Assembly: GCF_016717175.1 (NCBI RefSeq)
Contig: NZ_JADKFZ010000004.1
Strand: one strand, 5' to 3'
Length of the DNA: 64,000 nucleotides
Source: Nannocystis sp.
Lineage (GTDB): Bacteria > Myxococcota_A > Polyangia > Nannocystales > Nannocystaceae
Shown here in pieces: positions 1 to 64,000 of the stretch (the first letter of the stretch is position 1; the number at the start of each line of letters is the position of its first letter). The position numbers were made by a program, and so were the translations under genes. The notes beneath the pieces were generated by a model, which was not told the origin of the DNA, did not search any database, and saw only the letters and a list, made by a program, of their open reading frames with translations.

Positions 1-178
1 TGGAAGGTCGAGGGCGTGCTCGACTTCTATGAGACCCCGTGGAACGCCGGCGTCGGCGCGGAGACGGGGCTGTTCATGTGCGACACCGGCGACAAGATGC
101 CGCTGTGACGGCCACTTGACGGCCACTTGACGGCCGCTGTGGCGGCCGCTGTGACGTGAGTCCGAGCGGAGGGGAGGG

Positions 179-1441
179 TCAGAGCCCGGGCGCCGCGAAG
201 GGCGCGAGGAACTCGGCGACGCGCCCGCGGATCGCGGCGCAGCGCGCTGGATCGCCGCCCGCCGCCGCGACCTCGATCGCGTCCGCGATCAGCTCGCCCA
301 CCGTGCCCATGTGTTCGGTGACGAGGCCGCGTGAGGTGATCGCCGCGAGGCCGACGCGCAGCCCCGAGGGATCGAAGGGCTTGCGGGGATCGAAGGGGAT
401 CGAGTTGGCGTTGAGCTCGATGCCGCAGCCGTTGAGCACGTGGGCGATCTTGCGGCCGCTGAGCTCGCGGGGGCTGAGGTCGACGAGCATCAGGTGATTG
501 TCGGTGCCGCCGGTGACGAGGCGGAAGCCGCGGCCGATCAGGACCTCGGCGAGGGCGCGGGCGTTGGCGACGATCTGGTGCGCGTAGGTGGTGAACGACG
601 GGGCGAGCGCCTCCCTGAAGGCGACCGCCTTGGCCGCGGTGACGTGGTTGTGCGGGCCGCCCTGCAGGCCGGGGAACACGGCCTTGTCGATCGCCGCGGC
701 GTGGGCCGCCTTGCACAGGATGAGGCCGCCACGCGGGCCGCGGAGGGTCTTGTGGGTGGTGGTCGTGACCACGTCGGCGTGCGGGACCGGGCTCGGGTGA
801 GCGCCGCCGGCGACGAGGCCGGCGATGTGGGCGATGTCCGCGGCCAGGTAGGCGCCGACCTCCTGGGCGATCGCGGCGAAGGCCGGGAAGTCGAGCACGC
901 GCGGGTAGGCCGAGTGGCCGACCCAGATGAGCTTCGGGCGGTGCTCGCGGGCGAGGCTGCGGACCTCGTCGAGGTCGATGCGGTTGTCGTCGCGACGGAC
1001 GCCGTACTGCACGGCCTTGTAGTAAATGCCGGTGGCGCTGACCTTCCAGCCGTGGGTGAGGTGGCCGCCGGCGGGCAGGGACAGGCCCATGATCGTGTCG
1101 CCCGGCTGGCACAGCGCGAGCAGAGCGGCGAGGTTCGCCGGCGAGCCCGAGTAGGGCTGCACGTTGGCGTGCTCGGCCGCGAAGAGCTGGCGCGCGCGGG
1201 CGATGGCGATGGACTCGATCGGGTCGATGAAGTCCATGCCCTCGTAGTAGCGCTTGCCCGGGTAGCCCTCGGCGTACTTGTTGGTGAGGCTGCCGGCGGT
1301 CGCGGTGAGCACGGCCCGCGAGGCGTAGTTCTCGCTGGCGATGAGGCGCAGGCTGTCGCGCTGACGGGCGTCCTCCTTGCGCATGAGGGCTTCGATCTCG
1401 GGGTCCACCTCGTGCAGGTCGGGCTCGGTGCGTGCGATCAT
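179..1441 (-). CDS. glyA: serine hydroxymethyltransferase
   Basis: 420-aa ORF with canonical SHMT sequence (ASENYAS..., [14 protein letters not shown]-lysine motif); high GC3 codon usage. Confidence 0.95.
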
Positions 1442-1670
1442 CGCGGGCTTTATCAGGCCGGGGGGGCCGGGAAGTCAATTCGAGCGCGGCGCTTCGTGCT
1501 GCCGACGATCGCTGGCACGATCGTCAGCGATGGGGTCCGCGTTGGGGCCACACGACCCCCGCGATCCGTACGAGTCCGGACGGCGAAGGGGTGTTGCGGA
1601 GGCGCGCTCGCGCTCGCGCTCGCGGGCCGTCGGCGAGGCGCTGCGGCGGCGATGTTGATACCATGGGCTC

Positions 1671-4600
1671 GTGGGGGGATCGGGGACGTTGCGCGGCGCC
1701 CACCGAGCGGGGCCGACCTTCGACGGCGCCGACTCGGGCCCGGCCGCCGAGGACTCCTTGCGCGGCAGCACCCTCAGCGACAGCGACGAGGGCGAGGGCG
1801 AGGGCGACGGCGACGAGGTGGCCGCCGAGGCGCTCAGGTTTGAGCGCGGGGCGACGATCGATCGCTACATGATCCTCGACCGCATCGGCGCCGGGGCGAT
1901 GGGCGTGGTCTACACGGCGTATGACCCGCGCCTCGATCGCCGGGTCGCGCTCAAGGTGATGCACGCGCGGCCGGGGGCGCAGGCCAGCGACGTCGCCACT
2001 CGCCTGCTGCGCGAGGCCCAGGCGCTGGCCAAGCTCTCGCACCCCAACGTCGTCGCGGTGCACGACGCCAACGCGCTCGGCGAGGTCGTGTACCTGACGA
2101 TGGAGCTGGTCGACGGGGTGAGCCTGACGCGCTGGCTCAAGCAGCGCCCGCGCAGCGTCGACGAGACCCTCAAGGTCTTCATCGAGGCCGGGCAGGGCCT
2201 CGCAGGGGCGCACGCGGCGGGGCTCATTCACCGCGACTTCAAGCCCGACAATGTGCTGGTCGGCGACGACGGCCGCGTGCGTGTCGTCGACTTCGGCATC
2301 GCCCGCGGCGCCGATGGCCCCGACCTGATGTCGGTCGACCAGGCGATCGAGCGCTCGCAAGATCCGGCGGCCCGCAGCCTGGTCGGCGCGCCGGTCGAGC
2401 AGGCCAACGCGGTCCCGGCCGCGGCGACGCCCGAGCCGGGCGCCGAGAAGCCGGGCGAGGGCGCGGTGCTGGCGTTCGCGTCGACCGACCGCGGCGCCGT
2501 CCCGGGCTTCGCTCGCAGCAACGACCTGGCCGACACGCAGCGGGCCGAGGCCGGGCAGCTGACGCGGCGCTCCGAGGGGCGGCCGGGCAACAAGGCGCTG
2601 GTGATCGCGGCGGCGGCGGCGGCAGCGGGCACGGGCGGCGAGCGCCCGCGCCTGCACGCATCGCAGCTCGAGACGGCGATCCCCGGGCTGTCCTCGGTGC
2701 GGCTGACGCGGACCGGCGCGCTGGTCGGGACGCCGGCTTACATGGCGCCGGAGCAGCACATCGCGGCTCGCGTCGACGCGCGCACCGATCAGTTCGCCTT
2801 CTGCATCGCGCTGTACGAGGCGCTGTTCGGCAGCCATCCTTTCCCGGCCAAGAACTACGTGCAGCTGAGCCTCAGCGTGCTCGGCGGCAAGGTCGACGCG
2901 ATGGTCGGCCGCAGCGACGTGCCAGTTCGCGTGCGCAAGGCGATCCTGCGCGGGCTCTCGGTCGACCCGGACCAGCGCTTCGCCAGCATGGACGAGCTCA
3001 TCGGGGCGCTGCGCGCCGACCCGGAGCTGCGGCGACGTCGGCGGGTCGCGGTGGCGCTCTTGGCCGGCGGCGTGGCGGGCGTGCTGGCGCTGGCCGGCGC
3101 CCAGGTGTTCGGCGGGGCCCCGCCCTGCGAGGGCGCCGATCGCCACATGGTCGAGGTCTACAACGACGCGGCCCGCGACGACATCCGCGCCGCCTTCCTG
3201 GCGACCGAGCAGCCTTACGCGCCGAAGGTGCTGGAGAGCAGCCTCGCGGGCCTCGATCGCTGGTCGCAGGAGTGGTCGGGCATGCGCCGCGAGGCCTGCG
3301 AGGCGACCCATGTCCACCACGAGCAGTCGGCCGATCTGCTCGAGCGGAGGATCGCCTGCCTCGACCGCAAGCTGCGCAGCCTGTCGGCGATGGTGGCGGT
3401 GCTGCGCGTCGCCGACAAGGACGTGGTGCTGCACGCCGTGCAGTCGGTCGACGCGCTGCCCGAGCTGGCCGAGTGTGAGGACCGCGAGCGGCTGACCCGC
3501 GGCGACGCGCCGTCGGAGCAGAAGAAGCCGATCATCGCGGCGGCCGAGGTGAAGCTGGCGCAGGCCGAGGCGGCGCGGCTCGCCGTGCAGTACGACAACG
3601 CCGAGCGCCTGGCCGGCGAGGCGCTGGCGGTCGCCCGCAGCGAGGGGCTCGCGCGGGTCGAGGTCCAGGCGCTCACGGTGCTCGGGCGGGTCGCCAAGAA
3701 CCAGGGCCGGATCGGCGTCGCCGAGCAGAGCTTCACCGAGGCGGGGCTGATCGCCGAGCGGGTCGGGGCCGACGAGCTGCGCCTCACGGCCGACGGCGAG
3801 CTCGGCGTGGTCCTCGGCGTGCTCTCGCAGCAGCACGCCGAGGCGGAGCGCACGCTGCGGCACGCCGAGGCGCTGCTCGACCGGGTCGGGGCCACGCCGC
3901 ACGAGCGGGTCCGGCTGCGCGAGCGGCTCGGCATGGTGCTCGCGCAGCGCGGGCAGACGGCCGAGGCGCGCGACCTCCTGAGCCTCGCGCTCAGCGAGGC
4001 CGAGGCGCTCCCCGGCGACGGCGGCACCGGCCTGGTCTCGATCCTCAACGCGCGCGGCACGGTGCACGACCAGCGCGGCGAGTCGGCGGCCGCGCTGGCG
4101 GACTTCGGCCGGGCCCTGGCGATCTGCGAGGCTCACCTCAGCCCCGACCACCCCGACGTCGCCGCGATCCTCAGCAACATGGCGATCATCGAGCTGAACG
4201 GCGGCCAGTACGAGCGGGCCCGCGAGCGCTTCGAGCGGGCCTTGAAGATCCATCGCCTGGTGCTCGGCGACGATCACCCGATCACCGGCTCGACGCACAT
4301 GAACCTCGGCACCCTGCTGCAGCAGATGGAGGACTACGACGGGGCGGCCGCGCAGTACGAGCAGGCGCTGGCGGTCGCGACCAAGGCCGGGGGCAGCGAC
4401 GCCGACCTCGCCGACATCCTCTACAACCTCGGCGCGGTCTACCAGCTGCGCAAAGAGTATGAGCGGGCCCTGACGCCCTACCGCGACGCGCTGGCCCGCA
4501 GCGAGCGGGTGCACGGGCCGGACCACGCTGAGGTCGCCTATCCGCTGTTTGGCCTCGGCGGCGTGCTGGTGGAGCTCGGTAGGTACGCCGAGGGCCGCGA

Positions 4601-4823
4601 GCTGCTCGAGCGGGCCCTGGCGATCCGCACGCGCAAGGACGTGGTCCCGGTCGATATCGGGGAGCTGCGCTTCGCCCTCGCGCGGGCGGTCGCGCCCGTC
4701 GACCGCGATCGCGCGCACGTGCTGGCGATCCAGGCCCGTAGCGACTACAGCGATGCCGCCGACGCGGACAGCGTTCAGCGCATCAACACCTGGCTCAAGG
4801 GACAGCTCAAGCGAGCGCCCTGA
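1671..4823 (+). CDS. Ser/Thr protein kinase with long activation-segment insertion, one TM helix and C-terminal TPR repeats
   Basis: GxGxxG (IGAGAMGVVY), VALK, HRDFKPDNVLV, DFG, GTPAYMAPE motifs; hydrophobic segment after kinase domain; TPR-like repeats to C-terminus; GTG start at 1671 uncertain. Confidence 0.85.
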   Translation: MGGSGTLRGAHRAGPTFDGADSGPAAEDSLRGSTLSDSDEGEGEGDGDEVAAEALRFERGATIDRYMILDRIGAGAMGVVYTAYDPRLDRRVALKVMHARPGAQASDVATRLLREAQALAKLSHPNVVAVHDANALGEVVYLTMELVDGVSLTRWLKQRPRSVDETLKVFIEAGQGLAGAHAAGLIHRDFKPDNVLVGDDGRVRVVDFGIARGADGPDLMSVDQAIERSQDPAARSLVGAPVEQANAVPAAATPEPGAEKPGEGAVLAFASTDRGAVPGFARSNDLADTQRAEAGQLTRRSEGRPGNKALVIAAAAAAAGTGGERPRLHASQLETAIPGLSSVRLTRTGALVGTPAYMAPEQHIAARVDARTDQFAFCIALYEALFGSHPFPAKNYVQLSLSVLGGKVDAMVGRSDVPVRVRKAILRGLSVDPDQRFASMDELIGALRADPELRRRRRVAVALLAGGVAGVLALAGAQVFGGAPPCEGADRHMVEVYNDAARDDIRAAFLATEQPYAPKVLESSLAGLDRWSQEWSGMRREACEATHVHHEQSADLLERRIACLDRKLRSLSAMVAVLRVADKDVVLHAVQSVDALPELAECEDRERLTRGDAPSEQKKPIIAAAEVKLAQAEAARLAVQYDNAERLAGEALAVARSEGLARVEVQALTVLGRVAKNQGRIGVAEQSFTEAGLIAERVGADELRLTADGELGVVLGVLSQQHAEAERTLRHAEALLDRVGATPHERVRLRERLGMVLAQRGQTAEARDLLSLALSEAEALPGDGGTGLVSILNARGTVHDQRGESAAALADFGRALAICEAHLSPDHPDVAAILSNMAIIELNGGQYERARERFERALKIHRLVLGDDHPITGSTHMNLGTLLQQMEDYDGAAAQYEQALAVATKAGGSDADLADILYNLGAVYQLRKEYERALTPYRDALARSERVHGPDHAEVAYPLFGLGGVLVELGRYAEGRELLERALAIRTRKDVVPVDIGELRFALARAVAPVDRDRAHVLAIQARSDYSDAADADSVQRINTWLKGQLKRAP

Positions 4824-4980
4824 GGTGGTGGCCGCGGCGATCGCCACGGCCTCGATCCTATGCGTGCACTTGTGCGCGAAGCCGGAATGCGCGCAAAAGG
4901 CCGGCTGTTGGCGATTGCGCGGCGATTGCGTGTGCATGTAAACCAGGGGGCGCCGGCCGACCAACCAGCGAGGGAATTTC

Positions 4981-5718
4981 ATGCCCACACCCAAGAACAA
5001 GCGAATCGTCGTCCTCCAGTCCAGCTACTCCGCCACCAACGTCATCGCGAACCTGAACCTCACGATGAACGCGAACTTCACGACGCCCGGCAATGTCACG
5101 ACGGTCAACCTGCTCGAGGACTCGAGCGGGACCGGGACGGAGGCGACCGAGTATCAGATGTCGTTCAGCATCGCCGGCGCGGCGGGCAGCGTGGCGATCG
5201 GCGCGATCACCCTGAGCTTCACGGGCGAGGGCGCCGAGCTCGCCAGCGGCGTGAGCGTGGCCAAGACCTCGGCCAGCACCACCACCGTGCCGCGTGGCAG
5301 CAGCGGCCGGGTCACGCCGATCCCCACCCCCGACGCGTACCAGGAGCGCGTGTGGTCGCAGACCGCCCTGAACGGGGCCGACGAGCTGGTCGACCAGGTC
5401 GCCGGCATCGACATGCGCGTCAAGGCCGAGAGCGGCTACACCGTGACGCAGACCGTGACCTCGTGGGACGAGGACGAGCTGGTCGTCGCCTACGAGTGGA
5501 AGAACGCCACCGGCAGCAGCGTGGCGTCCGGCACGGTGCGGCTCGAGGCGGCCTCGACCGCGCAGGGCAGCTACACGCTCGGCAGCGTGGTGGTGGTCGA
5601 CGACCCGCCGCAGGGCGCTTCGCGCCTGGCCGGCGAGACCCGCAGCGCCCTGCGCGAGCGCATCCGTGGGGTCACCCGCGAGATCCGCCGCCTCCGTCGC
5701 GAAGCCCGCGGCGGCTGA
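4981..5718 (+). CDS. hypothetical protein, Ser/Thr/Asn/Gly-rich, basic C-terminal helix, no signal peptide
   Basis: 245-aa ORF with very high GC3 despite atypical amino-acid composition; RBS-like GAGGGA upstream; competing antisense ORFs look spurious. Confidence 0.6.
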   Translation: MPTPKNKRIVVLQSSYSATNVIANLNLTMNANFTTPGNVTTVNLLEDSSGTGTEATEYQMSFSIAGAAGSVAIGAITLSFTGEGAELASGVSVAKTSASTTTVPRGSSGRVTPIPTPDAYQERVWSQTALNGADELVDQVAGIDMRVKAESGYTVTQTVTSWDEDELVVAYEWKNATGSSVASGTVRLEAASTAQGSYTLGSVVVVDDPPQGASRLAGETRSALRERIRGVTREIRRLRREARGG

Positions 5719-5831
5719 GCCAGCGCGCACGCCGGGCGCCGGTCGCTGCGGCGACGCGGCGCCCTGTTCGTTGCGTACACATGCGGGCGCTGCTTGGCCA
5801 GCGCCGCGGTCTGCGGTGTATCCTGCCGTCG

Positions 5832-6503
5832 ATGGCTGACGCGGATTCCCCGCTGCTCGCGGCTTCCGGGCTGCGCCTGCGCCCGGTGGTCGGCCCACCG
5901 GCGACGGCCCGCCGCGTGCTGGTGATCGACAACTACGACTCGTTCACCTTCAACATCGTCCAGTACCTGCTGCAGCTCGGCGCGGTGGTCGACGTGTACC
6001 GAAACGACGCGGTCGACGCGGCCCAGGTGCTGGCCGATCGCCCGAGCCACGTGTTGCTGTCCCCGGGGCCAGGTCGCCCGCAGGACAGCGGCGTGTGTCA
6101 GGCGCTGTGCCGCTTGCTGGCGGATCCAGCCGCCCCCGCGATCCCGCTGCTCGGCGTGTGCCTCGGCCACCAGACCCTGTGCGAGGTGCACGGCGCGACG
6201 GTCGAGCGCGCGGGGCGGATCATGCACGGCAAGCTGTCGCCGATCTTCCACGACGGGAGCGGGGTGTTCGCGGGCCTGCCCTCGCCGTTCATGGCGACCC
6301 GCTACCACTCGCTGGTGGCGCTCGAGGCGACCCTCCCGGCCTGCCTGCGGCCGGTCGCGCGGACCGACCAGGGCGAGCTGATGGGCGTGCGTCACGCGAG
6401 CCGCCCGCTGTTCGGGGTCCAGTTCCACCCGGAGTCGGTGCTCAGCGAGCACGGCCACGCGCTGCTGGAGAACTTCCTCGAGCAGCCTGTGGCGGCACGA
6501 TGA
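5832..6503 (+). CDS. trpG: anthranilate synthase component II / class I glutamine amidotransferase (TrpG/PabA family)
   Basis: VIDNYDSFTFNIVQYL..., catalytic GVCLGHQ and FHPES motifs; start taken at ATG 5832 inside a longer six-frame ORF. Confidence 0.85.
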   Translation: MADADSPLLAASGLRLRPVVGPPATARRVLVIDNYDSFTFNIVQYLLQLGAVVDVYRNDAVDAAQVLADRPSHVLLSPGPGRPQDSGVCQALCRLLADPAAPAIPLLGVCLGHQTLCEVHGATVERAGRIMHGKLSPIFHDGSGVFAGLPSPFMATRYHSLVALEATLPACLRPVARTDQGELMGVRHASRPLFGVQFHPESVLSEHGHALLENFLEQPVAAR

Positions 6504-6527
6504 GCGTTTGCGGCATACTCGGGCACC

Positions 6528-7334
6528 ATGACGGGCACGGGCGGTAGCTTCCTCGACAAGATCCTCGCGGCCAAGCGCGCCGAGCTGGCGGGCGCCCGGG
6601 CCACGCGATCCGCGGCGCTCTCCGACCGCGACCTGCTCGAGCTCGGGGCCCGCCTGCCGCGTCCACGCGACTTCACGGCGGCGCTGCGCGAGGGCCCGCG
6701 TCCGGCGATCATCGCCGAGTTCAAGCGCGCCTCGCCGAGCGCCGGCTGGCTGCGCGAGGACGCTGATCCGCGGCACATCGGCACGCTCTACGCGGCCGGC
6801 GGCGCGACCTGCATGAGCATCGTGACCGACCGCCACTACGGCGGCAGCTTCGACGACCTGCGCGCGGTCCGACAGACCGTCACGCTGCCGCTGCTGTGCA
6901 AGGACTTCATCCTCGAGAAGACCCAGATCGTCGAGGCCAAGCGGGTCGGCGCGGATTGTGTGCTGCTCATCGTCGCCGCCCTGCCGCCGCCGCAGCTGCG
7001 GGCGTTGCTGGAATTCACCCGCCAGCTCGACATGCAGGCGCTGGTCGAGACCCGCGACGAGCACGAGCTCGATCGGGCGATGGCGGCCGGCGCCCGCCTG
7101 ATCGCGGTCAACGCCCGCGACCTCGACGGCGTCGAGATCGACGTGGGTCGGGCCGCGCGCCTGCGCAAGCTGGTGCCGGACAGCTTCACCTACGTGGCCG
7201 AGAGCGGGGTGCACTCGGTCGACGACGCGATCCGCCTGCGCGACGCCGGGGTCGACGCGATCCTGATCGGCAGCTACTTGATGGAGGCGGCGAACCCCGG
7301 CGAGGCGCTGCGCCAGCTGATCCTCCAGCTCTGA
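6528..7334 (+). CDS. trpC: indole-3-glycerol phosphate synthase
   Basis: FLDKILAAKRAEL..., IIAEFKRASPS, LLCKDFI motifs typical of TrpC; 24 nt after trpG. Confidence 0.9.
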   Translation: MTGTGGSFLDKILAAKRAELAGARATRSAALSDRDLLELGARLPRPRDFTAALREGPRPAIIAEFKRASPSAGWLREDADPRHIGTLYAAGGATCMSIVTDRHYGGSFDDLRAVRQTVTLPLLCKDFILEKTQIVEAKRVGADCVLLIVAALPPPQLRALLEFTRQLDMQALVETRDEHELDRAMAAGARLIAVNARDLDGVEIDVGRAARLRKLVPDSFTYVAESGVHSVDDAIRLRDAGVDAILIGSYLMEAANPGEALRQLILQL

Positions 7335-7339
7335 CGCGG

Positions 7340-7356
7340 CTGTCCCGAAGGCCAGG
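7340..7356. repeat. palindromic element copy (CTGTCCCGAAGGCCAGG) between convergent trpC and rlmJ ends
   Basis: inverted repeat directly after trpC stop; member of dispersed family (see findings). Confidence 0.5.
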
Positions 7357-7386
7357 TCAACCGATTCGGGGCTCGGGCGAGCGCGC

Positions 7387-8238
7387 TCACTCGCCGACGA
7401 TCCACTCGACGCGGGTGCGGGTCGACGCCGCGGGATCGAGGTCGTCGTCGGCGACGCGCGCGGCGAGGGCCGGCAGCGCGGCGCGCAGGACCACGTCGCT
7501 GCGCCACGGCGGATTGACGACGATCATGCCGGAGCCGCCGAGGCCGTCGGCGTCGTCGAGGCGGGTGTAGAGCTCGAGCGCGAGGACCCGGCGGATCACC
7601 CCGTGCATGAGCGCCGCGTGCAGCTTGCCGCGGGCGACCGGGCCCTTGATCGGGTACCACAGCGCGAGGCAGCCGGTCGGCCAGCGCGCGTGCGCCGTGT
7701 GCAGCCCGGCCAGCGCCGCGGCGAACTCGTCCGGCCGCTCGAAGGGCGGGTCGATGAGCACCAGGCCGCGGCGCTCCTTCGGCGGCAGGAAGGCCTTGAT
7801 GCCCTCGTAGCCGTCGCGCCGGTGGACGGCGACCTGCGGGTCGCCGCGAAACTCGTCGTGCAGGGTCTCGACGTCCTTCATGTGCAGCTCGCACGCGATC
7901 ATGCGGTCGCCTGGGCGCAGCAGGGCGCGGACCACCCGCGGCGAGCCCGGGTACACGCGCAGCGCGCCGTCTGGGTTGCAGGCCTCGATCAGGCGCAGGA
8001 GGTCGGCGAGCGGCCCCGGCAAGCCCTGCGCCCCCCACAGCCGCGCGACGCCGCGCGCGTACTCACCTGTCCTTTGGGACATCTCGTGGGCGAGCTGGTA
8101 GCTGCCGGCGCCCGCGTGGGTGTCGAGGTAACAGAGCGGCGTCGGCTTGTCCTGCAGGCGGCGCACGAGGTGGACCAGCACGAGGTGCTTGAGCAGGTCG
8201 GCGGCGCCGCCGGCATGGTAGTGGTGGCGGTAATTCAT
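7387..8238 (-). CDS. rlmJ: 23S rRNA (adenine2030-N6)-methyltransferase RlmJ
   Basis: hallmark N-terminus MNYRHHYHAGG..DLLKH and DPPFE motif; start placed at internal ATG 8238. Confidence 0.8.
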   Translation of the reverse strand: MNYRHHYHAGGAADLLKHLVLVHLVRRLQDKPTPLCYLDTHAGAGSYQLAHEMSQRTGEYARGVARLWGAQGLPGPLADLLRLIEACNPDGALRVYPGSPRVVRALLRPGDRMIACELHMKDVETLHDEFRGDPQVAVHRRDGYEGIKAFLPPKERRGLVLIDPPFERPDEFAAALAGLHTAHARWPTGCLALWYPIKGPVARGKLHAALMHGVIRRVLALELYTRLDDADGLGGSGMIVVNPPWRSDVVLRAALPALAARVADDDLDPAASTRTRVEWIVGE

Positions 8239-8351
8239 CGGCGGCAGGCGGGCAGGGCGGCGCAGCATAGCGGATCGTGTGTGCGTCCGCGCCTGCGCCA
8301 CAGCGCCGCCGGCGCGGCCGAAACGGCGTATTGTTGCGCCGCCCTGCCCGC

Positions 8352-9389
8352 ATGACCGACTCCGCGAACCCTGCGCCGACGCCCGCGCCGATCCCCGAGA
8401 CGATCCTGGCCACGAGCGCGACGCCGGCGAGCTCCGCGACCTCGCTGCAAAGCCCGGCGCCGGTACGGGCGGTGCATGGCTGGCGGCGCCTGCCGATGAA
8501 CACCATGCGGCTGCTCCGCTTCACGCTGCGGGTGCTGTCGCATCTGAGCAAGAACCACGCGCTGCTGCTGGCCGGCGGGATCGCCTACAACGTGATGCTG
8601 TCGATCGTGCCGCTGCTGACGGTGCTGCTGGTGGTCCTGACCCGCCTGCTCGATCGCCAGCAGCTGCTCGACATCATCTCCACCGAGCTGGCGCTGCTCA
8701 TCCCGTCGCAGGCGCAGAGCATCACCGACCAGGTCGGCGCGCTGATCGACAACGCCGACATTATCGGCGGGGTCGGCATCCTCGTGCTGCTGTTCTTCAG
8801 CTCGTGGGCGTTCAAGATCCTCGAGGGCGCGCTGGCCATCGTGTTCGCGCGGACCAAGGCCCGGCGCGTGCGCGGCGTGTGGATGTCGTTGCTCATCCCG
8901 TACATCTGGATCCTGGTCCTCGGCGTCGGGCTGTTCGTGTTGACCGTCGTGGTCGGCTTCGTCGAGGCCGTCTCGGAGACCGATCTGCACCTGTTCGGCC
9001 GCATCGTCTCGCTCGGGGCCATGCCGGCGCTGATGCTCAAGCTCACCGGCTTCCTGACGCTGGTGGTCCTGTTCACCTCGATCTATCACGTGCTGCCGAT
9101 CTCCGAGGTCTCGTTCAAGCGGGCCCTGGCCGGCGGGCTCGCGGCGGCGATCCTGTGGGACATCCTGCGCCGCTTCCTGATGGTCTACTTCGCCAAGATC
9201 TCGCTGGTGAACACGGTCTACGGCTCGCTGGCCACGGTGATCATCGTCCTGCTCACGCTCGAGTTCGCGGCGCTCATCATCCTGTTCGGCGCGCAGGTCA
9301 TCTCGGAGATCCAGCACAGCGAGGAGGCCGGCCTGCCGTGGTACGAGGGCGTGCCCGTCGAAGAGGTCGTCGGCGTGCGCCAGGGCTAG
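8352..9389 (+). CDS. YihY/BrkB (virulence factor BrkB / RNase BN-like) family membrane protein
   Basis: multi-TM protein with GGIAYNVMLSIVPLL and YGSLATVIIVLL..FGAQV segments typical of YihY family. Confidence 0.8.
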   Translation: MTDSANPAPTPAPIPETILATSATPASSATSLQSPAPVRAVHGWRRLPMNTMRLLRFTLRVLSHLSKNHALLLAGGIAYNVMLSIVPLLTVLLVVLTRLLDRQQLLDIISTELALLIPSQAQSITDQVGALIDNADIIGGVGILVLLFFSSWAFKILEGALAIVFARTKARRVRGVWMSLLIPYIWILVLGVGLFVLTVVVGFVEAVSETDLHLFGRIVSLGAMPALMLKLTGFLTLVVLFTSIYHVLPISEVSFKRALAGGLAAAILWDILRRFLMVYFAKISLVNTVYGSLATVIIVLLTLEFAALIILFGAQVISEIQHSEEAGLPWYEGVPVEEVVGVRQG

Positions 9390-9401
9390 CTGCGGGCCCC
9401 G

Positions 9402-9460
9402 GCGTCACGGCGTCACGGCGTCATGGTGTCATGGTGTCATGGTGTCATGGTGTCATGGCG
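9402..9460. repeat. tandem repeat, 8-bp unit (GCGTCACG / GTGTCATG) x7
   Basis: direct reading of sequence between convergent yihY-like and flotillin-like genes. Confidence 0.9.
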
Positions 9461-10955
9461 TCGGCGGCTCGGCGGCGCGGCGCGCGGGCAGCAGCTCGGC
9501 GCCGAGGTCCTTCACCAGGGTCATCACCTGGGCGATGCCCTTGCCGATCATCGTCGACGGGTCCCCGTCGCCGCCGAACGAGGTGAACTTGACCTCGCCG
9601 AACTTCTGGGCGAAGGCCGCCGCGACCGCGGGCAGACCGGTGTCGACCAGCGCGAGGCGGATGCGGTCGTCGGAGACCAGGTTCTCGATCTCCTTGGTGG
9701 CCCGCAGCGCCGCGGCCTGCACCTCGTGCGCGAGCCGCTTCATGTCGAGCTCGCGCTGCTGCAGCTTGGCGGCGGCGCTGCTCTCGAACTCCCGCAGCTC
9801 GGCGGCGGTGCGCGCCTTGTGGGCTGCGAGCGTGGCGGCCAGCTCGGCCTCGCGGGCGGCGCTCAGGTGCCGCGCCTCGATCAGCTGGCGCTCGGCCTCG
9901 CTGAGCTTGCGCTCGCGGGCCAGCTGGGCGAGGCGGGCGGCTTCGGCCTGCTGCGCCTTCTCGGCCTCTAGCTCGGTGCGGGCGCGCAGGTCGGCGAGCT
10001 GACGCGCCTGGTCGCGCGCGGCCTTCTGGCTGGCGAGCTCGGCCTGGGCCTGCAGCTCGGCGAGCGCCCGTGCCTGCTCGCGCTGGCCGCTCTCCTCGCT
10101 GGCGCGGGCCTGCAGCTGGTCGCGCTTGGCCTGCTCGGTGAGCTCGATCTGGGTCGCGTGGCTCTCGGACTGGGCCCGCAGCTCGCGGGTCGCGGTCTCG
10201 CCGGCCAGCTTTGCCTCCGCGATCTGACGCGTCGCCTCGGCCTCGCGGGTGGCGATGTCGCGGGCGCTCTCCAGCTCGGCCTGGCGGGCGCGCATCGCCA
10301 GCTCGGCCCGGAAGCGGGCCTGCATCTCGCTGAACACGGTCTCGCTGAGGACGCGCACGTTCTGGACCTCGACGGTGTCGATCACCACGCCCCAGCCGGT
10401 CGCGGTGCTGTCGTCGCCGCGGCCGCGACCCTCGACCACCGGCGCCAGCTCGACGAGCAGCTCGTGGGCGATCGCCTCCTTGCGCCGCGTCATCGTGTCC
10501 TCGATCGAGAGGTTGGCGACCAGGCGGCGGGTCGCGCCGACGAACATCTCCTGCAGGATCTCGCCGAGCTTCTCCGAGGCGCGCTCCGAGTACGAGAAGT
10601 TGAGCATGCGGAAGGTGAGCTCGGGCTCGACGATGCGGTAGACCGCGAGGCCGGTGATCTGCACGCCGACCTTCTCGAGCGTCACCTGGTCGGCGGTGAA
10701 CTGCAGGCGGTTGATCGTGGTCGGGATGATCGCCACCGAGTCCCACGGCCACTTGAAGCAGCTCGCGCCCTGGCCGGTGCTGCGCCGGCGGATCTTCCCG
10801 CGGCGCATGTGGATCAGGTACTCCGACGGCATCGCGGTCACGAAGCCCCAGCGCTTCATCTTCTCGGGGTCCTCGGCGGGCTTGCCGGCGCGCCAGGCGA
10901 GGTCGTTGATGTTGGCGTTGGCGTTGGCGGGTGCGGGTGCGGTGGGCTTGCTCAT
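9453..10955 (-). CDS. SPFH/band-7 (flotillin-like) membrane-microdomain protein with long Ala/Glu/Arg-rich coiled coil
   Basis: SPFH N-terminal domain (RWGFVTAMPSEYLIH..., VIDTVEVQNVRV) followed by AEL/AQ heptad-rich region as in bacterial flotillins (YqiK/FloT-like). Confidence 0.85.
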   Translation of the reverse strand: MSKPTAPAPANANANINDLAWRAGKPAEDPEKMKRWGFVTAMPSEYLIHMRRGKIRRRSTGQGASCFKWPWDSVAIIPTTINRLQFTADQVTLEKVGVQITGLAVYRIVEPELTFRMLNFSYSERASEKLGEILQEMFVGATRRLVANLSIEDTMTRRKEAIAHELLVELAPVVEGRGRGDDSTATGWGVVIDTVEVQNVRVLSETVFSEMQARFRAELAMRARQAELESARDIATREAEATRQIAEAKLAGETATRELRAQSESHATQIELTEQAKRDQLQARASEESGQREQARALAELQAQAELASQKAARDQARQLADLRARTELEAEKAQQAEAARLAQLARERKLSEAERQLIEARHLSAAREAELAATLAAHKARTAAELREFESSAAAKLQQRELDMKRLAHEVQAAALRATKEIENLVSDDRIRLALVDTGLPAVAAAFAQKFGEVKFTSFGGDGDPSTMIGKGIAQVMTLVKDLGAELLPARRAAEPPTP

Positions 10956-11089
10956 GCCCCCTCCACAGCACGCGGCGTGCCAGCGGCTCGGGCCGGCGAT
11001 CGGCCAGCGGCGTCGCGGCGGCGCCAAGGCGGCCTTGCGGCCGTGGCTGCGGGCGGTGCACCGAAACGGAGCACCTGTATCAGGATGGG

Positions 11090-12634
<1,545 letters not shown>

Positions 12635-12786
12635 GTGTATCATTCCGGTGCACCCACGGCAGCTGCATTGATCTGGGGCAGGTGCAGGAGTGCGCACTTG
12701 GATGACTTGCGCCATGGGCCTGCGATCGCGGGCAGTTGGATCCGTTGTTGGATCCGGGCCCGGGGCCGTGTTATCGCTGCGACGGG

Positions 12787-13818
12787 ATGCCGGACGCCGG
12801 AGATGTGTCGCGCCGGGCGCTGCTCGGCGGCCTGGTCGGCGCGGCCGCGTGGTCGCTGTGCGGCTCGGCCGGGGCGGCCGCGGCCAAGGAGAAGGCCAAG
12901 CCGCTGGCGAGCAAGGCGGTGCCCGTGGTCCAGGACATCGAGCACGGCAAGCGCGGGACGACCCTGACGCTGAACCTGCAGCACTCGATGTTCCCGGCCC
13001 CCGGCTCGCGCTGGCGCGACGCGACCACCCTGGTGTTCGTGCCCTCGCACTTCCGGGTGCTCGACGATCGCCGCGTCGACACGGTGGTGCACTTCCACGG
13101 GCACAAGACCACCGCGGCCGAGGCGATGAAGAAGCACCAGCTGCGCGAGCAGCTCGACGACAGCCGGCAGAACGCGATCCTGGTGATGCCGCAGGGGCCG
13201 GTGCGGGCGATCGACTCGAGCGGCGGCAAGCTCGATCGCCCGGGCGGGCTCGGCCGCTTCCTCTCCGAGGTCCGGACCACGCTGCAGCGGGCCGAGGTGA
13301 GCAAGGCGCTCGCGGCCGCCCATGTGCCCGCGGCGGCCCGAATCGGCGCGGTCTGTGTCTCGGCCCACTCGGGCGGCTTCGGCGTCACGGCCCGCTGCCT
13401 CAAGCACGGCGGCTTCGATGTCAACGAGGTCTACCTGTTCGACGCGCTCTACGGCGAGGTCGCGGCCTACCTCGACTGGGTGCTCGAGCGGCGCAGCCAG
13501 AGCGCCGCCCGCTCGCGCCACAAGCTCGTCTCGTACTACGCCGGCGGCAAGCCGCGCAGCAACAGCCTGGCGCTCATCAAGTCGCTGCGGCAGCGCGGCA
13601 TCGAGGTGCTGCACGAGGAGCGCGAGGGCCAGCTCTCGCGGGCCGAGATCACGAAGGGGCGCGCTGTCTTCATCCGCACCCGCATCGATCACAGCCGCCT
13701 CACCTACCAGACCAACGGCCTGCGCGACTGCCTGTACGCGTCGTCGCTGCACCGCCGCCTCGAGTCGGACTGGTTCGCCGACAAGGACGGCGAGCGCGAG
13801 ATCGATCGTCGACCCTGA
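12787..13818 (+). CDS. Tat-signal secreted protein, putative alpha/beta-hydrolase (GxSxG: SAHSGG)
   Basis: twin-arginine motif [15 protein letters not shown]; serine-hydrolase-like pentapeptide; family not identified. Confidence 0.5.
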
Positions 13819-13834
13819 GCCGCGATCGCGCGGG

Positions 13835-15037
13835 ATGAAGTGCTCCCAGCCGGCGCGTCGATCCGATACGCTGGAGGTGCTCGTGTCGACAGTGGTGATG
13901 GTGACTGCGCTCGCGGCGTGGCTGGCGAGCGGTGGGGGGGCAGCGGGAAAGGCTGTCCCGGGGGACATGTCGTCTGCGACAGGTGTTGCACCTGTCCTTG
14001 CGGACAGCTCGCCCGAGGACCGCACGGCGCGGCTCTTGGCGGGCTTTGCCGACGGCGCCGATGAGCGGGCGACGCGGGCCCGTCCGGCCTACGCCCCGCG
14101 GATCGACCGCGCCTTCGCCCGCTTCGCGGAGAAGGTCGGCGAGCCGATGCAGGCGTGGGCCGCCGAGGCGCTGGTCCAGACCCCGGGTGAGACCGTGTTC
14201 TACCCGTTCGCCGGCGCCGACTTCCCGACCGCGCACCGCATGTACCCGCTGGCGGCGCGCTACGTGTTGATCGCGATGCAGCGCGGCGGGCCGCCGCCGG
14301 ATCCCGCAGCGCAAGGGCGCGAGGCGCTCGGCGAGCTGCTCGCCGGCTACGAGCGCCTGCTGGGCGCCTTCCTCCGGCGCGGCTTCTTCGTCACCGCCGA
14401 GATGAACGCGGAGACCGGCAACGACGCGGCGATCCGCGGCATCACCGGCGCGCTGATGGTGTTCGCCGCGCGCGAGGGCTTCGAGCTGCTGGGCGTCGAT
14501 CCGGTCGCGCTGGCCGACGACGGGACGCTGACGTTGCACCCCGGCGACCGCACCCGCGCCGCGACCTGGGACTCGGTGCGCCTGCGCCTGCGCCGGCGCG
14601 CCGACGGGCAGCCGGTGCTGCTCGAGTACCTTCGCGTCGGCCTGTCGAACAACACGCTCAAGCCCGAGACGCCGGCGCTGACGCTGGTCACCGGCCTCAG
14701 CGACGCGCGGGTGATCCTCAAGGCCGCGTCGCACCTGCCGCAGGACAACAACTTCACGGTGCTGACCAGGCTGCTGCTGAGCCGCGCGCCGACGATCGTG
14801 CAGGACGAGACCGGCGTCGCCTACGACGCGCTGCGCGGCCGCTTCTCGGTCAAGCTCCACGGCAGCTTCAAGCAGGTCAACCTGCTGTTCGACGGCAGCG
14901 ACCAGGAGACGCTGATCGAGGCCTACCGCACTGCGGGAAAGATCGATCGCCTGCCGTTCCACGTCGGCTACCGCAAGGGCGCGGCGGCCTGCATGCTGGT
15001 GGCGACGCGGGCCACGGTGACCAGCGACGCGCGGTAG
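13835..15037 (+). CDS. hypothetical protein
   Basis: about 400-aa ORF with gene-like codon bias; N-terminal region contains two in-frame copies of the dispersed palindromic element (13953-13972, 13991-14007). Confidence 0.5.
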   Translation: MKCSQPARRSDTLEVLVSTVVMVTALAAWLASGGGAAGKAVPGDMSSATGVAPVLADSSPEDRTARLLAGFADGADERATRARPAYAPRIDRAFARFAEKVGEPMQAWAAEALVQTPGETVFYPFAGADFPTAHRMYPLAARYVLIAMQRGGPPPDPAAQGREALGELLAGYERLLGAFLRRGFFVTAEMNAETGNDAAIRGITGALMVFAAREGFELLGVDPVALADDGTLTLHPGDRTRAATWDSVRLRLRRRADGQPVLLEYLRVGLSNNTLKPETPALTLVTGLSDARVILKAASHLPQDNNFTVLTRLLLSRAPTIVQDETGVAYDALRGRFSVKLHGSFKQVNLLFDGSDQETLIEAYRTAGKIDRLPFHVGYRKGAAACMLVATRATVTSDAR

Positions 15038-16455
15038 GCCGTCGGCGCGGCGACCGGGCCGAGCTCGACGACGATCACGTGCTCGCCCGGTGCGACGCCC
15101 GTGATGGTGAAGGCGCGGCCGAGCGCGGGCGTGAAGGGGCGTCGGTCGAGCCACACGCGGGCCTCGGCGTCGGCCTCGACCTCGACCAGCAGGCGGCCCG
15201 GATCCTGCGCGTGCTGGGCGACGCGCAGGCCCGGACGCGGGCCAGCGTCGTGCTGCAGGCCGGGGCCCTGCGGCGCGGCCTGCAGCGCGAGATCGAGGGT
15301 CGGCCGCACCAGCGCGCGCAGGCGCGGGACGACCAGGCGATCGGTGTCGCCAAGCGCCCCGGGGAAGGCCACGGAGGCGACCATGAACAGGCGTCGCGGG
15401 CCGCCGCGTTCGACCAGGGTGGCGTTCTCCAGCAGCGCGACGCGGGGGATCCGGCCGACGTTGTTGAACACCTCGACGGGCGCGCCGAAGGCCTCGTCGG
15501 GGACCCGCCCGAGCCGCTTGCGCGTGATCTTCATGGTCGCCCGCATGCGCTCGACGTCCGTGAGGGAGATCGGGAAGCGCTGATCGGCCGGCAGCTCCTC
15601 GTGCAGCATCACCCGCCGCTGAACATCGTGGAGCTCGAAGAGGGTCGCGCAGTTGCCCTTGCAGCTCGCATGACGGCCGCTGGCCTCGCGCGCCGGCAGC
15701 TCGCCTTGCAGCTCGCCCTCGCGGTAGCGCATCGGCGGCGAGCTGCGCAGGGTGGGGCCGTCGCGGTTACCGTAGCGGGCCTGGATCGCCATCTCCGGCA
15801 GACCCCAGCGCGGCGAGAGGTACTCCTGATTGAGCGCGTCGAAGCCGGCGATCCGGACCAGGCGGTTGTAGTCCTTGTTCGAGCTGTGCATCAGCGCCTC
15901 GTGGACCATGTCAGCGACCCGGCCGCTCTGCAGGCCCTCGGCGTCGCTGAACTCGATCTCGGCGTCGCCCGTGAGCCCGAGCGCCCCGAGCGTCCACAGG
16001 GCGCCCACCGAGGTCGCCAGCTTCACCGTCGAGGCCGGATGAAAGTAATGCCGCGGGACCTCGAAGGCGGTGTCGCCGAGGCTGTAGTGGAAGTAGCGCG
16101 GCTGGCCGACGCCGGGCCGCACGGTCACGACCAGCGCGCGCGAGAAGGCCGGCGGCTCGTAGTCGACGCGGCGATAGTGCTTGCCGAGGCTGTCCTTGTC
16201 GGCGAGCAGGCGGGCCATCGTGAACCAGCCGTCGCGGTCGCGGGCGGGGTCGAGGTTGAGGAGCTGCGGGTGCTCGGCGCGCAGGGCCAGCAGCGCGGGG
16301 TCCGGGGCCACGGGCTGCGCTGCGGGACGCGCCGGCGCTGCGACCTGCGCGGACGCTGCGGGCACCGGCGCAGCGCCTGGATCTGTCCCCGAGGACAGGC
16401 AGGCGCCGAGCACGATCGCCGGGGTCGGCCACCACAGCAGGCGAGGGCGAGGCAC
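14968..16455 (-). CDS. lipoprotein, putative serine hydrolase of beta-lactamase/transpeptidase fold
   Basis: lipobox LGAC after GTG start at 16455; SxxK (ASTVK) and S-x-N (HSSNKDYN) motifs in class-A-like spacing; KTG not found. Confidence 0.45.
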   Translation of the reverse strand: MPRPRLLWWPTPAIVLGACLSSGTDPGAAPVPAASAQVAAPARPAAQPVAPDPALLALRAEHPQLLNLDPARDRDGWFTMARLLADKDSLGKHYRRVDYEPPAFSRALVVTVRPGVGQPRYFHYSLGDTAFEVPRHYFHPASTVKLATSVGALWTLGALGLTGDAEIEFSDAEGLQSGRVADMVHEALMHSSNKDYNRLVRIAGFDALNQEYLSPRWGLPEMAIQARYGNRDGPTLRSSPPMRYREGELQGELPAREASGRHASCKGNCATLFELHDVQRRVMLHEELPADQRFPISLTDVERMRATMKITRKRLGRVPDEAFGAPVEVFNNVGRIPRVALLENATLVERGGPRRLFMVASVAFPGALGDTDRLVVPRLRALVRPTLDLALQAAPQGPGLQHDAGPRPGLRVAQHAQDPGRLLVEVEADAEARVWLDRRPFTPALGRAFTITGVAPGEHVIVVELGPVAAPTAYRASLVTVARVATSMQAAAPLR

Positions 16456-16483
16456 GGGGCGCCGGACGATATCACGGGGCCGA

Positions 16484-17071
16484 TCACGACGCGTCGGGAT
16501 AGCGGCGCACGAGATAGCGGTAGTACCCGGCGAGCTCGCGCAGCAGCGACCAGGGCTCGCGCAGCTCGAGCTCGAGCGGCGCATGGGCGCCGTAAACCTG
16601 CTCGACGCCGAAGCGCCGCAGCGCCAGCTTGGTGCGCGTGAGGTGGTAGTACTGGCTGACCGCGACGACCGAGCGGAGGCCGTGCGCGCGCATGTGGGCG
16701 GCGACGAAGCGGGCCGTCTCGTAGGTGTTGATGCCGCCGCGATCCTCGATCACGGCCGCCGCCGGCACGCCGTGCTCGACGAGGTAGCGCTTCATGACCT
16801 CGGGCTCGGGCGGGCTGCCCGGATCCTGGCCGCCGCTGACGACGATCTGCGGGACCAGGCCGGCGCGGTGCAGCGCGAGCGCGGCGTCGAGGCGCAGCTG
16901 CAGGCGACGCGAGGGCTCGCCCGCGGCGCTGACGTGGTTGCCGAGCACGACCGCGAGATCCGCGGGCGCGCCGCGATCGGTACAGCCGTCCGTGCTCACG
17001 GCGATCAGGTGCAGCCCTGCCCACAGACCCAGAGTGAGGGCCCCGCGTCGCAGCCAGGTCCGGTACGCCAC
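16484..17071 (-). CDS. DUF218 (YdcF/ElyC/SanA-like) domain protein
   Basis: VVLGNHV...IVVSGG...INTYETARF pattern typical of DUF218. Confidence 0.8.
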   Translation of the reverse strand: MAYRTWLRRGALTLGLWAGLHLIAVSTDGCTDRGAPADLAVVLGNHVSAAGEPSRRLQLRLDAALALHRAGLVPQIVVSGGQDPGSPPEPEVMKRYLVEHGVPAAAVIEDRGGINTYETARFVAAHMRAHGLRSVVAVSQYYHLTRTKLALRRFGVEQVYGAHAPLELELREPWSLLRELAGYYRYLVRRYPDAS

Positions 17072-17087
17072 CGGACGAGGATAGCGG

Positions 17088-17198
17088 CGCGGGAGCCCTG
17101 ACGGGCGCGCCGTGGTTGGTTTTCCGCCGAGGCGGCCGCCGCGTTCGCCGACAACCTCGCGCGGGAGCCTTGACGGGCGCGCCGTGGTTGGTTTTTCC
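17088..17198. promoter_or_regulatory. two 37-bp direct repeats (GCGGGAGCCYTGACGGGCGCGCCGTGGTTGGTTTT(T)CC) in divergent intergenic region
   Basis: copies at 17088-17124 and 17161-17198 between the divergent DUF218 and ATP-grasp genes; each contains a TTGACG -35-like hexamer. Confidence 0.4.
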
Positions 17199-17208
17199 TG
17201 GCCTCCCG

Positions 17209-18060
17209 ATGACCGTCGCCCTCGTCACTGCCCGGGCCGCGCGCTCGCTGGACGCCGACCTGCCCCCGCTCATGGCCGCCTTGACCCGCCGCGGGGTGGC
17301 CCACGAGGTCGCCGTGTGGGACGACCCCGAGATCGACTGGCACCGCTTCACGCGGATCGTCGTGCGATCGACCTGGGACTACGCGGCGCGGCGCGGGAGC
17401 TTCCTCGCCTGGGCCGGACGCGCCGCCACGGCCGCGCCGCTGCACAACCCGCTGGCCGTGCTGCGCTGGAACACGGACAAGCGCTACCTCGCCGACCTCG
17501 CCGCGGCCGGGGTGGCCGTCGTGCCGACGCGCTGGTGCGTGCCCGGAAAGTCGCCGGAGCTCCCGGCTGGCGACTTCGTGGTCAAGCCCTCGGTGGGGGC
17601 CGGATCGGTCGGGGCGGCCCGCTTCGCGGCGCACGAGCATGCGGCCGCGACGGCGCACGTGGCCCGCCTGCACGCCGCGGGGCACGTCGCGCTGATCCAG
17701 CCCTACCTCGCGGCGATCGAGCGCCACGGCGAGACGGCGCTGGTGTTCTTCGCCGGCGAATTCAGCCACGCGGTCCGCAAGGCCGCGATCCTGGTGCCCG
17801 GACTGCGCATGGTCGAGGGCCTCTACGCGGCCGAGGAGATCGGGCCGACCACTGTCAGTGCGTCCGAGCTGGCCCTCGCCGCCGCCGCGCTCGCGGCCGT
17901 GCCGGGGCGCCGCAAGCTGCTGTACGCCCGCGTCGACCTGGTCCCCGATGACGACGGCCAGCCGCGCGTGCTCGAGCTCGAGCTCGCCGAACCGTCGGTG
18001 TTCCTCGACCACGCCGACGGCGCCAGCGATCGCTTCGCCGCGGCACTCGCCGGGGTCTGA
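17209..18060 (+). CDS. ATP-grasp domain protein (RimK/glutathione-synthetase-like)
   Basis: VVKPSVGAGSVG, E..L..EP motifs; start at ATG 17209 (MTVALVTARAA). Confidence 0.7.
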   Translation: MTVALVTARAARSLDADLPPLMAALTRRGVAHEVAVWDDPEIDWHRFTRIVVRSTWDYAARRGSFLAWAGRAATAAPLHNPLAVLRWNTDKRYLADLAAAGVAVVPTRWCVPGKSPELPAGDFVVKPSVGAGSVGAARFAAHEHAAATAHVARLHAAGHVALIQPYLAAIERHGETALVFFAGEFSHAVRKAAILVPGLRMVEGLYAAEEIGPTTVSASELALAAAALAAVPGRRKLLYARVDLVPDDDGQPRVLELELAEPSVFLDHADGASDRFAAALAGV

Positions 18061-18061
18061 G

Positions 18062-18132
18062 CCTGTCCCGAGGGACAGGCCCTTGGCCAGCGAACGCGCT
18101 CGCGGGGCTCTGAGCCTGTCCCGAAGGACAGG
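18062..18132. terminator. pair of palindromic hairpins (CCTGTCCCGAGGGACAGG and CCTGTCCCGAAGGACAGG) between convergent ATP-grasp and parB
   Basis: perfect 8-bp stems, 2-4 nt loops, each preceded by GGGGYCTGAG; candidate bidirectional terminators and copies of the dispersed element. Confidence 0.5.
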
Positions 18133-18135
18133 CCC

Positions 18136-19056
18136 CTAACCCTCGTCGCGCGCGTCGCCGGGCAGCAAGGTGGCGAGCAGGCGGTCGAGCTCGTCGAGGC
18201 TGGCGTAGGGCACCTCGATCGTGCCGCTGCCCTGCTTCTTCGCGTCCGTCTTGACCGCCACCTTGACGCCGAGGCCGCGGCGCAGCCGCTCCTCGAGGTC
18301 GCGGACGATGAGCACGCGCGCGCGCTCGGACTCACTCGGCTCGGCGGGCTCGGGCGGCGGGTGCAGGCGGGCCTTCACGGCCCGCTCGATCGCCCGCACC
18401 GTGTAGCCGCGCTGGATCGCCTCGAGCGCCAGCTCGATCATGTCGGCCGGGCTCTCGAGCGCGAGCAGGGCCCGCGCGTGGCCCATGCTGAGGCGGCCCT
18501 CCTGCACGTAGCCCTGGACCTTCGGCGGCAGCTTGAGCAGGCGCAGCGCGTTGGCGATGGTGCTGCGGTCTTTGCCCAGGCGCTCGGCCAGCTGCTCCTG
18601 GGTGTACTCGCGGACGTCCATCAGCTGGCGATAGGCGGCGGCCTCCTCGATCGGGCTGAGGTCGAGGCGCTGCAGGTTCTCCAGCACCGCGAGCTCGAGG
18701 CGATCGCTCTCGGGGGTGTCGCGTACGACCACCGGGACGTCGTGCAGCCCGGCCAGCTGGGCCGAGCGCCAGCGTCGCTCGCCAGCGACGATCATGAAGC
18801 TGCCCGGCGGATCGTTGTGCGGGGTGACGACGATCGGCTGCAAGATCCCGTGGATCTTGATGCTGTCGGCCAGCTCGCGGAGCAGCGCGGCCTCGAAGTG
18901 CTTGCGCGGCTGATCGCGGTTGGGGACCAGGCTCTCGATCGGCAGGCTCCGCAGCGTCGACCCGCCCGCCTCGGGGCTCTGGGCGGGTTCGCTGGGGCGC
19001 TGCGGGATCAGGGCTCCGAGGCCGCGGCCGAGGACGGGACGCTTGGGCAGGTTCAC
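18136..19056 (-). CDS. parB: chromosome partitioning protein ParB
   Basis: ParB/Spo0J N-domain (GERRWRSAQLAG), HTH, C-terminal dimerisation region. Confidence 0.9.
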   Translation of the reverse strand: MNLPKRPVLGRGLGALIPQRPSEPAQSPEAGGSTLRSLPIESLVPNRDQPRKHFEAALLRELADSIKIHGILQPIVVTPHNDPPGSFMIVAGERRWRSAQLAGLHDVPVVVRDTPESDRLELAVLENLQRLDLSPIEEAAAYRQLMDVREYTQEQLAERLGKDRSTIANALRLLKLPPKVQGYVQEGRLSMGHARALLALESPADMIELALEAIQRGYTVRAIERAVKARLHPPPEPAEPSESERARVLIVRDLEERLRRGLGVKVAVKTDAKKQGSGTIEVPYASLDELDRLLATLLPGDARDEG

Positions 19057-19898
19057 GGGTGTAGCCTCGCTTCCTGGCGCGCCAGCAGCTCTTGCGCGAG
19101 CTCGAGGTAGGCCTTGGCGCCCTTGCTCTCGATGTCGTAGAGCAGCACGGGCTTGCCGTGGCTCGGGCTCTCGCTGAGGCGCACGTTGGGGGGGATCACG
19201 GTCTCGAACACGTGTTCGGCGAAGTGGCGCTTGACCTCCGCGACCACCTGCTGGGCCAGGTTGGTGCGCTTGTCGAGCATGCAGAAGACGATGCCCTCGA
19301 CCTGCAGCCGCGGGTTCAGTGAATCCTTGACCATGCCGATCGTGCCAGTCAACGCGCCCAGGCCCTCGAGCGAGAAGTACTTGGCCTGCATCGGGATCAG
19401 CACCGAGTCGGCGGCGACCAGGGCGTTGAGGGTGAGCAGGCCGAGCGAGGGCGGGCAGTCGAGGATGATGTAGTCCCAGGGCAGCGGCGCCGCCTTCTTG
19501 AACGCCCGCGCCAGCACGGTCTCGCGGCTCAGCACGCTGACCAGCTCGATCTCCGCGCCGGCGAGGTCCTCCGAGGCCGGCACGACCTGCAGCGTGGGCA
19601 GCTCGGTCGGCTGCACCACCGAGAGCAGCGAGGCCCCGCCGAGCAGCAGCTCGTAGCTGCCAGCCTTGATGTGCCCGCGGCTTTGACCCACCGCCGAGCT
19701 GGCGTTGCCCTGCGGGTCGAGGTCGACCAGCAGCACCCGCTTCTCCGCTGCCGCGAGGCTGGCCGCGAGGTTGACCGCGGTGGTCGTCTTGCCCTCGCCG
19801 CCCTTCTGGTTGCTGATCGCCACCACCCGCGCGCCGCGTGACGTGCTCGGGTCAGGGCGGGCTACCTTCGCTGCGGGGTCGGTCGACACGCGGCCCAC
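19053..19898 (-). CDS. parA: chromosome partitioning ATPase ParA (Soj)
   Basis: deviant Walker A (NQKGGEGKTTTAVN); overlaps parB start by 4 nt. Confidence 0.9.
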   Translation of the reverse strand: MGRVSTDPAAKVARPDPSTSRGARVVAISNQKGGEGKTTTAVNLAASLAAAEKRVLLVDLDPQGNASSAVGQSRGHIKAGSYELLLGGASLLSVVQPTELPTLQVVPASEDLAGAEIELVSVLSRETVLARAFKKAAPLPWDYIILDCPPSLGLLTLNALVAADSVLIPMQAKYFSLEGLGALTGTIGMVKDSLNPRLQVEGIVFCMLDKRTNLAQQVVAEVKRHFAEHVFETVIPPNVRLSESPSHGKPVLLYDIESKGAKAYLELAQELLARQEARLHP

Positions 19899-19999
19899 TC
19901 CTTACCATCCGCGGGCCCGCGCTGCTTGTTTCGCGCAGGCCTCGAGACGACGCGTAGTTTATTTGCCTACATGTACGGACATGGCTTACGAAGCCAGAC

Positions 20000-20173
20000 A
20001 TGAGCTACTTCCGGACCGCGTTCACAAGCTTCGAGGAGTTCAAGCGCGAGGCGCTGCAAGATCTTGATGATCTTGGCAAAGAGGAGATCGAGCTGATGCG
20101 TGAAGTGGAGGACCACGACAACTTCCATCGCCGCCCGGCGCGAGGCCGTCGGCCGTTCTACGACCTCGAGTAA
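20000..20173 (+). CDS. small hypothetical protein (57 aa, acidic)
   Basis: ATG-initiated ORF below the six-frame length cutoff in an otherwise empty 280-bp gap divergent from parA; GC3-biased codons. Confidence 0.35.
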   Translation: MSYFRTAFTSFEEFKREALQDLDDLGKEEIELMREVEDHDNFHRRPARGRRPFYDLE

Positions 20174-20176
20174 GCC

Positions 20177-21535
20177 TCACTGGCCTGGCGTCGGGGCCGC
20201 GAAGCTCCAGGTTCCCGGCTCGTCCTGCGCGGCCGGATCACTGCGGACCAGCGCCTCCTCCTGCGCGGCCGGGTCAGGCGCGACAAGAGGATCGGGCCAG
20301 GCCCGGTAGGTCGATCGGAGGAGCTTCGAGCCGTCGCGCAGCGCCACCGGCTCATGCACCGCGAGGCCCGCGTTGGCGATCGTGGTGTCATCGGTGACGA
20401 GCACGAGACCGTCGCCCGTCGGGCCAGTGTACAGGTTGCCGACGATGATCGCCCGCTGGCCCGGGGCGAGGCAGGTGCTCGGCTGGCAACCGCCGTCGCC
20501 GGCCAGAAACAGCAGCGGATCGGCGCCGGTCGGCGCGTCCGAGAGATCGTCGGCGATGGTCCACGTGGCCAGGTCCACGGTGCCCGGGCCGAGGTTCTCG
20601 ATCTCGACGAACTCGGCGTGCTTCTCGAGGTTGCCTGGACCCGGCGGGTTGCTGAGCACCTCGACGATCGCCACCTCGGCGGGCAGCGCCTCGCCGGTGG
20701 TCCCGCTGTCGTCGCCGGTCGTGCCGGCCTCGAGCTCCGTGGCGGTGCCGGGGCTGGGCGGGCAGGCCGACCAGTCGCTGGCGTCGTCGTGATCGATCGC
20801 GGAGCCGCGGCACAGCGACTCCCCCGGCCCGGGCGCAGCCGCCGGGGCGCCGAGCCACAGGCCACGGGCGTCCCACGGGGCCGGCTGAGCTGCGCCGTGG
20901 ATCAACGCGTCACCCATGATGTCGCCGACGTGCAGGAGGACCCCGCCGTCGGCGTTGCGCAGGCCCTCGCTCGACGCGAAGGCGACCCGCACACCGTTGT
21001 CGATCGCGGCCACCGGCGGATCGGGCACATCGGCCGCGGCGGCGAAGCGCAGCACGAGCAGGCGCTCACCCGGCAGCAGCACCTGGCCGGCGAGGCCGAG
21101 CGCGTCGGCGCTGAGCGTCGGCCAGGCGCGTGCGTCGATCTCGAGGCCCGTCAGATCGATCGGCAGCTCACCGACGTGCGCGATCTCGAGGAATTCGGGG
21201 CTGTCCGGGCCGCCGTCCTTGCCGTTCGGGTCGGGGTGCAGCTCGGCGATCTGCAGGGCGCTCAGGTCGAGCGGGGGGCCGGTGCCGGTGTCGCTCGAGG
21301 CCCCACCGTCGCTGGTCGCGGGGGGCGGGCCGCTGGTCGTGGTCGTTGTACTCGTCGAGGTCGAGCTCGGGGTCTTGTCGCGCTCGCGCGCGGGCAACTG
21401 CCAGCTGGTCGTACCGGACGCGGCGGATGAGCCGGACTCGGTGGCCGCGACGCTGGTCGTGGGTTCACTGCCTGGCGGCTCGAAGGGGACGCACGCGAGC
21501 AGCAGGACGAGGGGGAGGGGGGCGCAGTTTCGCAT
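20177..21535 (-). CDS. lipoprotein with two lamin-tail domains (LTD)
   Basis: signal peptide plus lipobox LLAC; two LTD signatures (IAELHPDPNG...EFLEIAHVG and VAIVEVLSNPPGPGN...EFVEIENLG); Ser/Thr-rich linker. Confidence 0.75.
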   Translation of the reverse strand: MRNCAPLPLVLLLACVPFEPPGSEPTTSVAATESGSSAASGTTSWQLPARERDKTPSSTSTSTTTTTSGPPPATSDGGASSDTGTGPPLDLSALQIAELHPDPNGKDGGPDSPEFLEIAHVGELPIDLTGLEIDARAWPTLSADALGLAGQVLLPGERLLVLRFAAAADVPDPPVAAIDNGVRVAFASSEGLRNADGGVLLHVGDIMGDALIHGAAQPAPWDARGLWLGAPAAAPGPGESLCRGSAIDHDDASDWSACPPSPGTATELEAGTTGDDSGTTGEALPAEVAIVEVLSNPPGPGNLEKHAEFVEIENLGPGTVDLATWTIADDLSDAPTGADPLLFLAGDGGCQPSTCLAPGQRAIIVGNLYTGPTGDGLVLVTDDTTIANAGLAVHEPVALRDGSKLLRSTYRAWPDPLVAPDPAAQEEALVRSDPAAQDEPGTWSFAAPTPGQ

Positions 21536-21698
21536 GCGGCCGTGTTCGCCCCCGGCGATGGTGGCGTTGCGCGGCAATCATGGCTGACCGTCCGCGGCCG
21601 ATCCGAGGGCGCCCGAACTGAGCTGGACGGCGGGCGTTTGATCAGGCGAAAAGCTTATTACTTACGCAGCATTGCTTGCTGCCAATGCAACGAAGATA

Positions 21699-23558
21699 TC
21701 AGCCGATGCCGTAGTCCTTGAGCTTGCGATAGAGCGTGGTGCGATCAATGCCGAGGAGGGCCGCGGCACGGGCCTTGTTGCCGCCGGTGGCCGACAGCGC
21801 CGCGACGATCGCCTCACGCTCGAGCTCCGCGAGCGGCCGCACCACGGCGTTGGCGTCGGTCAGCGTCGGACCCAGGGGAGCGGCGTGCAGCAGCTCGGGC
21901 GGCAGGTCGTCCTGCTCGAGCACCGGCCCGTCGCCGAGGACCAGCGCCCGCTCGATGACGTTGCGCAGCTCGCGGACGTTGCCCGGCCAGCGGTAGCGAC
22001 AGAGCACCTCGAGCGCCGCCGGGGCGATCTGCTCGACGCGCCGGGCGACCCGCTCGCCGATCGTTCGCAGGAAGTGCTGCGCGAGCAGGGGGATGTCGTC
22101 CCGACGCTCCCGCAGCGGCGGCAGCTGCGTCTGGATCACGCTCAGGCGGTACAGCAGGTCCTCGCGGAAGCGGCCCTCGCTGACGAGCTGCCGCAGGTCG
22201 CGGTGGGTCGCGGCGACCAGGCGGACGTCGACCGTGATCTCCCGGGTGCCGCCGACGCGGGTGAGGGTCCGGTTCTCGAGCACCCGCAGCATGCGAGCCT
22301 GGGCGCCAGGGCTGAGCTCGCCGACCTCGTCCATGAACAGGGTGCCCGTGTGGGCCCGCGCGAAGACCCCGTCGTGCTGGGTCACCGCCCCCGTGAAGGC
22401 GCCCTTCTCGTGGCCGAACAGCTCGCTCTCGAGGAGCGACTCGGCGATCGCGGCGCAGTTGATGGCGACGAAGGGCCGGCTCGCGCGCGGGGACAGGCCG
22501 TGGACCATCCCGGCCGCGAGCTCCTTACCCGTGCCGCTCTCGCCGAGCAGGAGCACGCTCGAAGTGGTGCTGGCGACCCGCTCGAGGAAAACCTGGAGGC
22601 GCTGGATCGCCGGGGAGTGGCCGATCATCTCGCCGTGCGCGGCGGCCGGCCCGTGGCGGACCGCGGCGCTCAGCTGCTGGCGCTCGCGCGCGCTGTCGCC
22701 GATCGCCCCGATCAGCTGCGCCGCGCAGACCAACAGGCGCAGTGCCTCGTCGTCGTAGGTGCAGCGCAGCGCCTCCCGCGGGCCCCACTCGACGTAGAAG
22801 ATCAGGCTCTCGACCGGAGCCGCCATCGCCCCGAGGATCCCGCGCATCTGCACCGATCGACGGTCCGCGAGGTCGGGCTCGGCGAGCACGTCGTGCAGCA
22901 ACACGCCGCGGCGCTCCCGGAGCACCCGCGCCAGCAGGGCAGGGGACAGGGCCAGGTCGGGCAGAGGACCCGTGCTCGCGGCGCTCAGGATGTCGCTGCC
23001 GTCCGGGCTCAGCAGCAAGGCGCGGGCGGCCGGCAGCGCATCGACGGCCCATGAAGTCGCGGCCCGCAGCACCGCCGGCAGCGAGCCGCAGCGGGCCAGC
23101 TTGTCACCGAGAGCCGCCAGCGCGGCCAGTCGACTCGCCCCGGGCGTCGCGCTGAGGACTCCGGTCGCGTCGAGCTCGACCGCCCGCGTCGGCGCCTGCG
23201 GCGGGCTCGTGGCCTCGCTCGCGGGGCGGCTGGTGGCGATCACCAGCGTGCTGTTGCCGACCGTCAGCGCGGCCCCAGGCGCGAGCAGCTGGCCCGGCTT
23301 CAACGCCACCCGCTGTCCGGCCTCGAGGGTCCACACCGGGTTCACGCCGGGGATCTCGAGCACGCGCAGGCCCGTGGCCTCGGCCTGCACACTGAGGTGA
23401 TGGCGCGACACTGCCCCGTCGCTGAGCTGCAGGCCCTCGCCCGCGCCGCGCCCGATCGTCAGGGGCTCCGCGCCGAGCGAGATCTGTCGCCCCTTGTCGG
23501 GCCCGGATTGTACGGTGATCAGCAGCGGACGCACGCGCGGCGAGTGTACACCGGTCAT
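21699..23558 (-). CDS. sigma-54-dependent transcriptional regulator with N-terminal FHA domain
   Basis: FHA fold ([17 protein letters not shown]...VSRHHLSV); AAA+ sigma-54 activator domain ([15 protein letters not shown]); Fis HTH. Confidence 0.9.
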
Positions 23559-23652
23559 GACACGCGCCGGATCCGCCTGCCCGGACGTGCAGGACGGCAC
23601 CTCCACGCCAGGTTGACAGCCCGGTGACGGATGTTAGGGTTCCGCCACTTCT

Positions 23653-26103
<2,451 letters not shown>

Positions 26104-26296
26104 TCCAGGGCTGGTCCGTGGTCAGCCAATGTCAGCCCGCGGCACCATCGGGGCCGCGGGTGAGCCTCACCGTGGTCGTGAGCGGACGCCCGTTCTAATG
26201 CCCTCCGACCCCAAATGAGCCGTCCGGAGCGGCGTTGACAGGGCGACCTCCCGGCTTATCTTGCCGCCCGAACTCGAAAGGAACGAACACAAACTC

Positions 26297-28231
<1,935 letters not shown>

Positions 28232-28249
28232 GCCCACCTGACCCGAGAG

Positions 28250-28303
28250 CCAGGGCCGGATCCCGCGACCATCGCGGGGCCCGGCCCTGGGTCGTTTTTC
28301 GGG
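28250..28303 (+). terminator. intrinsic terminator after dnaK
   Basis: CCAGGGCCGG...CCGGCCCTGG stem with nested GC hairpin followed by GTCGTTTTTC. Confidence 0.65.
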
Positions 28304-28372
28304 CCGCAGGGCCGGCCTCGTCCGCACGCGCCGATCTTTGGACAGCGCCGCCGGATCCACTAAGGTAGGCGC

Positions 28373-29236
28373 ATGGTCCGGGCGCGTGCAGGCTGGCTGG
28401 CGACGCTGATGTTGGCGTCGATGGCCGCCTGCGCGGGGCCCAACTTGTGGACCGACGGCACCAGCATCTCGACCGGCACGACCAGCCGCGGCCGCATGCG
28501 CAAGCCCGCGAAGCTGCCGCTCACGGGCCCCGGCTTCGTCGTGCCGCCGCGCTGGGAGGAGCGCGGTTTCCAGTACGGCGTCGACGAGCTGGTCGGCGCT
28601 GTCCAGCGCGCGGCCAAGAAGGTCGGCGGTCGGGCCAAGCGTGGTCTGCTCGGCGTCGCTGACTTCGGCCCGCAGCGCGGCGGCAAGTCGGTGTGGCACG
28701 GCAGCCACCAGTCCGGCCGCGACGTCGACCTGCACTTCTACAGCGTCGACGCGCAGGGCCACCCGATCGACGCCCCGCACCACGACATGATCCGCTACGA
28801 CGCCGACGGCAAGCCCTACGTGCGCCGCAACGCGACCTACAACGAGCTCGGCTGGGAGGGTCGCCGCTTCGACACCTCGCGCAACTGGCAGCTGGTCGAG
28901 GCGCTGCTCGGCGACCCGGAGATCCGCGTGCAGTGGATCTTCGTCTCGCAGGGCCTCGAGGATCGCCTGCTCGCCTATGCGACCCGGCAGAAGAAGCCGG
29001 GCTGGCTCATCGAGTACGCCCGCACCGTGATGTACAGCCCCGCGGACGCCCCGCCGCACGACGACCACTTCCACGTCCGGATCTACTGCTCGCGGGGCGA
29101 CCGCTTCCACGGCTGCGTCGACCGCGGCCCGATCTGGCAGCACGAGAAGAAGAAGTACAAGTACGACGGCCCCGAGACCTACGACCCCGTCCAGTGGCGT
29201 CTGGCGATGGTCCCGTCGGCGCCAGACGCAGGCTGA
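28373..29236 (+). CDS. mepA: penicillin-insensitive murein endopeptidase MepA-like (peptidase M74) lipoprotein
   Basis: signal peptide with lipobox MAAC; metal-binding motifs SHQSGRDVDL and HDDHFHVRI characteristic of MepA. Confidence 0.7.
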   Translation: MVRARAGWLATLMLASMAACAGPNLWTDGTSISTGTTSRGRMRKPAKLPLTGPGFVVPPRWEERGFQYGVDELVGAVQRAAKKVGGRAKRGLLGVADFGPQRGGKSVWHGSHQSGRDVDLHFYSVDAQGHPIDAPHHDMIRYDADGKPYVRRNATYNELGWEGRRFDTSRNWQLVEALLGDPEIRVQWIFVSQGLEDRLLAYATRQKKPGWLIEYARTVMYSPADAPPHDDHFHVRIYCSRGDRFHGCVDRGPIWQHEKKKYKYDGPETYDPVQWRLAMVPSAPDAG

Positions 29237-29269
29237 GCGGCGGCCGGGCGATCGCGCCCAGGTGACCCG

Positions 29270-29335
29270 GAGAGATCTGCGAGGGCCCTTGTGACAGCTG
29301 GAGATCTCGCTGTCACGAGATCTCCCGCTCTGTCC
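29270..29335. promoter_or_regulatory. cluster of three GAGATCTC 8-bp palindromes interleaved with GTGACAGC/GCTGTCAC inverted repeats
   Basis: read directly; lies in a 630-bp repeat-rich, locally AT-richer intergenic region upstream of the MerR-like gene. Confidence 0.3.
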
Positions 29336-29867
29336 GCGATCGGCTCGTCGATCGCGTGAAACGATCACAGCGGTCACGGAGCATCGATCGCCAGAACTCG
29401 GTCAGATCGCCCGAATGAGCCCGTTGGTGGCACATCTGGCCTTGTGGACAAGCTGTGCAGTCCTTGTGGATGACCCGAGGGACAGGTCGGCCCAGGCATG
29501 ATCCGCGGCCTCGGTGTGTCGGTCCTGTCTCGGTGTTCAGCTCATTGCTTCACACGCGGTTTCTTCGGGCCGTAGCGCCGCAGCGATCGCGTCTGCGAGG
29601 TCGTCGCCACGAGCACCCGGATCTGAAGATCTGAGCAGGTCTCACTGAACGAGGTAGCAGCATGCGAGCCGCCAAAACTTGAAAGCCTCGCTGGAAAATG
29701 CTTCCTCAGATCTACTCAGTAGAATACATTGCCGACCTACCCGCGACGTTGATCGTACCAAGAGAACTAGCAAGCTCGGATCCATCCACCGCACCGCTCT
29801 CACGGCCCTTCGCCGAGAGGCCTCTCCCGCCGCTCTCCAGCCCGCGCCCGCGACCTTCACCACGCCC

Positions 29868-30413
29868 ATGGTCCACGCCCTGACCGAAAGCCAGATCCGC
29901 GCCATCGAGGCGCAGAGCCCCGACGGCCTGAGCTCGCAGCAGCTCGTCGCGGTGTTCGAGGAGCAGGGCGTGAAGTTCAGCGAGGCCAACCTGCGCCGCT
30001 ACGTGCAACTCGGCCTGGTGCCGCGCTCACGCCGAGTCGGGCAGAAGGGCAAGCACCTCGGCTCGCACGGCGTGTACCCGGTCCGCGCCGTCCGTCGCAT
30101 CAACACCATCAAGAAGCTGATGGGCGAGCGCTACACGATCGAGGAGATCCAGGCCAAGTTCCTCACCTTCAAGGACAGCATCGAGACCCTCGACGTGGCG
30201 ATCGAGGAGCTCGTGTCCCAGTTCGAGTCGAAGCTCGAGGGCGAGGCGCCCTCGCCCCGCCGCGACCAGCTCTACAGCGAGCTGCGATCGATCAAGACCG
30301 CCGCTGACGAGCTGCTGAGCGGGGTCTACCGCCTCGAGAAGCTGCTCGTGTCCACCAGCGCCGCCGTCCGCCCGCGCGGCGGCGGGGCTGCCAGCCCCAC
30401 CGAACTTCTGTAG
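29868..30413 (+). CDS. MerR-family-like HTH transcriptional regulator with C-terminal coiled coil
   Basis: GV-x3-NLRRYVQLGLVP-x-R-x4-G-x7-YP...YTIEEI matches MerR HTH spacing; start at ATG 29868. Confidence 0.55.
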   Translation: MVHALTESQIRAIEAQSPDGLSSQQLVAVFEEQGVKFSEANLRRYVQLGLVPRSRRVGQKGKHLGSHGVYPVRAVRRINTIKKLMGERYTIEEIQAKFLTFKDSIETLDVAIEELVSQFESKLEGEAPSPRRDQLYSELRSIKTAADELLSGVYRLEKLLVSTSAAVRPRGGGAASPTELL

Positions 30414-30437
30414 CCGTTGCCGTTACCACTTCTGTAG

Positions 30438-30455
30438 CTGTCCCTCGGGACATCG
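30438..30455. repeat. palindromic element copy (CTGTCCCTCGGGACATCG)
   Basis: intergenic, between MerR-like and sigma-r4-like genes. Confidence 0.5.
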
Positions 30456-30518
30456 CATCCGTTCACTTCTGCGCAATCACGTTCACCGGGGCCGGCCAGG
30501 GCCCCGCTCAGGATCATC

Positions 30519-31079
<561 letters not shown>

Positions 31080-31167
31080 CGAGCTGGTGAGCGCGAGCGG
31101 CCGCACACGCCTGTGGGCGCGGCCGCGTTGACCGAGCCGCGGCGGCCGTCGTAGGACCCTGGCCGAA

Positions 31168-32757
31168 GTGAACCTCCTCCCGCCGATCCGCCGCGCCCTC
31201 GTCAGCGTCAGCGACAAGTCGAAGCTCGACGTCCTGGCGCAGATCCTCATCGACTGTCACGTCGAGGTGCTCTCGACCGGTGGCACTCACGCCGCGCTCG
31301 CGCAGCTCGGCGTCGAGGTCGTCAAGGTCAGCGAGTACACCGGCGCGCCCGAGATCCTCGACGGTCGGGTCAAGACCCTGCACCCGAAGATCCACGGCGG
31401 CATCCTGGCCCTGCCCACGCCGGCCCACGAGGCCGAATTGCGGCTGCACGGCATCGCCCCGATCGACCTCGTGGTCGTCAACCTCTACCCGTTTCGCAGC
31501 GTCATCGCCCGCCGCGACTGCGGCTTCGATGAGGCGGTCGAGAACATCGACGTCGGCGGTCCCACGATGGTCCGCGCCGCTGCGAAGAACTGGCAGCGCG
31601 TCGCCGTCGTCGTCGACCCGGACGACTACGTCTCGCTCGGTGAGGCCCTGCGCGCGCACGCCTGCGGCCTGCCCGAGGCGCTGCGCCGCCGCCTCGCGCG
31701 CAAGGCCTTCGCCCACACCGCTGCCTACGACGTTGCGATCGCCGGCTACCTCGCGCGCTTCGACGACGCCGGCGGAGCCGCGGACGACGCCCTCCCGGAC
31801 GCGCTGCTGCTCAGCGGCGAGGCCCAGGGCGAGCTGCGCTACGGCGAGAACCCGCACCAGCCAGCCCGCTTCTACGCGGTCGCGGGCGGGGCAGGGGAGG
31901 CGCCTGGCCTCGATCGGGCGATCGTTCACCAGGGCAAGGCCCTCAGCTACAACAACCTCCTCGACGCCGACGCGGCGCTCGGCCTGGTCCGCGACCTCGC
32001 CCCGCTCGGGCCCGCAGCCGCGGTGATCAAGCACGTCTCGCCCTGCGGCGCGGCGCTGGGTCGGCCCGGACAGCCGATCGCCGAGGTCTATCGCCGGGCC
32101 CGTGAGGCCGACCCCGAGAGCGCCTTCGGAGGTATCGTCGCGCTCTCGCAGCCGGTCGACGCCGCGGCCGCAGCCCAGCTCGTCGAGACCTTCCTCGAGG
32201 TTGTCATCGCCCCCGGCGTTACCGCCGAGGCCCGCGTGTTGCTCTCGACCAAGAAGAACCTCCGCCTGATCGAGCTGCCGCTCGGCAGCGCCACGAGCCC
32301 GCCGCTGCGCCTGCGATCGATCGCCGGCGGGCTCCTGGCCCAGCGCGAGGACGTGATCGGCGTGCACGCGGCCGGGGCCCGCGTGGTCACCCGCCGCGCG
32401 CCCACGGCCGCCGAGCTCCTCGACCTCGAGCTGGCCCAGATCGTCGGCAAGTGGGTCCGCTCCAACGCGATCGTGCTGTGCAAGGACGGCGTCACGGTCG
32501 GCGTCGGCGGCGGCCAGACCTCGCGCGTCGAGGCCTCGCGCCAGGCCAGCGCCCGCGCCGGTGAGCGGGCCCGCGGCGCCTGCCTCGGCTCCGACGCCTT
32601 CTTCCCGTTCCGCGACGGCGTCGACGCGGCCGCGGCCGCCGGCGTCACCGCGATCGTCCAGCCCGGCGGCTCCATGCGCGACGACGAGGTGATCGCGGCC
32701 GCCGACGAGCACGGCCTGGCCATGGTCTTCACCGGCCAGCGACACTTCCGCCATTAG
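31168..32757 (+). CDS. purH: bifunctional AICAR transformylase / IMP cyclohydrolase
   Basis: MGS-like and AICARFT domains, VSVSDKS..., GVxVxxxGGQTSR motif. Confidence 0.95.
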   Translation: MNLLPPIRRALVSVSDKSKLDVLAQILIDCHVEVLSTGGTHAALAQLGVEVVKVSEYTGAPEILDGRVKTLHPKIHGGILALPTPAHEAELRLHGIAPIDLVVVNLYPFRSVIARRDCGFDEAVENIDVGGPTMVRAAAKNWQRVAVVVDPDDYVSLGEALRAHACGLPEALRRRLARKAFAHTAAYDVAIAGYLARFDDAGGAADDALPDALLLSGEAQGELRYGENPHQPARFYAVAGGAGEAPGLDRAIVHQGKALSYNNLLDADAALGLVRDLAPLGPAAAVIKHVSPCGAALGRPGQPIAEVYRRAREADPESAFGGIVALSQPVDAAAAAQLVETFLEVVIAPGVTAEARVLLSTKKNLRLIELPLGSATSPPLRLRSIAGGLLAQREDVIGVHAAGARVVTRRAPTAAELLDLELAQIVGKWVRSNAIVLCKDGVTVGVGGGQTSRVEASRQASARAGERARGACLGSDAFFPFRDGVDAAAAAGVTAIVQPGGSMRDDEVIAAADEHGLAMVFTGQRHFRH

Positions 32758-32763
32758 CGCACA

Positions 32764-32807
32764 GGTCCGTCGGGACATGTCGCTTCCCACAGGTCCTTCG
32801 GGACAGG
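32764..32807. repeat. two palindromic element copies in purH-purD spacer
   Basis: GGTCCGTCGGGACATGTC and CAGGTCCTTCGGGACAGG. Confidence 0.5.
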
Positions 32808-32832
32808 TACATCGAGACAGGAGCGAGAGCCC

Positions 32833-34102
32833 ATGCGAATCGTGATCTTCGGCGGCGGCGGACGCGAGCACGCGCTGGCCTGGCGCTGCGTGAGCGAGGG
32901 CCACGAGGTCCACGTCGCGCCCGGCTCGGACGGCATCGCCAGCGACGCCACCTGCCACCCGCTCGCACTCAGCGATCACGCCGCCGCAGTCGCGCTGTGC
33001 CACCGCATCGCGCCCGCACTCGTGATCGTCGGCCCGGAGCAGCCGCTGGTCGACGGCCTCGCCGACCGGCTCCGCGCCGCCGGCCTCGCGGTGTTCGGCC
33101 CCTCCGCCGCGGCCGCCGAGCTCGAGGGCAGCAAGGCGGTGGCCAAGGCCTTCATGGCCCGCCATCACATCCCCACGGCGCGCTACGTCCGCGTCGACTC
33201 GCTCGGCGCCGGCCTGGAGGCGCTGGCCAGCTTCGCTGGGCCGCCGGTGGTCAAGGCCAGCGGCCTGGCAGCGGGCAAGGGCGTCACCGTGGCCGAGAGC
33301 TTCGCCGAGGCCGAGCTGGCCCTTCGTTCATGTCTCGAAGGCCAGGTGTTCGGCGCGGCCGGGGACACGGTGGTGCTGGAGGAGCGGCTCCAGGGTGAGG
33401 AGGCCTCGCTGTTCGTGATCAGCGACGGCGAGCGCTGGCTGTGCCTGCCGCCCGCGCAGGATCACAAGCGCCTGCGCGACGGCGACCACGGCCCGAACAC
33501 CGGCGGCATGGGGGCCTACAGCCCGGCCCCGGTGTGCGACGCCGGCGTGCTCGCCCAGGTCGAGGCTCGAGGTGATCGCGCCGACCCTCGCGGGCCTGCG
33601 CGCCGAGGGCCGCCCCTTCGTCGGCGCGCTGTTCATCGGCCTGATGATCGAGCAGGGCCGCGCCAGGGTCATCGAGTACAACTGCCGCTTCGGCGACCCG
33701 GAGATCCAGCCGGTGCTGTTCGGCCTGCAGGCGCCGATCGTGCCGCACCTGCACGCGGCCGCCCGCGGCGATCTGGCCGCTGGCGGCGTGCTGCCAGGCA
33801 TGCCCGCCGCCACCGTGGTGATCGCGGCCGCTGGCTATCCCGGCAAGACCGTCAGCGGTGCGGCGATCCGGGGGCTCGCGGCCGCCGCTGCGCTCCCCGA
33901 CCTCAAGGTCTTTCACGCCGGTACGCGTCACAGCGCGGATGAGGGTTGGGTCACGGCAGGCGGGCGTGTCATCGGGGTCTGCGCCCGCGGCCCCGACCTG
34001 CGCGCCGCCATCGCCCGCGCCTATGAGGGCTGCGCGTTGATCGAGGTGGTCGGCGGGCAACATCGGCGAGACATCGGCGCCCGCGCCCTCGCCCTCGCTT
34101 GA
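32833..34102 (+). pseudogene. purD: phosphoribosylamine--glycine ligase (purD) with apparent +1 frameshift near 33570
   Basis: N-terminal 245 aa (32833 frame) and C-terminal 176 aa (33572 frame, VIEYNCRFGDPE) are both PurD; junction GCT CGA G GTG ATC has one extra nt relative to expected ..EAR VIAPT.. Confidence 0.75.
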
Positions 34103-34137
34103 CCGGTCCGGCCACGGGCATGGTATGAGGGCGGGCG

Positions 34138-35445
34138 ATGGCACGCGTCCGCCCTGTCCGTGGTCTCCGCTACGACCTCCGCCGCGTCTCCAGTGATGCG
34201 GGCCTCCTACTCGCGCCACCCTACGACGTCGTCGATGCGGCGGGTCGCGCCCGCATCGCCGCCCGCTCGCCGCACAACTGCATCCACGTGATCCTCCCGA
34301 CCGGCGAGGGCGACGCCAAGTACGTCGAGGGGGCCCGGCAATTCGCCGCGCTCAAGGCCGACGCGCTCGTGCACGACGACGCCCCCGGCTTCTATGTCTA
34401 TCACCAGACATTCACCAGCGAGGGCCAGCAGTTCACGCGCAAGGGCTTCATCGGTCTGGTCGAGCTGACCCGCTTCGGCGCCGGCCCGGTGCTGCCGCAC
34501 GAGCGCACGCTCGCGGGTCCCAAGGCCGACCGCCTCAAGCTCATGCGCGCGTGCATGGCCCACCTCGAGCTGGTGTTCGGCATGTTCTCGGATCCCGATC
34601 GCAGCTGGGAGAAGGCCGTCGGCGAGCTCGGGGAGCCGGTGCTCGACGCCGACTTCGACGGCGCCCACCACACGCTCTACCGCGTCGCCGATCCGGCGGC
34701 CACCGCAGCCCTCACGCAGATCCTCGCCGATCGATCGATCTACATCGCCGATGGCCACCACCGCTACGAGACGATGTGCAGCTTCCGCGACGAGCTCGAG
34801 GAGCAGGGCCGCGGCGAGGCGGCGCGCTGGGGCCTCATCTACCTCAGCAACCTCGACGACCCCGGTCTGGTCGTGCTGCCCACCCACCGGCTCGTCCACG
34901 GCGTCGCCGACTTCGACCTGGCGGCCACGCTCGCGGCGCTGCGGCCCTTCTTCGACATCGACGAGCAGCCGTTGCCCGCGGCGGGCAACGAGCTCCGCGC
35001 GACGCTGGCCGCCGCAGCGAGCGGCGGCGCGGCCTTCGGCCTCGCGGTTCCTGGCGCCGATCGGATGCACCTGCTGCGCCTGCGCGCCGACTTCGATCCG
35101 CAGGCCGCCGGCCTCGGGCACCTCCACCCCGCGCTGCAGCGCCTCGACGTCGCCCTGCTGCACGAGCTGGTGCTCGAGCGCGGCCTCGGCATCACCCGCG
35201 AGGCGCAGTCGCAGAACACCAACCTGCGCTACTACAAGTCGACCGACGAGGCGCTCGCCGTGGCCGCCGGACAGCGCCCCGACGCCAGCGACGTGCAGCT
35301 CGTGTGCTTCATGAACCCGACCCCCGTCGCCGACGTGCGCGCCGTCTGCGACAGCGGCGAGGTCATGCCGCAGAAGAGCACCTTCTTCTATCCGAAGATC
35401 CCGACTGGCCTCGTGTTTCACGACCTCCGGGACGACCTGACATGA
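34138..35445 (+). CDS. DUF1015 family protein
   Basis: C-terminal KSTFFYPKIPTGLVFH motif and overall pattern typical of DUF1015. Confidence 0.75.
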   Translation: MARVRPVRGLRYDLRRVSSDAGLLLAPPYDVVDAAGRARIAARSPHNCIHVILPTGEGDAKYVEGARQFAALKADALVHDDAPGFYVYHQTFTSEGQQFTRKGFIGLVELTRFGAGPVLPHERTLAGPKADRLKLMRACMAHLELVFGMFSDPDRSWEKAVGELGEPVLDADFDGAHHTLYRVADPAATAALTQILADRSIYIADGHHRYETMCSFRDELEEQGRGEAARWGLIYLSNLDDPGLVVLPTHRLVHGVADFDLAATLAALRPFFDIDEQPLPAAGNELRATLAAAASGGAAFGLAVPGADRMHLLRLRADFDPQAAGLGHLHPALQRLDVALLHELVLERGLGITREAQSQNTNLRYYKSTDEALAVAAGQRPDASDVQLVCFMNPTPVADVRAVCDSGEVMPQKSTFFYPKIPTGLVFHDLRDDLT

Positions 35446-36668
35446 GCGCCGACGCGCTGGCCCTGCCGCGCGGCGCGAGGGACCTGCTGCCGCCCGCGGC
35501 CCGTCGGCGCCGGCGCCTGACCGCGTCGCTGCTCGCGGTGCTCGACCGCTGGGGCTACGACCCCGTGGTCACGCCCGCGATCGAGTACTTCGAGGTGTTC
35601 GGGCGCTGGCTCGCCGAGCGCGACCGGCAGCGCTGCGTCCGCTTCATCGAGGCCGGCACCGGCGAGCTCGTCACCCTGCGCTCCGACATCACGCCGCAGA
35701 TCGCCCGGCTCAGCGCGCTGCGCCTCGGCGATCGCCTCGCGGCCGGCGAGGCGATGCGCCTGGCCTACAGCGCCGAGGTCGTGCGCCTCGGCGAGCCCAG
35801 CCGCGGCCAGCTCGAGCACAGCCAGGTCGGCGCCGAATTGCTCGGCGACGACAGCCCCGCGGCCGACGCCGAGCTCGTGCTGCTGTGCGCCGAGGCGCTG
35901 CGCGCCGCCGGTCTGCCGCGGCCCCAGCTCGAGCTCGCAGACGTGAGCATCGCCCGCGCTGTGTTCGAGCGGCTCCCACCCGGCTGCGACACCGAGGCGC
36001 TGCACGGCCTGCTCACGCGCAAGGACGCCGACGGGGTCGCCCGCTTCGCCGCCGAGCTGCCGCTGCGCCCCGAGGCCCGCCGCGCGCTCGGCCTCCTGTG
36101 CGAGCTGTTCGGCGGCCCGGAGATCCTCGGACATGTCCCTTCGGACATCCGAGCCGCGTTCCCGTGGCTCGACCAGGCGCTGGCTCGGCTCGAGTCGGTG
36201 ATCGATCGCTGTCGCCGCGACGACCCCGAGCTCGCCGCCCGCCTGGTCGTCGATCTCGGCGAGGTCCGTGGCCACGACTACTACACCGGCCTGCGCCTGC
36301 GCGCGTGGGCCCCCGGGGTCGCCACGCCGTTGGTGTGCGGCGGACGCTACGCTGGTGGGGCCGGCTTCGCGGTCGAGCTCGAGGCCCTCGAGGCCGCGCT
36401 CGAGCACGCCGGCGCGCCACCCGAGCCGCGCTGTGGTGGCACCGTGATCGTCGCCGAGCTCGAGGCCTCGCGCGACGCGGCCAACGCCCGCGCTCGCAGC
36501 CTGCGTGGCAGCGGCCGCGCGTGGGTGCAGGTCGGCCTCTCGCTGAGCGCGGCCCGGATCGCCGCCGGCGAGGCCGAGCGTATGATCCATCTCGACGCGA
36601 GCGGCCGGGTCACGACCTGGCTGCGAGGACAGGCCGACACCTGGACGGCCGGGGAGAGCGAAGCATGA
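35442..36668 (+). CDS. hisZ: ATP phosphoribosyltransferase regulatory subunit HisZ-like (class-II aaRS-like fold)
   Basis: LPRGARDLLP...WGYDPVVTPAIEYFEVF N-terminus and HisRS-like core without anticodon-binding domain; ATGA overlap with upstream gene. Confidence 0.75.
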   Translation: MSADALALPRGARDLLPPAARRRRRLTASLLAVLDRWGYDPVVTPAIEYFEVFGRWLAERDRQRCVRFIEAGTGELVTLRSDITPQIARLSALRLGDRLAAGEAMRLAYSAEVVRLGEPSRGQLEHSQVGAELLGDDSPAADAELVLLCAEALRAAGLPRPQLELADVSIARAVFERLPPGCDTEALHGLLTRKDADGVARFAAELPLRPEARRALGLLCELFGGPEILGHVPSDIRAAFPWLDQALARLESVIDRCRRDDPELAARLVVDLGEVRGHDYYTGLRLRAWAPGVATPLVCGGRYAGGAGFAVELEALEAALEHAGAPPEPRCGGTVIVAELEASRDAANARARSLRGSGRAWVQVGLSLSAARIAAGEAERMIHLDASGRVTTWLRGQADTWTAGESEA

Positions 36669-37954
36669 CGACGCTGATCGTGGTGGGCGCCCAGTGGGGC
36701 GACGAAGGCAAGGGCAAGGTGGTCGACGTCCTCGCCAGTCAGGCGCAGGTGGTCGCGCGCTACGCCGGGGGCAACAACGCCGGTCACACGCTGGTTCTCG
36801 GCGCCCGCAAGATCGTCACCCATCTCGTGCCCTCGGGCTGCGCCTACCCGGGCACCGCCTGCGTGCTCGGGGCCGGCATGGTCATCGACATGGATGTGTT
36901 TCAGTCCGAGGTCGCCGAGTTACAGCGCGCTGGCATGTTGCTCGGCGACGAGCTCCGCGTCTCGCTCGACGCCCACGTGATCCTCCCGTTCCACCGCCAG
37001 CTCGACGGCCTGCGCGAGGACCAGGCCAGCGGCGGCGCCGGCCGCATCGGCACCACGCGCCGCGGCATCGGTCCGGCCTACGAGGCCAAGGCGGCGCGCC
37101 GCGGCGTTCGCGTGCGCGACCTCCTCGATCCCTCGCGCCTGCGCGTGCGTCTCGAGCAGAACAAGCAGCACGTCGACTTCGAGCTGCAGCGCCACGGCGT
37201 CGCCGCGATCGACGTCGACGCCATCGTCCGCGCCGCCGAAGGCTGGGCCGCGTGGCTCCGCGGCAAAGTCTGCGACGTCGGTGCGCTCGTCGAGGCGGCC
37301 GTGCGCGCCGGTCAACGCGTGCTCTGCGAGGGCGCCCAGGGGGCCCTGCTGGACCTCGACCACGGCACCTATCCCTACGTGACCTCGTCGACCACCCTCG
37401 CCGGGGGCGCCTGCGCCGGACTCGGCATCGGCCCGACCCGCGTCGACGCCGTCTGGGGCATCACGAAGGCCTACACCACGCGCGTCGGCGCCGGCCCGTT
37501 CCCCACCTGCGAGCGCGGCCCGCTCGGCGAGCTGCTGCGCAGCGCCGGTGATGAGTACGGGGCCACCACCGGCCGCCCACGCGACTGCGGCTGGCTCGAC
37601 CTCCCGGCCCTGCGCCACGCGGCCCGCCTCAACGGCCTCACCGGCCTGTGCGTCACCAAGCTCGACGTCCTCGCCGCGCTGCCGAGCGTGCAGGTGTGTC
37701 GCCGCTACGCCGACGGGGCCGAGCCGGGCGAGGTCTTGCTCGAGGACGTGGTCGCCGAGTACGAGCCGGTCCCGGGTTGGGGCGACCCGCAGCTGCGCGA
37801 ACGGATCGCGGTCGCGCGGCGCCTGGAAGATCTCCCGTCGCCAGCCCGCGCCTACCTCGACGCGATCGAGGCCACCGTCGGCGTCCCGATCACCCTCGTC
37901 TCCGTCGGCCCCGATCGGGCCCAGACCATTCTTACCCGGGCCGCGTTCGGGTGA
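36665..37954 (+). CDS. purA: adenylosuccinate synthetase
   Basis: GAQWGDEGKGK P-loop, GNNAGHT, TKLDVL motifs; ATGA overlap with hisZ stop. Confidence 0.95.
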   Translation: MTTLIVVGAQWGDEGKGKVVDVLASQAQVVARYAGGNNAGHTLVLGARKIVTHLVPSGCAYPGTACVLGAGMVIDMDVFQSEVAELQRAGMLLGDELRVSLDAHVILPFHRQLDGLREDQASGGAGRIGTTRRGIGPAYEAKAARRGVRVRDLLDPSRLRVRLEQNKQHVDFELQRHGVAAIDVDAIVRAAEGWAAWLRGKVCDVGALVEAAVRAGQRVLCEGAQGALLDLDHGTYPYVTSSTTLAGGACAGLGIGPTRVDAVWGITKAYTTRVGAGPFPTCERGPLGELLRSAGDEYGATTGRPRDCGWLDLPALRHAARLNGLTGLCVTKLDVLAALPSVQVCRRYADGAEPGEVLLEDVVAEYEPVPGWGDPQLRERIAVARRLEDLPSPARAYLDAIEATVGVPITLVSVGPDRAQTILTRAAFG

Positions 37955-38130
37955 CCCACCCCCGTCCAGCGCCCGTGGCCTGCCCACGGAACGCTGGGGC
38001 AAACCCGCGCATCATGCGGGTGAACCATCGCGGCGCCGACGATCTGTGCAGGTACGGGACGCGTCCGGCTGCCATCGGGGACGCCCCCAGCGCCCGCGAA
38101 AACGAAGAAGATCGGCAACCGTGTCCGTTG

Positions 38131-38159
38131 TTGTACCTACCTACCCGATTTCCTATACT
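38131..38159 (+). promoter_or_regulatory. candidate sigma-70-type promoter TTGTAC-N17-TATACT
   Basis: good -35/-10 hexamers with 17-nt spacing about 75 nt upstream of the ZnR-GYF gene, in a locally AT-richer stretch. Confidence 0.35.
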
Positions 38160-38233
38160 GGCGACCCCGCGGACACAGTCGGTTCTGCAGGGCGCCGTCG
38201 CGCTCTGGCGAGCGACTCCCAGGAATCACGCTC

Positions 38234-39991
38234 ATGAAGATCGAATGCGATAAGTGCGGAGCCAAATACTCGATTGCGGACGACAAGGTCCGTGGCAAGA
38301 CCTTCAAGATCCGCTGCAAGAAGTGCAGCAACGTGATCATCGTCCGCGACAAGGCGGGGGGTGGCGACGCAGCCGAGAGCGAGGCGCCGTCGGATGAGCC
38401 CGGCTGGCACCTTGCGATCGGTGGCGAGACGGTCGGTCCGCTGACGGAGCAGGAAGTCCGTGAGAAGCACGCTGCCGGCGAGATCGATCGCGAGACCTCG
38501 GTCTGGCAGGAAGGCTTCGAGGACTGGCTCCCGCTCGGTGATGTCGCTGCCTTCAGCGACCTGGCCGATCGCGGGGCGTCCAGTGCAGCGCCGGCCGCGG
38601 CCCCCGATCCCTTCGCGGGTGGCGGGGACGACGACTACAGCAGCAGCCACCGCGACAACAACCGCGGTGGCGCCAGCCCCAGCGCCTTCGCCGGCAGCCC
38701 CGAGCCCGCCCGCGCCGCGCCGGCGGCGGCCAGCGTCGCCGCGGCAGCCAGCGTCTCGCCAGCGGCCAGCTCCGCGAGCAAGGGCGACTCGCCGCGTGTC
38801 AGCCAGCTGACCTCGGCCCGCAACGAGAACTCGGTCCTCTTCTCGCTCGACAGCCTGTCGTCGATGGCGATGGGCAGCAAGGGTTCGGCGGGCGGCGGCG
38901 CGGCCCCCAGTTCGTTCGGTGGCGGCGGTGGTGGCGGTGGTGGTGGCGGTGGCGGTGGCGGTGGCGGTGGTAGCCACTCGCCCTCGGCCAGCGGCAACAG
39001 TGAGGGCTCGGGTCTCATCGACATCCGCTCGATGGGCGCGATGCTCGGTGGTGGCGGTGGTGGCGGTGGTGGTGGCGGTGGCGACGACGATCGCGACGAC
39101 TCGATGTTGCCGAGCTTCGGCGGCACCGGCTTCGGCGGCCTCGCAGCGGCCCCGCTGCTCACCGCGGCGCCGCCAGTCGCTGCCGACGCGACCAGCGCTC
39201 CGGAGCCGCAGCGCCAGAACCAGACTCCGCTCTACATCCTGATCGGCATCCTTGTGCTCGGCCTCGGCGGTCTGGCGGCTTATGTCGTCACACGCCCGCC
39301 GCCGCAGCCGCAGGAGAAGATCGTCGAACGCATCGTCGCTCCGCCGGTCCAGCCCGACAAGAAGGACGACGACGACGACGACAAGGCCAAGAAGAAGAAG
39401 GACGAGGAGGCCGACGAGGCCGAGGCCGACGCCGCTGGCGAGCCAGCGGGCGACGAGAAGGGCACGACGACCGCGAAGCCCGGCGACAAGAAGGGCACGA
39501 GCAAGCCCGGCGACAAGAAGGGCACGAGCAAGCCCGGCGACAAGAAGGGCGATGGGGACAAGCCGGCGGCCACCGGTGACACGCCGCCCGTCAAGGCCGA
39601 GCCCAAGCCGAAGGAAGACGAGACTCCGTCGGTCGAGTGCATCCTCGATCCCTCGAAGTGCAAGAAGGGTGGCGGCGGTGGCGGCGAGAAGACCAAGCCC
39701 CCGCCGGACGCCAACATGCCGGAGAAGCTCGAGCTCGCCGACATCAAGGCCGGCGTCGCCGGTCCCAAGGGCTCGGCCGAGAGCAACTGCAAGAAGCACG
39801 CGAAGGGCGGCGAGAAGGTGAAGATCAAGCTCTCGATCTCGGGTCCTGCGGGCACGGTCATCAGCGCCGCGGCCGAGGACGACGCGGGCAACGCGGCGCT
39901 CGGCAGCTGCGTCGCCGCCGAGCTCAAGAAGGCCACCTTCAAGAAGGTCCAGAAGGAGCAGATCGGCACCGTGGTGTCGGTCTCGTTCTGA
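38234..39991 (+). CDS. zinc-ribbon (MJ0042-type) + GYF/DUF4339 domain membrane protein with poly-Gly tracts; AgmX/GltJ-like architecture
   Basis: CDKCGAKY...IRCKKCSNV zinc ribbon; GWHLAIGGETVGPLTEQEV...VWQEGFEDWLPL GYF-like domain; G15-17 runs; single TM; Lys/Asp-rich periplasmic part. Confidence 0.75.
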   Translation: MKIECDKCGAKYSIADDKVRGKTFKIRCKKCSNVIIVRDKAGGGDAAESEAPSDEPGWHLAIGGETVGPLTEQEVREKHAAGEIDRETSVWQEGFEDWLPLGDVAAFSDLADRGASSAAPAAAPDPFAGGGDDDYSSSHRDNNRGGASPSAFAGSPEPARAAPAAASVAAAASVSPAASSASKGDSPRVSQLTSARNENSVLFSLDSLSSMAMGSKGSAGGGAAPSSFGGGGGGGGGGGGGGGGGGSHSPSASGNSEGSGLIDIRSMGAMLGGGGGGGGGGGGDDDRDDSMLPSFGGTGFGGLAAAPLLTAAPPVAADATSAPEPQRQNQTPLYILIGILVLGLGGLAAYVVTRPPPQPQEKIVERIVAPPVQPDKKDDDDDDKAKKKKDEEADEAEADAAGEPAGDEKGTTTAKPGDKKGTSKPGDKKGTSKPGDKKGDGDKPAATGDTPPVKAEPKPKEDETPSVECILDPSKCKKGGGGGGEKTKPPPDANMPEKLELADIKAGVAGPKGSAESNCKKHAKGGEKVKIKLSISGPAGTVISAAAEDDAGNAALGSCVAAELKKATFKKVQKEQIGTVVSVSF

Positions 39992-40255
39992 GCAACACCA
40001 CAACTATCGCTGTGGTGTTCGGAGCCGCCCGTGAGGCGGCTCCGGCCGTTAAGCGCCCACCGCCGACCCCCCGTCGCTGGGTCGCCGGACCTGCCGGGCC
40101 CCGCGGGAGCTGATCGCCCGGGCATTTCGGGGCTAGGCAGCGCCTACATTTTCCGGCAGGGTGGTCTGTGCAGGATCTGTCAGCGATTTCCTGCAAGCCT
40201 TCATCGGCCGCGACGCGTTGACCGCAGTTCGCCAAGCCCAGGAGTAATCGTCGCC

Positions 40256-41044
40256 ATGTCCAACACCGAGAACTCAGCCCTCATCGCCCTCAGCGAGCTC
40301 AAGAACCTCGAGGCCAACCGCGTGGCCGACATCGAGAGCCAGCGCAAGGCCAAGGAGGAGTCCGAGCGGCGCGCCCGCGAGGAGGCCGAACGTCGCGCCC
40401 GCGAGGAGGCGGAGCGCATCGCCAAGGCTGAAGCCGATCGCCTCGCCAAGCTCGCGGCGGAGAAGGAGGCCCGCGACCGGGAGGAGCGCCTGCGCCTCCA
40501 GGAGGCCGACCTCCGCGCCCGCGCCGAGCAGGAGGCCCGCCTGAAGGAAGAGCAGATGCGCCTCGACGCGCAGGTCAAGCTCGCCGAGAAGAAGGCCAAG
40601 CCCGTGTGGCTGTACGCCGTCCTCGGTGTCCTCGTCATCGGCCTCGGCGTCGGCGTGTGGCAGTTCATCGACTACACCAACAAGCAGGAGGAGCAGGACC
40701 GCCTGGAGAAGGTGGCGCAGGCCAAGAAGGACGCCGAGCAGAAGGCGGCGATGGAGGCCCTGATGGCCGAGCTCAAGGGCCTGAAGGACGAGCAGAACCG
40801 CCTCGAGACCGAGAAACAGGCCCTCGACGCCAAGCTCAACAACGTCACCGATGCGGCCGAGAAGCAGCGCCTGCTGGCCGAGAAGGCCGCCCTCGACGCC
40901 CAGATCGCCGAGAACGCCAACAAGCAGACCAAGAAGCGCGGCCAGACCGGCAAACCCTCCGGCGACGGCGACACCAAGCCCGAGAAGTCCAAGGGCGGAG
41001 TCGTGGTCAAGAAGAACGTCGACGATCCGCTCGACGGCCTGTGA
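40256..41044 (+). CDS. coiled-coil membrane protein (charged ER/EA repeats, one TM)
   Basis: ATG with GGAG RBS; RAREEAERRAREEAER repeats, TM VWLYAVLGVLVIGLGVGVW, second coiled coil. Confidence 0.6.
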   Translation: MSNTENSALIALSELKNLEANRVADIESQRKAKEESERRAREEAERRAREEAERIAKAEADRLAKLAAEKEARDREERLRLQEADLRARAEQEARLKEEQMRLDAQVKLAEKKAKPVWLYAVLGVLVIGLGVGVWQFIDYTNKQEEQDRLEKVAQAKKDAEQKAAMEALMAELKGLKDEQNRLETEKQALDAKLNNVTDAAEKQRLLAEKAALDAQIAENANKQTKKRGQTGKPSGDGDTKPEKSKGGVVVKKNVDDPLDGL

Positions 41045-41045
41045 T

Positions 41046-41100
41046 CGATCGCCAGCCGATCGCCAGCCGATCGCCAGCCGATCACCAGCCGATCACCGAG
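41046..41100. repeat. tandem repeat, 11-bp unit CGATCGCCAGC x5
   Basis: starts 2 nt after the stop of the coiled-coil gene. Confidence 0.9.
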
Positions 41101-41181
41101 TCAGCTCGAAGCGCGCCGGACAGGGAGCGATGCCCCTTGCCCGGCGCTTCGATCTTTGTTAGTAAGGCTCCCCCCGCTTCC

Positions 41182-41253
41182 GGCCTGGTAGCCAAGTGGT
41201 AAGGCAGAGCTCTGCAAAAGCTCTATACGCCGGTTCAATTCCGGCCCAGGCCT
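41182..41253 (+). tRNA. tRNA-Cys (GCA)
   Basis: manual cloverleaf: acceptor GGCCTGG/CCAGGCC, D arm GCC-AAGTGGTAA-GGC, anticodon stem GAGCT/AGCTC with loop CTGCAAA, T arm GCCGG-TTCAATT-CCGGC, U73 discriminator; CCA not encoded; GC hairpin plus T-run follows. Confidence 0.85.
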
Positions 41254-41490
41254 CTTGTACACACGCAGCCCCCGCCGGTACTCACCGCGGGGGCTTCGTG
41301 CTTTGGGTCTCGCAGAAGTCTGCGGCGGGCGCCGCTGGCCCGGCCTGAACGATGTTCTTCGACCCGGCGGGTGGCTGCCACGCCAGCACACCGGGCAATC
41401 AGAGAGAGACATCGGCGACGTGGACCGTTACCATCGTCGGAGCCTCGAGGGCCGTGCCCCGTGCACGAGTCGTCGCGGGCGCGACGACTC

Positions 41491-43428
41491 ATGAACACAC
41501 GTCGACAAGGTGCACGTGCACCGGCCACGAGCGAGGGGTCCTCCGCCGTCGACCCATTGATCGGCGCGACCGTGGGGGGTCGCTACACGATCCGCCGCCT
41601 GCTCGCGCGTGGCGGGGTTGGCCTCGTCTACCTCGCGCAGCAGCGTGACCCAGACCGCGAGGTCGTCGTCAAGGTCCTCGCGCCCAACTGGATCGACAAC
41701 ACCGAGGCCGTCGCCCGCTTCGAACGCGAGGGCCAGCGCCTCGGCGCGGTGCAGCACGCCAACATCGTCAGCCTCTACGAGTGCGGCCACGAGAACGGCG
41801 TGGCCTTCCTGGCGATGGAGTACCTGCTCGGCGAGCTGCTCGGCGACTACGTCGCCCGCAAGGGCGGCCGCCTCAGCGTCGAGGAGTTCGTCCCGATCGC
41901 CGCGCAGATCCTGAAGGGCCTCGGCTACGCCCACTCGCGCGGCCTGATGCACCGCGACATCAAGCCCAGCAACATCATGCTGTGCGTCCGCAAGGGCCGG
42001 GCCAACGTCGTCAAGATCCTCGACTTCGGCATGGCCAAGCTGATCGCCGGGGAGCAGGACATCACCAGCGAGCAGATCGTCGGCACCGCCAACTTCCTCT
42101 CGCCGGAGCAGATCAAGGGCGAGGCGGTCGACGCCCGCGTCGACGTGTACGCGCTCGGCGTCCTGTTCTATGGCCTGCTCGGCGGGCGCATGCCCTTCGA
42201 CGCCGACAACAACGCCGCGATCCTATACCGCCACGTCAACGACCCCCCGCGCCCGCTCGCAGAGGTCCTGCCGCCCGGGCACGATGTCCCCGCCGGCCTC
42301 ATCGACCTCATCATGCAGTGCCTGGCGAAGGACCCCGACGAGCGGCCCGCCGACGCCGATGCGATGGTCGAGGCGCTGATCGACTGCGTGCAGGCGTCGA
42401 TGTTCCACCTGCCGCTGGCCGACAGCGCGACTGGTGCGGTGATCTCGTCGAGCTCGCTGACCGGCGTCCCCAACCCCGACGCGCTGCAGAGCGAGGTCTC
42501 GAACGCGAACCTCTCGCGCGCCGCCTCGCAGGGCAGCTCCGTTGCCACATCACTTGCCACTGGGCAGCCCGCGACCCAGCGAGGGCTACGACCGACCACC
42601 CACCGCGGCCTGCGTCCGCCCACGAACAATCGCCTGCGCCCGCCGAGCGTGCCCGCCCGCGCCGCCAGTGCCCACGTCGCGGGCCCCGATCCGGTCAGCA
42701 CGATCATCACCCTCGAGGCCGCCAGCGTGGCGAGCCCGCGCGGCAACTGGGGCCTGGTGATCGGCGCCACCGCGGCGCTGCTGGCCGGCGGCCTGCTCGC
42801 GGCGGTGTACGTGCTCGGCGGTCCCGGGGAGCAGCCGCCGGCGCCCACCGTCGCAGGGATCGCCGCAGCCGCGAGCGCGAGCGACCGGGCTCGCGCGAGC
42901 GAGGTGCTCGACCAGGTCGACGCTGACATCCTCTCCGGCGAGTTCGACACGGCGCGCGGCAAGCTCGACGCTGCCTCCCGTGAGCTCGACGCCAACCCCG
43001 AGCTCAAGGCCCGCGCCGCCCGCCAGCGCGACCGGATCGCCGTGGCCACCACTTTCGCGGCCGCCCAGCGGCTCGAGAAGGAGGGCAAGAACGCCGCAGC
43101 TCTCGGCGCTTACCAGGACATCCTGGCGATTGACCCTGGCCACGTCGACGCCCGCGCCGCGGTGGCCCGCCTGCGCGAGACGCCCGCGTCGAAGCCGGGG
43201 ACCACGCCGGTGAGCACGAGCCCCGCGAGCAAGCCGACCGGCAAGCGTGGGCCCGGGAAGCCCGGGAAGCCCGGCGAGCCCGCGTCGGTCGAGACAGGCG
43301 TCGAGCCCGAGCTGCCGCCGGAGCCCGAGAAGCCGGCCGAGGAGGAGGATCCCTTCCTGCCCGTCGCCAAGAAGGACGACGGCGGGGTCTTTCTCCCAGT
43401 CGGCCAGCCCGCTGGAGGGACCAAATAA
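41491..43428 (+). CDS. Ser/Thr protein kinase with TM helix and C-terminal TPR-like region
   Basis: GxGxxG, VVKVL, HRDIKPSNIML, DFG, SPEQ motifs; paralog of 46234 kinase. Confidence 0.9.
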   Translation: MNTRRQGARAPATSEGSSAVDPLIGATVGGRYTIRRLLARGGVGLVYLAQQRDPDREVVVKVLAPNWIDNTEAVARFEREGQRLGAVQHANIVSLYECGHENGVAFLAMEYLLGELLGDYVARKGGRLSVEEFVPIAAQILKGLGYAHSRGLMHRDIKPSNIMLCVRKGRANVVKILDFGMAKLIAGEQDITSEQIVGTANFLSPEQIKGEAVDARVDVYALGVLFYGLLGGRMPFDADNNAAILYRHVNDPPRPLAEVLPPGHDVPAGLIDLIMQCLAKDPDERPADADAMVEALIDCVQASMFHLPLADSATGAVISSSSLTGVPNPDALQSEVSNANLSRAASQGSSVATSLATGQPATQRGLRPTTHRGLRPPTNNRLRPPSVPARAASAHVAGPDPVSTIITLEAASVASPRGNWGLVIGATAALLAGGLLAAVYVLGGPGEQPPAPTVAGIAAAASASDRARASEVLDQVDADILSGEFDTARGKLDAASRELDANPELKARAARQRDRIAVATTFAAAQRLEKEGKNAAALGAYQDILAIDPGHVDARAAVARLRETPASKPGTTPVSTSPASKPTGKRGPGKPGKPGEPASVETGVEPELPPEPEKPAEEEDPFLPVAKKDDGGVFLPVGQPAGGTK

Positions 43429-44304
43429 GTGACGCCTACCCATCATGTTCGCGCACGTCGGGCCGTCGCCCTGCTGACGCTCTCCGCCCTGTTCCTCACC
43501 ACCGGTCCTTCGGGACATGTCCTCGCGGCCAGCCCTGCGGGCGCCACCGGGTCGGGTTCCGTGACCGCGGCCACGCCGGCACCCGCCGCGACCGCGACCA
43601 CCACGACCACACCAGGCGCCGCCGAACTCAGCGCTCAGGCGATCGATCGCTTCAAGGCCAAGGACTACGACGCCGCCGTGCGTCTGTTCGAGCAGGCCTA
43701 CGCCCTCGATCCGAACCCCAACTACCTCTTCAACATCGGTCGCGTGTACGAGGAGAAGGGCGACATCCGCAGCGCCGTCGACTACTACCAGCGCTTCGTC
43801 AAGGAGCCGGGCGTCGAGATCGGCTCGCGCGAGCTCGCGGTCCAACGCCTGCGGGTGCTCAAGGCGATCCTCAATGAGACCGAGACGCCGGCAGGGAGCC
43901 AGTCCGCGCCGCAGCCGGCCGCCGCCACGCCGCCCCCGGGGGAGCCGGGCCGTCGCAGCACCGACGATCCCGATCCGAAGAAGACGATGCGGCTCGGCGG
44001 CTACGCGCTGATCGGCGTCGGTGGCATCTCGATGATCGTCGGCGGCATCTTCGGTGGGCTCACGCTGGCCAAGAAGGGCGAGCTCAACGACTCGCACGTG
44101 GTCGAGGACCGCAAGTCGCTCGCCCACCAGGGCGAGACCTTCGCCGTCATCTCGGACGTGACCCTGTTCACCGGCGCGGCGCTGCTCGTCACCGGCATCG
44201 CCCTCGCAGTGGTCGCCCGCAAGCCGCGCGCCGCGGCGCGCAGCGCCATCCTCCCCAGCGTCGGCCGCACGCACGCGGGCCTCAGCTGGAGCCTGCGCTT
44301 TTAG
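43429..44304 (+). CDS. secreted TPR-domain protein with C-terminal TM anchor
   Basis: GTG start abutting kinase stop; signal peptide; TPR-like region; C-terminal TM; signal region carries an in-frame palindromic element copy. Confidence 0.6.
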   Translation: MTPTHHVRARRAVALLTLSALFLTTGPSGHVLAASPAGATGSGSVTAATPAPAATATTTTTPGAAELSAQAIDRFKAKDYDAAVRLFEQAYALDPNPNYLFNIGRVYEEKGDIRSAVDYYQRFVKEPGVEIGSRELAVQRLRVLKAILNETETPAGSQSAPQPAAATPPPGEPGRRSTDDPDPKKTMRLGGYALIGVGGISMIVGGIFGGLTLAKKGELNDSHVVEDRKSLAHQGETFAVISDVTLFTGAALLVTGIALAVVARKPRAAARSAILPSVGRTHAGLSWSLRF

Positions 44305-44336
44305 TCGAACCAGCTTAAGTCTTTCAGGAGCCCGTC

Positions 44337-46151
44337 ATGACCCTCGCCTCGCGCCCCAGCGGCCTCGCTCTCGGCCCCGCTCTCCTGCTCGGCGTCGCTG
44401 GCGCCGTCGTCGGCGCAGCGCTGGGCGCCTGCTCGCTCGCCGTCAGCTTCGACGAGTGCCGCAACGACGGCGACTGCCTCACCAAGATGGGTGAGCAGTG
44501 GACCTGCGACCAGGGCCATTGCGTCGCGCCGAGCGGCGACGACAGCACGACCGCGACCTCCGTCACCCCGACCACCGAGTCGCCGACGACCGCGACCACC
44601 GGGGCCCCGACCACCAGCGCCGAGAGCAGCACCGGCCAGGTGAGCGCCACCACGACCGGAGACAGCACCAGCGGCAGCAGCACCGGCGAGGGCAGCAGCA
44701 GCAGCGACACCGGCGTGGTCGCCTGCACGCTCAACAGCGAGTGCGAGGCGGCGCTCGGCGACAATTTCCTGTGCGTCGAGACGCTCTGCGTCGACGCGCT
44801 CAGCGAAGAGTGTCAGGTGCTGGTGTGGCCGAGCCAGGGCTCGCACGACAAGGTCGTGCTGCTGGCCAGCATCATCCCCGCGAGCCCGCCCTTCGATTCG
44901 ATCACCGTGCCGCTGCAGAACGCGGTGCAGCTGGCGATCGAGGACTACAACCGCACCACCGACCTCCCGGGCGGCAAGCGCATCGCCTGGCTGGCCTGCG
45001 ACGACGCCGGCAGCGCCGAAAAGGCGCTCGCCGCCGCCGAGCACCTCACCGGCGCGCTCAAGGTCCCGGCGATCGTCGGCCCGGTGTTCAGCGAGCAGGT
45101 CATCGAGGTCGCTACCAAGGTCACGATCCCCGCGAGCACCTTCCTGATCACCCCCTCGGCCACCAGCAAGCAGATCACCAACCTCGCCGACAATGACCTC
45201 GTGTGGCGGCCGATCTCGAGCGACGTGTACCAGTCGAACGCGCTGGCGGACCGCGTGCTCGCGCTGGCCGCCACCCGGGTGGCCATGCTCGGCAAGGCCG
45301 ACGCCTACGGCAAGGGCATCATCAGCGACGTCACCAAGGTCTTGAACCCCAAGCTCGGGGCCAAGTTCAAGAGCTTCGAGTACCCCGATCCCGTCAGCAA
45401 GCCGCCGGACCAGATCATGGCCGACTACGCGGCGATCCTCGCCGACGCGTGGGGCGACAAGGGCTTGCACCCCGATCATGTGCTGATCGCGGGCACCAGC
45501 GAGGCGATCAACCTCGTGCTCGGCACCATGCTCGCGTGGGGCGCCGAGAACCCGCCGCCGACCCAGCCGCGCTTCATCGTCACCCACGGCGCCGTCCCCA
45601 GCATGGAGGACATCGTCAACAGCGCGCCGGACGGCATCAAGGCGCTGCTGATGCCCTACGTCGAGGGGGTCGCGCCGGACGTGCTCGACCCGCAGAACTT
45701 CGCCGCCTTCAACATCCGCTACAAGATCCGCTTCAACGACAGCGACGCGATCACGGCCTCGTCGCTCGGCTACGACGCGACCATGGTCACGATCTTCGCT
45801 ATGGCCGCGATCCCGGCGGGCGAGCCGGTCACCGGCCCCGCGATCGCCGGCAACATGGGCAAGCTGGTCGACGCGATGGGGACCAAGGTCAGCTTCGACG
45901 ACGTTGACGGCACGGACCTGCTCTTCATCAAGAAGGCCCACAACGCCCTCGTCAGCAAGAAGACCGTCGACCTCAAGGGCGTCAGCGGCGAGCTGACCTT
46001 CGACCTTGCGACCGGCGAGGTGCGGACCAACGTGATCGGCTGGGGTCTGACCCCGAAGATGGGCATGCCCACGGTCCCGGTGCTCACGCCCATGCGGGTC
46101 TACGTGCTCGATCCGCCTCCTGCGGTCACCGGCACCTGGATGGACCTTTAG
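44337..46151 (+). CDS. lipoprotein, type-1 periplasmic binding protein (branched-chain-amino-acid/ANF-receptor-like) with Cys- and Ser/Thr-rich N-terminal linker
   Basis: lipobox LGAC; Cys motifs; PBP1-like fold segments (VVLLASIIPAS...AIVGPVFSE). Confidence 0.7.
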   Translation: MTLASRPSGLALGPALLLGVAGAVVGAALGACSLAVSFDECRNDGDCLTKMGEQWTCDQGHCVAPSGDDSTTATSVTPTTESPTTATTGAPTTSAESSTGQVSATTTGDSTSGSSTGEGSSSSDTGVVACTLNSECEAALGDNFLCVETLCVDALSEECQVLVWPSQGSHDKVVLLASIIPASPPFDSITVPLQNAVQLAIEDYNRTTDLPGGKRIAWLACDDAGSAEKALAAAEHLTGALKVPAIVGPVFSEQVIEVATKVTIPASTFLITPSATSKQITNLADNDLVWRPISSDVYQSNALADRVLALAATRVAMLGKADAYGKGIISDVTKVLNPKLGAKFKSFEYPDPVSKPPDQIMADYAAILADAWGDKGLHPDHVLIAGTSEAINLVLGTMLAWGAENPPPTQPRFIVTHGAVPSMEDIVNSAPDGIKALLMPYVEGVAPDVLDPQNFAAFNIRYKIRFNDSDAITASSLGYDATMVTIFAMAAIPAGEPVTGPAIAGNMGKLVDAMGTKVSFDDVDGTDLLFIKKAHNALVSKKTVDLKGVSGELTFDLATGEVRTNVIGWGLTPKMGMPTVPVLTPMRVYVLDPPPAVTGTWMDL

Positions 46152-46233
46152 CGTCCCGGCGGCCAGGGGAGGCCAGGGGCGGCCAGGGGAGTCCTGGGGA
46201 CGGGGAGGGAGCGGGGTTGCGCGACCTCGTGCC

Positions 46234-48210
46234 TTGACCGAAGACAAGCGCCCGTGGCCTGCGCTAAGCTCGCGGCCCGTGGAGTCCCGAAGCCCGAAGG
46301 TGCGCCGCAGCGGCCCCGCGCGCGTCGATCCCCAGCCGGGGCAGACGATCGGCGGCCGCTACACGATCGTCCGCCTGATCGCGCGCGGTGGGGTCGGTCT
46401 CGTCTACCTCGCGCGCCAGTCGGTCAGCAACGTGGCCGTCGTGGTCAAGGTGCTGGCGGCCAACCTCGTCGGCGACAGCGAGGCCAGCGCTCGCTTCGAT
46501 CGCGAGGCGCAGCGCCTGCGCGGCGTGCAACACCCGAACATCGTCGAGATGGTCGACTACGGCCACGCCAACGGCTCGGCCTACCTCGTGATGGAGTACC
46601 TGCAGGGCGAGCTGCTCAGCGCCTACGCGGCGCGGAAGGGCCCGCTGCTGCTCGCCGACTTCGTGCCGATCGCGGCGCAGATCCTCAAGGCCGTCGGCTA
46701 CGCGCACAGCCTCGGGCTCATGCATCGCGACCTCAAGCCGACGAACATCATGCTGTGCGTCCGCCAGGGCCGCGGCAACTTCGTCAAGATCCTCGACTTT
46801 GGCATGGCCAAGCTGATCGAGGGCGAGCGCGACATCACCTCGGAGCAGATCGTCGGCACCGCCAACTATCTCTCGCCGGAGCAGATCCGGGGCGAGCCGC
46901 TCGACGCCCGCGTCGACGTGTACGCGATCGGCATCACCTTCTACGCGCTGCTCGCCGGGCGCCTGCCCTTCGCCGCCGATAACAACGCGGCGCTGCTGTA
47001 CAAGCACGTGCACGAGCCCCCGCCGCGGCTTGGCGACGTGCTGCCCGCCGGTCACGACGTGCCGGCCGGGCTCATCGCGCTGATCCATCGCTGCCTCGCC
47101 AAGTCCGTGGCCGACCGCCCCGCCGACGCCAACGCGTTGGTCAAGCAGCTGGTCGACTGCGTGCCCGGCGAGCTGTTCCACCTGCCCGTCGCGGAGGGCG
47201 GCGCGGCGTCGCCGTCGTCGTCCTACGCGGTGCTGCCCGAGGGCGTCGATGCGGGGCCCGAGGACCTGAGCGGGCGGCTGACCCGGCCGGTGCAGTCGCT
47301 GCGTGACGCCGCGACCACCGAGCCGCGGAAGGTCGCCGAGGCCCGGAGGGCGGCCGCCCCGGCAGCGTTGGTCGCGGGGACCGGCGCGGGGACTGGCGCG
47401 GGGACCGGCGCGGCCGGGACCGCGAGTCGCGGCCGGTCACGCGTGCGGGTCCAGGTGCGGCCCGCTGCGCCCGTACCGGTCGCCTCGCCGTTGCTGACGA
47501 GCCCGCCCGACGAGGGCGGCAAGCTGTGGATCGGCCTCGCCGTGGTGGTCCTGCTCGGCTTGCTCGGGCTCGCCGGATATCTCCTCAACCGCGGGGCGGC
47601 CCAGCCCGCCGCACGCCCGACCCCGCAGATCGACGAGCGTCGGCTCGTCGCGGGCCTCGAGCAGGTCGAGCTCGACATCAACACTGGCAAGCTCGAGCGC
47701 GCTCGCTCGGGGCTCGGCGAGCTCGACCCGAGGATCGCCGCTGGCTCGAGCCTGCGCCCCCGCGCCGACACGGCCCGCAGGCGCCTCGATGTGGCGGAGG
47801 CGATGCTGGACGCCGAACGTCTCGAGGACGCGGACGACCGGGCGGCGGCCCAGAGCCGCTACCGCGACGTGCTGACCCTCGATCCGGGGCACGCCGAGGC
47901 TCAGGCGGCGCTCGCTCGTCTCAGCAGCGCCACACCGACGGGTGTCCCGATCTCGGTGCCGAAGACCCGCCCGCCGCGTCCCGCGAGTCCTGCCGGCGAG
48001 GCGCAGCCGGGCGAGACGAAGCCTGCCGGCGAGACGATGCCTGCCGGCGAGACGAAGCCCCCGGTCATGGCGAAGGCCACCGATCGCGGGGTCGAGGGCC
48101 CGGTCGAGGTCACACAGGAGGGGCAGGGCGAGGGCCAGAGCGGGCTCATCCCCGGCGTCAAGAAGCCGGACGGACCGGTCTTCTTGCCCACCGAAGCGCC
48201 CGGCAAGTGA
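46234..48210 (+). CDS. Ser/Thr protein kinase (paralog of 41491-43428) with TM helix and TPR-like C-terminus
   Basis: near-identical kinase motifs; start codon uncertain (TTG 46234 or downstream GTG). Confidence 0.85.
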   Translation: MTEDKRPWPALSSRPVESRSPKVRRSGPARVDPQPGQTIGGRYTIVRLIARGGVGLVYLARQSVSNVAVVVKVLAANLVGDSEASARFDREAQRLRGVQHPNIVEMVDYGHANGSAYLVMEYLQGELLSAYAARKGPLLLADFVPIAAQILKAVGYAHSLGLMHRDLKPTNIMLCVRQGRGNFVKILDFGMAKLIEGERDITSEQIVGTANYLSPEQIRGEPLDARVDVYAIGITFYALLAGRLPFAADNNAALLYKHVHEPPPRLGDVLPAGHDVPAGLIALIHRCLAKSVADRPADANALVKQLVDCVPGELFHLPVAEGGAASPSSSYAVLPEGVDAGPEDLSGRLTRPVQSLRDAATTEPRKVAEARRAAAPAALVAGTGAGTGAGTGAAGTASRGRSRVRVQVRPAAPVPVASPLLTSPPDEGGKLWIGLAVVVLLGLLGLAGYLLNRGAAQPAARPTPQIDERRLVAGLEQVELDINTGKLERARSGLGELDPRIAAGSSLRPRADTARRRLDVAEAMLDAERLEDADDRAAAQSRYRDVLTLDPGHAEAQAALARLSSATPTGVPISVPKTRPPRPASPAGEAQPGETKPAGETMPAGETKPPVMAKATDRGVEGPVEVTQEGQGEGQSGLIPGVKKPDGPVFLPTEAPGK

Positions 48211-48220
48211 TCCGAGGCGG

Positions 48221-49453
48221 TCAGGGCGTGCAGGCCACGGACGCGACCGTGAGGTCGTCGACGCTCCAGCCGGCGAAGTCCGGCGCGCCCGCGACGCGCT
48301 CGACGCACACGCGCACGCGGAAGTTCTTGGCCTGATTGCCGCTCGCGTCGAACTTCACGAAGGTCCAGTCGGCGTCGTCGCTCAGCTGGTCGTAGCCGGT
48401 CTCGAGGTTCTTCCAGCTCGCGCCGTTCCACACGTCGATCGTGTGGATCACCTTGGGCAGGGCGGGCGCGTGGAGGTGACGCCAGAAGCTGACCCACAGC
48501 GAGCCCTTGACCTTGCTGGTGTCGATCGGCGGCGAGCTGATGCATGCGACGTCGTGGCCGTCGTCGGCGTCGAGGCCACCGACCGCGGTGCCGGCGAGCA
48601 TGCCGTCGGCGCCCGGCGAGTGATCGTCGGCCGGGTCAGCGCCGCCGACCCCAGCCGGCGAGGCCTGGGCCTTGGCGAAGTCCCACAGCTTGTCCTGCTC
48701 CCAGCCGGGGGCCGGCGCCGTGAAGTCCTCGAAGAACAGCGCGCCCGCCTCGCTGGTCGTGCAGCTGCCGGCCTTGCAGGTCGACACCACGGTGCAGCTG
48801 TCGCCGTCGTCGCAGTCGCTGCCGTCCTTCAGGTCGGCGGCCAGGCAGGCGCCGCTGTTCGGGTCGCACTGGCCGAGCGTGCACGCCGAGTCGAAGCCGG
48901 AGCAGTCGACCTGCTCGAGCGGGGCGCAGGCGCCGGCCTGGCAGCTCGAGCTCAGGCTGCACAGCGAGCCGTCGTCGCAGGCCTTGCCTTCGTTCGCCGG
49001 CGCCGCGACGCACTCGAAGCTCTGCAGGTCGCAGCTGCCGGCCGTACAGAGCCCGTCGAGTGACTCGCAGGCGCTGTCGTCGAGGCAGGCCGGGACCACA
49101 CACAGGCCCTGCGCGCAGGCCATGCTGGCGCAGTCCTTGCTGTCTTTGCAGCCATGTCCCACGGGACAGGCGTCGCAGGGGCCGCCGCAGTCGACGTCGC
49201 TCTCGCCCTGGTTCTGCTCGCCGTCGTCGCAGCTCGGCGGTGGCCCGCCGGAGCTGCTCGAGCTGACGGAGCCGACCGTGCTGGTCATGATCGGGCCGTC
49301 GTCGCTGCTCGTGCTCTCGGCGGGCTCGCCGGTGCTGGCCGCCCCGCCGTCGCCGCTGCTGCCATCGACGATCGGCGGCGGTGACAGGCACCCCGTCGTC
49401 GCCACCATGAAGATCGCTTGCGCGGCCCACCGCCGCACCCCACCCACCACCAT
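48221..49453 (-). CDS. lipoprotein with Myxococcus-type cysteine-rich repeats
   Basis: lipobox TTGC; at least 6 repeats of DGS-C-DDG-xC-x4-C-x-G-xC; start uncertain. Confidence 0.7.
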   Translation of the reverse strand: MVVGGVRRWAAQAIFMVATTGCLSPPPIVDGSSGDGGAASTGEPAESTSSDDGPIMTSTVGSVSSSSSGGPPPSCDDGEQNQGESDVDCGGPCDACPVGHGCKDSKDCASMACAQGLCVVPACLDDSACESLDGLCTAGSCDLQSFECVAAPANEGKACDDGSLCSLSSSCQAGACAPLEQVDCSGFDSACTLGQCDPNSGACLAADLKDGSDCDDGDSCTVVSTCKAGSCTTSEAGALFFEDFTAPAPGWEQDKLWDFAKAQASPAGVGGADPADDHSPGADGMLAGTAVGGLDADDGHDVACISSPPIDTSKVKGSLWVSFWRHLHAPALPKVIHTIDVWNGASWKNLETGYDQLSDDADWTFVKFDASGNQAKNFRVRVCVERVAGAPDFAGWSVDDLTVASVACTP

Positions 49454-49517
49454 GGGCTCCACGCTAACGGCCGCTCGCGCCGCGGACAAGCGCCGCGTAT
49501 GGCGCGTCGCACGGGCA

Positions 49518-49535
49518 CCTGTCCGCGAGGACAGG
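49518..49535. repeat. palindromic element copy CCTGTCCGCGAGGACAGG
   Basis: intergenic between Cys-rich lipoprotein start and HK stop. Confidence 0.5.
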
Positions 49536-49615
49536 GTATCGCGCCCGGCCGCGCGGCCGTGGGCGCCTTCGTCCGGAGCTGTCCTTTCGGTCAGGCAGCG
49601 CGGGAGCCCGCGTGA

Positions 49616-51466
49616 TCACGCGGTCGGCGGATCGGGGAGCCAGCAGGTCACGATCGTGCCGCCGCCCTCGCGCGCCTCGATGCGCAGGCTGCCGCCGTGG
49701 GCCTCGACGATCTCGCGGCACAGCGCGAGGCCGAGGCCCGAGCCGGTGCGCTTGGTCGAGTAGAAGGGCAGCAGCACCTTCGACATCAGCGCGGGCGGGA
49801 TGCCCGGTCCGCGGTCGAGCACCTGCACGTCGTAGCCGCCCTCCGCCCGGGCCAGGCGCACGGCCACGCCGCTGTCGGTGCCGCCGGCCTCGACCGCGTT
49901 CTTGAGCAGGTTGATCAGCGCCTGCTCGATCTGCGAGCGGTCGATGTGGGCCATCGCGTTGAGGTCGGTCGGGCTGGCGATCAGCTCGAAGCGCACGAAG
50001 TCGATGAGGCGGTCGAACAGGCTGCGCCACTTGAGCGCCTCGATCCGCGGCTGGGGCAGGCGGGCGAATTGGGTGTAGCCGCGGAGAAACTCGCCGAGGT
50101 GCTTGGCCCGCTCCTCGATGGTGTCGATGATGCGGTCGAGCCGGGCGTCGCGCGCCTCGGCGGCGTTGATCAGGCGGGCCGAGTGCAGCAGCGAGGTGAT
50201 CGGCGCGAGGGTGTTGCCGATCTCGTGGGCGATGAGGCGGAGCACCTTCTTCCACACCTCGACCTCCTGGCGGGCGAGCTCGTGGGTCAGCTGCTTGACG
50301 GTGTAGGCGGTGTGCGGGCGGCCGCCCATCTGCACACCGCGCTGCACGAGGTGGTAGGCCTCGAACTCGCTGCCCGGCCGCTCGACGGTGAAGAGGGCGT
50401 CGCGTCCGCGGGCGATCGCCTCGCGCAGCTCGCTCGGCTGGTCGGCCAGGACCTCGGCGAAGACCGCCCCGATCAAGCGCACATCCGGGGCCTTGAGCCA
50501 GGTCTGCGCGGCGAGGTTGACGTACACGATCTGGCCGAGCTCGTCGCACAGCACGTAGGCGCTGGTGGTGACGGCGAGCAGCGTCTCCAGCAGCACCTCG
50601 CGCTCCTCGATCTCGAGCTGCGCCCGGCGCAGCGCGGTGATGTCGTTGATGAAGCCCTCGATAGCGATCAGCCCGCCCGCGGGGTCGTACACGCCCTGGC
50701 CCTGCTCCCACAGCCAGCGGTCCTCGCCCCGGGCGGTGCGCACGCGGTAGGTGGTGCGGTAGGGTCGGCGCTCGGCGACGCCCTGTTGGACCGCGTCCCA
50801 CACCGCCTCGCGATCGTCGGGGTGAATGATCGACGCGTAGCTGATCGGGCCCGAGACGAAGGACTCGGCGCTGTACCCGGTGATCTCCAGGCAGCCGGCG
50901 CTCATGAACTCCAGCGGCCACTCGCGGTCGTTGAGGCAGCGGAACACGATGCCCGGCAGGTTGCTGATCAGGGTGGCGAGGGTGCGGTGGCTCTCGCGGG
51001 CTTCGGCCTCGGCGGCGTGTCGGCGCCCGAGCAGGGCCAGCGTGCGCTCGACCGCCTCGAGCCGCGCGGACAGGCCGGCCGGGCTGAACGGGCGCAGCAG
51101 GAAGTCCATCGCGCCACCGGCCAGCAGCGCGGCCGCGCGGCCCTCGTCGGCCGTCACCGCGAGGATGAGCGTGTCCGGGTCGGTGAACACGGCCCGCAGC
51201 GCGCGCTCATCGACGAGGCAGCGATCGTCGACGACGGCGAGGCGCAGGCCGCAGCACGGCGTCGACGGCAGCGTCGCGGCGAACTCGAGGCGATAGCCGC
51301 GGGCCTGCAGCAACTTGGCGAAGGCGGCCCGCAGCGCATCGTCGGCGGTCAGGACCAGGGTGCGGGGCGCGAGGCCCGGGTCGCTAGCGACGGACACGCG
51401 GGGCAGGGGTAACCAAAATTCGGCCGGCCACGGGGCGGGCCGGAGGCTCCGCCCGCCCCGCGCCAC
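49616..51466 (-). CDS. sensor histidine kinase with N-terminal receiver-like domain and PAS domains
   Basis: REC-like N-terminus with conserved Lys replaced (LLRPF); PAS region; HisKA H-box IAHEIGNTLAPI; HATPase_c; no TM. Confidence 0.85.
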   Translation of the reverse strand: MARGGRSLRPAPWPAEFWLPLPRVSVASDPGLAPRTLVLTADDALRAAFAKLLQARGYRLEFAATLPSTPCCGLRLAVVDDRCLVDERALRAVFTDPDTLILAVTADEGRAAALLAGGAMDFLLRPFSPAGLSARLEAVERTLALLGRRHAAEAEARESHRTLATLISNLPGIVFRCLNDREWPLEFMSAGCLEITGYSAESFVSGPISYASIIHPDDREAVWDAVQQGVAERRPYRTTYRVRTARGEDRWLWEQGQGVYDPAGGLIAIEGFINDITALRRAQLEIEEREVLLETLLAVTTSAYVLCDELGQIVYVNLAAQTWLKAPDVRLIGAVFAEVLADQPSELREAIARGRDALFTVERPGSEFEAYHLVQRGVQMGGRPHTAYTVKQLTHELARQEVEVWKKVLRLIAHEIGNTLAPITSLLHSARLINAAEARDARLDRIIDTIEERAKHLGEFLRGYTQFARLPQPRIEALKWRSLFDRLIDFVRFELIASPTDLNAMAHIDRSQIEQALINLLKNAVEAGGTDSGVAVRLARAEGGYDVQVLDRGPGIPPALMSKVLLPFYSTKRTGSGLGLALCREIVEAHGGSLRIEAREGGGTIVTCWLPDPPTA

Positions 51467-51481
51467 GTAGTGTGGTGGGCG

Positions 51482-52087
51482 TCAGCGCGCAGTGGCCGCG
51501 AGCAGCACGGCCTCGGCGTGGCCAGGCACCCGTACCGGCCGCCACAGCGCCTCGATGCGGCCATCGGCGCCGATCAGGAAGGTGCTGCGAACGATCCCCT
51601 CGAGCTTGCGGCCGTACATCAGCTTCTCGCCGTAGGCCCCGTAGCTGCGGGCCACCGCGTGGTCGAGGTCCGAGAGCAGCGGGAAGCCGAGGCCCTGCTT
51701 GTCGCGGAAGCGGGCGTGGGACTTGAGGTCGTCGCCGCTGACCCCGAGCACCGTCACGCCAGCCTTCGTGAAGGCCGCCTGGCGGTCGCGAAAGTCGCAG
51801 GCTTCCACGGTGCAGCCGGGGGTGCTGTCGCGCGGATAGAAGTAGAGCACCACTCGCTTGCCGCGCAGGGCGGCCAGCGAGTGCTCGCGGCCGTCGTCGC
51901 CGGGGAGGCTGAAGGCGGGCGCCAGATCGCCGAGGTGCGGGCTGGCCTTTGGTTCCTGTCCCGAAGGACTGGCTGGGTTCGCCGTGGGCGGGGCGGGCTG
52001 GGTCGCCGCCGACTTGGCGGCGGTCGTGGTGGACTTGGCGGGGCTGCGACCTGGCATGCGGGTGACCTCCGTGGTCTGCTCCTTCAT
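51482..52087 (-). CDS. bcp: thioredoxin-dependent peroxiredoxin Bcp with ~45-aa Ala/Pro/Thr-rich N-terminal extension
   Basis: GDLAPAFSL...VVLYFYPRDSTPGCTVEAC...GVS.D...FPLLSD core; extension contains in-frame palindromic element (51955-51972); 16 nt upstream of the HK gene. Confidence 0.85.
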   Translation of the reverse strand: MKEQTTEVTRMPGRSPAKSTTTAAKSAATQPAPPTANPASPSGQEPKASPHLGDLAPAFSLPGDDGREHSLAALRGKRVVLYFYPRDSTPGCTVEACDFRDRQAAFTKAGVTVLGVSGDDLKSHARFRDKQGLGFPLLSDLDHAVARSYGAYGEKLMYGRKLEGIVRSTFLIGADGRIEALWRPVRVPGHAEAVLLAATAR

Positions 52088-52222
52088 ACCTGCGGCCGCG
52101 CGGCGCGGGCAATCCCGGTGCGGCGTGGCGCTGCGGAGCGACGGTCCTCGGCGGCGAGTGCGGGGCAGATCTTCGGCCCCGAGGCGCGTTCAGGCCGGGG
52201 GGTGTCGGGCCCGCGTCGCCGG

Positions 52223-52280
52223 CATGGCCTGTCATGGCCTGTCATGGCCTGTCATGGCCTGTTATGGCCCCGCATGGTCC
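52223..52280. repeat. tandem repeat, 10-bp unit CATGGCCTGT x4.5 plus degenerate copies
   Basis: divergent intergenic region between bcp and the 52402 lipoprotein gene. Confidence 0.9.
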
Positions 52281-52401
52281 AGCCACGGGCCCGCCTGCGC
52301 CCCACCCACCGGTCACCGACCGCGAGCCGCGGCGGCATTGCTTTACACGCGCGGCGTGGCCCGGCTAAAGTCGGGCTCCTCTGGACGACAGGACACACGA
52401 C

Positions 52402-53193
52402 ATGATCGGTGGTTTGCGCTCTGCTCTCGGCGTTCTGGCGCTCGCGCTGCTCCTTCCCGGGCTCTCGGCCTGTGGCGGCGGAGATTCGAAGTCTCTCGCC
52501 GAGAAGATGGCGGGGGACCCCGAGGCCGAGGCCCTGGCGAAGGCCGGCTACAAGCCGAACCCCAAGCCGCGCCCGGAGGGCCTGCCGCCGCCGACCGACG
52601 CGGAGTTCAAGGCCTGGGACCGCAAGGACCCGGAGGGCGAGAAGCACCTCTACAAGTTCGACAAGGCCAACCTCACCAAGATGCTCAACTACTGGAAGGA
52701 GCTCGACTGCTTCCGCGAGAAGATGAAGAGCGAGGGCGACAAGGTGCTCGGGGCGGAGCCCGGCACTCCGCTCGAGGAGCAGTGGATCGTCTTCAAGCAG
52801 ATCTTCATCCCGATGGTGAACACCTGGCAGCAGCGGCTCCTGGCCACCGAGCCGCGCATCCTCGAGAAGTCCAAGCTCATCGGGCACTTCCTCGAGGCGC
52901 ACGAGCTGGTGATGAACGGCTGGCCCGACGCCTACAACAACAACGACAAGGTCGCGATCGCCACCGCGGACGCGCACTGGACCATCGTCGAGAACAAGAT
53001 CATCAAGTACCTGAAGAACATCAGCCAGGAGGAGCTGCCGAAGGACGACTTGACCGACCCCAAGGTCAAGGAGAAGCACGACAAGTTCTGCGCTGCGGCC
53101 CTGAACCCGCCGAAGAACACGGGCAAGGCCAAGATCAAGTACGTCGGCAAGGGCAGCGGCGGGGCCAAGAAGCTCAATATGGGCGACGACTGA
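52402..53193 (+). CDS. Lys-rich hypothetical lipoprotein
   Basis: signal peptide plus lipobox LSAC; unusually Lys/Asn-rich composition. Confidence 0.6.
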   Translation: MIGGLRSALGVLALALLLPGLSACGGGDSKSLAEKMAGDPEAEALAKAGYKPNPKPRPEGLPPPTDAEFKAWDRKDPEGEKHLYKFDKANLTKMLNYWKELDCFREKMKSEGDKVLGAEPGTPLEEQWIVFKQIFIPMVNTWQQRLLATEPRILEKSKLIGHFLEAHELVMNGWPDAYNNNDKVAIATADAHWTIVENKIIKYLKNISQEELPKDDLTDPKVKEKHDKFCAAALNPPKNTGKAKIKYVGKGSGGAKKLNMGDD

Positions 53194-53197
53194 TCCG

Positions 53198-53737
53198 ATG
53201 GCTCCGGCCAGCGAATCCGTCAGCTCCGCGTCTGCTGCGGGGAAGGGCCCAGTACAGGGCCCAGCGAAGGGGAGTGACCCGGCGCAGGCCGAGGCGCTGG
53301 CGACCGAGCTCTCGCACGACCTCATGTCGCCCTACTGCCCGGGACGGACGATCGCCACCTGCCCCTCGCCGCAGGCGCGCAAGCTCGAGAGCCACATCCT
53401 CGAGCAGGCCCAGCAAGGCAAGTCGCGCGTGGAGATCGAGGCGGCCCTGGCGGAGCGCTTCCCCGACATCCGCGGCTACATCGGCCGCCCGGAGATCATC
53501 TACGGCACTGCGCTTCTGGCCCTGATAGCGATCGTCGGCCTGGTCCTGGTCGGTCGCCGCTGGGTCCGTCAGACCCGCGCGCGGGCGGCCGTCGGGTCCG
53601 TGGGGGCCGTCGTCGGGGCCAGCGGGGCCCTGAGCACCGACCTGCCGGCCCCCGGTGGCCCTGGCGCGGCTGGCAAGCCCTCACGCAGCGAGGTCGACGC
53701 GCTGGACGACGCGCTCGATCGCATCGACGAGTTCTAA
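53198..53737 (+). CDS. CcmH/NrfF-family-like membrane protein (CxxC replaced by C-x7-C)
   Basis: LATELSHDLMSPYCPGRTIATCP...QQGKSRVEIEAALAERF then TM helix resembles CcmH N-domain; 4 nt after upstream stop. Confidence 0.35.
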   Translation: MAPASESVSSASAAGKGPVQGPAKGSDPAQAEALATELSHDLMSPYCPGRTIATCPSPQARKLESHILEQAQQGKSRVEIEAALAERFPDIRGYIGRPEIIYGTALLALIAIVGLVLVGRRWVRQTRARAAVGSVGAVVGASGALSTDLPAPGGPGAAGKPSRSEVDALDDALDRIDEF

Positions 53738-53766
53738 AGCTCGCGGGGCCAGGCGCTGTATTCGGC

Positions 53767-55515
53767 ATGGGGCCGCCTGCGCGCATCCCGCGGCGGCGAG
53801 CAGCCTTGAGTCGGCTCGCCCCTTCGGGGTACTCCTGGCGTGTGCTGACCGTAGTAGTCCATGAGAAGGGCGGCCAAACCCAGCGTTTCTCCTTCAAGGG
53901 CGACAGCTTCTCGATCGGCCGCGAGGATGACAACGACCTCGTGCTCGACCGGGTCAACGTGTCGAAGCACCACCTGCAGTTCGTCAAGGTCGATTCGCGC
54001 GTCGACGTCGTCGACCTCGAGAGCACCAACGGGACCTACCTCAACGGGCGCAAGGTGGCCGCGCCGCGGACCGTGCGGCGCACCGACCGGGTCTACGTGG
54101 GTGACTACATCCTCATGCTCGAGGGCGATGACGCGGTCCTCGCGGTCGCCAGTCGCGAGGGTGAGAAGCGGCGCGGCGGGACCTCGCCGGGCGCGCGCCC
54201 GGGCGAGCTCACGGCCGACGACACCGGCCTCGTGACCTCGGCGCAGCGCGTCGCCGCGGCGGGGATCGAGAGCAGCTACCTCGACGGCCTGGCCGCGCAG
54301 ATCCACCAGACCTTGCTCAAGGCGGTGCCGCGGCTCGACCCGCTGCAGGCCAACGACATCAGCGACGACGAGCGCAAGGAGGTCATCGAGATGGTCGACG
54401 GCGTGCTCGCCGACCTGCGCGACTCGCAGCAGATCGAGGCCACCGTCGACATCGGCCCGTTCCGCGAGCGGGTGCTCCGCGAGGCGCTCGAGTGGGGCCC
54501 GCTCGGCGACCTCATGCGCGACGACAGCGTGCGCGAGATCCAGGTGGTCGGCACCGGACCGCTGCACGTGATCCGCGACGGCGGCGTGCCGGACCGCCTC
54601 GAGCTGCGCTTCACCAGCGACGGCGCCCTCATGCGCGTGATCCAGCGGATGACCCGCAAGCGCGGCCTGCTCGCCGAGGGCTCGCACGTGCTCGAGGGGA
54701 CGATCGACCACGGCTTCTACCTCTACGCCCTGATCCCGCCGCACCCGGCGCGGCAGCTGGTGCTGAGCCTCCGGCGCATGCGCACCGACGCCAACAACCT
54801 GACCGCGCTGGTCCAGGAGGGCGTGCTGAGCCCGGACATGCGCGAGCTGCTGGTGCTGGTGCTGCGGGCCTGTCGACGCGTGCTGGTGTGCGCCTCGGGC
54901 GGGGTCAACCTCGACCGCTTCACCCGCGCGCTGATCGGCGAGATCCCGGACTCGCTGCGCGTCGCCTGCATCTCGGACTCGGGCCGCCTCGGCAACCGCA
55001 AGGGTTGGGTGCAGGTCCGTCGCCTCACCGAGGTCGGGGACAAGATCGACCTCCAGCACGTGCTCAACGTGCTGCTGCGCGGCGGCCTCGATCTGCTCAT
55101 CTCGCAGCAGTGCGGCCACAGCGACGCGGCCGCGGTGATCGACGCGCTGGCCGGGGCGAGCCGCGGCGCGGTGGTCTCGCTGTGGGGCATCAACACGGCG
55201 CACGCGCTGTCGCGGCTGGCCGCCCTCGGCACCGTCTCCGGCGGTGCGGCCCAGGGCCTGACCCTGTCGCTGGCGCACGCGATCGACCTGGTGGTCCGCC
55301 TCAACAGCGGGGTCAGCCTCGAGTCGATGCAGGTGATCGAGATCGTCGAGCCGAACACCCGCGCGGACGGCACGATCGAGTACCGCCCGCTGTTCGTCGC
55401 CGCCAAGGCCGAGGACGGCACCACGGAGTTCAGGAGCACGCCGCACGTGGCCGACTTCCTGCGCCGGCTCGCCGACCAGGGCGCCGAGGTCCCGCAGCGC
55501 CTGCGGAGCCTGTGA
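53767..55515 (+). CDS. FHA-domain protein with degenerate CpaF/VirB11-type secretion ATPase domain (Walker A/B lost)
   Basis: FHA motifs (FSIGREDDNDLVLD...SKHHLQF..STNGTYLNG); CpaF-like core (ALIPPH) but Walker A is ASGGVNLDRFT (no GKT) and Walker B/catalytic Glu region is LISQQCG. Confidence 0.7.
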   Translation: MGPPARIPRRRAALSRLAPSGYSWRVLTVVVHEKGGQTQRFSFKGDSFSIGREDDNDLVLDRVNVSKHHLQFVKVDSRVDVVDLESTNGTYLNGRKVAAPRTVRRTDRVYVGDYILMLEGDDAVLAVASREGEKRRGGTSPGARPGELTADDTGLVTSAQRVAAAGIESSYLDGLAAQIHQTLLKAVPRLDPLQANDISDDERKEVIEMVDGVLADLRDSQQIEATVDIGPFRERVLREALEWGPLGDLMRDDSVREIQVVGTGPLHVIRDGGVPDRLELRFTSDGALMRVIQRMTRKRGLLAEGSHVLEGTIDHGFYLYALIPPHPARQLVLSLRRMRTDANNLTALVQEGVLSPDMRELLVLVLRACRRVLVCASGGVNLDRFTRALIGEIPDSLRVACISDSGRLGNRKGWVQVRRLTEVGDKIDLQHVLNVLLRGGLDLLISQQCGHSDAAAVIDALAGASRGAVVSLWGINTAHALSRLAALGTVSGGAAQGLTLSLAHAIDLVVRLNSGVSLESMQVIEIVEPNTRADGTIEYRPLFVAAKAEDGTTEFRSTPHVADFLRRLADQGAEVPQRLRSL

Positions 55516-56237
55516 TGCCCGTCCTGTCACGCTTGCCGCGAACGTCGCTCGCTGGGGTCTCGCTGTTGCTCGCCTGCGCGAGCAAGCCCGCCGAGGGTGT
55601 GGGGGCCCCGGCCGCGCCGGCGACCGATCACCGGGCCCGTGGGCACCACAAGCACCACCGCTTCGACAACGCCGAGCAGTGGGCGGCCCAGTTCGACAAC
55701 CCGGCGCGCGACGCCTGGCAGCATCCGGAGGCGGTCGTCGCCGCCCTCGCGCTGGCCCCGGACGCGACGGTCGCCGACCTCGGGGCGGGCACCGGCTACT
55801 TCGCCGTGCGCCTGGCCCGGGCCGTCCCACGCGGCCGCGTCTACGCCGAGGACCTCGAGCCCGACATGGTCCGCTACCTCGGTGAGCGAGCGACCCGCGA
55901 GGGCCTCGGCAACCTCGTGGCAGTGCGCGGCGAGCCGGCCGATCCGCGGCTACCGGTGGTGGTCGACGCCGCGATCATGGTCGACACCTACCATCACGTC
56001 GACGATCCGGACCGCTTCTTCGCCGCGCTGCGCGAGCGCCTGCGCCCGGACGGCGCCCTGGTCATCGTCGACTTCAAGAAGGACGCGCCGGACGACGCCC
56101 CCGGGCCGCCCGCGGCGATGCGGATCGCCGACGAGGTGGTGGTCGCTCGCCTCGTCGCGCTCGGCTTCACGCACGTCCGCACCGACCGCGATCTGCTGCC
56201 CTACCAGTACCTGGTCCATCTGCGACGCGGACCTTGA
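55515..56237 (+). CDS. class I SAM-dependent methyltransferase lipoprotein
   Basis: lipobox LLAC; motif I VADLGAGTGYFAV; TGATG overlap with upstream gene. Confidence 0.8.
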   Translation: MPVLSRLPRTSLAGVSLLLACASKPAEGVGAPAAPATDHRARGHHKHHRFDNAEQWAAQFDNPARDAWQHPEAVVAALALAPDATVADLGAGTGYFAVRLARAVPRGRVYAEDLEPDMVRYLGERATREGLGNLVAVRGEPADPRLPVVVDAAIMVDTYHHVDDPDRFFAALRERLRPDGALVIVDFKKDAPDDAPGPPAAMRIADEVVVARLVALGFTHVRTDRDLLPYQYLVHLRRGP

Positions 56238-56256
56238 GCCCCACGTGGACCGCCGG

Positions 56257-56276
56257 CCATGGACTCGAGTCCATGG
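56257..56276. repeat. perfect 20-bp palindrome CCATGGACTCGAGTCCATGG
   Basis: read directly; intergenic after methyltransferase stop. Confidence 0.9.
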
Positions 56277-56349
56277 TCAGGCCCGGATCCCGCGAATTCG
56301 GCCCGCAGCGGCCTCGGCGGGCTGGCGCAGGACTTGCTGAGCGGAGCCC

Positions 56350-57795
56350 ATGACGCGCGCCCACCTGTGTCCTCTGCTCTGCCTCGCGCTCCTCCTGCCC
56401 GCCTGCGGCGACGACGGCAGCGACGAGACCCTGACCGGCTCGACCGCGGCCACCGAAGGCAACTCGAGCTCGCCCACGAGCGGACCGACGCCGACCAGCG
56501 GCGACACCGGCGAGCCGGCGAGTCGGCCCAACTGGCACGAGGACATCGCGCCGGTGGTGGCCGAGCACTGCGGCAGCTGTCACTACGACGGCGGCATTGC
56601 GCCGTTTAGCATGGCGAGCTACGAGGGCGTGAAGCCGTGGGCGCCGGCGATGGCGGCCGACGTCGAGATGGGCATCATGCCGCCGTGGCACGCCCTCGAG
56701 ACCGACGAGTGCACGCCGCCCTTCGCGTTCAAGCACGACGCGCGCCTGAGCGACGATCTCAAGGCGCTGATCAGCGAGTGGTCGGCCAACGGCGCGCCGG
56801 AGGGCGACCCCAAGCTGGCCGCGCCGATCCCCGACGCGCCCTCGCTCGACCTGGTGGGCGCGAACAAGACGGCGTTGATGCAGTCGGAGCTGACGGTGCC
56901 GGCAGCGGGCCAGGTCCGCGACTACTTCAACTGCCTGAGCATCGACCCCGGCAACGCCGGCACCGTGTACCTCGACGGCATCCAGGTCATCGCGGGCAAC
57001 CGCTCGATCGTGCATCACGTGCTGATCTACGTCGACACCAAGGGCGACTCGGCGAAGTGGCCGGGCGGCGTCAAGATGGACTGCGGCGGCGGACCGGGCG
57101 GCGTCGCCGGGGCGCAGTTGGTCGCTGGCTGGGTCCCGGGCGGCATGCCGATCGAGCCGCCGGCCGACGTGGGCACCGAGCTGCCGCCCGGCACGCGCCT
57201 GATCATGAACGTGCACTACCACGCCGCCGCGGCGGCGCAGAAGGACTCGAAGACCGGGCTGGCGCTGCGCTGGAAGGACACGGCCCCGGCGTGGTCGTCG
57301 CTGTTCGTGCTGGTCGGCGACCCCGGCGTCGGCACCTCGCTCGACGGCCCGCTGATGATCCCCGCCGGCGAGAAGGACCACGTCGAGGAGTACTCGTGGA
57401 AGGTCAGCTTCAACGGCAAGGACTTCCCCGACCTCGTCGACGTGCGCCTGTGGGCCGCGCTCAACCACATGCATAAGGTCGGCGTCGACCTCAAGGTGTG
57501 GATCGAGGACCGCGACACCGGCGACGCGACCTGCCTGCTGCAGACGCCGAAGTGGGACTTCAACTGGCAGCGCTCCTATGCCTACGACACGCCGATCGAG
57601 AGCGGCTTCCGCGTCCGCTCCGGCGACACGGTGCGGGTCCGTTGCACCTACGACAACACCCTCGACAACCCCGGGGTCCAGGAGATGCTCGCCGAGGTCG
57701 GCGGCAAGGAGCCGGTCGACGTGGTCCTGGGCGAGGGTACGCTCAACGAGATGTGCATCACCGGCCTCGGCGTAGCGATCAAGGGCGGCCTGTAG
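56350..57795 (+). CDS. lipoprotein with c-type haem motif (CGSCH) and copper type-II monooxygenase-like His clusters
   Basis: lipobox LPAC; CxxCH at N-domain; HHVLIY / NVHYH / NHMH motifs in PHM/DBH-like spacing. Confidence 0.55.
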   Translation: MTRAHLCPLLCLALLLPACGDDGSDETLTGSTAATEGNSSSPTSGPTPTSGDTGEPASRPNWHEDIAPVVAEHCGSCHYDGGIAPFSMASYEGVKPWAPAMAADVEMGIMPPWHALETDECTPPFAFKHDARLSDDLKALISEWSANGAPEGDPKLAAPIPDAPSLDLVGANKTALMQSELTVPAAGQVRDYFNCLSIDPGNAGTVYLDGIQVIAGNRSIVHHVLIYVDTKGDSAKWPGGVKMDCGGGPGGVAGAQLVAGWVPGGMPIEPPADVGTELPPGTRLIMNVHYHAAAAAQKDSKTGLALRWKDTAPAWSSLFVLVGDPGVGTSLDGPLMIPAGEKDHVEEYSWKVSFNGKDFPDLVDVRLWAALNHMHKVGVDLKVWIEDRDTGDATCLLQTPKWDFNWQRSYAYDTPIESGFRVRSGDTVRVRCTYDNTLDNPGVQEMLAEVGGKEPVDVVLGEGTLNEMCITGLGVAIKGGL

Positions 57796-57819
57796 CCCGC
57801 GCCTCGACACGGGGGTCGT

Positions 57820-59658
57820 TCAGATCGCCGGTGTCGGGCTGGCGACCGCGCGCGCGGGCGCGGAGAAGGCGAGCTCGACGAGGCCCGGCAGCGGGGTCGC
57901 CTGCGGGTGCAGCTCCATGCGGCCGAGGCTGCGGTCCATGTCGCGGGCGATCGGTGACAGGCTGCGGCGGCGCTGGCCGCCCTCGGCCACCTGCGCGGCC
58001 AGGCGCTCGGGCGACGGGCGGCGCGGCCATTCGGCCAGGCCGACGGCCGCGGCCAGGTCGGCGCCCTGCGCCGGCCCGAGGGCGGCCAGCGCCCGCAGGA
58101 CCAGCTCGTCGAGCACCTCCTCGGTCCACGCGAGCTTCTCCTGCATGAATGCATGGACCTCGTCGGGGCTCATCTCGCGGGCGAGGTCGAGGTGGAGGTT
58201 GGCGAGGATCGAGGGGATCGTCGGCACCTTCACGTGCACCGGGCGGGGCAGGTCCGCTTCACCCGGGACGGCGCGCCGGGCCCACTGCGAGAGCAGCAGC
58301 TGGGCCCGCCGCTGCAGCGCGCCGAACTGGTCGGCCAGCGCCTCGAAGCGGCCGTGCTCGGCCGCGGGCAGCTTGTAGATGCGGCGAAAGAAGTACTGGC
58401 AGAGGAAGGACCAGTAGGTGAAGTCGTCCCAGTACACCTTCGCAGCCATCACCCGCGGGTTGCCGAGGACCGGCCCCGAGTCGCGGTAGATCTCGATCGT
58501 GGCGGCGAACATCTTGCGGTAGAAGCGATCGAAGCGGTCCGCCATCTCGGCCATCTCGGTGGTGTCGCCGCCGCGCAGGCGGGCCTTGAGCAGCTCCGTG
58601 GTGAACGAGTTGGCGACGGCGATGAAGTCGGAGCCCGGCGAGTAGAAGGGGTCGGCGAACACGCCGGCGTCGCCGATCAGCGACCAGCGGTCGGCCGAGA
58701 AGCAGCGCTTGCTGCCGTGGCTGTAGTGCTTGAGGCACAGGAAGTCCTCGGCCGGCAGGTCCTTGATCTGGGCGTGGCACAGCGGCTCGTGCTTGGCGAC
58801 CCACGCGAGCGAGCGCTCGAAGCTGCGGATCGTGTCGAAGGGGTGAAACTCGTCGTGGACGACGATGCCGATCGAGGTGTGGGCCTCGCCGCCCGGGCCC
58901 GGGGCGAGCGGGATGTACCACAGCCAGTAACCCGTCCCCATGAAGTGCACGGTCGAGTACCAGCGGTTGTGCTCGCGGTCGCGGTTGTGCCACCAGGCCT
59001 CGCTCGCGGGCACGAGGTCGGCGACGTCGACCCGGCCCTTGACCCGCCACCACGCCGCGTTGGCGAGGTGGCCGCTCGGGGTCTTGAGCCCGAGCTTGGT
59101 CTTGAGCAGCGCGCGGCGGCCGGTGGCGTCGACGAACCAGCCCGCGCGCAGGGTGCGGGTCGTGCCGTCGTGGGCCTCGATGTGGACGAGGTGGTCGTCG
59201 GCGCCGTCGCTGGCGAGGGTGACGTCCTTGACGCTGTGGCCCTCGAGCAGGGTGACGCCGTCGGCGACGTTCATGGCCCGCAGGTCGCCCTCGAGGCGGC
59301 CGCGGTCGAGCTGGAACGACGGCACCTTGGCCAGCTCGGGCGGGCCGATCTCGGTGCGCTGCTCGAGCGCCAGCGTGCGCCCGCCGCCGGGATAGAAGCG
59401 CAGGCCGTTCTTGAGGTAGTGGTGCGTGCGCAGGTACGCGTCGAGGCCGAGCACGACGCTGAAGTAGTTCGAGGACAGCTCGACCGAGGACTCGCCGACC
59501 TTGTGCGCCGCCGCCGGCAGCGGCCGGGCCTGACGCTCGATCACGGCGACCCGCGCCTCGGGCAGCTCACGCCGCAGCTGGCGCGCCAGGGCCTGCCCGG
59601 CCAGGCCGCCGCCGCCGATCACGACATCGAAGTGTTCGGGTGCTCGCTCGCTGTGCAT
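57820..59658 (-). CDS. flavin-dependent halogenase (tryptophan-halogenase family)
   Basis: GxGxxG FAD motif (VVIGGGGLAGQ) and the family signature WxWxIP (GTGYWLWYIPL); start at ATG 59658. Confidence 0.75.
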   Translation of the reverse strand: MHSERAPEHFDVVIGGGGLAGQALARQLRRELPEARVAVIERQARPLPAAAHKVGESSVELSSNYFSVVLGLDAYLRTHHYLKNGLRFYPGGGRTLALEQRTEIGPPELAKVPSFQLDRGRLEGDLRAMNVADGVTLLEGHSVKDVTLASDGADDHLVHIEAHDGTTRTLRAGWFVDATGRRALLKTKLGLKTPSGHLANAAWWRVKGRVDVADLVPASEAWWHNRDREHNRWYSTVHFMGTGYWLWYIPLAPGPGGEAHTSIGIVVHDEFHPFDTIRSFERSLAWVAKHEPLCHAQIKDLPAEDFLCLKHYSHGSKRCFSADRWSLIGDAGVFADPFYSPGSDFIAVANSFTTELLKARLRGGDTTEMAEMADRFDRFYRKMFAATIEIYRDSGPVLGNPRVMAAKVYWDDFTYWSFLCQYFFRRIYKLPAAEHGRFEALADQFGALQRRAQLLLSQWARRAVPGEADLPRPVHVKVPTIPSILANLHLDLAREMSPDEVHAFMQEKLAWTEEVLDELVLRALAALGPAQGADLAAAVGLAEWPRRPSPERLAAQVAEGGQRRRSLSPIARDMDRSLGRMELHPQATPLPGLVELAFSAPARAVASPTPAI

Positions 59659-59828
59659 GCCGCAAGTCCTCGCGCCGCGGGCCTCGTCGGCGCGGGCCAA
59701 GGATACGCAAGGTCGCCGCGTTTGCCCGCGCAAAGGTGTGCGTTCGCGCTCTGCGCAGCGCCCGGCCAATCTCCCTCCTGGCGCGCTGGACGTCGCCTCG
59801 CGCCCTCGTTACCATCCCGCACCCAAAA

Positions 59829-60089
59829 ATGACGCGCGCGGAAATTTCTCAGCGGGTGGTCGGCATCCTGGTCAAGACCTTCGAGCTCGACCCCGCCGAC
59901 ATTCACCCCGAATCTCGGCTCTACGAGGACCTCGACCTCGACAGCATCGACGCGGTCGACATGTTCGTCGAGCTGCACGAGATCACCGGGCGACGCATCG
60001 ACCCCGAGGTCGCCCGCAAGATCCGCACGGTCGACGACATCGTCGGCCTCGTCGAGTCCGAGCTGGCGAGCGCAGGCGCGGCATCCTGA
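59829..60089 (+). CDS. acyl carrier protein
   Basis: 86-aa four-helix pattern with phosphopantetheine-attachment DLDLDSIDAVDM motif. Confidence 0.8.
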   Translation: MTRAEISQRVVGILVKTFELDPADIHPESRLYEDLDLDSIDAVDMFVELHEITGRRIDPEVARKIRTVDDIVGLVESELASAGAAS

Positions 60090-60119
60090 GCGCGAGAGCT
60101 CCGCCAGCGCCCGTGCCCC

Positions 60120-60962
60120 GTGCCGAAGTTCCTCCGCATCCTGCTGTCCGCGTCGGCCTTCGCGGCGTTCTTCTTCACCGCCTCGGTGCTGGGTCGCCTG
60201 CTGCTGCCGATCGTGGTCCACTGGCCTGGCTCGCCGGAGCGGCGTCAGGCCCGGCGCCAGCGCCTGCTGCTGCTCTCGTACCGCAGCTTCATCGGCTACA
60301 TGCGGGCGCTGCGGCTGATCCACTTCACCCGGCCCGCGCTGCCCGCCGACCTGCCGCCCCCGGGTCAGCCCTACCTGCTGATCGCCAACCACCCCTCGCT
60401 GATCGACGTGCTGGTGCTGACGAGCCTGCTGCCAGGCCTGACCAGCGTGGCCAAGGCGTCGTGGTTTCGTTCGTGGCTGATGCGACCGCTGCTCGAGTAC
60501 GCCGGCTACATCCCCGGCGCCGACGACCGGGCGCTGCCCGAGGCGAGTGACGGCGAGTCCGGCGAGGACCGCAGCCCGGTGCTGCTGCGGATGGTCGAGC
60601 ACCTGCGCTCGGGTCATCCGCTGCTGGTGTTCCCGGAGGCCTCGCGCTCGCACGAGCGATCGCTGCGCCGGTTCCGTCGCGGCGCGATCGAGGCGGCGAT
60701 CCGCGCCGGCGTGCCGATCGTCCCGGCCTTCATCTCGGTGGTGCCGCCGATGCTGATGAAGCACCAGGCCTGGTACGACGTGCCGGCCCGCGGCGGGCGC
60801 TACACGGTCGAGTTCTTCCCGGTGATCACGACCGCGGGCCAAAGCCTCGACTCGCGCGTGCTGGCGCGGGAGCTGCGGGCCCGCTACGAGCAGCGCCACG
60901 CGCAGATGCTGGCCGAGCGCGACGCCCTCGCGGCCGCGAGCTCGCGCAAGGCGCTGGCCTGA
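60120..60962 (+). CDS. lysophospholipid acyltransferase (PlsC/LPLAT family)
   Basis: N-terminal TM; HX4D motif (ANHPSLIDV) and FPEASRS (FPEGTR-like) motif; GTG start. Confidence 0.8.
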   Translation: MPKFLRILLSASAFAAFFFTASVLGRLLLPIVVHWPGSPERRQARRQRLLLLSYRSFIGYMRALRLIHFTRPALPADLPPPGQPYLLIANHPSLIDVLVLTSLLPGLTSVAKASWFRSWLMRPLLEYAGYIPGADDRALPEASDGESGEDRSPVLLRMVEHLRSGHPLLVFPEASRSHERSLRRFRRGAIEAAIRAGVPIVPAFISVVPPMLMKHQAWYDVPARGGRYTVEFFPVITTAGQSLDSRVLARELRARYEQRHAQMLAERDALAAASSRKALA

Positions 60963-61068
60963 GCCGTAACCTGAGCCGTGGCCTCGAGCTGTGCGCCCGA
61001 GCTGTGCGTCTTTGCCGGGGCCGCGGATCGCGTTGACATTGCCGACGCGCTCCGCGAGCCTCCACCCC

Positions 61069-62460
61069 ATGAGCGAGCGCTTCGATGTCGTGATCGTGGG
61101 GGCCGGGCTCTCGGGGGTCGGCGCGGCGTGCCATCTGAGGCGCTCGTGCCCGGGCAAGTCCTTCGTGCTGCTCGAGGGCCGCGAGGCGATCGGCGGCACC
61201 TGGGACCTGTTTCGTTACCCGGGGATCCGCTCCGACTCGGACATGTACACCTTCGGCTACGCGTTCGAGCCGTGGAAGGGGGACAAGGCGCTGGCCGACG
61301 GCCCGGCGATCCGCGCCTATGTGCAGGCCACGGCCCGCAAGTACGACGTCGACACGCAGGTGCGCTTCGGCCACCGCGTGACGCGGCTGTCGTGGTCGAG
61401 CGTCGACGCCGAGTGGACGATCGAGGTGACCCGCAGCGACGGCAGCAGCGCCCGCTTCACCGCCGGCTTCGTGTGGATGTGCACCGGCTACTACCGCTAC
61501 GACGCCGGCCACACGCCGGAATTCGCGGGCCGCGAGCGCTTCCGCGGGCGCATCGTCCACCCGCAGCACTGGCCCGAGGACCTCGACTACAGCGGCCAGC
61601 GGGTGGTCGTGATCGGCAGCGGGGCGACGGCGGTGACGCTGGTGCCGGCGATGGCCGGACGCGCCGCGCACGTGACCATGCTGCAGCGCTCGCCGAGCTA
61701 TGTGCTGTCGCGGCCGGCGACCGACGCGGTGGCCCGGGGTCTGCGGCGGGTGCTCCCGGAGCGCGTCGCGTACGCGCTGTCGCGCTGGAAGAACGTGGCC
61801 CTGGCGACGCTGCTGTACCAGCTGTCGCGGCGGCGCCCCGCGGGCATGAAGCGCTTCCTCATCGACCAGGTGCAGCGCGCGCTCGGCCCGGATTACCCCG
61901 TCGATCCGGACTTCACCCCGCGCTACGACCCGTGGGATCAGCGCCTGTGCCTGGTCCCGGAGAACGACCTGTTCGTGGCGATCCGCGAGGGCAAGGCCGA
62001 TGTCGTCACGGACACGGTCGAGTGCTTCACCGAGACGGGGATCCGCCTCGGCTCCGGCGCCGAGCTGCCGGCCGATCTGGTGGTGACCGCGACCGGGCTC
62101 GAGCTGCTGTTCCTCGGCGGCAGCGAGCTGGTGGTCGACGGGCGCACGATCGATGTGGCGGCCGAGATGAGCTTCAAGGGCATGATGCTGAGCGGTGTGC
62201 CCAACCTGGCGTTCACGGTCGGCTACACCAACGCGTCGTGGACGCTGCGCGCTGATCTGGTCGCGGAGCACGTGTGCCGATTGCTGCACCACATGGATCG
62301 GGTCGGGGCGCGCAAGGTGGTGCCGCGGCGCGGCGCCGACCCGGTGCTCACGCCGCTGATGGACCTCAGCTCCGGCTATGTTCAGCGGGCCCTCGATCGC
62401 TTCCCGAAGCAGGGGGCGAAGAACCCGTGGCGGGTCCGCCAGAACTACTTCGCGGACTAG
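61069..62460 (+). CDS. flavin-containing (class B, FMO/BVMO-like) monooxygenase
   Basis: FAD GAGLSG, GGTW, NADPH GxGxxA (VIGSGATA) motifs. Confidence 0.85.
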   Translation: MSERFDVVIVGAGLSGVGAACHLRRSCPGKSFVLLEGREAIGGTWDLFRYPGIRSDSDMYTFGYAFEPWKGDKALADGPAIRAYVQATARKYDVDTQVRFGHRVTRLSWSSVDAEWTIEVTRSDGSSARFTAGFVWMCTGYYRYDAGHTPEFAGRERFRGRIVHPQHWPEDLDYSGQRVVVIGSGATAVTLVPAMAGRAAHVTMLQRSPSYVLSRPATDAVARGLRRVLPERVAYALSRWKNVALATLLYQLSRRRPAGMKRFLIDQVQRALGPDYPVDPDFTPRYDPWDQRLCLVPENDLFVAIREGKADVVTDTVECFTETGIRLGSGAELPADLVVTATGLELLFLGGSELVVDGRTIDVAAEMSFKGMMLSGVPNLAFTVGYTNASWTLRADLVAEHVCRLLHHMDRVGARKVVPRRGADPVLTPLMDLSSGYVQRALDRFPKQGAKNPWRVRQNYFAD

Positions 62461-62546
62461 CGCGGAGGACGTCGCACGGGTCGGTGCGGTCCGGCTGGGC
62501 GTCCGCGGAGGCTCGAGAAGCCGGATGTCCGAGAGGGGGGTCGCCC

Positions 62547-62713
62547 TCAAACACGGCCTGACACACCGTCGCCGGGGTGATATCCGGGTCTACGCCGGAC
62601 TCGGTCGACCCCCCTCTCGGCCCTCCGGCAAGTGAAGCCTCCGCTCAAGGACGGTGCGGTCGGCCTCGCCGAAAGCCGGACCGCACCGGCCCTGAGGGCG
62701 CGACATGGCTGCA
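62547..62713. repeat. left copy of ~170-bp inverted repeat flanking the Cys-rich gene
   Basis: reverse complement of 63832-64000 at ~92% identity; contains GGTGCGGTC...GACCGCACC hairpin. Confidence 0.85.
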
Positions 62714-62763
62714 TAGACATGTCCCTTACGACATGCGGCCCGTGGCCCGCGGTTGGAATCACG

Positions 62764-63766
62764 TCATAAAGGGATAGCGCAGACGCCCACGTGCTTGAAG
62801 CCAAACGGGTTCGGGTCGAACCATTGCACACATGTTTGGTCAGGGTTTGGGCAGGGGTCCATCCTCGTCAAGTCGCAGTAGGGCTGGCAGCAGCCCTGGG
62901 AGCCCTGCATGCACGCGCTCGAGGCGCTGGCGGTGTCGATGCAGACGAGGCCCTTGTCGCAGGCGTTGGGGAGGTCGCAGGGGTCGTTGATCTGGCCCAT
63001 GTCGCCCGAGGCTTCGACGCACTTTACGCTCCCGTCGATGATGAGGCACAACTCGTCGCCGGGGCAGTCCTGAAGCAGCGGATTGCGGACCGGTAGGCAG
63101 AGGTTCAGCACGCTGTCGCCGAAGATGTGACACGAGAGGTCACCGTCGCAGATCGGGGCGTCAGGGGTGCCTGTGCAAAAGGCGACGCAGTGGCCCATGT
63201 TCATGTTGTTGACGTCGACGGCCCAGCACATCGCACCCGCTTCGCAGTTGTCGATGCCGCTGACACCGCTGCCCTCGGCCGTGCAGATGTCGCCGGGGAC
63301 CTTGTCACCCGTCACCGGGACACATTTGGTGGCGTTCCAGTTCCCGCCGCCATCGTCGGCCCACACGGTGCACTTCTCGCCGGGAGCGCAGTCCTGCTTG
63401 TACACGTCGCATTTGATCGTGCCACCATTGTCAAAATCATGGCCGGTGATGAAGCCGCTGGGATAGTCGCTGGTCGAGCACGCGGTATCGCAGGGGCCCG
63501 TGCTGCTGGTGCTTGTGGGTGTTCCGATCGTCGGGGCGCTGGCCTCGGTGCTGCTTGTGGCTGGTGGTGGTGGTGCTGCTGCTGCCGCTGCTGCCGCCCT
63601 CCGTGGTCTGCGGCTTCGTGGGGCCGCAGGCGAGCAGCATGGCGACACCCAGGCCCAAAGCTGCGATCGCGACCGGGGCGGGGGCGTCGAGCAATTCGAC
63701 GCCGCAGATCGGGCAGCGCGCCTCCACGCGGCGGACGAGACGGTGGCAGCGATGACACGTTCTCAT
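62764..63766 (-). CDS. cysteine-rich repeat secreted lipoprotein; N-terminal signal/lipobox in a different frame from the Cys-rich body (apparent frameshift in SSSTTTT linker ~63560-63600)
   Basis: frame ending 63766 gives MLLACGPTKP lipobox; frame ending 63648 gives more than 35 Cys body; frames switch within ACC/AGC homopolymeric codon repeats. Confidence 0.5.
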
Positions 63767-63831
63767 CGCTGCACGCTATCAGTGCGCACACGTTCTGGGC
63801 AGCGTCGCCGGCGAGGGCGGTACGCTGGCCG

Positions 63832-64000
63832 TGCAGCCATGTCGCGCCCTCAGGGCTGGTGCGGTCCGGCGCTCGGCGAGGCCGACCGCACCGTCCTTTA
63901 GCGGAGGCTTCGCTTGCCGGAGGGCCGGAAGAGGCCTCGACCGAGTCCGGCGTAGACCCGGATTTCACCCCGGCGACGGTTTGTCAGGCCGTGTTTGAGG
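63832..64000. repeat. right copy of inverted repeat (truncated by window end)
   Basis: reverse complement matches 62547-62713. Confidence 0.85.

Follow-up and report, generated by a model that had tools for sequence, protein, structure and literature searches.

We tentatively read three adjacent genes, g1, g2 and g3, as a Nannocystales-specific module built around two "dead enzymes", which would form a phospho-regulated, non-catalytic scaffold across the cell envelope. At its core stands g3. This protein retains the CpaF-type secretion-ATPase body, made up of a three-helix bundle, an N-terminal domain and a RecA-like domain, and probably serves as a membrane signalling scaffold without enzymatic activity. 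The features of the locus are listed below by their positions in the window, that is, the whole 64-kb stretch of Nannocystis DNA analysed:

51482-52087, minus strand: Bcp-type peroxiredoxin gene, divergently transcribed and conserved next to the module (Pfam AhpC-TSA, 2.5e-39)
52223-52269, no strand assigned: 10-bp tandem repeat CATGGCCTGT, 4.7 copies, in the divergent intergenic region between the peroxiredoxin gene and g1 (TRF score 87)
52342-52371, plus strand: sigma-70-like promoter match, by consensus only, located 30 nt before g1 (TTTACA-18-TAAAGT)
52402-53193, plus strand: g1, Lys-rich periplasmic lipoprotein of 263 aa, a bundle of four/five helices whose C-terminal tail is basic
53198-53737, plus strand: g2, degenerate CcmH-fold single-pass membrane protein of 179 aa
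53806-53841, plus strand: promoter-like motif in two parts just before g3, conserved across the order
53842-55515, plus strand: g3, FHA and CpaF-like pseudo-ATPase of 557 aa with a GTG start (longest ORF from ATG 53767)
53911-54102, plus strand: FHA domain of g3 (residues 49-112 in the numbering of the ORF from 53767)
54892-54921, plus strand: degenerate Walker A motif of g3, ASGGVNLDRF for S-GGTGSGKTT-L of CpaF
55087-55116, plus strand: degenerate Walker B/catalytic Glu region of g3, LDLLISQQCG for PERIIVGEVRG of CpaF
55515-56237, plus strand: g4, class I SAM-dependent methyltransferase of 240 aa

The CpaF-like nature of the C-terminal body of g3, proposed in the preliminary description, is borne out by profile, sequence and structure searches. 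The family profile matches CpaF in the PDB with an E value of 6.5e-18 and phmmer aligns residues 194-511 with it at 1.7e-10, and in Foldseek the AF2 model of g3 has CpaF as its top PDB match (9e24_A, E 3.5e-25, TM 0.62), followed by FlaI, archaeal GspE, HP0525 and PilT/PilU; g3 scores below the thresholds of Pfam T2SSE and NCBIfam TadA. The FHA domain that had been noted ahead of this body is likewise present (Pfam FHA 4.1e-14), its nearest solved relatives are the FHA domains of GarA and OdhI (about 1e-11), and its phosphothreonine-binding residues are intact, with G51, R52, S66, H69, N88 and G89 invariant.

The catalytic motifs of this body are lost, as the preliminary description had also recognized. 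In alignments with CpaF 9e24 and 140 relatives, GGTGSGKTT of CpaF is replaced by ASGGVNLDRF, so that K287 and T288 lie opposite L382 and D383 or, given a 2-residue gap, R384. An intact P-loop displaced from this position was looked for too; g3 has no P-loop-like motif anywhere, and neither GK[ST] nor [AG]xxxxGK[ST] occurs in the entire protein. With residue roles taken from PMC12019362, the Asp-box Glu E312 corresponds to R407, the Walker B Glu E357 to Q448, the His-box His to W473 and the Arg fingers R217 and R223 to T312 and Y318, which leaves R438 (R347 of CpaF) as the only one of three Arg fingers retained. Among 15 diverse family members (53-85% identity) the replacement motifs do not vary: A376, S377, G378, N381, L382, D383, R384 and F385 at the Walker A position, and S446 and Q447 at the Walker B position, where 448 is Q or R. 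This invariance marks g3, as judged from its sequence, as a conserved pseudo-ATPase rather than a case of decay; dN/dS of the CpaF-like domain against the nearest loci is 0.22-0.28. The exchange of ATP-binding and hydrolysis residues for an invariant set suggests that g3 most likely neither binds nor hydrolyses ATP, while some nucleotide or phosphate contact could be made through R384 or the kept R438.

A point missed in the preliminary description is that g2 is itself degenerate. Its assignment as CcmH-like is sound (Pfam CcmH 3.2e-10, above threshold), and its profile matches the CcmH structure 2HL7 at 7.8e-6. In this alignment however, LRCPKC lies opposite LMSPYC and ADS opposite ATC, so that the first Cys of LRCxxC is gone. 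There is little or no variation in the motif DLMSPYCPGRTI..C and in the C-terminal tail, Cys47 and Cys55 are both invariant, and an acidic C-terminal helix is conserved as S-x-x-E-[IV]-D-A-L-D-D-A-L-D-R-[IV]-D-E-F; there is no conserved Thr in the tail. The single TM segment falls within residues 95-124 and is flanked by a charge of +3 within 15 residues on its C-side (+5 with the two Arg closing the segment) and of 0 on its N-side. Hydropathy and flank charges thus favour an N-out/C-in orientation; as g2 has no signal peptide, the periplasmic placement of its ~95-residue N-terminal domain is drawn solely from the positive-inside rule and the precedent of CcmH. The gene ahead of it, g1, had been described as encoding a Lys-rich lipoprotein and does so: the protein has an LSAC lipobox whose Cys24 is invariant among 31 homologs, contains 12.9% Lys as compared to 2.3% Arg in a genome of ~72% GC, and carries two more invariant Cys, C103 and C230.

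The arrangement of g1 to g4 as a tightly coupled four-gene operon, as first proposed, holds only in part. All four ORFs were confirmed on the plus strand (52402-53193, 53198-53737, 53767-55515 and 55515-56237), g1 and g2 are spaced by 4 nt, and a one-base TGATG overlap joins g3 to g4. The 29-nt gap between g2 and g3 however depended on taking ATG 53767, the start of the longest ORF. Conservation within the g3 family sets in at (M/V)LTVVVHEKGG, and most related loci have an in-frame stop codon, TAA, 12 nt before the GTG that corresponds to 53842; therefore the true start is almost certainly GTG 53842 and the gap 104 nt. Within it lies the promoter-like motif, consisting of TTGAGT (53806-53811), an 18-nt spacer, TACTCC (53830-53835) and 6 nt before the GTG. 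In the form cTTGnn - 17/18 nt - TA(A/C/G)nnn - 6/7 nt - GTG it is found order-wide in 57 distinct upstream sequences, with TA at a constant 12-13 nt before the start codon, and it is kept even where g2 is inverted. The motif would be consistent with a promoter or leaderless role, the promoter reading being uncertain since T never occupies position 6 of the -10-like element. A conserved motif of this kind inside the g2-g3 gap means that a single tight operon was overstated, and g2 is inverted in 10 loci; the coupled pairs are g1-g2 and g3-g4, with probably a separate promoter for g3. Upstream of g1, TTTACA-18-TAAAGT is the sole promoter-like match in 52000-56500 (0.1 expected in shuffles). The tandem repeat CATGGCCTGT (4 overlapping 17-mer matches as compared to 0.03 expected) was found in none of 80 related loci compared and is thus strain-specific and outside the conserved system.

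What is conserved among relatives is not the order of four genes but that of g1-g2-g3, which stand side by side in 56 of 60 Nannocystales loci, including the 10 with inverted g2; a CcmH gene precedes even the most distant g3 family member found (38% identity). The description of g4 as a SAM methyltransferase lipoprotein is itself supported by Methyltransf_25 (7e-14) and related models, a visible DLGAGTG SAM motif and a lipoprotein-like N-terminus with a plausible LLLAC lipobox, and no specific NCBIfam family was reached. Its place in the system is not: a g4 homolog lies 3' of g3 only in the two closest relatives (L001 and L046), and g4 is a lineage-specific addition outside the conserved module. 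In about 49 loci g3 is followed by a gene for a TPR protein, beyond which lie genes for an FHA-zinc-ribbon protein in 35 loci and a PP2C phosphatase in 26, and in Pseudenhygromyxa a Ser/Thr kinase gene is inserted directly after g3, before the TPR gene. In the lineage of the window itself the TPR, FHA-zinc-ribbon and PP2C neighbours are absent within 64 kb. The conserved block adjoins the housekeeping genes yfgM-like, bamB-like and der, so some of the synteny may reflect inertia rather than functional linkage. No tad, cpa or gsp genes were found in the 64-kb window, nor in the 10 kb on either side of the two orthologues whose flanks carry Pfam annotation, and the link to a Tad-like or T2SS-like machine drawn at first is not upheld. 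The intact, invariant FHA residues, the PP2C and second FHA genes in the wider block of most lineages and the kinase gene of one genus make the phospho-dependent scaffold suggested there a reasonable reading.

How might such a scaffold be built? We suggest that g3 would form an oligomeric docking platform at the cytoplasmic face of the inner membrane, whose recruitment or conformation would be governed through the FHA domain by phosphothreonine marks under Ser/Thr-kinase and PP2C control. The predicted topology of g2 would make it membrane anchor and transducer: its CcmH-fold domain, with the CXXC redox pair lost and two invariant Cys kept, probably faces the periplasm, where it could meet the Lys-rich four-helix-bundle lipoprotein g1, and its acidic C-terminal helix (…EIDALDDALDRVDEF) would face the cytoplasm, with g3 and/or the TPR protein encoded after g3 in most genera as potential docking partners. 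Transcription of g3 would probably start at a promoter of its own and yield a leaderless or near-leaderless mRNA beginning at GTG 53842, and in this lineage g4 would be translationally coupled to g3 yet stand outside the conserved system.

But might g2 still handle thiols? A periplasmic thiol-redox or cytochrome/haem-handling system, in which g2 would be a variant CcmH using Cys47/Cys55 and g1 its partner or substrate, with the adjacent peroxiredoxin functionally linked and g3 coupling the system to cytoplasmic signalling, would account for the match of g2 to the Pfam CcmH model and solved CcmH structures, for the invariant Cys of g2 and g1 (C103/C230), and for the divergent peroxiredoxin gene, found upstream of g1 on the opposite strand in about 37-40 related loci. 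We regard it as quite improbable, given that the first catalytic Cys is lost from the defining motif, that g2 lacks a signal peptide, that its surroundings contain no further ccm or nrf genes and that the NrfF model reaches 32 bits on g2 against a cutoff of 159. Moreover, the gap between the peroxiredoxin gene and g1 varies from about 0.2 to 1.8 kb, and Bcp peroxiredoxins are cytoplasmic.

The rival readings of g3 turn on its former active site. That g3 is still an enzyme, binding and turning over a nucleotide or another phosphorylated ligand in a remodelled pocket (for instance with R384 and R438), would fit the retained RecA-like fold, the Arg that in one alignment occupies the position of the P-loop Lys, and the invariance of the substituted loop GGVNLDRF, which shows selection on the former P-loop site. 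It is nonetheless highly improbable: Walker A Lys and Thr, Asp-box and Walker B Glu, His-box His and two Arg fingers are replaced, an Asp lies in the phosphate-binding loop in either alignment, and in CpaF K287A by itself abolishes ATPase activity (PMC12019362). Less remote, though in our view unlikely, is that g3 (as a "pseudo-KilF") works in trans with a true Tad/Kil-type machine whose genes lie elsewhere, as its regulator or partner, either co-assembling with an active FHA-CpaF motor and donating an Arg finger or competing for the membrane platform, in both cases under phosphothreonine control. The nearest solved and profile relatives of g3 are indeed CpaF/TadA, active FHA-CpaF proteins are among its closest non-family relatives, it shares its architecture with the KilF motor of the Kil predation apparatus in Myxococcus (PMC8460266), and the kept R438 corresponds to R347 of CpaF, a trans Arg finger acting on the ATP of the neighbouring subunit (PMC12019362). 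However, identity with CpaF is only 20%, kil genes are, like tad and cpa, missing from the window and from +/-10 kb of the two Pfam-annotated orthologous loci, and what is conserved beside g3 is instead a lipoprotein, a CcmH-like protein and a TPR protein.

Among known systems, the best sequence and structure match to g3 is CpaF/TadA, the Tad pilus motor ATPase of Caulobacter crescentus (PDB 9E24, 8RKD, 8RJF), which shares with it the three-domain body and R347/R438. Different from CpaF, to which it is about 20% identical, g3 lacks Walker A, Asp box, Walker B and His box and both N-terminal-domain Arg fingers, carries an FHA domain where CpaF has a disordered N-terminus, and has no tad/cpa neighbours. 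KilF, the FHA-fused CpaF ATPase of the Tad-like Kil apparatus of Myxococcus xanthus (MXAN_3102-3108 cluster), resembles g3, by its published description, in combining an N-terminal FHA with a C-terminal CpaF-like domain, in being myxobacterial and in its setting rich in FHA proteins; it is however a central hexameric ATPase encoded among kil secretin, platform and pilin genes (PMC8460266), whereas g3 is without catalytic motifs and kil-type neighbours. Like CcmH/NrfF, the thiol-disulfide oxidoreductase of System I cytochrome c maturation (PDB 2HL7, 2KW0), g2 has the helical fold region followed by a TM helix and a …GKS..EI…VARF/Y… core. Unlike CcmH it has LMSPYC for LRCxxC, a new Cys seven residues downstream, no signal peptide, a long predicted cytoplasmic tail ending in the conserved acidic helix and no ccm/nrf genes nearby. 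The control of a secretion machine by an FHA scaffold in the Pseudomonas T6SS (Fha1/TagH-PpkA-PppA pathway), as far as the summary in PMC8460266 describes it, offers an analogy only: an FHA protein that operates with Ser/Thr kinase and PP2C genes and with envelope lipoprotein/periplasmic partners resembles the way in which the module may function, but the module has no T6SS genes and joins its FHA domain to the body of a dead secretion ATPase. Finally, P0138, P0146, P0164 and P0186, from metagenomes and Myxococcota, are other degenerate proteins with an FHA domain and a CpaF-like body in which Walker A and/or Walker B is altered. They differ from g3 in being 25-30% identical to it and in their substitutions and neighbours, the P0138 gene lying between the BamA and TamB genes and that of P0186 adjoining another FHA protein gene, and they look like lineages independent of the g3 family.

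The protein encoded by g3, the third gene of the cluster, combines an FHA domain with a body that has the fold of CpaF, the Tad pilus motor of Caulobacter crescentus (PDB 9E24), in which the catalytic site is gone; it is thus predicted to be a non-ATPase. The genes and the motif preceding g3 are as follows.

Genes of the cluster and upstream motif of g3
52402-53193, + strand: g1, Lys-rich lipoprotein with lipobox LSAC
53198-53737, + strand: g2, CcmH-like membrane protein (Pfam CcmH)
53767-55515, + strand: g3, FHA plus CpaF-like protein, longest ORF (residues of its FHA domain are counted from ATG 53767)
55515-56237, + strand: g4, matching class I SAM methyltransferase models
53806-53811 (TTGAGT) and 53830-53835 (TACTCC): window copy of a bipartite promoter-like motif 5' of g3, within 53806-53841

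Three lines of evidence establish the fold. Residues 194-511 of g3 align with CpaF in a phmmer search of PDB sequences (1.7e-10), and with a profile of 15 family members the match rises to 6.5e-18 over CpaF residues 95-454. Finally, an AlphaFold2 model (mean pLDDT 71, disorder restricted to residues 1-24, 126-168 and 420-426) finds CpaF chain 9e24_A as its best PDB match in Foldseek (E 3.5e-25, TM-score 0.62), followed by FlaI, archaeal GspE, HP0525 and PilT/PilU/DotB. The protein has the N-terminal domain and the RecA-like C-terminal domain of CpaF/TadA-type members of the PilT/VirB11 superfamily (three-helix bundle in CpaF). It scores below the curated thresholds of Pfam T2SSE PF00437 (12.9 bits against 24.9, E 0.042) and NCBIfam TIGR03819 TadA (74.9 against 373). 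According to the preliminary description, g3 joins an FHA domain to a CpaF-like body whose P-loop and catalytic Glu are destroyed, and alignments, profile and Foldseek search all bear this out, the family profile confirming the fold even though the Pfam threshold is not reached.

CpaF catalytic-site residues (roles as in PMC12019362) and their aligned counterparts in g3
K287/T288, Walker A: L382/D383, or R384 beside a gap of two residues
E312, Asp box, Mg2+: R407
E357, Walker B catalytic Glu: Q448
R217 and R223, N-terminal-domain Arg fingers: T312 and Y318
His-box His: W473
R347, trans Arg finger: R438, kept

Among the mapped Arg fingers and catalytic-site residues R438 is therefore the sole survivor. 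Opposite S-GGTGSGKTT-L of CpaF stands ASGGVNLDRF instead of a Walker A motif GxxGxGK[ST]. The register is ambiguous here, K287 facing L382 in two alignments and R384, with the 2-residue gap, in the phmmer alignment, and in both registers the Walker A Lys and Thr are absent. No intact P-loop is displaced to another position: a regular-expression search of the whole protein returned no [AG]xxxxGK[ST], GK[ST] or GxxGxG. The replacement motifs ASGGVNLDRF, SQQ/SQR and SLWGI show little or no variation in the family down to 53% identity, and the CpaF-like domain shows a dN/dS of 0.22-0.28 against the nearest loci, values that are inflated if anything, since NG86 underestimates dS under a codon bias of about 95% GC3. 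The invariance of the substituted motifs, synteny across the order and dN/dS below 0.3 rule out gene decay, and invariant replacements together with low dN/dS argue that selection keeps the domain for some role that is not ATP hydrolysis.

The FHA domain of g3 is intact (PF00498, 53.2 bits against a threshold of 20.7, 4.1e-14). Its phosphothreonine-binding residues G51, R52, S66, H69, N88 and G89 (the GR, SxxH and NG motifs) are invariant across the family. So is T157 in the linker, which may be regarded as a candidate phosphothreonine ligand of the domain, and only as a candidate. Two Ser/Thr kinases are encoded 4-11 kb 5' of the cluster. The window holds another FHA-type phospho-reader, a sigma-54 enhancer-binding protein whose N-terminal domain is FHA-like (Yop-YscD_cpl; 21699-23633, - strand).

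The labels first given to the neighbouring products have held. The lipoprotein g1 has no Pfam match; it is predicted to be lipidated from LSAC at residues 21-24, a hydrophobic stretch at residues 1-27 and an invariant Cys24, and its 12.9% Lys contrasts with 2.3% Arg, a striking ratio for a GC-rich genome (window about 72% GC). The g2 protein is 100% identical to an NCBI protein named CcmH from 'Nannocystis sp.' and scores above the CcmH threshold (PF03918, 39.9 bits against 25, 3.2e-10; PDB 2HL7, 7.8e-6); its homologs, too, have Pfam CcmH (276 of 276). It stays below the NrfF equivalog level (32 bits against 159). Where solved CcmH has the LRCPKC form of the LRCxxC motif, g2 has LMSPYC, invariant in 16 homologs, and seven residues past the retained Cys there is a new one, also invariant. 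The N-terminal hydrophobic segment of a cleavable signal peptide is absent from g2. Its one transmembrane segment lies within residues 95-124, flanked by a charge of +3 in 15 residues on the C-terminal side (+5 with the two closing Arg) and 0 on the N-terminal side, from which an N-out/C-in topology is predicted. A nearly invariant acidic helix, S-x-x-E-[IV]-D-A-L-D-D-A-L-D-R-[IV]-D-E-F, closes the predicted cytoplasmic tail. The g4 product is a Rossmann methyltransferase (Methyltransf_25, 52.7 bits against 27; SAM motif I DLGAGTG). A role as conserved partner, for example in methylating the Lys-rich g1, finds no support, since the gene stands behind g3 in L001 and L046, the two closest relatives, and in no other locus; g4 is incidental to the core g1-g2-g3 system, although in this lineage it may still have such a role. 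Anti-phage defence was dismissed: PADLOC returned nothing for g1-g3 and for g4 only the generic methyltransferase-domain match mad2. Directly 3' of g4 a lipoprotein-like ORF (56350-57795, + strand) weakly resembles copper type II ascorbate-dependent monooxygenase (PHM/DBH-like), with a match to each of its two halves.

The cluster had been described as one tight operon of four genes. The 4-nt gap between g1 and g2 and the TGATG overlap of g3 and g4 stand, but the 29 nt between g2 and g3 do not. Family alignments of g3 start at (M/V)LTVVVHEKGG, and most related loci have an in-frame TAA 12 nt 5' of the equivalent GTG. This onset of conservation and the upstream stop identify GTG 53842 as the predicted start, so that the protein has 557 aa and 104 nt separate g2 from g3. 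Upstream of it, 57 distinct sequences across the order carry cTTGnn, 17 or 18 nt, TA(A/C/G)nnn, 6 or 7 nt and the GTG; the TA belongs to the in-frame TAA in most loci, and the -10-like hexamer is without the usual final T. The constant spacing from the GTG and the absence of space for a Shine-Dalgarno sequence suggest that g3 has its own promoter and a GTG-initiated leaderless or near-leaderless mRNA. Moreover, in 10 loci of Enhygromyxa, Plesiocystis and related MAGs (L012, L014, L015, L017, L018, L019, L022, L047, L056 and L059) g2 keeps its place between the other two genes but is inverted, in E. salina as a clean ORF (L014 5475-5915, - strand), so that transcription of g3 must be independent there. 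The separate transcriptional signals of g3 thus speak against a single operon. A sigma-70-like match, TTTACA-18-TAAAGT, is found 30 nt 5' of g1, and the + strand has no terminator-like site inside the g1-g4 cluster.

Gene order was only partly foreseen: the trio g1-g2-g3 stands together in 56 of 60 orthologous loci, contig ends cutting three of the four exceptions, and the conserved order does not extend to g4. All 60 loci, found by a genome scan, are from Nannocystales or unclassified Myxococcota/'Deltaproteobacteria' MAGs. A Bcp-type peroxiredoxin gene is divergent 5' of the trio in about 40 loci; in Enhygromyxa salina DSM 15201 the protein has an N-terminal extension of about 400 residues with histone H1-like AAKKK/ASKKK repeats (L014 2744-4558, - strand). 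In the window, the intergenic region between the peroxiredoxin gene and g1 contains a perfect 10-bp tandem repeat, CATGGCCTGT x4.7 (52223-52269). None of 80 related loci has it; it is strain-specific, and we rejected it as a conserved operator. A protein of about 390 aa with weak TPR matches is encoded 3' of g3 in about 49 other loci, directly next to it in most. Beyond it follow two unannotated opposite-strand genes (about 630 and 390 aa), an FHA plus double-zinc-ribbon protein and a PP2C phosphatase. This block is conserved in most Nannocystales (L082 11744-17817; L081 12272-21003), Pseudenhygromyxa having an extra Ser/Thr kinase between g3 and the TPR gene; none of its genes lies within the 64-kb window. 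The neighbourhood is thus rich in phospho-signalling in most lineages. On the 5' side of the block are yfgM-like TPR, bamB-like PQQ propeller and der genes, so that part of the synteny may be passive. A Cys-rich secreted or lipoprotein-like ORF of 422 aa with no Pfam match (48221-49489, - strand), beside a histidine kinase gene, is kept in L001 and L046.

A word-indexed protein search gave 312 homologs of g3; those with names come from Nannocystis, Enhygromyxa, Pseudenhygromyxa and Paraliomyxa and are labelled 'TadA', 'CpaF' or 'FHA domain protein'. In an exhaustive HMMER search of the C-terminal 393 residues against 1.84 billion representatives only about a dozen family members fall below 1e-30, and beyond them the matches are generic CpaF-like proteins of 22-31% identity. 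The most distant member, P0126 (38% identity, GNMSVDLERF), also has a CcmH gene 5' of its own. The next relatives include active FHA-T2SSE proteins (P0145, P0153, P0156 and P0159) and numerous CpaF-like proteins whose Walker A/B motifs have degenerated in other ways, for example to GSGRT or GADLGT. Some proteins have two or three complete tandem CpaF-like ATPase domains in one chain, each with an intact GGTGSGKT (P0133, 1156 aa; P0134, 1605 aa; P0132, P0260 and P0261). The contexts of the degenerate relatives vary: P0186 lies beside another FHA protein, and P0138 (Walker A GSPGADLGT), in a Polyangia MAG, directly 3' of a BamA (POTRA/Omp85) gene, with a TamB gene on its other side (region L078 4706-9767). 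The latter arrangement and the bamB-like gene near the Nannocystales block may point to a repeated association with outer-membrane biogenesis, or may be due to chance. The sequences suggest that degenerate FHA-CpaF-like proteins arose repeatedly, and the phenomenon may therefore exceed Nannocystales.

But what would such a protein do? The trio is conserved and specific to the order, and two of its members are degenerate versions of well-known enzymes. We tentatively favour, at a little under an even chance, the view that g3 serves at the inner membrane as an oligomeric platform without catalysis. The g2 tail on the cytoplasmic side would hold it there, in analogy to secretion ATPases docking on bitopic platform proteins, phosphothreonine would gate it through the FHA domain, and g1 and the periplasmic CcmH-fold domain of g2 would form the outward-facing half. 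TPR domains can recognise acidic C-termini, a mode of binding that the ...VDEF-COOH end of g2 beside a conserved TPR protein may recall. It is rather doubtful whether one can go further and see here a previously undescribed Nannocystales trans-envelope device for envelope or predation control, in which a hexameric ATP-free ATPase shell would be the phosphothreonine-gated hub, with g2 as the redox-dead anchor that tethers it to g1. The controlled process would possibly be a Kil/Tad motor or outer-membrane biogenesis. If true, this would be the first described PilT/VirB11 pseudo-enzyme with its own dedicated partners.

Alternatively, g3 might act in trans, regulating or partnering a Kil/Tad motor whose genes lie at another locus, which is attractive because the trans Arg finger alone is kept; we consider this unlikely. 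A link to a Tad- or T2SS-like machine had been proposed, and the neighbourhood gives it no support: Pfam matches of about 34 ORFs in the window are to housekeeping proteins, Ser/Thr kinases, a histidine kinase and others, and no tad/cpa/gsp, platform, secretin or pilin genes occur in the window or within +/-10 kb of the orthologous loci L081 and L082. A variant periplasmic thiol-redox system tied to the neighbouring peroxiredoxin would make use of the retained and the new Cys of g2 and appears improbable; ccm and nrf neighbours are absent from the window and from the L081/L082 flanks. Least probable is a nucleotide site in g3 that is remodelled yet still active, given Q448 in place of the catalytic Glu and the missing Walker A residues in either register.

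As far as full-text literature searches show, a CpaF clade that is catalytically dead and has partners of its own is undescribed, the relevant papers being those on the CpaF structure (PMC12019362) and on Kil (PMC8460266). Databases already list the family, under names that mislead: 'Flp pilus assembly ATPase TadA/CpaF' for g3 and 'cytochrome c biogenesis protein CcmH' for g2 imply activities that the sequences cannot support. A conserved dead CpaF clade with its own set of partners is a tangible example of how pseudo-enzymes evolve within the secretion-ATPase superfamily. The fusion of FHA and CpaF as such is known from KilF, the motor of the Tad-like Kil killing apparatus of Myxococcus (PMC8460266). 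Different from a KilF-type motor, g3 has no active ATPase motifs and no kil gene neighbourhood in the window or the L081/L082 flanks; like KilF, it joins an FHA domain to a CpaF body, an architecture that is here reused outside pilus loci.

Follow-up and report, generated by a model that had tools for sequence, protein, structure and literature searches.

A putative halogenase, an ApeF-type carrier protein and an ApeD-like acyltransferase in Nannocystis as a probable fragment of a split polyene lipid pathway

Four adjacent genes in a 64-kb stretch of Nannocystis DNA (the window) encode a putative flavin-dependent halogenase (HAL1), an acyl carrier protein (ACP), a membrane acyltransferase (AT) and a flavoprotein monooxygenase, and the first three are probably a fragment of a split and reduced lipid pathway, type II PKS/FAS-like and derived from the aryl polyene (APE) pathway. 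Pigment-lipid pathways of the APE/xanthomonadin type are widespread in bacteria, and halogenases in them are already known; this locus adds a detached HAL1-ACP-AT piece with no chain-building genes in the surrounding 64 kb. HAL1 lies on the minus strand, from 57820 to its likely ATG start at 59658 (612 aa from MHSER) or to the TTG called by NCBI at 59700 (626 aa). A 170-nt spacer (59659–59828), presumed to be a bidirectional promoter region, separates it from the divergent ACP gene (59829–60089, plus strand, 86 aa); no sigma-70-like site was found in this spacer. The AT gene (60120–60962, plus strand, 280 aa) follows after 30 nt and the monooxygenase gene (61069–62460, plus strand, 463 aa from an ATG, with an alternative GTG at 60991) after a further 106 nt, and the coding frames of all four are backed by a GC3 of 0.94–0.95. 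A sequence-only reading had placed the same four genes here, with no KS, AT or NRPS nearby, and both observations stand, the second for the whole 64-kb window, where tblastn with a KS query found no KS and where no AT or NRPS of the PKS/NRPS kind was found either. The other genes recognized, in a scan that covered parts of the window outside the locus, have housekeeping or signalling roles (SHMT, IGPS, Lon, DnaK, PurH, Ser/Thr kinases, sigma-54 activators, peroxiredoxin and CcmH).

HAL1, which is 100% identical to one Nannocystis sp. protein, matches Pfam Trp_halogenase at 3e-11 and carries GGGGLAG at residues 15–21, WLWYIP within GYWLWYIPL at 243–251 and FADPFYSPG at 334–342, while K83, within YLKNGLRF, is aligned to the lysine in the IKRGG stretch of CndH (K76, as numbered by our own count). 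The motif residues and the lysine are invariant across 11 homologues with identities down to 53%. When the AF2 model of HAL1 (pLDDT 79) was searched against PDB folds, 45 of the 50 best matches, including the first 45, were flavin-dependent halogenases or the halogenase-like 3nix, and the best sequence and fold matches were CndH, PltA, Mpy16, Bmp2 and CmlS. With the catalytic Lys present, these matches make it credible that HAL1 is a flavin-dependent halogenase of the pyrrole/phenol (“variant B”-like) type and, as had been proposed, of the carrier-protein-dependent kind. The Glu of the Lys/Glu pair is specific to tryptophan halogenases. Of the catalytic pair that the earlier reading had looked to, HAL1 has the Lys, whereas the position of the Glu is occupied in our alignment by F-x-D-P-x-x-S-x-G, as it is in pyrrole/phenol-type halogenases such as CndH and PltA. 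HAL1 thus shares GxGxxG, the catalytic Lys, WxWxIP and FxDPxxSxG with CndH, PltA, Mpy16 and Bmp2, and, like theirs, its gene is paired in the genome with one for a free-standing carrier protein. It is, however, only about 19–23% identical to them, it has an additional C-terminal region that is family-specific, conserved and mostly helical (about 230 aa, residues ~356–613 of the 626-aa form), and it would act on an acyl-ACP bearing a polyene or aryl-polyene chain, in place of a pyrrolyl- or tyrosyl-S-carrier protein.

The same features bear on whether HAL1 could instead be a hydroxylase, a flavin monooxygenase sharing the halogenase fold, which would lead to a hydroxylated polyene lipid. WxWxIP, the CndH-K76-aligned lysine and FxDPxxSxG separate halogenases from same-fold hydroxylases and are all present and invariant; MtmOIV, KMO and like hydroxylases rank only after the first 45 structural matches; and homologues occur in xanthomonadin-type clusters, the products of which are brominated (PMC3691225). 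We therefore regard a hydroxylase as quite unlikely, even though the Pfam and NCBIfam matches are weak and partial, FAD_binding_3 and ubiquinone-hydroxylase-type models match as well, the HAL1 clade is known from sequence only, the function of the close fold match 3nix is not established, and many sources label the family merely “flavin-dependent dehydrogenase”.

The ACP and AT were compared with the genetically characterized ape cluster of E. coli CFT073 (gene table in PMC8253772). The ACP (PP-binding, 6e-9), with Ser39 in LDLDSID as its phosphopantetheine attachment residue, is 60.6% identical to ApeF of this strain as against 31.7% to AcpP, and ApeE gave no match to it in the same comparison. 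Its best PDB match is A. baumannii ApeF (9L1V, 1e-14) and it scores 103.7 bits with NF003757 (cut-off 65), so that on sequence grounds it is an ApeF orthologue. The AT, of the PlsC/LPLAT family (PF01553, 1e-22), has HX4D at residues 91–96 (NHPSLID, 90–96), FPEASR at 171–176 and a hydrophobic N-terminus (about residues 7–33). In the PDB it matches only T. maritima PlsC (5KYM, 7e-7), it matches E. coli ApeD at 9e-16 with a low identity of 25%, and by these similarities it is ApeD-like. The AT is also 49% identical to that of a compact cluster (L030) and 59–65% identical to the AT closing the ApeI-HAL2-ACP-ApeP-KS-AT operons of Nannocystis, where HAL2 is a paralogous second halogenase bearing the same motifs as HAL1; the ACP is 83% identical to its counterpart in the N. 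pusilla operon. While the general logic put forward earlier, namely tailoring of an ACP-bound acyl chain before a PlsC-type AT moves it onto a lipid acceptor, is sound, the view that no described pathway is involved has to be given up: the ACP and AT correspond to ApeF and ApeD of the aryl-polyene lipid pathway, and halogenases in such clusters are already known from xanthomonadin and arcuflavin (PMC3691225, PMC3949708).

We then surveyed 80 species-level loci, each with a HAL1 homologue. At least one APE-type gene was present in 51 of these and at least two in 28, with a KS at 42 loci, an AT at 22, ApeI at 22 and ApeP at 15. The AT lies less than 600 nt from HAL1 in 17 of the 22 AT-bearing loci, and these 17 species span Myxococcota and Planctomycetota. 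Locus L021 is a canonical APE cluster (DUF3261-MMPL-LolA-GT2-ApeI-ACP-AT|HAL1-OMT-ApeP-CLF-KS-KR-KS), and L033 represents a compact form (DUF3261-AT-KS-HAL2|HAL1-ACP-ApeP). The divergent HAL|ACP-AT layout of the window recurs in L085, L088 and L097, the order ACP-ApeP-AT-HAL1 is found in the Nannocystaceae loci L096 and L090, and HAL1-ACP-AT linkage is kept through three gene orders in this family. Within other Nannocystis genomes, the closest homologues of the window ACP and AT reside in N. pusilla (L095) and Nannocystis MAGs (L100/L101), in the ApeI-HAL2-ACP-ApeP-KS-AT order with an ApeR-type KS; L092 has ApeI-HAL2-ACP-KS-AT, and Sandaracinus has ApeI-ApeP-KR-2TM-HAL1 as well as HAL|HAL2-ACP-KS. 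The survival of the linkage through these rearrangements, and an AT directly beside HAL1 in 17 species of two phyla, make it very improbable that HAL1, ACP-AT and the monooxygenase are fortuitous neighbours serving unrelated processes. Such an explanation could draw on HAL1 homologues at 59–69% identity that are solitary or stand beside other genes (L002–L005, L007 and N. bainbridge L087), which indicate that the linkage is not universal.

The partner genes of these relatives also point to an APE-derived pathway. The KS of N. pusilla and a Nannocystis MAG are 50–52% identical to ApeR vs 30% to ApeO, and in the PDB a KS (P0223) matches PpApeR (4EWG, 5.6e-132) and AbApeR (7F27, 1.7e-129), compared with 1e-81 for FabB. 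The Sandaracinus KR is 50% identical to ApeQ, whereas the ApeI and ApeP assignments reflect weaker matches to the E. coli CFT073 proteins. The likeness to APE clusters (apeA-R; E. coli CFT073, Xenorhabdus doucetiae) therefore extends from the ApeF-type ACP and ApeD-like AT of the window to ApeR, ApeQ, ApeI, ApeP, ApeN (DUF3261) and an ApeM-like MMPL in relatives. Compact Myxococcota clusters differ in their two added flavin halogenases and in what they lack, since no ApeO/ApeC KS-CLF pair, ApeE starter ACP or ApeH aryl-ACP ligase was found within 10 kb, nor the ApeJ glycosyltransferase in the clusters; given the absence of the first three, “aryl polyene” may misdescribe the product. Nannocystaceae further differ in having their genes split over two or three loci, and the window in having no chain-building gene.

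From these components we infer the substrate, halide, acceptor lipid and product as follows. A full Myxococcota set would comprise one ApeR-type (FabB-like) KS, an ApeF-type ACP, the ApeI and ApeP dehydratases, an ApeQ-type KR, an ApeD-like AT, both HAL1 and HAL2 and, often, ApeN and an MMPL exporter. In this lineage, the KS, dehydratase, KR and HAL2 genes would lie at other loci, as judged from other Nannocystis genomes, its own sequence being the 64-kb window. Cycles of KS, KR and dehydratase without enoyl reduction would build a conjugated polyene acyl chain on the ACP, with an aromatic starter as an option; HAL1 and HAL2 would halogenate the tethered intermediate via the conserved lysine, consuming FADH2, O2 and halide; and the AT would pass the finished chain to a lysophospholipid or glycerol-phosphate acceptor, the predicted end product being a membrane-anchored halogenated polyene lipid. 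Esterification of an ACP-carried chain to a lysophospholipid is likewise proposed for ApeF/ApeD (PMC8253772), with ApeD transferring the ApeF-bound conjugated fatty acyl group to sn-2 of lyso-PG (bioRxiv 10.1101/2020.12.19.423268).

Xanthomonadin and arcuflavin clusters (Xanthomonas, Variovorax, Azoarcus) similarly combine a type II polyene synthase with a halogenase, an ACP and a phospholipid-type acyltransferase (PMC3691225, PMC3949708), and the halogenase of a Variovorax KS-CLF-HAL locus (L061) is 41% identical to HAL1. Xanthomonadin-type pigments bear 0–2 Br (PMC3691225), and the arcuflavin genes, including the halogenase ArcA, are also split, over two loci (PMC3949708). By contrast, the proteobacterial halogenases are about 450–550 aa and, judging from match ranges, lack most of the Myxococcota/Planctomycetota C-terminal extension, and xanthomonadin clusters pair their KS with a CLF-like protein and rely on the chorismatase XanB2 for an aryl starter, neither of which was found here. 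In N. exedens, antiSMASH identified 2 arylpolyene clusters (PMC4902002).

The fourth gene bears on whether the locus is an autonomous cassette, in which a housekeeping fatty-acid chain on a dedicated ACP would be halogenated by HAL1, oxygenated by the monooxygenase and passed by the AT to a lysolipid with no dedicated KS. The compact contiguity of the four genes, the KS-free 64 kb and the recurrence of all four in L085, L088 and L089 would suit this arrangement, as would the terminator-free AT-monooxygenase gap. We nevertheless consider it unlikely, because the ACP is an ApeF orthologue and not AcpP, and because the closest ACP and AT homologues of other Nannocystis share an operon with dehydratases and a dedicated KS of the ApeR type. 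The compact, self-contained cassette of the sequence-only reading is likewise contradicted by the N. pusilla and MAG operons, where these homologues stand with ApeI, ApeP, the KS and a second halogenase. Moreover, the four genes recur only where HAL1 is at least 86% identical and the flanking genes are the same, which reflects recent common ancestry, and the AT and monooxygenase genes of L085 and L089 are separated by a gene for a 126-aa membrane protein. At 66–71% HAL1 identity the monooxygenase is gone although HAL1-ACP-AT is kept; it is absent from L090, L095, L096, L097 and L100, and from all 80 species-level loci. Co-occurrence thus holds for HAL-ACP-AT in related and distant genomes, and for the monooxygenase in close relatives only.

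Membership of the monooxygenase in the APE-derived pathway is not supported, and the most likely reading is a lineage-specific neighbour that is either unrelated or was recruited very recently. The enzyme is a class B flavoprotein monooxygenase of the type I Baeyer-Villiger (BVMO) kind (FMO-like, 1e-13), with the fingerprint FRGRIVHPQHWP of that type and two Rossmann motifs, the Rossmann fold beginning from the ATG codon at 61069. Steroid MO, PAMO and CHMO match residues 4–217, in its N-terminal half, at 4e-34 to 1e-31 with FxGxxxHxxxWP aligned; unlike these enzymes of about 540 aa, it has 463–489 aa, its C-terminal half matches poorly, and it is tied to Ape-type genes only in very close relatives. 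The AT and monooxygenase genes share a strand and no terminator is predicted in the 106 nt between them, so that their co-transcription is possible in this lineage.

All four genes proposed in the sequence-only reading were confirmed, with family matches, named motifs and coding signal in agreement. These are the flavin halogenase HAL1 (57820-59658, minus strand; Pfam Trp_halogenase, 3e-11), an 86-aa acyl carrier protein (ACP; 59829-60089, plus strand; PP-binding, and NCBIfam NF003757 at 103.7 bits vs a cut-off of 65), a 280-aa acyltransferase (AT; 60120-60962, plus strand; PF01553, 1e-22), and a flavin monooxygenase (61069-62460, plus strand; FMO-like and Pyr_redox family matches). The window has a G+C content of ~72%, and frame-specific GC3 was 0.94-0.95 at all four, indicating real coding genes at these places. 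The reported lack of a ketosynthase (KS) also held, as a KS query of the 64-kb window gave zero matches. Neither a ketoreductase (KR) nor ApeI/ApeP dehydratases were found in these 64 kb, and hence the window holds a fragment rather than a cluster. Also absent from it were the other aryl polyene (APE) components sought, namely the ApeO/ApeC pair of KS and KS partner (CLF), the starter ACP ApeE, and the aryl-ACP ligase ApeH, while the remaining scanned genes were housekeeping or signalling genes, with several stretches lacking annotation. No flavin reductase gene adjoins HAL1. A promoter scan of 57.5-62.9 kb returned no sigma-70-like sites, the terminator-like matches in the same interval fall inside genes and are uninformative, and an Rfam scan of 57.5-64 kb yielded zero matches.

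HAL1, whose sequence matches an annotated Nannocystis sp. (Myxococcota) protein at 100% identity, was compared with solved structures using a profile built from 11 family members. The best matches were CndH (6.7e-22), PltA, the Cytophaga protein 3nix, ChlB4, Mpy16, CmlS and Bmp2. When an AlphaFold (AF2) model (pLDDT 78.9, pTM 0.84) was searched with Foldseek, the first 45 PDB matches (E 1e-18 to 1e-14; PltA, 3nix, CtcP, CmlS, RadH, ChlB4, FasV, Mpy16, CndH, PltM, MalA and Bmp2) comprised only flavin-dependent halogenases and the halogenase-like 3nix, with hydroxylases ranking later. The FAD-binding GxGxxG (GGGGLAG, residues 15-21) is invariant in the family alignment, as are the W, W, I and P of WxWxIP (WLWYIP, within residues 243-251) across the 11 homologues, and the latter motif aligns with those of CndH and PltA. 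In the profile alignment, an invariant lysine (K83, or K97 in a 626-aa form of the protein) within IKNGLRF aligns with IKRGGTF of CndH, whose lysine we take to be the catalytic K76, equivalent to K79 of PrnA. The glutamate partner of this lysine, E346 in PrnA, is missing from the corresponding HAL1 segment FADPFYSPG, which aligns with FVDPVFSSG of CndH and FVDPIFSSG of PltA, all three sharing FxDPxxSxG. A check for the catalytic Lys/Glu pair thus had a split outcome, with the lysine present and the glutamate missing, as in CndH and PltA. This glutamate is specific to tryptophan halogenases, and proven pyrrole and phenol halogenases do without it, so its absence excludes the tryptophan halogenase subtype rather than halogenase function. 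The name given by NCBI, tryptophan halogenase, was rejected on the same grounds, and because carrier-protein-dependent pyrrole/phenol halogenases match best. Taken together, the profile matches, motif alignment and predicted fold make HAL1 a credible halogenase of the type acting on carrier-protein-tethered substrates. The protein also carries an extra conserved, helical C-terminal region of ~230 residues.

For the carrier protein and acyltransferase, the ape cluster of E. coli CFT073, whose gene functions are tabulated in PMC8253772, served as the reference for component comparison. The window ACP shares 60.6% identity with ApeF (3e-28) vs 31.7% with AcpP, with no match to ApeE, and its best solved relative is 9L1V, an A. 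baumannii ApeF according to its depositors. Its attachment serine is Ser39, in LDLDSID. The AT matches E. coli ApeD (9e-16, 25% identity) and is 33% identical to the acyltransferase at the ApeD position of a canonical planctomycete APE cluster (L021); the ACP and AT genes adjoin one another, like the apeD-E-F order. The sole PDB relative of the AT is T. maritima PlsC (5KYM), with which both catalytic blocks align: HX4D (NHPSLID, H91-D96) with NHQSLMD, and block III (FPEASR, 171-176) with FPEGTRS. With regard to membrane association, its residues 15-33 have a Kyte-Doolittle score of 2.0, a value given by the hydropathy window alone. Assigning the cassette to ornithine lipids (OlsA) or to PlsC-based housekeeping lipids was considered and rejected, with scores of 16 bits vs a cut-off of 300 for OlsA and 32.6 vs 501 for the PlsC equivalog; the assignment is further countered by the ApeF type of the adjoining ACP.

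The KS, KR and ApeI/ApeP components missing from the window were found in relatives, beside homologues of the ACP and AT or of HAL1, which contradicts the proposal of a self-contained cassette. In the complete genome of N. pusilla and in two Nannocystis metagenome-assembled genomes (MAGs), the order is DapA-DapB-ApeI-HAL2-ACP-ApeP-KS-AT, in which HAL2 is a second, paralogous halogenase; relative to the window, the ACP of the N. pusilla operon is 83% and its AT 59% identical, while both MAGs have an AT of 65% identity. Another Nannocystis MAG carries ApeI-HAL2-ACP-KS-AT. A metagenomic relative encodes ACP-ApeP-AT-HAL1 on one strand (HAL1 71%, AT 62% identical), and a further relative has HAL1//ACP-AT (the double slash marking divergent gene runs) and then an unrelated peroxiredoxin gene (HAL1 66%, AT 67%). 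Sandaracinus amylolyticus splits these functions over two loci, ApeI-ApeP-KR-2TM-HAL1 and HAL//HAL2-ACP-KS, and HAL1 is solitary in N. bainbridge and several MAGs. Scanning metagenomes with the AT sequence alone recovered 4 loci (L088, L089 and L090 among them), and in a published antiSMASH survey N. exedens had two "arylpolyene" clusters (PMC4902002). The linkage of HAL1, ACP and AT is kept through several gene orders, which argues for a functional association and not for inherited synteny alone. In S. amylolyticus, one HAL1-type gene (L001 10001-11770; 589 aa, 60% identical to that of the window) lies beside ApeI-ApeP-KR and another (L094 5927-7735, minus strand; 602 aa, 46% identical) is divergent from HAL2-ACP-KS, so that with HAL2 three halogenase paralogues are tied to one pathway.

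A second, compact cluster type combines both halogenases, as in L033 (DUF3261-AT-KS-HAL2//HAL1-ACP-ApeP) and in L020, which adds an MMPL transporter and DUF3261. Their ACPs are 60-65% identical to that of the window, and the AT of a third such cluster (L030) is 49% identical to the window AT. HAL2 is 37-38% identical to HAL1 and has the same lysine, WxWxIP and FxDPxxSxG motifs. The sole KS of these clusters is an ApeR orthologue, the KSs of N. pusilla and a Nannocystis MAG being 50-52% identical to E. coli ApeR vs 30% to ApeO, and the KS of a Nannocystis operon (P0223) matching PpApeR (4EWG, 5.6e-132) and AbApeR (7F27, 1.7e-129) vs ~1e-81 for FabB. A search extending 10 kb around the compact Myxococcota clusters (L020, L030, L033, L092, L095 and L100) found neither the ApeO/ApeC pair nor ApeE or ApeH. 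Adjoining HAL2//HAL1-ACP-ApeP in L020 are genes for a chorismate-binding enzyme (2331-3626, plus strand; PF00425, 4e-77) and an esterase (3613-4518, minus strand), possibly a source of aromatic starter or merely a menaquinone/folate gene. Proteins of 589-794 aa without a Pfam match were also observed at compact-cluster edges (L033 15765-18149, minus strand, and 18235-20142, plus strand; L001 5202-6971, plus strand), some of which may be divergent exporters, since L020 has its MMPL transporter at the equivalent position.

Homologues of HAL1 number in the thousands, and we counted the genes within 10 kb of 80 species-level loci from Myxococcota, Planctomycetota, Bacteroidota, Acidobacteriota, Burkholderiales and cyanobacteria. 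Of these 80 loci, 51 contained one or more APE-type genes, and 28 contained at least two. A KS was the most frequent (42), followed by AT (22), ApeI-like (22), ApeP-like (15) and ACP (14) genes, and the AT lay no more than 600 nt from the halogenase in 17 of the 22 loci with one. The planctomycete locus L021, with a HAL1 of 47% identity, represents a canonical APE cluster, DUF3261-MMPL-LolA-GT2-ApeI-ACP(ApeE type)-AT//HAL1-O-methyltransferase-ApeP-CLF-KS-KR-KS, and canonical clusters of this kind contain the KS-CLF pair and the ApeE and ApeH set. A Variovorax locus (L061) has the order KS-CLF-halogenase, as depicted in PMC3691225 for clusters of the xanthomonadin type. Xanthomonas clusters include a halogenase, and their pigments bear 0-2 bromines (PMC3691225); the arcuflavin genes of Azoarcus, split over two loci, include the halogenase ArcA, acyltransferase ArcD and ACP ArcV (PMC3949708). 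Given the ApeF-type ACP, the ApeD-like AT and these HAL1 homologues in APE- and xanthomonadin-type clusters, the idea of an undescribed pathway was abandoned.

The monooxygenase has two Rossmann motifs (VGAGLSG, residues 10-16, and IGSGATA, residues 182-188), and between them the type I Baeyer-Villiger fingerprint FxGxxxHxxxW[P/D] (FRGRIVHPQHWP, residues 158-169), which aligns with FTGDIVHTARWP of steroid monooxygenase 4AOS. Its N-terminal half resembles type I Baeyer-Villiger enzymes (steroid monooxygenase 4e-34, PAMO ~1e-31), with strong matches spanning residues 4-217 only and a weak second stretch (8.8 bits). Its distribution does not bear out a place as a conserved member of the cassette. 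Adjacency to the AT is restricted to L085 (HAL1 86% identical), L088 and L089, where the surrounding genes are conserved as a block, including the Cu-monooxygenase-like, methyltransferase, FHA and CcmH genes on the flanks, and full-length matches were found in 0 of the 80 species loci; two short 50% matches (L011, L019) reflected Rossmann-motif similarity overlapping HAL1 itself and were filtered out. Its loss falls somewhere between 67% and 83% AT identity. Since its adjacency is confined to conserved neighbourhoods, we treat the monooxygenase as a recent neighbour, although the HAL1-ACP-AT fragment of this Nannocystis lineage may have recruited it as a new tailoring step. An extra gene for a 126-aa hydrophobic protein lies between AT and monooxygenase in L085 (8195-8575, minus strand) and in the 1039-1604 gap of L089, and is missing from the window.

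We interpret the trio of HAL1, ACP and AT as a fragment of a reduced, two-halogenase pathway derived from that of aryl polyenes, with halogenation and a lipid product as its predicted outcome. Carrier-bound tailoring followed by transfer to a lipid, as first proposed, was therefore right in spirit, while an undescribed, self-contained pathway including the monooxygenase was not. In the canonical pathway, ApeF has been proposed to shuttle malonyl units (PMC12624758, PMC8358021) or, alternatively, to carry a second conjugated fatty acyl chain for esterification by ApeD at the sn-2 position of lyso-phosphatidylglycerol (bioRxiv 10.1101/2020.12.19.423268). Following these proposals, a polyene acyl chain would be built on the sole ACP of the compact system by ApeR, ApeQ and ApeI/ApeP, halogenated by HAL1 and HAL2 while still tethered, moved to a lysolipid by the ApeD-like AT, and exported by the DUF3261 and MMPL proteins where present. 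A pair of halogenases would be consistent with a product bearing two halogens, such as xanthomonadin I, which is dibrominated (PMC3949708). A link to salimabromide, a brominated metabolite of Enhygromyxa, was dropped, as PMC4902002 ascribes this compound to a type III PKS accompanied by a halogenase of its own. More speculatively, and as a proposal we hold only tentatively, the compact system (a single ApeR-type KS, ApeF-type ACP, ApeD-like AT, ApeI/ApeP/ApeQ and two halogenases, lacking ApeO/ApeC/ApeE/ApeH) might make no aryl polyene at all, and instead undescribed halogenated conjugated-polyene fatty-acyl phospholipids, i.e., lipids akin to the "cFA" branch of the APE lipids but halogenated, perhaps with the monooxygenase also enlisted in the Nannocystis fragment.

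[quoted passage not shown] Conservation of the reduced ApeR/ApeF/ApeD form, with its two flavin halogenases, spans Myxococcota and extends in part to Planctomycetota. The fragmentation of the pathway in Nannocystaceae means that cluster-by-cluster tools and single-locus readers see an orphan "halogenase-ACP-acyltransferase" cassette. Identification of the product would extend myxobacterial chemistry to halogenated membrane polyene lipids, and would provide a genetic handle on the ApeR/ApeF/ApeD branch alone, whose canonical role is debated between malonyl shuttle and carrier of a second conjugated acyl chain.

Several further features flank these genes. An FHA-domain gene (53767-55515, plus strand) ends exactly at the start of a class I SAM methyltransferase gene (55515-56237, plus strand) whose product has a lipoprotein-like N-terminus, and this pair and the upstream CcmH are syntenic in L085. 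A gene at 56350-57795 (plus strand) encodes a lipoprotein-like 481-aa protein with weak similarity to copper type II ascorbate-dependent monooxygenases in both of their domains (Cu2_monooxygen 3e-4, Cu2_monoox_C 8e-5; PHM/DBH-like). It also lies beside HAL1 in the close relatives L085 and L086, with an Eco57I-type gene intervening between the two. Directly downstream of the monooxygenase, a gene for a Cys-rich secreted or lipoprotein-like protein (62764-63648, minus strand, no Pfam match) is flanked by a 169-nt inverted repeat (62545-62713 and 63832-64000; 93% complementary), the right arm of which reaches the window end. Each arm holds its own near-palindrome, and the repeat, which occurs in only two copies in the window and has no Rfam match, may be the trace of an inserted cassette or else a structured element.

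Follow-up and report, generated by a model that had tools for sequence, protein, structure and literature searches.

REP, BIME and REPIN sequences of Proteobacteria, which are associated with RAYT transposases, are extragenic imperfect palindromes, located at the 3' ends of genes or between cistrons, which occur as inverted doublets and in mosaic clusters, carry compensated stems and can stabilise the upstream mRNA. The bacterial MITE-like repeats Correia/NEMIS, ERIC, RUP and BOX are co-transcribed with neighbouring genes, and the repeat described here resembles them in being a non-coding sequence in the range 100-300 nt, with long terminal inverted repeats and hairpin folding, and in occurring, like BOX, as modular and length variants. 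Myxobacteria have large genomes with many lineage-specific genes, yet hardly any of their small repeat families have been described, and a search of the literature for MITE or REP elements in myxobacteria found nothing. For Nannocystis exedens, multi-copy, hairpin-forming, msDNA-like repeats that lack an adjacent reverse transcriptase (RT) have been reported (Lampson & Rice 1997; Retron-Nex1/Ne160; as described in PMC6868368).

Our insights into a further repeat of this genus come from a 64,000-nt stretch of DNA from a Nannocystis sp., referred to below as the window, at the right-hand end of which two inverted arms enclose a gene for a cysteine-rich putative lipoprotein. Both arms are copies of a structured intergenic repeat whose family is restricted to one lineage and has not been described before. 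An inverted-repeat search of the window locates them at 62545-62713 and 63832-64000, each 169 nt long and 93% complementary to the other, with 1118 nt between them. In a gap-free global alignment 157 of the 169 positions are identical, exact runs of 25-27 nt are shared, and comparing one arm with the other by within-window blastn yields E = 2e-69, so that their similarity is far beyond chance. Arms of about 170 bp around a single gene had been described in an earlier note on this DNA, and both the arms and the enclosure of one minus-strand gene only (62764-63766) are borne out; the substitutions between the arms are also real, but they number 12 and not the 13 or so that had been counted. Inspection of these 12 mismatches revealed no DGR-like adenine-specific differences, and a DGR origin of the differences was rejected on this basis. 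The strong hairpin CGGTGCGGTCGGC...GCCGGACCGCACCG, said to retain its stem while its loop differs, was found at 62652-62689 (plus strand), with an identical stem in the left and right copies and loops of GAAAG and GAGCG. It corresponds to inverted repeat I11, lies within the 3' arm of the larger structure described below and takes part there in helix 8 and in an alternative pairing with the 5' arm.

The arm itself is not the repeat unit, as had been assumed. The unit is longer, and the left arm takes up no more than the 3' two-thirds of a complete long-form copy, about 276 nt in length, at 62460-62735 on the plus strand (nhmmer 1.8e-90), where homology to 15 or more copies starts and stops. 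The first base of this copy is also the third base of the stop codon of a flavin monooxygenase-like (FMO) gene, and the copy ends in ...GACATG. The 5' arm of its rod-like fold (62478-62546, plus strand) falls outside the arm described earlier and pairs with 62603-62692, as seen from inverted repeats I2 and I7, direct repeat D9 and the MFE structure; within it, GGTGCGGTCCGGC is predicted to compete with 62653-62664 for pairing to 62676-62689. There follow, all on the plus strand, the 5' half of a variable stem of type A, CCGAGAGGGGGGTCG (62529-62543, alignment columns 72-86), a nearly invariant apical domain of three small hairpins (62544-62605), most columns of which are invariant in 18-20 copies, the 3' half of the variable stem, CGACCCCCCTCTCGG (62606-62620, alignment columns 150-164), and a 3' terminal module (62697-62735) in which alignment of the copies defines two GCGACATG motifs and a CATGTC/GACATG hairpin. 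The right copy (63832-64000, minus strand; nhmmer 6.2e-54) carries a variable stem of type B, CGAGGCCTCTTCC, and lies 66 nt upstream of the ATG of the cysteine-rich gene. It is cut by the window edge, as the earlier note had observed, and its extension past position 64000 could be followed in an orthologous metagenomic contig (L016), where it runs about 83-95 nt further and is complete at L016 1212-1463.

Across the family the unit measures about 245-280 nt and has the termini GACGTCGCAC...GCGCGACATG. Short-form copies stop after the first GACATG, at GCGCGACATG, while long-form copies carry an extra module of about 36 nt ending in the second GCGACATG. Many copies are preceded on their 5' side by one to four tandem partial units of about 39 nt, a sub-unit which carries the small hairpin CACGGGCCGGTGCGGTCCGG, is tandemly repeated and does not contain GTAG; at loci L005 and L008 these partial units include flanking sequence with the stop codon. 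At L008 (3206-3349) the array derived from the repeat 5' end amounts to 3.7 copies of the 39-nt unit, and in its first two units the upstream stop codon and flank (GGGCTAGTCAT) replace GGAGGACGTCG. A further module of about 50-150 nt was seen 3' of some copies (L007 7082-7135, L008 3587-3708 and L010 3201-3355) and, since such extra modules are common to subsets of loci, the family is mosaic in the manner of BIME or BOX elements.

The earlier note had proposed looking for the unit elsewhere and had raised the possibility of a MITE-like element. An exact scan of a collection of species-representative genomes with a 21-mer from the repeat matched 13 sites on six contigs of a single metagenome-assembled genome, Nannocystis sp. 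MAG EsbW_18-Q3-R4-48_MAXAC.145 (JADJNN01); four other matches shared only 21-24 nt and are chance matches, and the genuine matches of this exact scan were confined to contigs of that one MAG. A related 21-mer detected five contigs of one JGI metagenome, and the plasmid and phage collections yielded no repeat match. The MAG carries at least 15 copies on its six contigs, with an estimate of about 15-20 per genome, and 15 or more copies show full-length homology at 87-97% identity, in agreement with the view that the arms are copies of a structured, multi-copy repeat. Within the 64-kb window only two copies were found, both by a profile search and by an unfiltered covariance model of the 116-nt core, the latter being the kind of model whose use on the copies had been recommended. 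The L016 contig is orthologous to window 62618-64000 with 95.7% identity and extends 735 nt beyond the window end, and L018, a contig from the same JGI metagenome, is orthologous to L009 1-1243 of the MAG with 95.3% identity, including the repeat that follows an MFS gene. These two values indicate, indirectly, that the window organism is probably close to the species cluster of the MAG.

A simple local inverted duplication, to which the occurrence of two copies within 1.4 kb might point, had been offered as the explanation should the unit prove absent from the rest of the genome. It is ruled out by the presence of at least 15 further copies elsewhere, and we attach practically no weight to it. 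Moreover, the two window copies are not the products of a local duplication because their stem types differ, type A on the left and type B on the right, and because the left copy is closer to a distant MAG copy at L011 (97% identity) than to its neighbour (93%).

Folding of the left copy yields a rod-like hairpin of -166.5 kcal/mol (z = -6.0), and both strands fold equally well, with z about -6 for each. In an alignment of 20 copies (A1) the rod comprises 97 pairs and 91% of the cells are paired, values which none of 500 shuffles matched; when, as a control, the pairing partners were slid, paired cells fell to 32-45%. Helices 2-4 are 81-97% paired over the 20 copies, and helix 5 (24 bp) has 99.1% of its cells paired with 13 pairs changed on both sides, including pair types such as AU:9/GC:9 and GC:11/UA:4/CG:3. 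A stem of 11-15 bp differs in sequence among the copies yet stays complementary, with types that include GAGAGGGGGGTCG, GGAAGAGGCCTCG, GGAGGGCCTCTCG and GGAAGCGGCCTCG, while the tip, of about 60 nt, is nearly invariant and the basal arms of the rod and their bulges are conserved. The changes are compensatory base-pair changes and not codon-like, and the arms have no Pfam match, both in accord with the earlier opinion that they are unlikely to be protein-coding. G-U pairs are almost lacking from the variable stem and, for the whole structure, 26 G-U cells compare with 57 A-C cells; neither strand is favoured by these counts or by the alifold energies, and consequently the structure is not assignable to RNA of one strand as opposed to DNA. 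The near-invariance of the apical domain implies a sequence-specific partner, which a plain stabilising hairpin would not need.

A strongly conserved structure with covariation could also belong to a retron-like system, in which an RT encoded far away would act on an msr-msd-type non-coding RNA and the copies would be the templates or remnants of that RNA, as has been proposed for the repeated msDNA-like sequences of N. exedens, or to some other trans-acting structured RNA. The 19-bp outer helix resembles the a1/a2 repeats of retrons and encloses an inner hairpin of about 158 nt, and, in two of the three orthologous comparisons, the copy has changed less than synonymous sites (see below). The repeats share with those described for N. 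exedens (PMC6868368) the genus and the occurrence of multi-copy hairpins without an adjacent RT. We nevertheless hold this explanation to be improbable. The whole unit is a symmetric rod, which does not fit an msr plus msd layout because no space is left for a msr domain of its own. The two strands are also equal in folding, and a scan for sigma-70 promoters and intrinsic terminators found nothing inside the repeats. The genes directly downstream of the copies are the cysteine-rich gene and others, in place of the RT expected there, and a rough screen for the motifs NAxxH, YxDD and VTG within a single frame detected no retron-type RT in the loci examined. An Rfam cmscan of window 62300-64000 at E values up to 10 gave no relevant match, the best scores being 11-16 bits against gathering thresholds of 75-178, and the matches to the repeat in the exact species-representative scan were restricted to the one Nannocystis MAG.

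Flanking genes were called by codon-position G+C and checked with Pfam. All copies are intergenic. For 17 of 19, a gene in the same orientation ends 0-133 nt before the copy, as counted from its stop codon (p = 7e-4); the exceptions are at L015 and L003. Where genes are arranged in tandem, the start codon of the second gene follows 49-126 nt after the copy. At L008 and L012 two neighbouring copies point in opposite directions and each is found behind a gene of its own, so that copy orientation tracks transcription and not the direction of replication.

Inward-facing pairs, with the 5' ends outermost, occur four times in the MAG and once in the window. The MAG pairs are separated by 122 nt (L008), 212 nt (L012), 1.5 kb (L010) and 4.2 kb (L009); the first two enclose no gene, the third encloses a 169-aa ORF and the fourth a Metallophos-nSTAND6-TPR protein. 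The latter, encoded at L009 1735-5262, is a protein of 1175 aa with Metallophos, nSTAND6 NTPase and TPR regions, and its gene is the sole one within that pair. Inverted solo 5' units are present at L011. The four pairs within 5 kb seen in the MAG compare with about 0.2 expected at about 17-20 copies per genome, an enrichment over chance which holds for copy numbers up to 40, and the after-stop-codon rule alone does not explain the excess.

Recurrent pairs in excess of chance (if there are at most 40 copies) could denote a composite or gene-capture cassette, in which inward-facing copies and the enclosed gene form a mobile or recombination-delimited unit and the cysteine-rich gene arrived together with its brackets, the more so as the enclosed genes look accessory and the outer genes are ordinary convergent ones. 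Several observations, however, render this unlikely: no direct repeats flank the pair, two of the pairs enclose no gene, the two window copies are of different subtypes, and homologues of the cysteine-rich gene (67-76% identity, at loci L027, L028 and L030) occur in other contexts without the repeat. Furthermore, among the loci compared there was no empty FMO/methyltransferase site. Candidates rejected as empty sites, because they have different neighbourhoods and no repeat, were the FMO homologue loci L021-L025 and the three cysteine-rich homologue loci, and an N. pusilla acyltransferase homologue was not syntenic, belonging to an aryl-polyene-like cluster without an FMO gene.

The window locus itself conforms to the placement seen for the family as a whole. 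Beyond the right copy, the L016 contig carries the 3' end of an O-methyltransferase gene, which the right copy follows on the minus strand. The FMO gene (plus strand) and the O-methyltransferase gene (minus strand, beyond the window) therefore converge and each is followed by a copy; with the cysteine-rich gene between these two copies, they take on the appearance of brackets. The bracketing of this gene follows from the placement of copies after convergent genes together with the tendency to form inward-facing pairs. The FMO gene is the last member of a cluster at window 57820-62460 that also encodes a halogenase-like flavoenzyme, an acyl carrier protein and a lysophospholipid-type acyltransferase, with the O-methyltransferase situated past the window end.

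The cysteine-rich gene (62764-63766, minus strand) is recognised by an N-terminal CxxC..CxxC, a transmembrane segment and an LLAC lipobox, and it is split into two ORFs in different frames. DNA alignment with L016, where the orthologue is intact and encodes 332 aa, attributes this to a frameshift of +4 nt within an (AGC/ACC)n Ser/Thr linker at about 63560-63590, which could reflect either a pseudogene or an assembly error. The protein is one of a large family of Nannocystis paralogues, in which no Pfam domain was recognised.

A single, surface-protein-like gene flanked by at least 169 nt of inverted homology, 93% identical and with exact runs of 25-27 nt, is an arrangement in which recombination between the arms might flip the gene and produce phase variation, and an invertible segment was among the possibilities previously listed. 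We consider this very improbable. A Pfam scan revealed no invertase, recombinase or transposase within 18 kb to the left of the repeats, and L016 is collinear with the window across both junctions, with the gene in the same orientation. An inversion would turn the gene and the 66 nt upstream of it as one piece, which provides no ON/OFF logic. The arms, moreover, are ordinary family members with different stem types that obey the family-wide placement rule, and the same arrangement surrounds unrelated genes or none.

Comparison of orthologous sites indicates how individual copies behave. A comparison of the window with L026 shows 2 differences in 244 positions (0.8%) of the left repeat as against 11.7% at FMO third codon positions (p = 1e-8), and between L018 and its MAG orthologue L009 the repeat differs by 2.6% as against 9.2% at third codon positions of the adjacent gene (p = 0.002). 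For the right copy, comparison with the orthologue in L016 gives 13 differences in 175 positions (7.4%), among them a switch of stem type, while its flanks are 100% (spacer) and 97.5% (coding sequence) identical, which suggests that the right copy has been replaced by another family member. Together, these values suggest that the copies are under constraint, are homogenised with one another, or both, and that a copy is occasionally replaced. All three orthologous comparisons concern filled sites, no empty site was encountered among the loci compared, and at 20 junctions there was no consistent flanking direct repeat that would represent a target-site duplication, the duplicated flanks at L005 and L008 being part of the tandem partial units. 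No parent element with the same ends was found in the loci examined, and the Pfam-scanned flanking genes at the repeat loci included no transposase. We infer the mobility of the family from the dispersal of its copies.

The 5' end of the repeat shows signs of instability, in the form both of the tandem partial units of about 39 nt and of a deletion that ends at its first base. The FMO gene of the window (61069-62460, plus strand; Pfam FMO-like) lacks its last 24 or so codons, although all FMO homologues continue ...YLLLRLARVDDPALEF. Relative to L026 there is an apparent deletion of 83 nt (L026 1465-1547; window 62459-62460), whose right-hand boundary coincides with the first base of the repeat and which joins the codon GAC and TA to the first G of the repeat, creating a TAG stop with loss of the conserved C-terminal codons, about 24 in number. 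As seen in the assembled sequence, this deletion and the frameshift in the cysteine-rich gene may be either real lesions or assembly errors.

The explanation that we favour, and regard as fairly probable, is that the arms are members of a dispersed, non-coding hairpin repeat family of about 245-280 nt, located after stop codons in one Nannocystis species cluster and behaving like REP/BIME/REPIN or MITE sequences. Each copy is an imperfect long palindrome and could adopt the rod shape either as DNA or as RNA transcribed from one or the other strand. Copies lie in intergenic DNA right behind a stop codon, in the orientation of the preceding gene, and convergent genes often have an inward-facing pair between them. 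The family is presumably non-autonomous, of the REP/BIME/REPIN or the MITE type, and may spread and be homogenised through recombination or by a trans-acting enzyme, while the 5' end of the repeat would be prone to slippage and to adjacent deletion. If co-transcribed with the upstream gene, the rod would form a 3' or intercistronic RNA hairpin that might protect the end or act in termination. Both this mechanism of spread and the function in RNA are features that we infer from the structure and placement of the copies.

Comparison with the described families reveals both parallels and differences. The Nannocystis repeat is like REP/BIME/REPIN sequences in being extragenic, in its location at gene 3' ends and between cistrons, in forming inverted doublets and mosaic clusters with tandem sub-units, and in its compensated stems. 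It differs in the size of the unit, about 276 nt as against 20-40 nt for REP and about 100 nt for REPIN, in copy number, about 15-20 where REP and REPIN number hundreds, in the absence of the GTAG-type 5' motif of REP, and in its strong orientation rule relative to the upstream gene; no RAYT was found in the loci examined. The terminal inverted repeats of MITEs have their counterpart in the pairing of the 5' arm with the 3' arm. Unlike bacterial MITEs, the repeat yielded no target-site duplication or parent IS at the junctions and loci compared, and it combines a central stem that is hypervariable yet complementary with a near-invariant apical domain.

The presence of a conserved structure with bulges around a sequence-variable paired stem also recalls integron attC sites. 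Inspection of the termini, however, showed no RYYYAAC/GTTRRRY core sites, and, unlike attC sites with their same-orientation arrays, the copies are scattered over six contigs, in many cases in inverted orientation; nor was an integrase intI present among the Pfam-scanned flanking genes. A more speculative proposal, to which we assign a low probability, is that the repeats are the cis-acting ends of a recombination- or RT-based gene-capture system, with the pairs as landing pads for single accessory genes (the cysteine-rich lipoprotein, the STAND NTPase and the small ORF). The variable stem would then be a specificity determinant in a folded single strand, as in attC or retron msd, and the tip an enzyme-binding site.

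On the favoured explanation of a dispersed hairpin family, the combination of a defined structure of about 276 nt, a clear rule of placement, indications that copies are constrained or homogenised, and damage to the adjoining sequence, exemplified by the truncated FMO gene, provides a tractable case for studying the spread of palindromes, the shaping of 3' ends and operons at very high G+C content and the seeding of gene insertion by inverted pairs. The family also has a bearing on genome annotation, since the repeat gives rise to spurious ORFs, causes short-read contigs to break and can be mistaken for an invertible segment or a cassette.

In the search with the 116-nt core model, a match at window 8234-8363 (31.9 bits) was rejected as an unrelated inverted repeat with a sequence unlike that of the repeat family. 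A perfect 17-bp inverted repeat, GCGGGCAGGGCGGCGCA, is located there at 8248-8264 and 8335-8351, with a 70-nt spacer, in a divergent promoter region.
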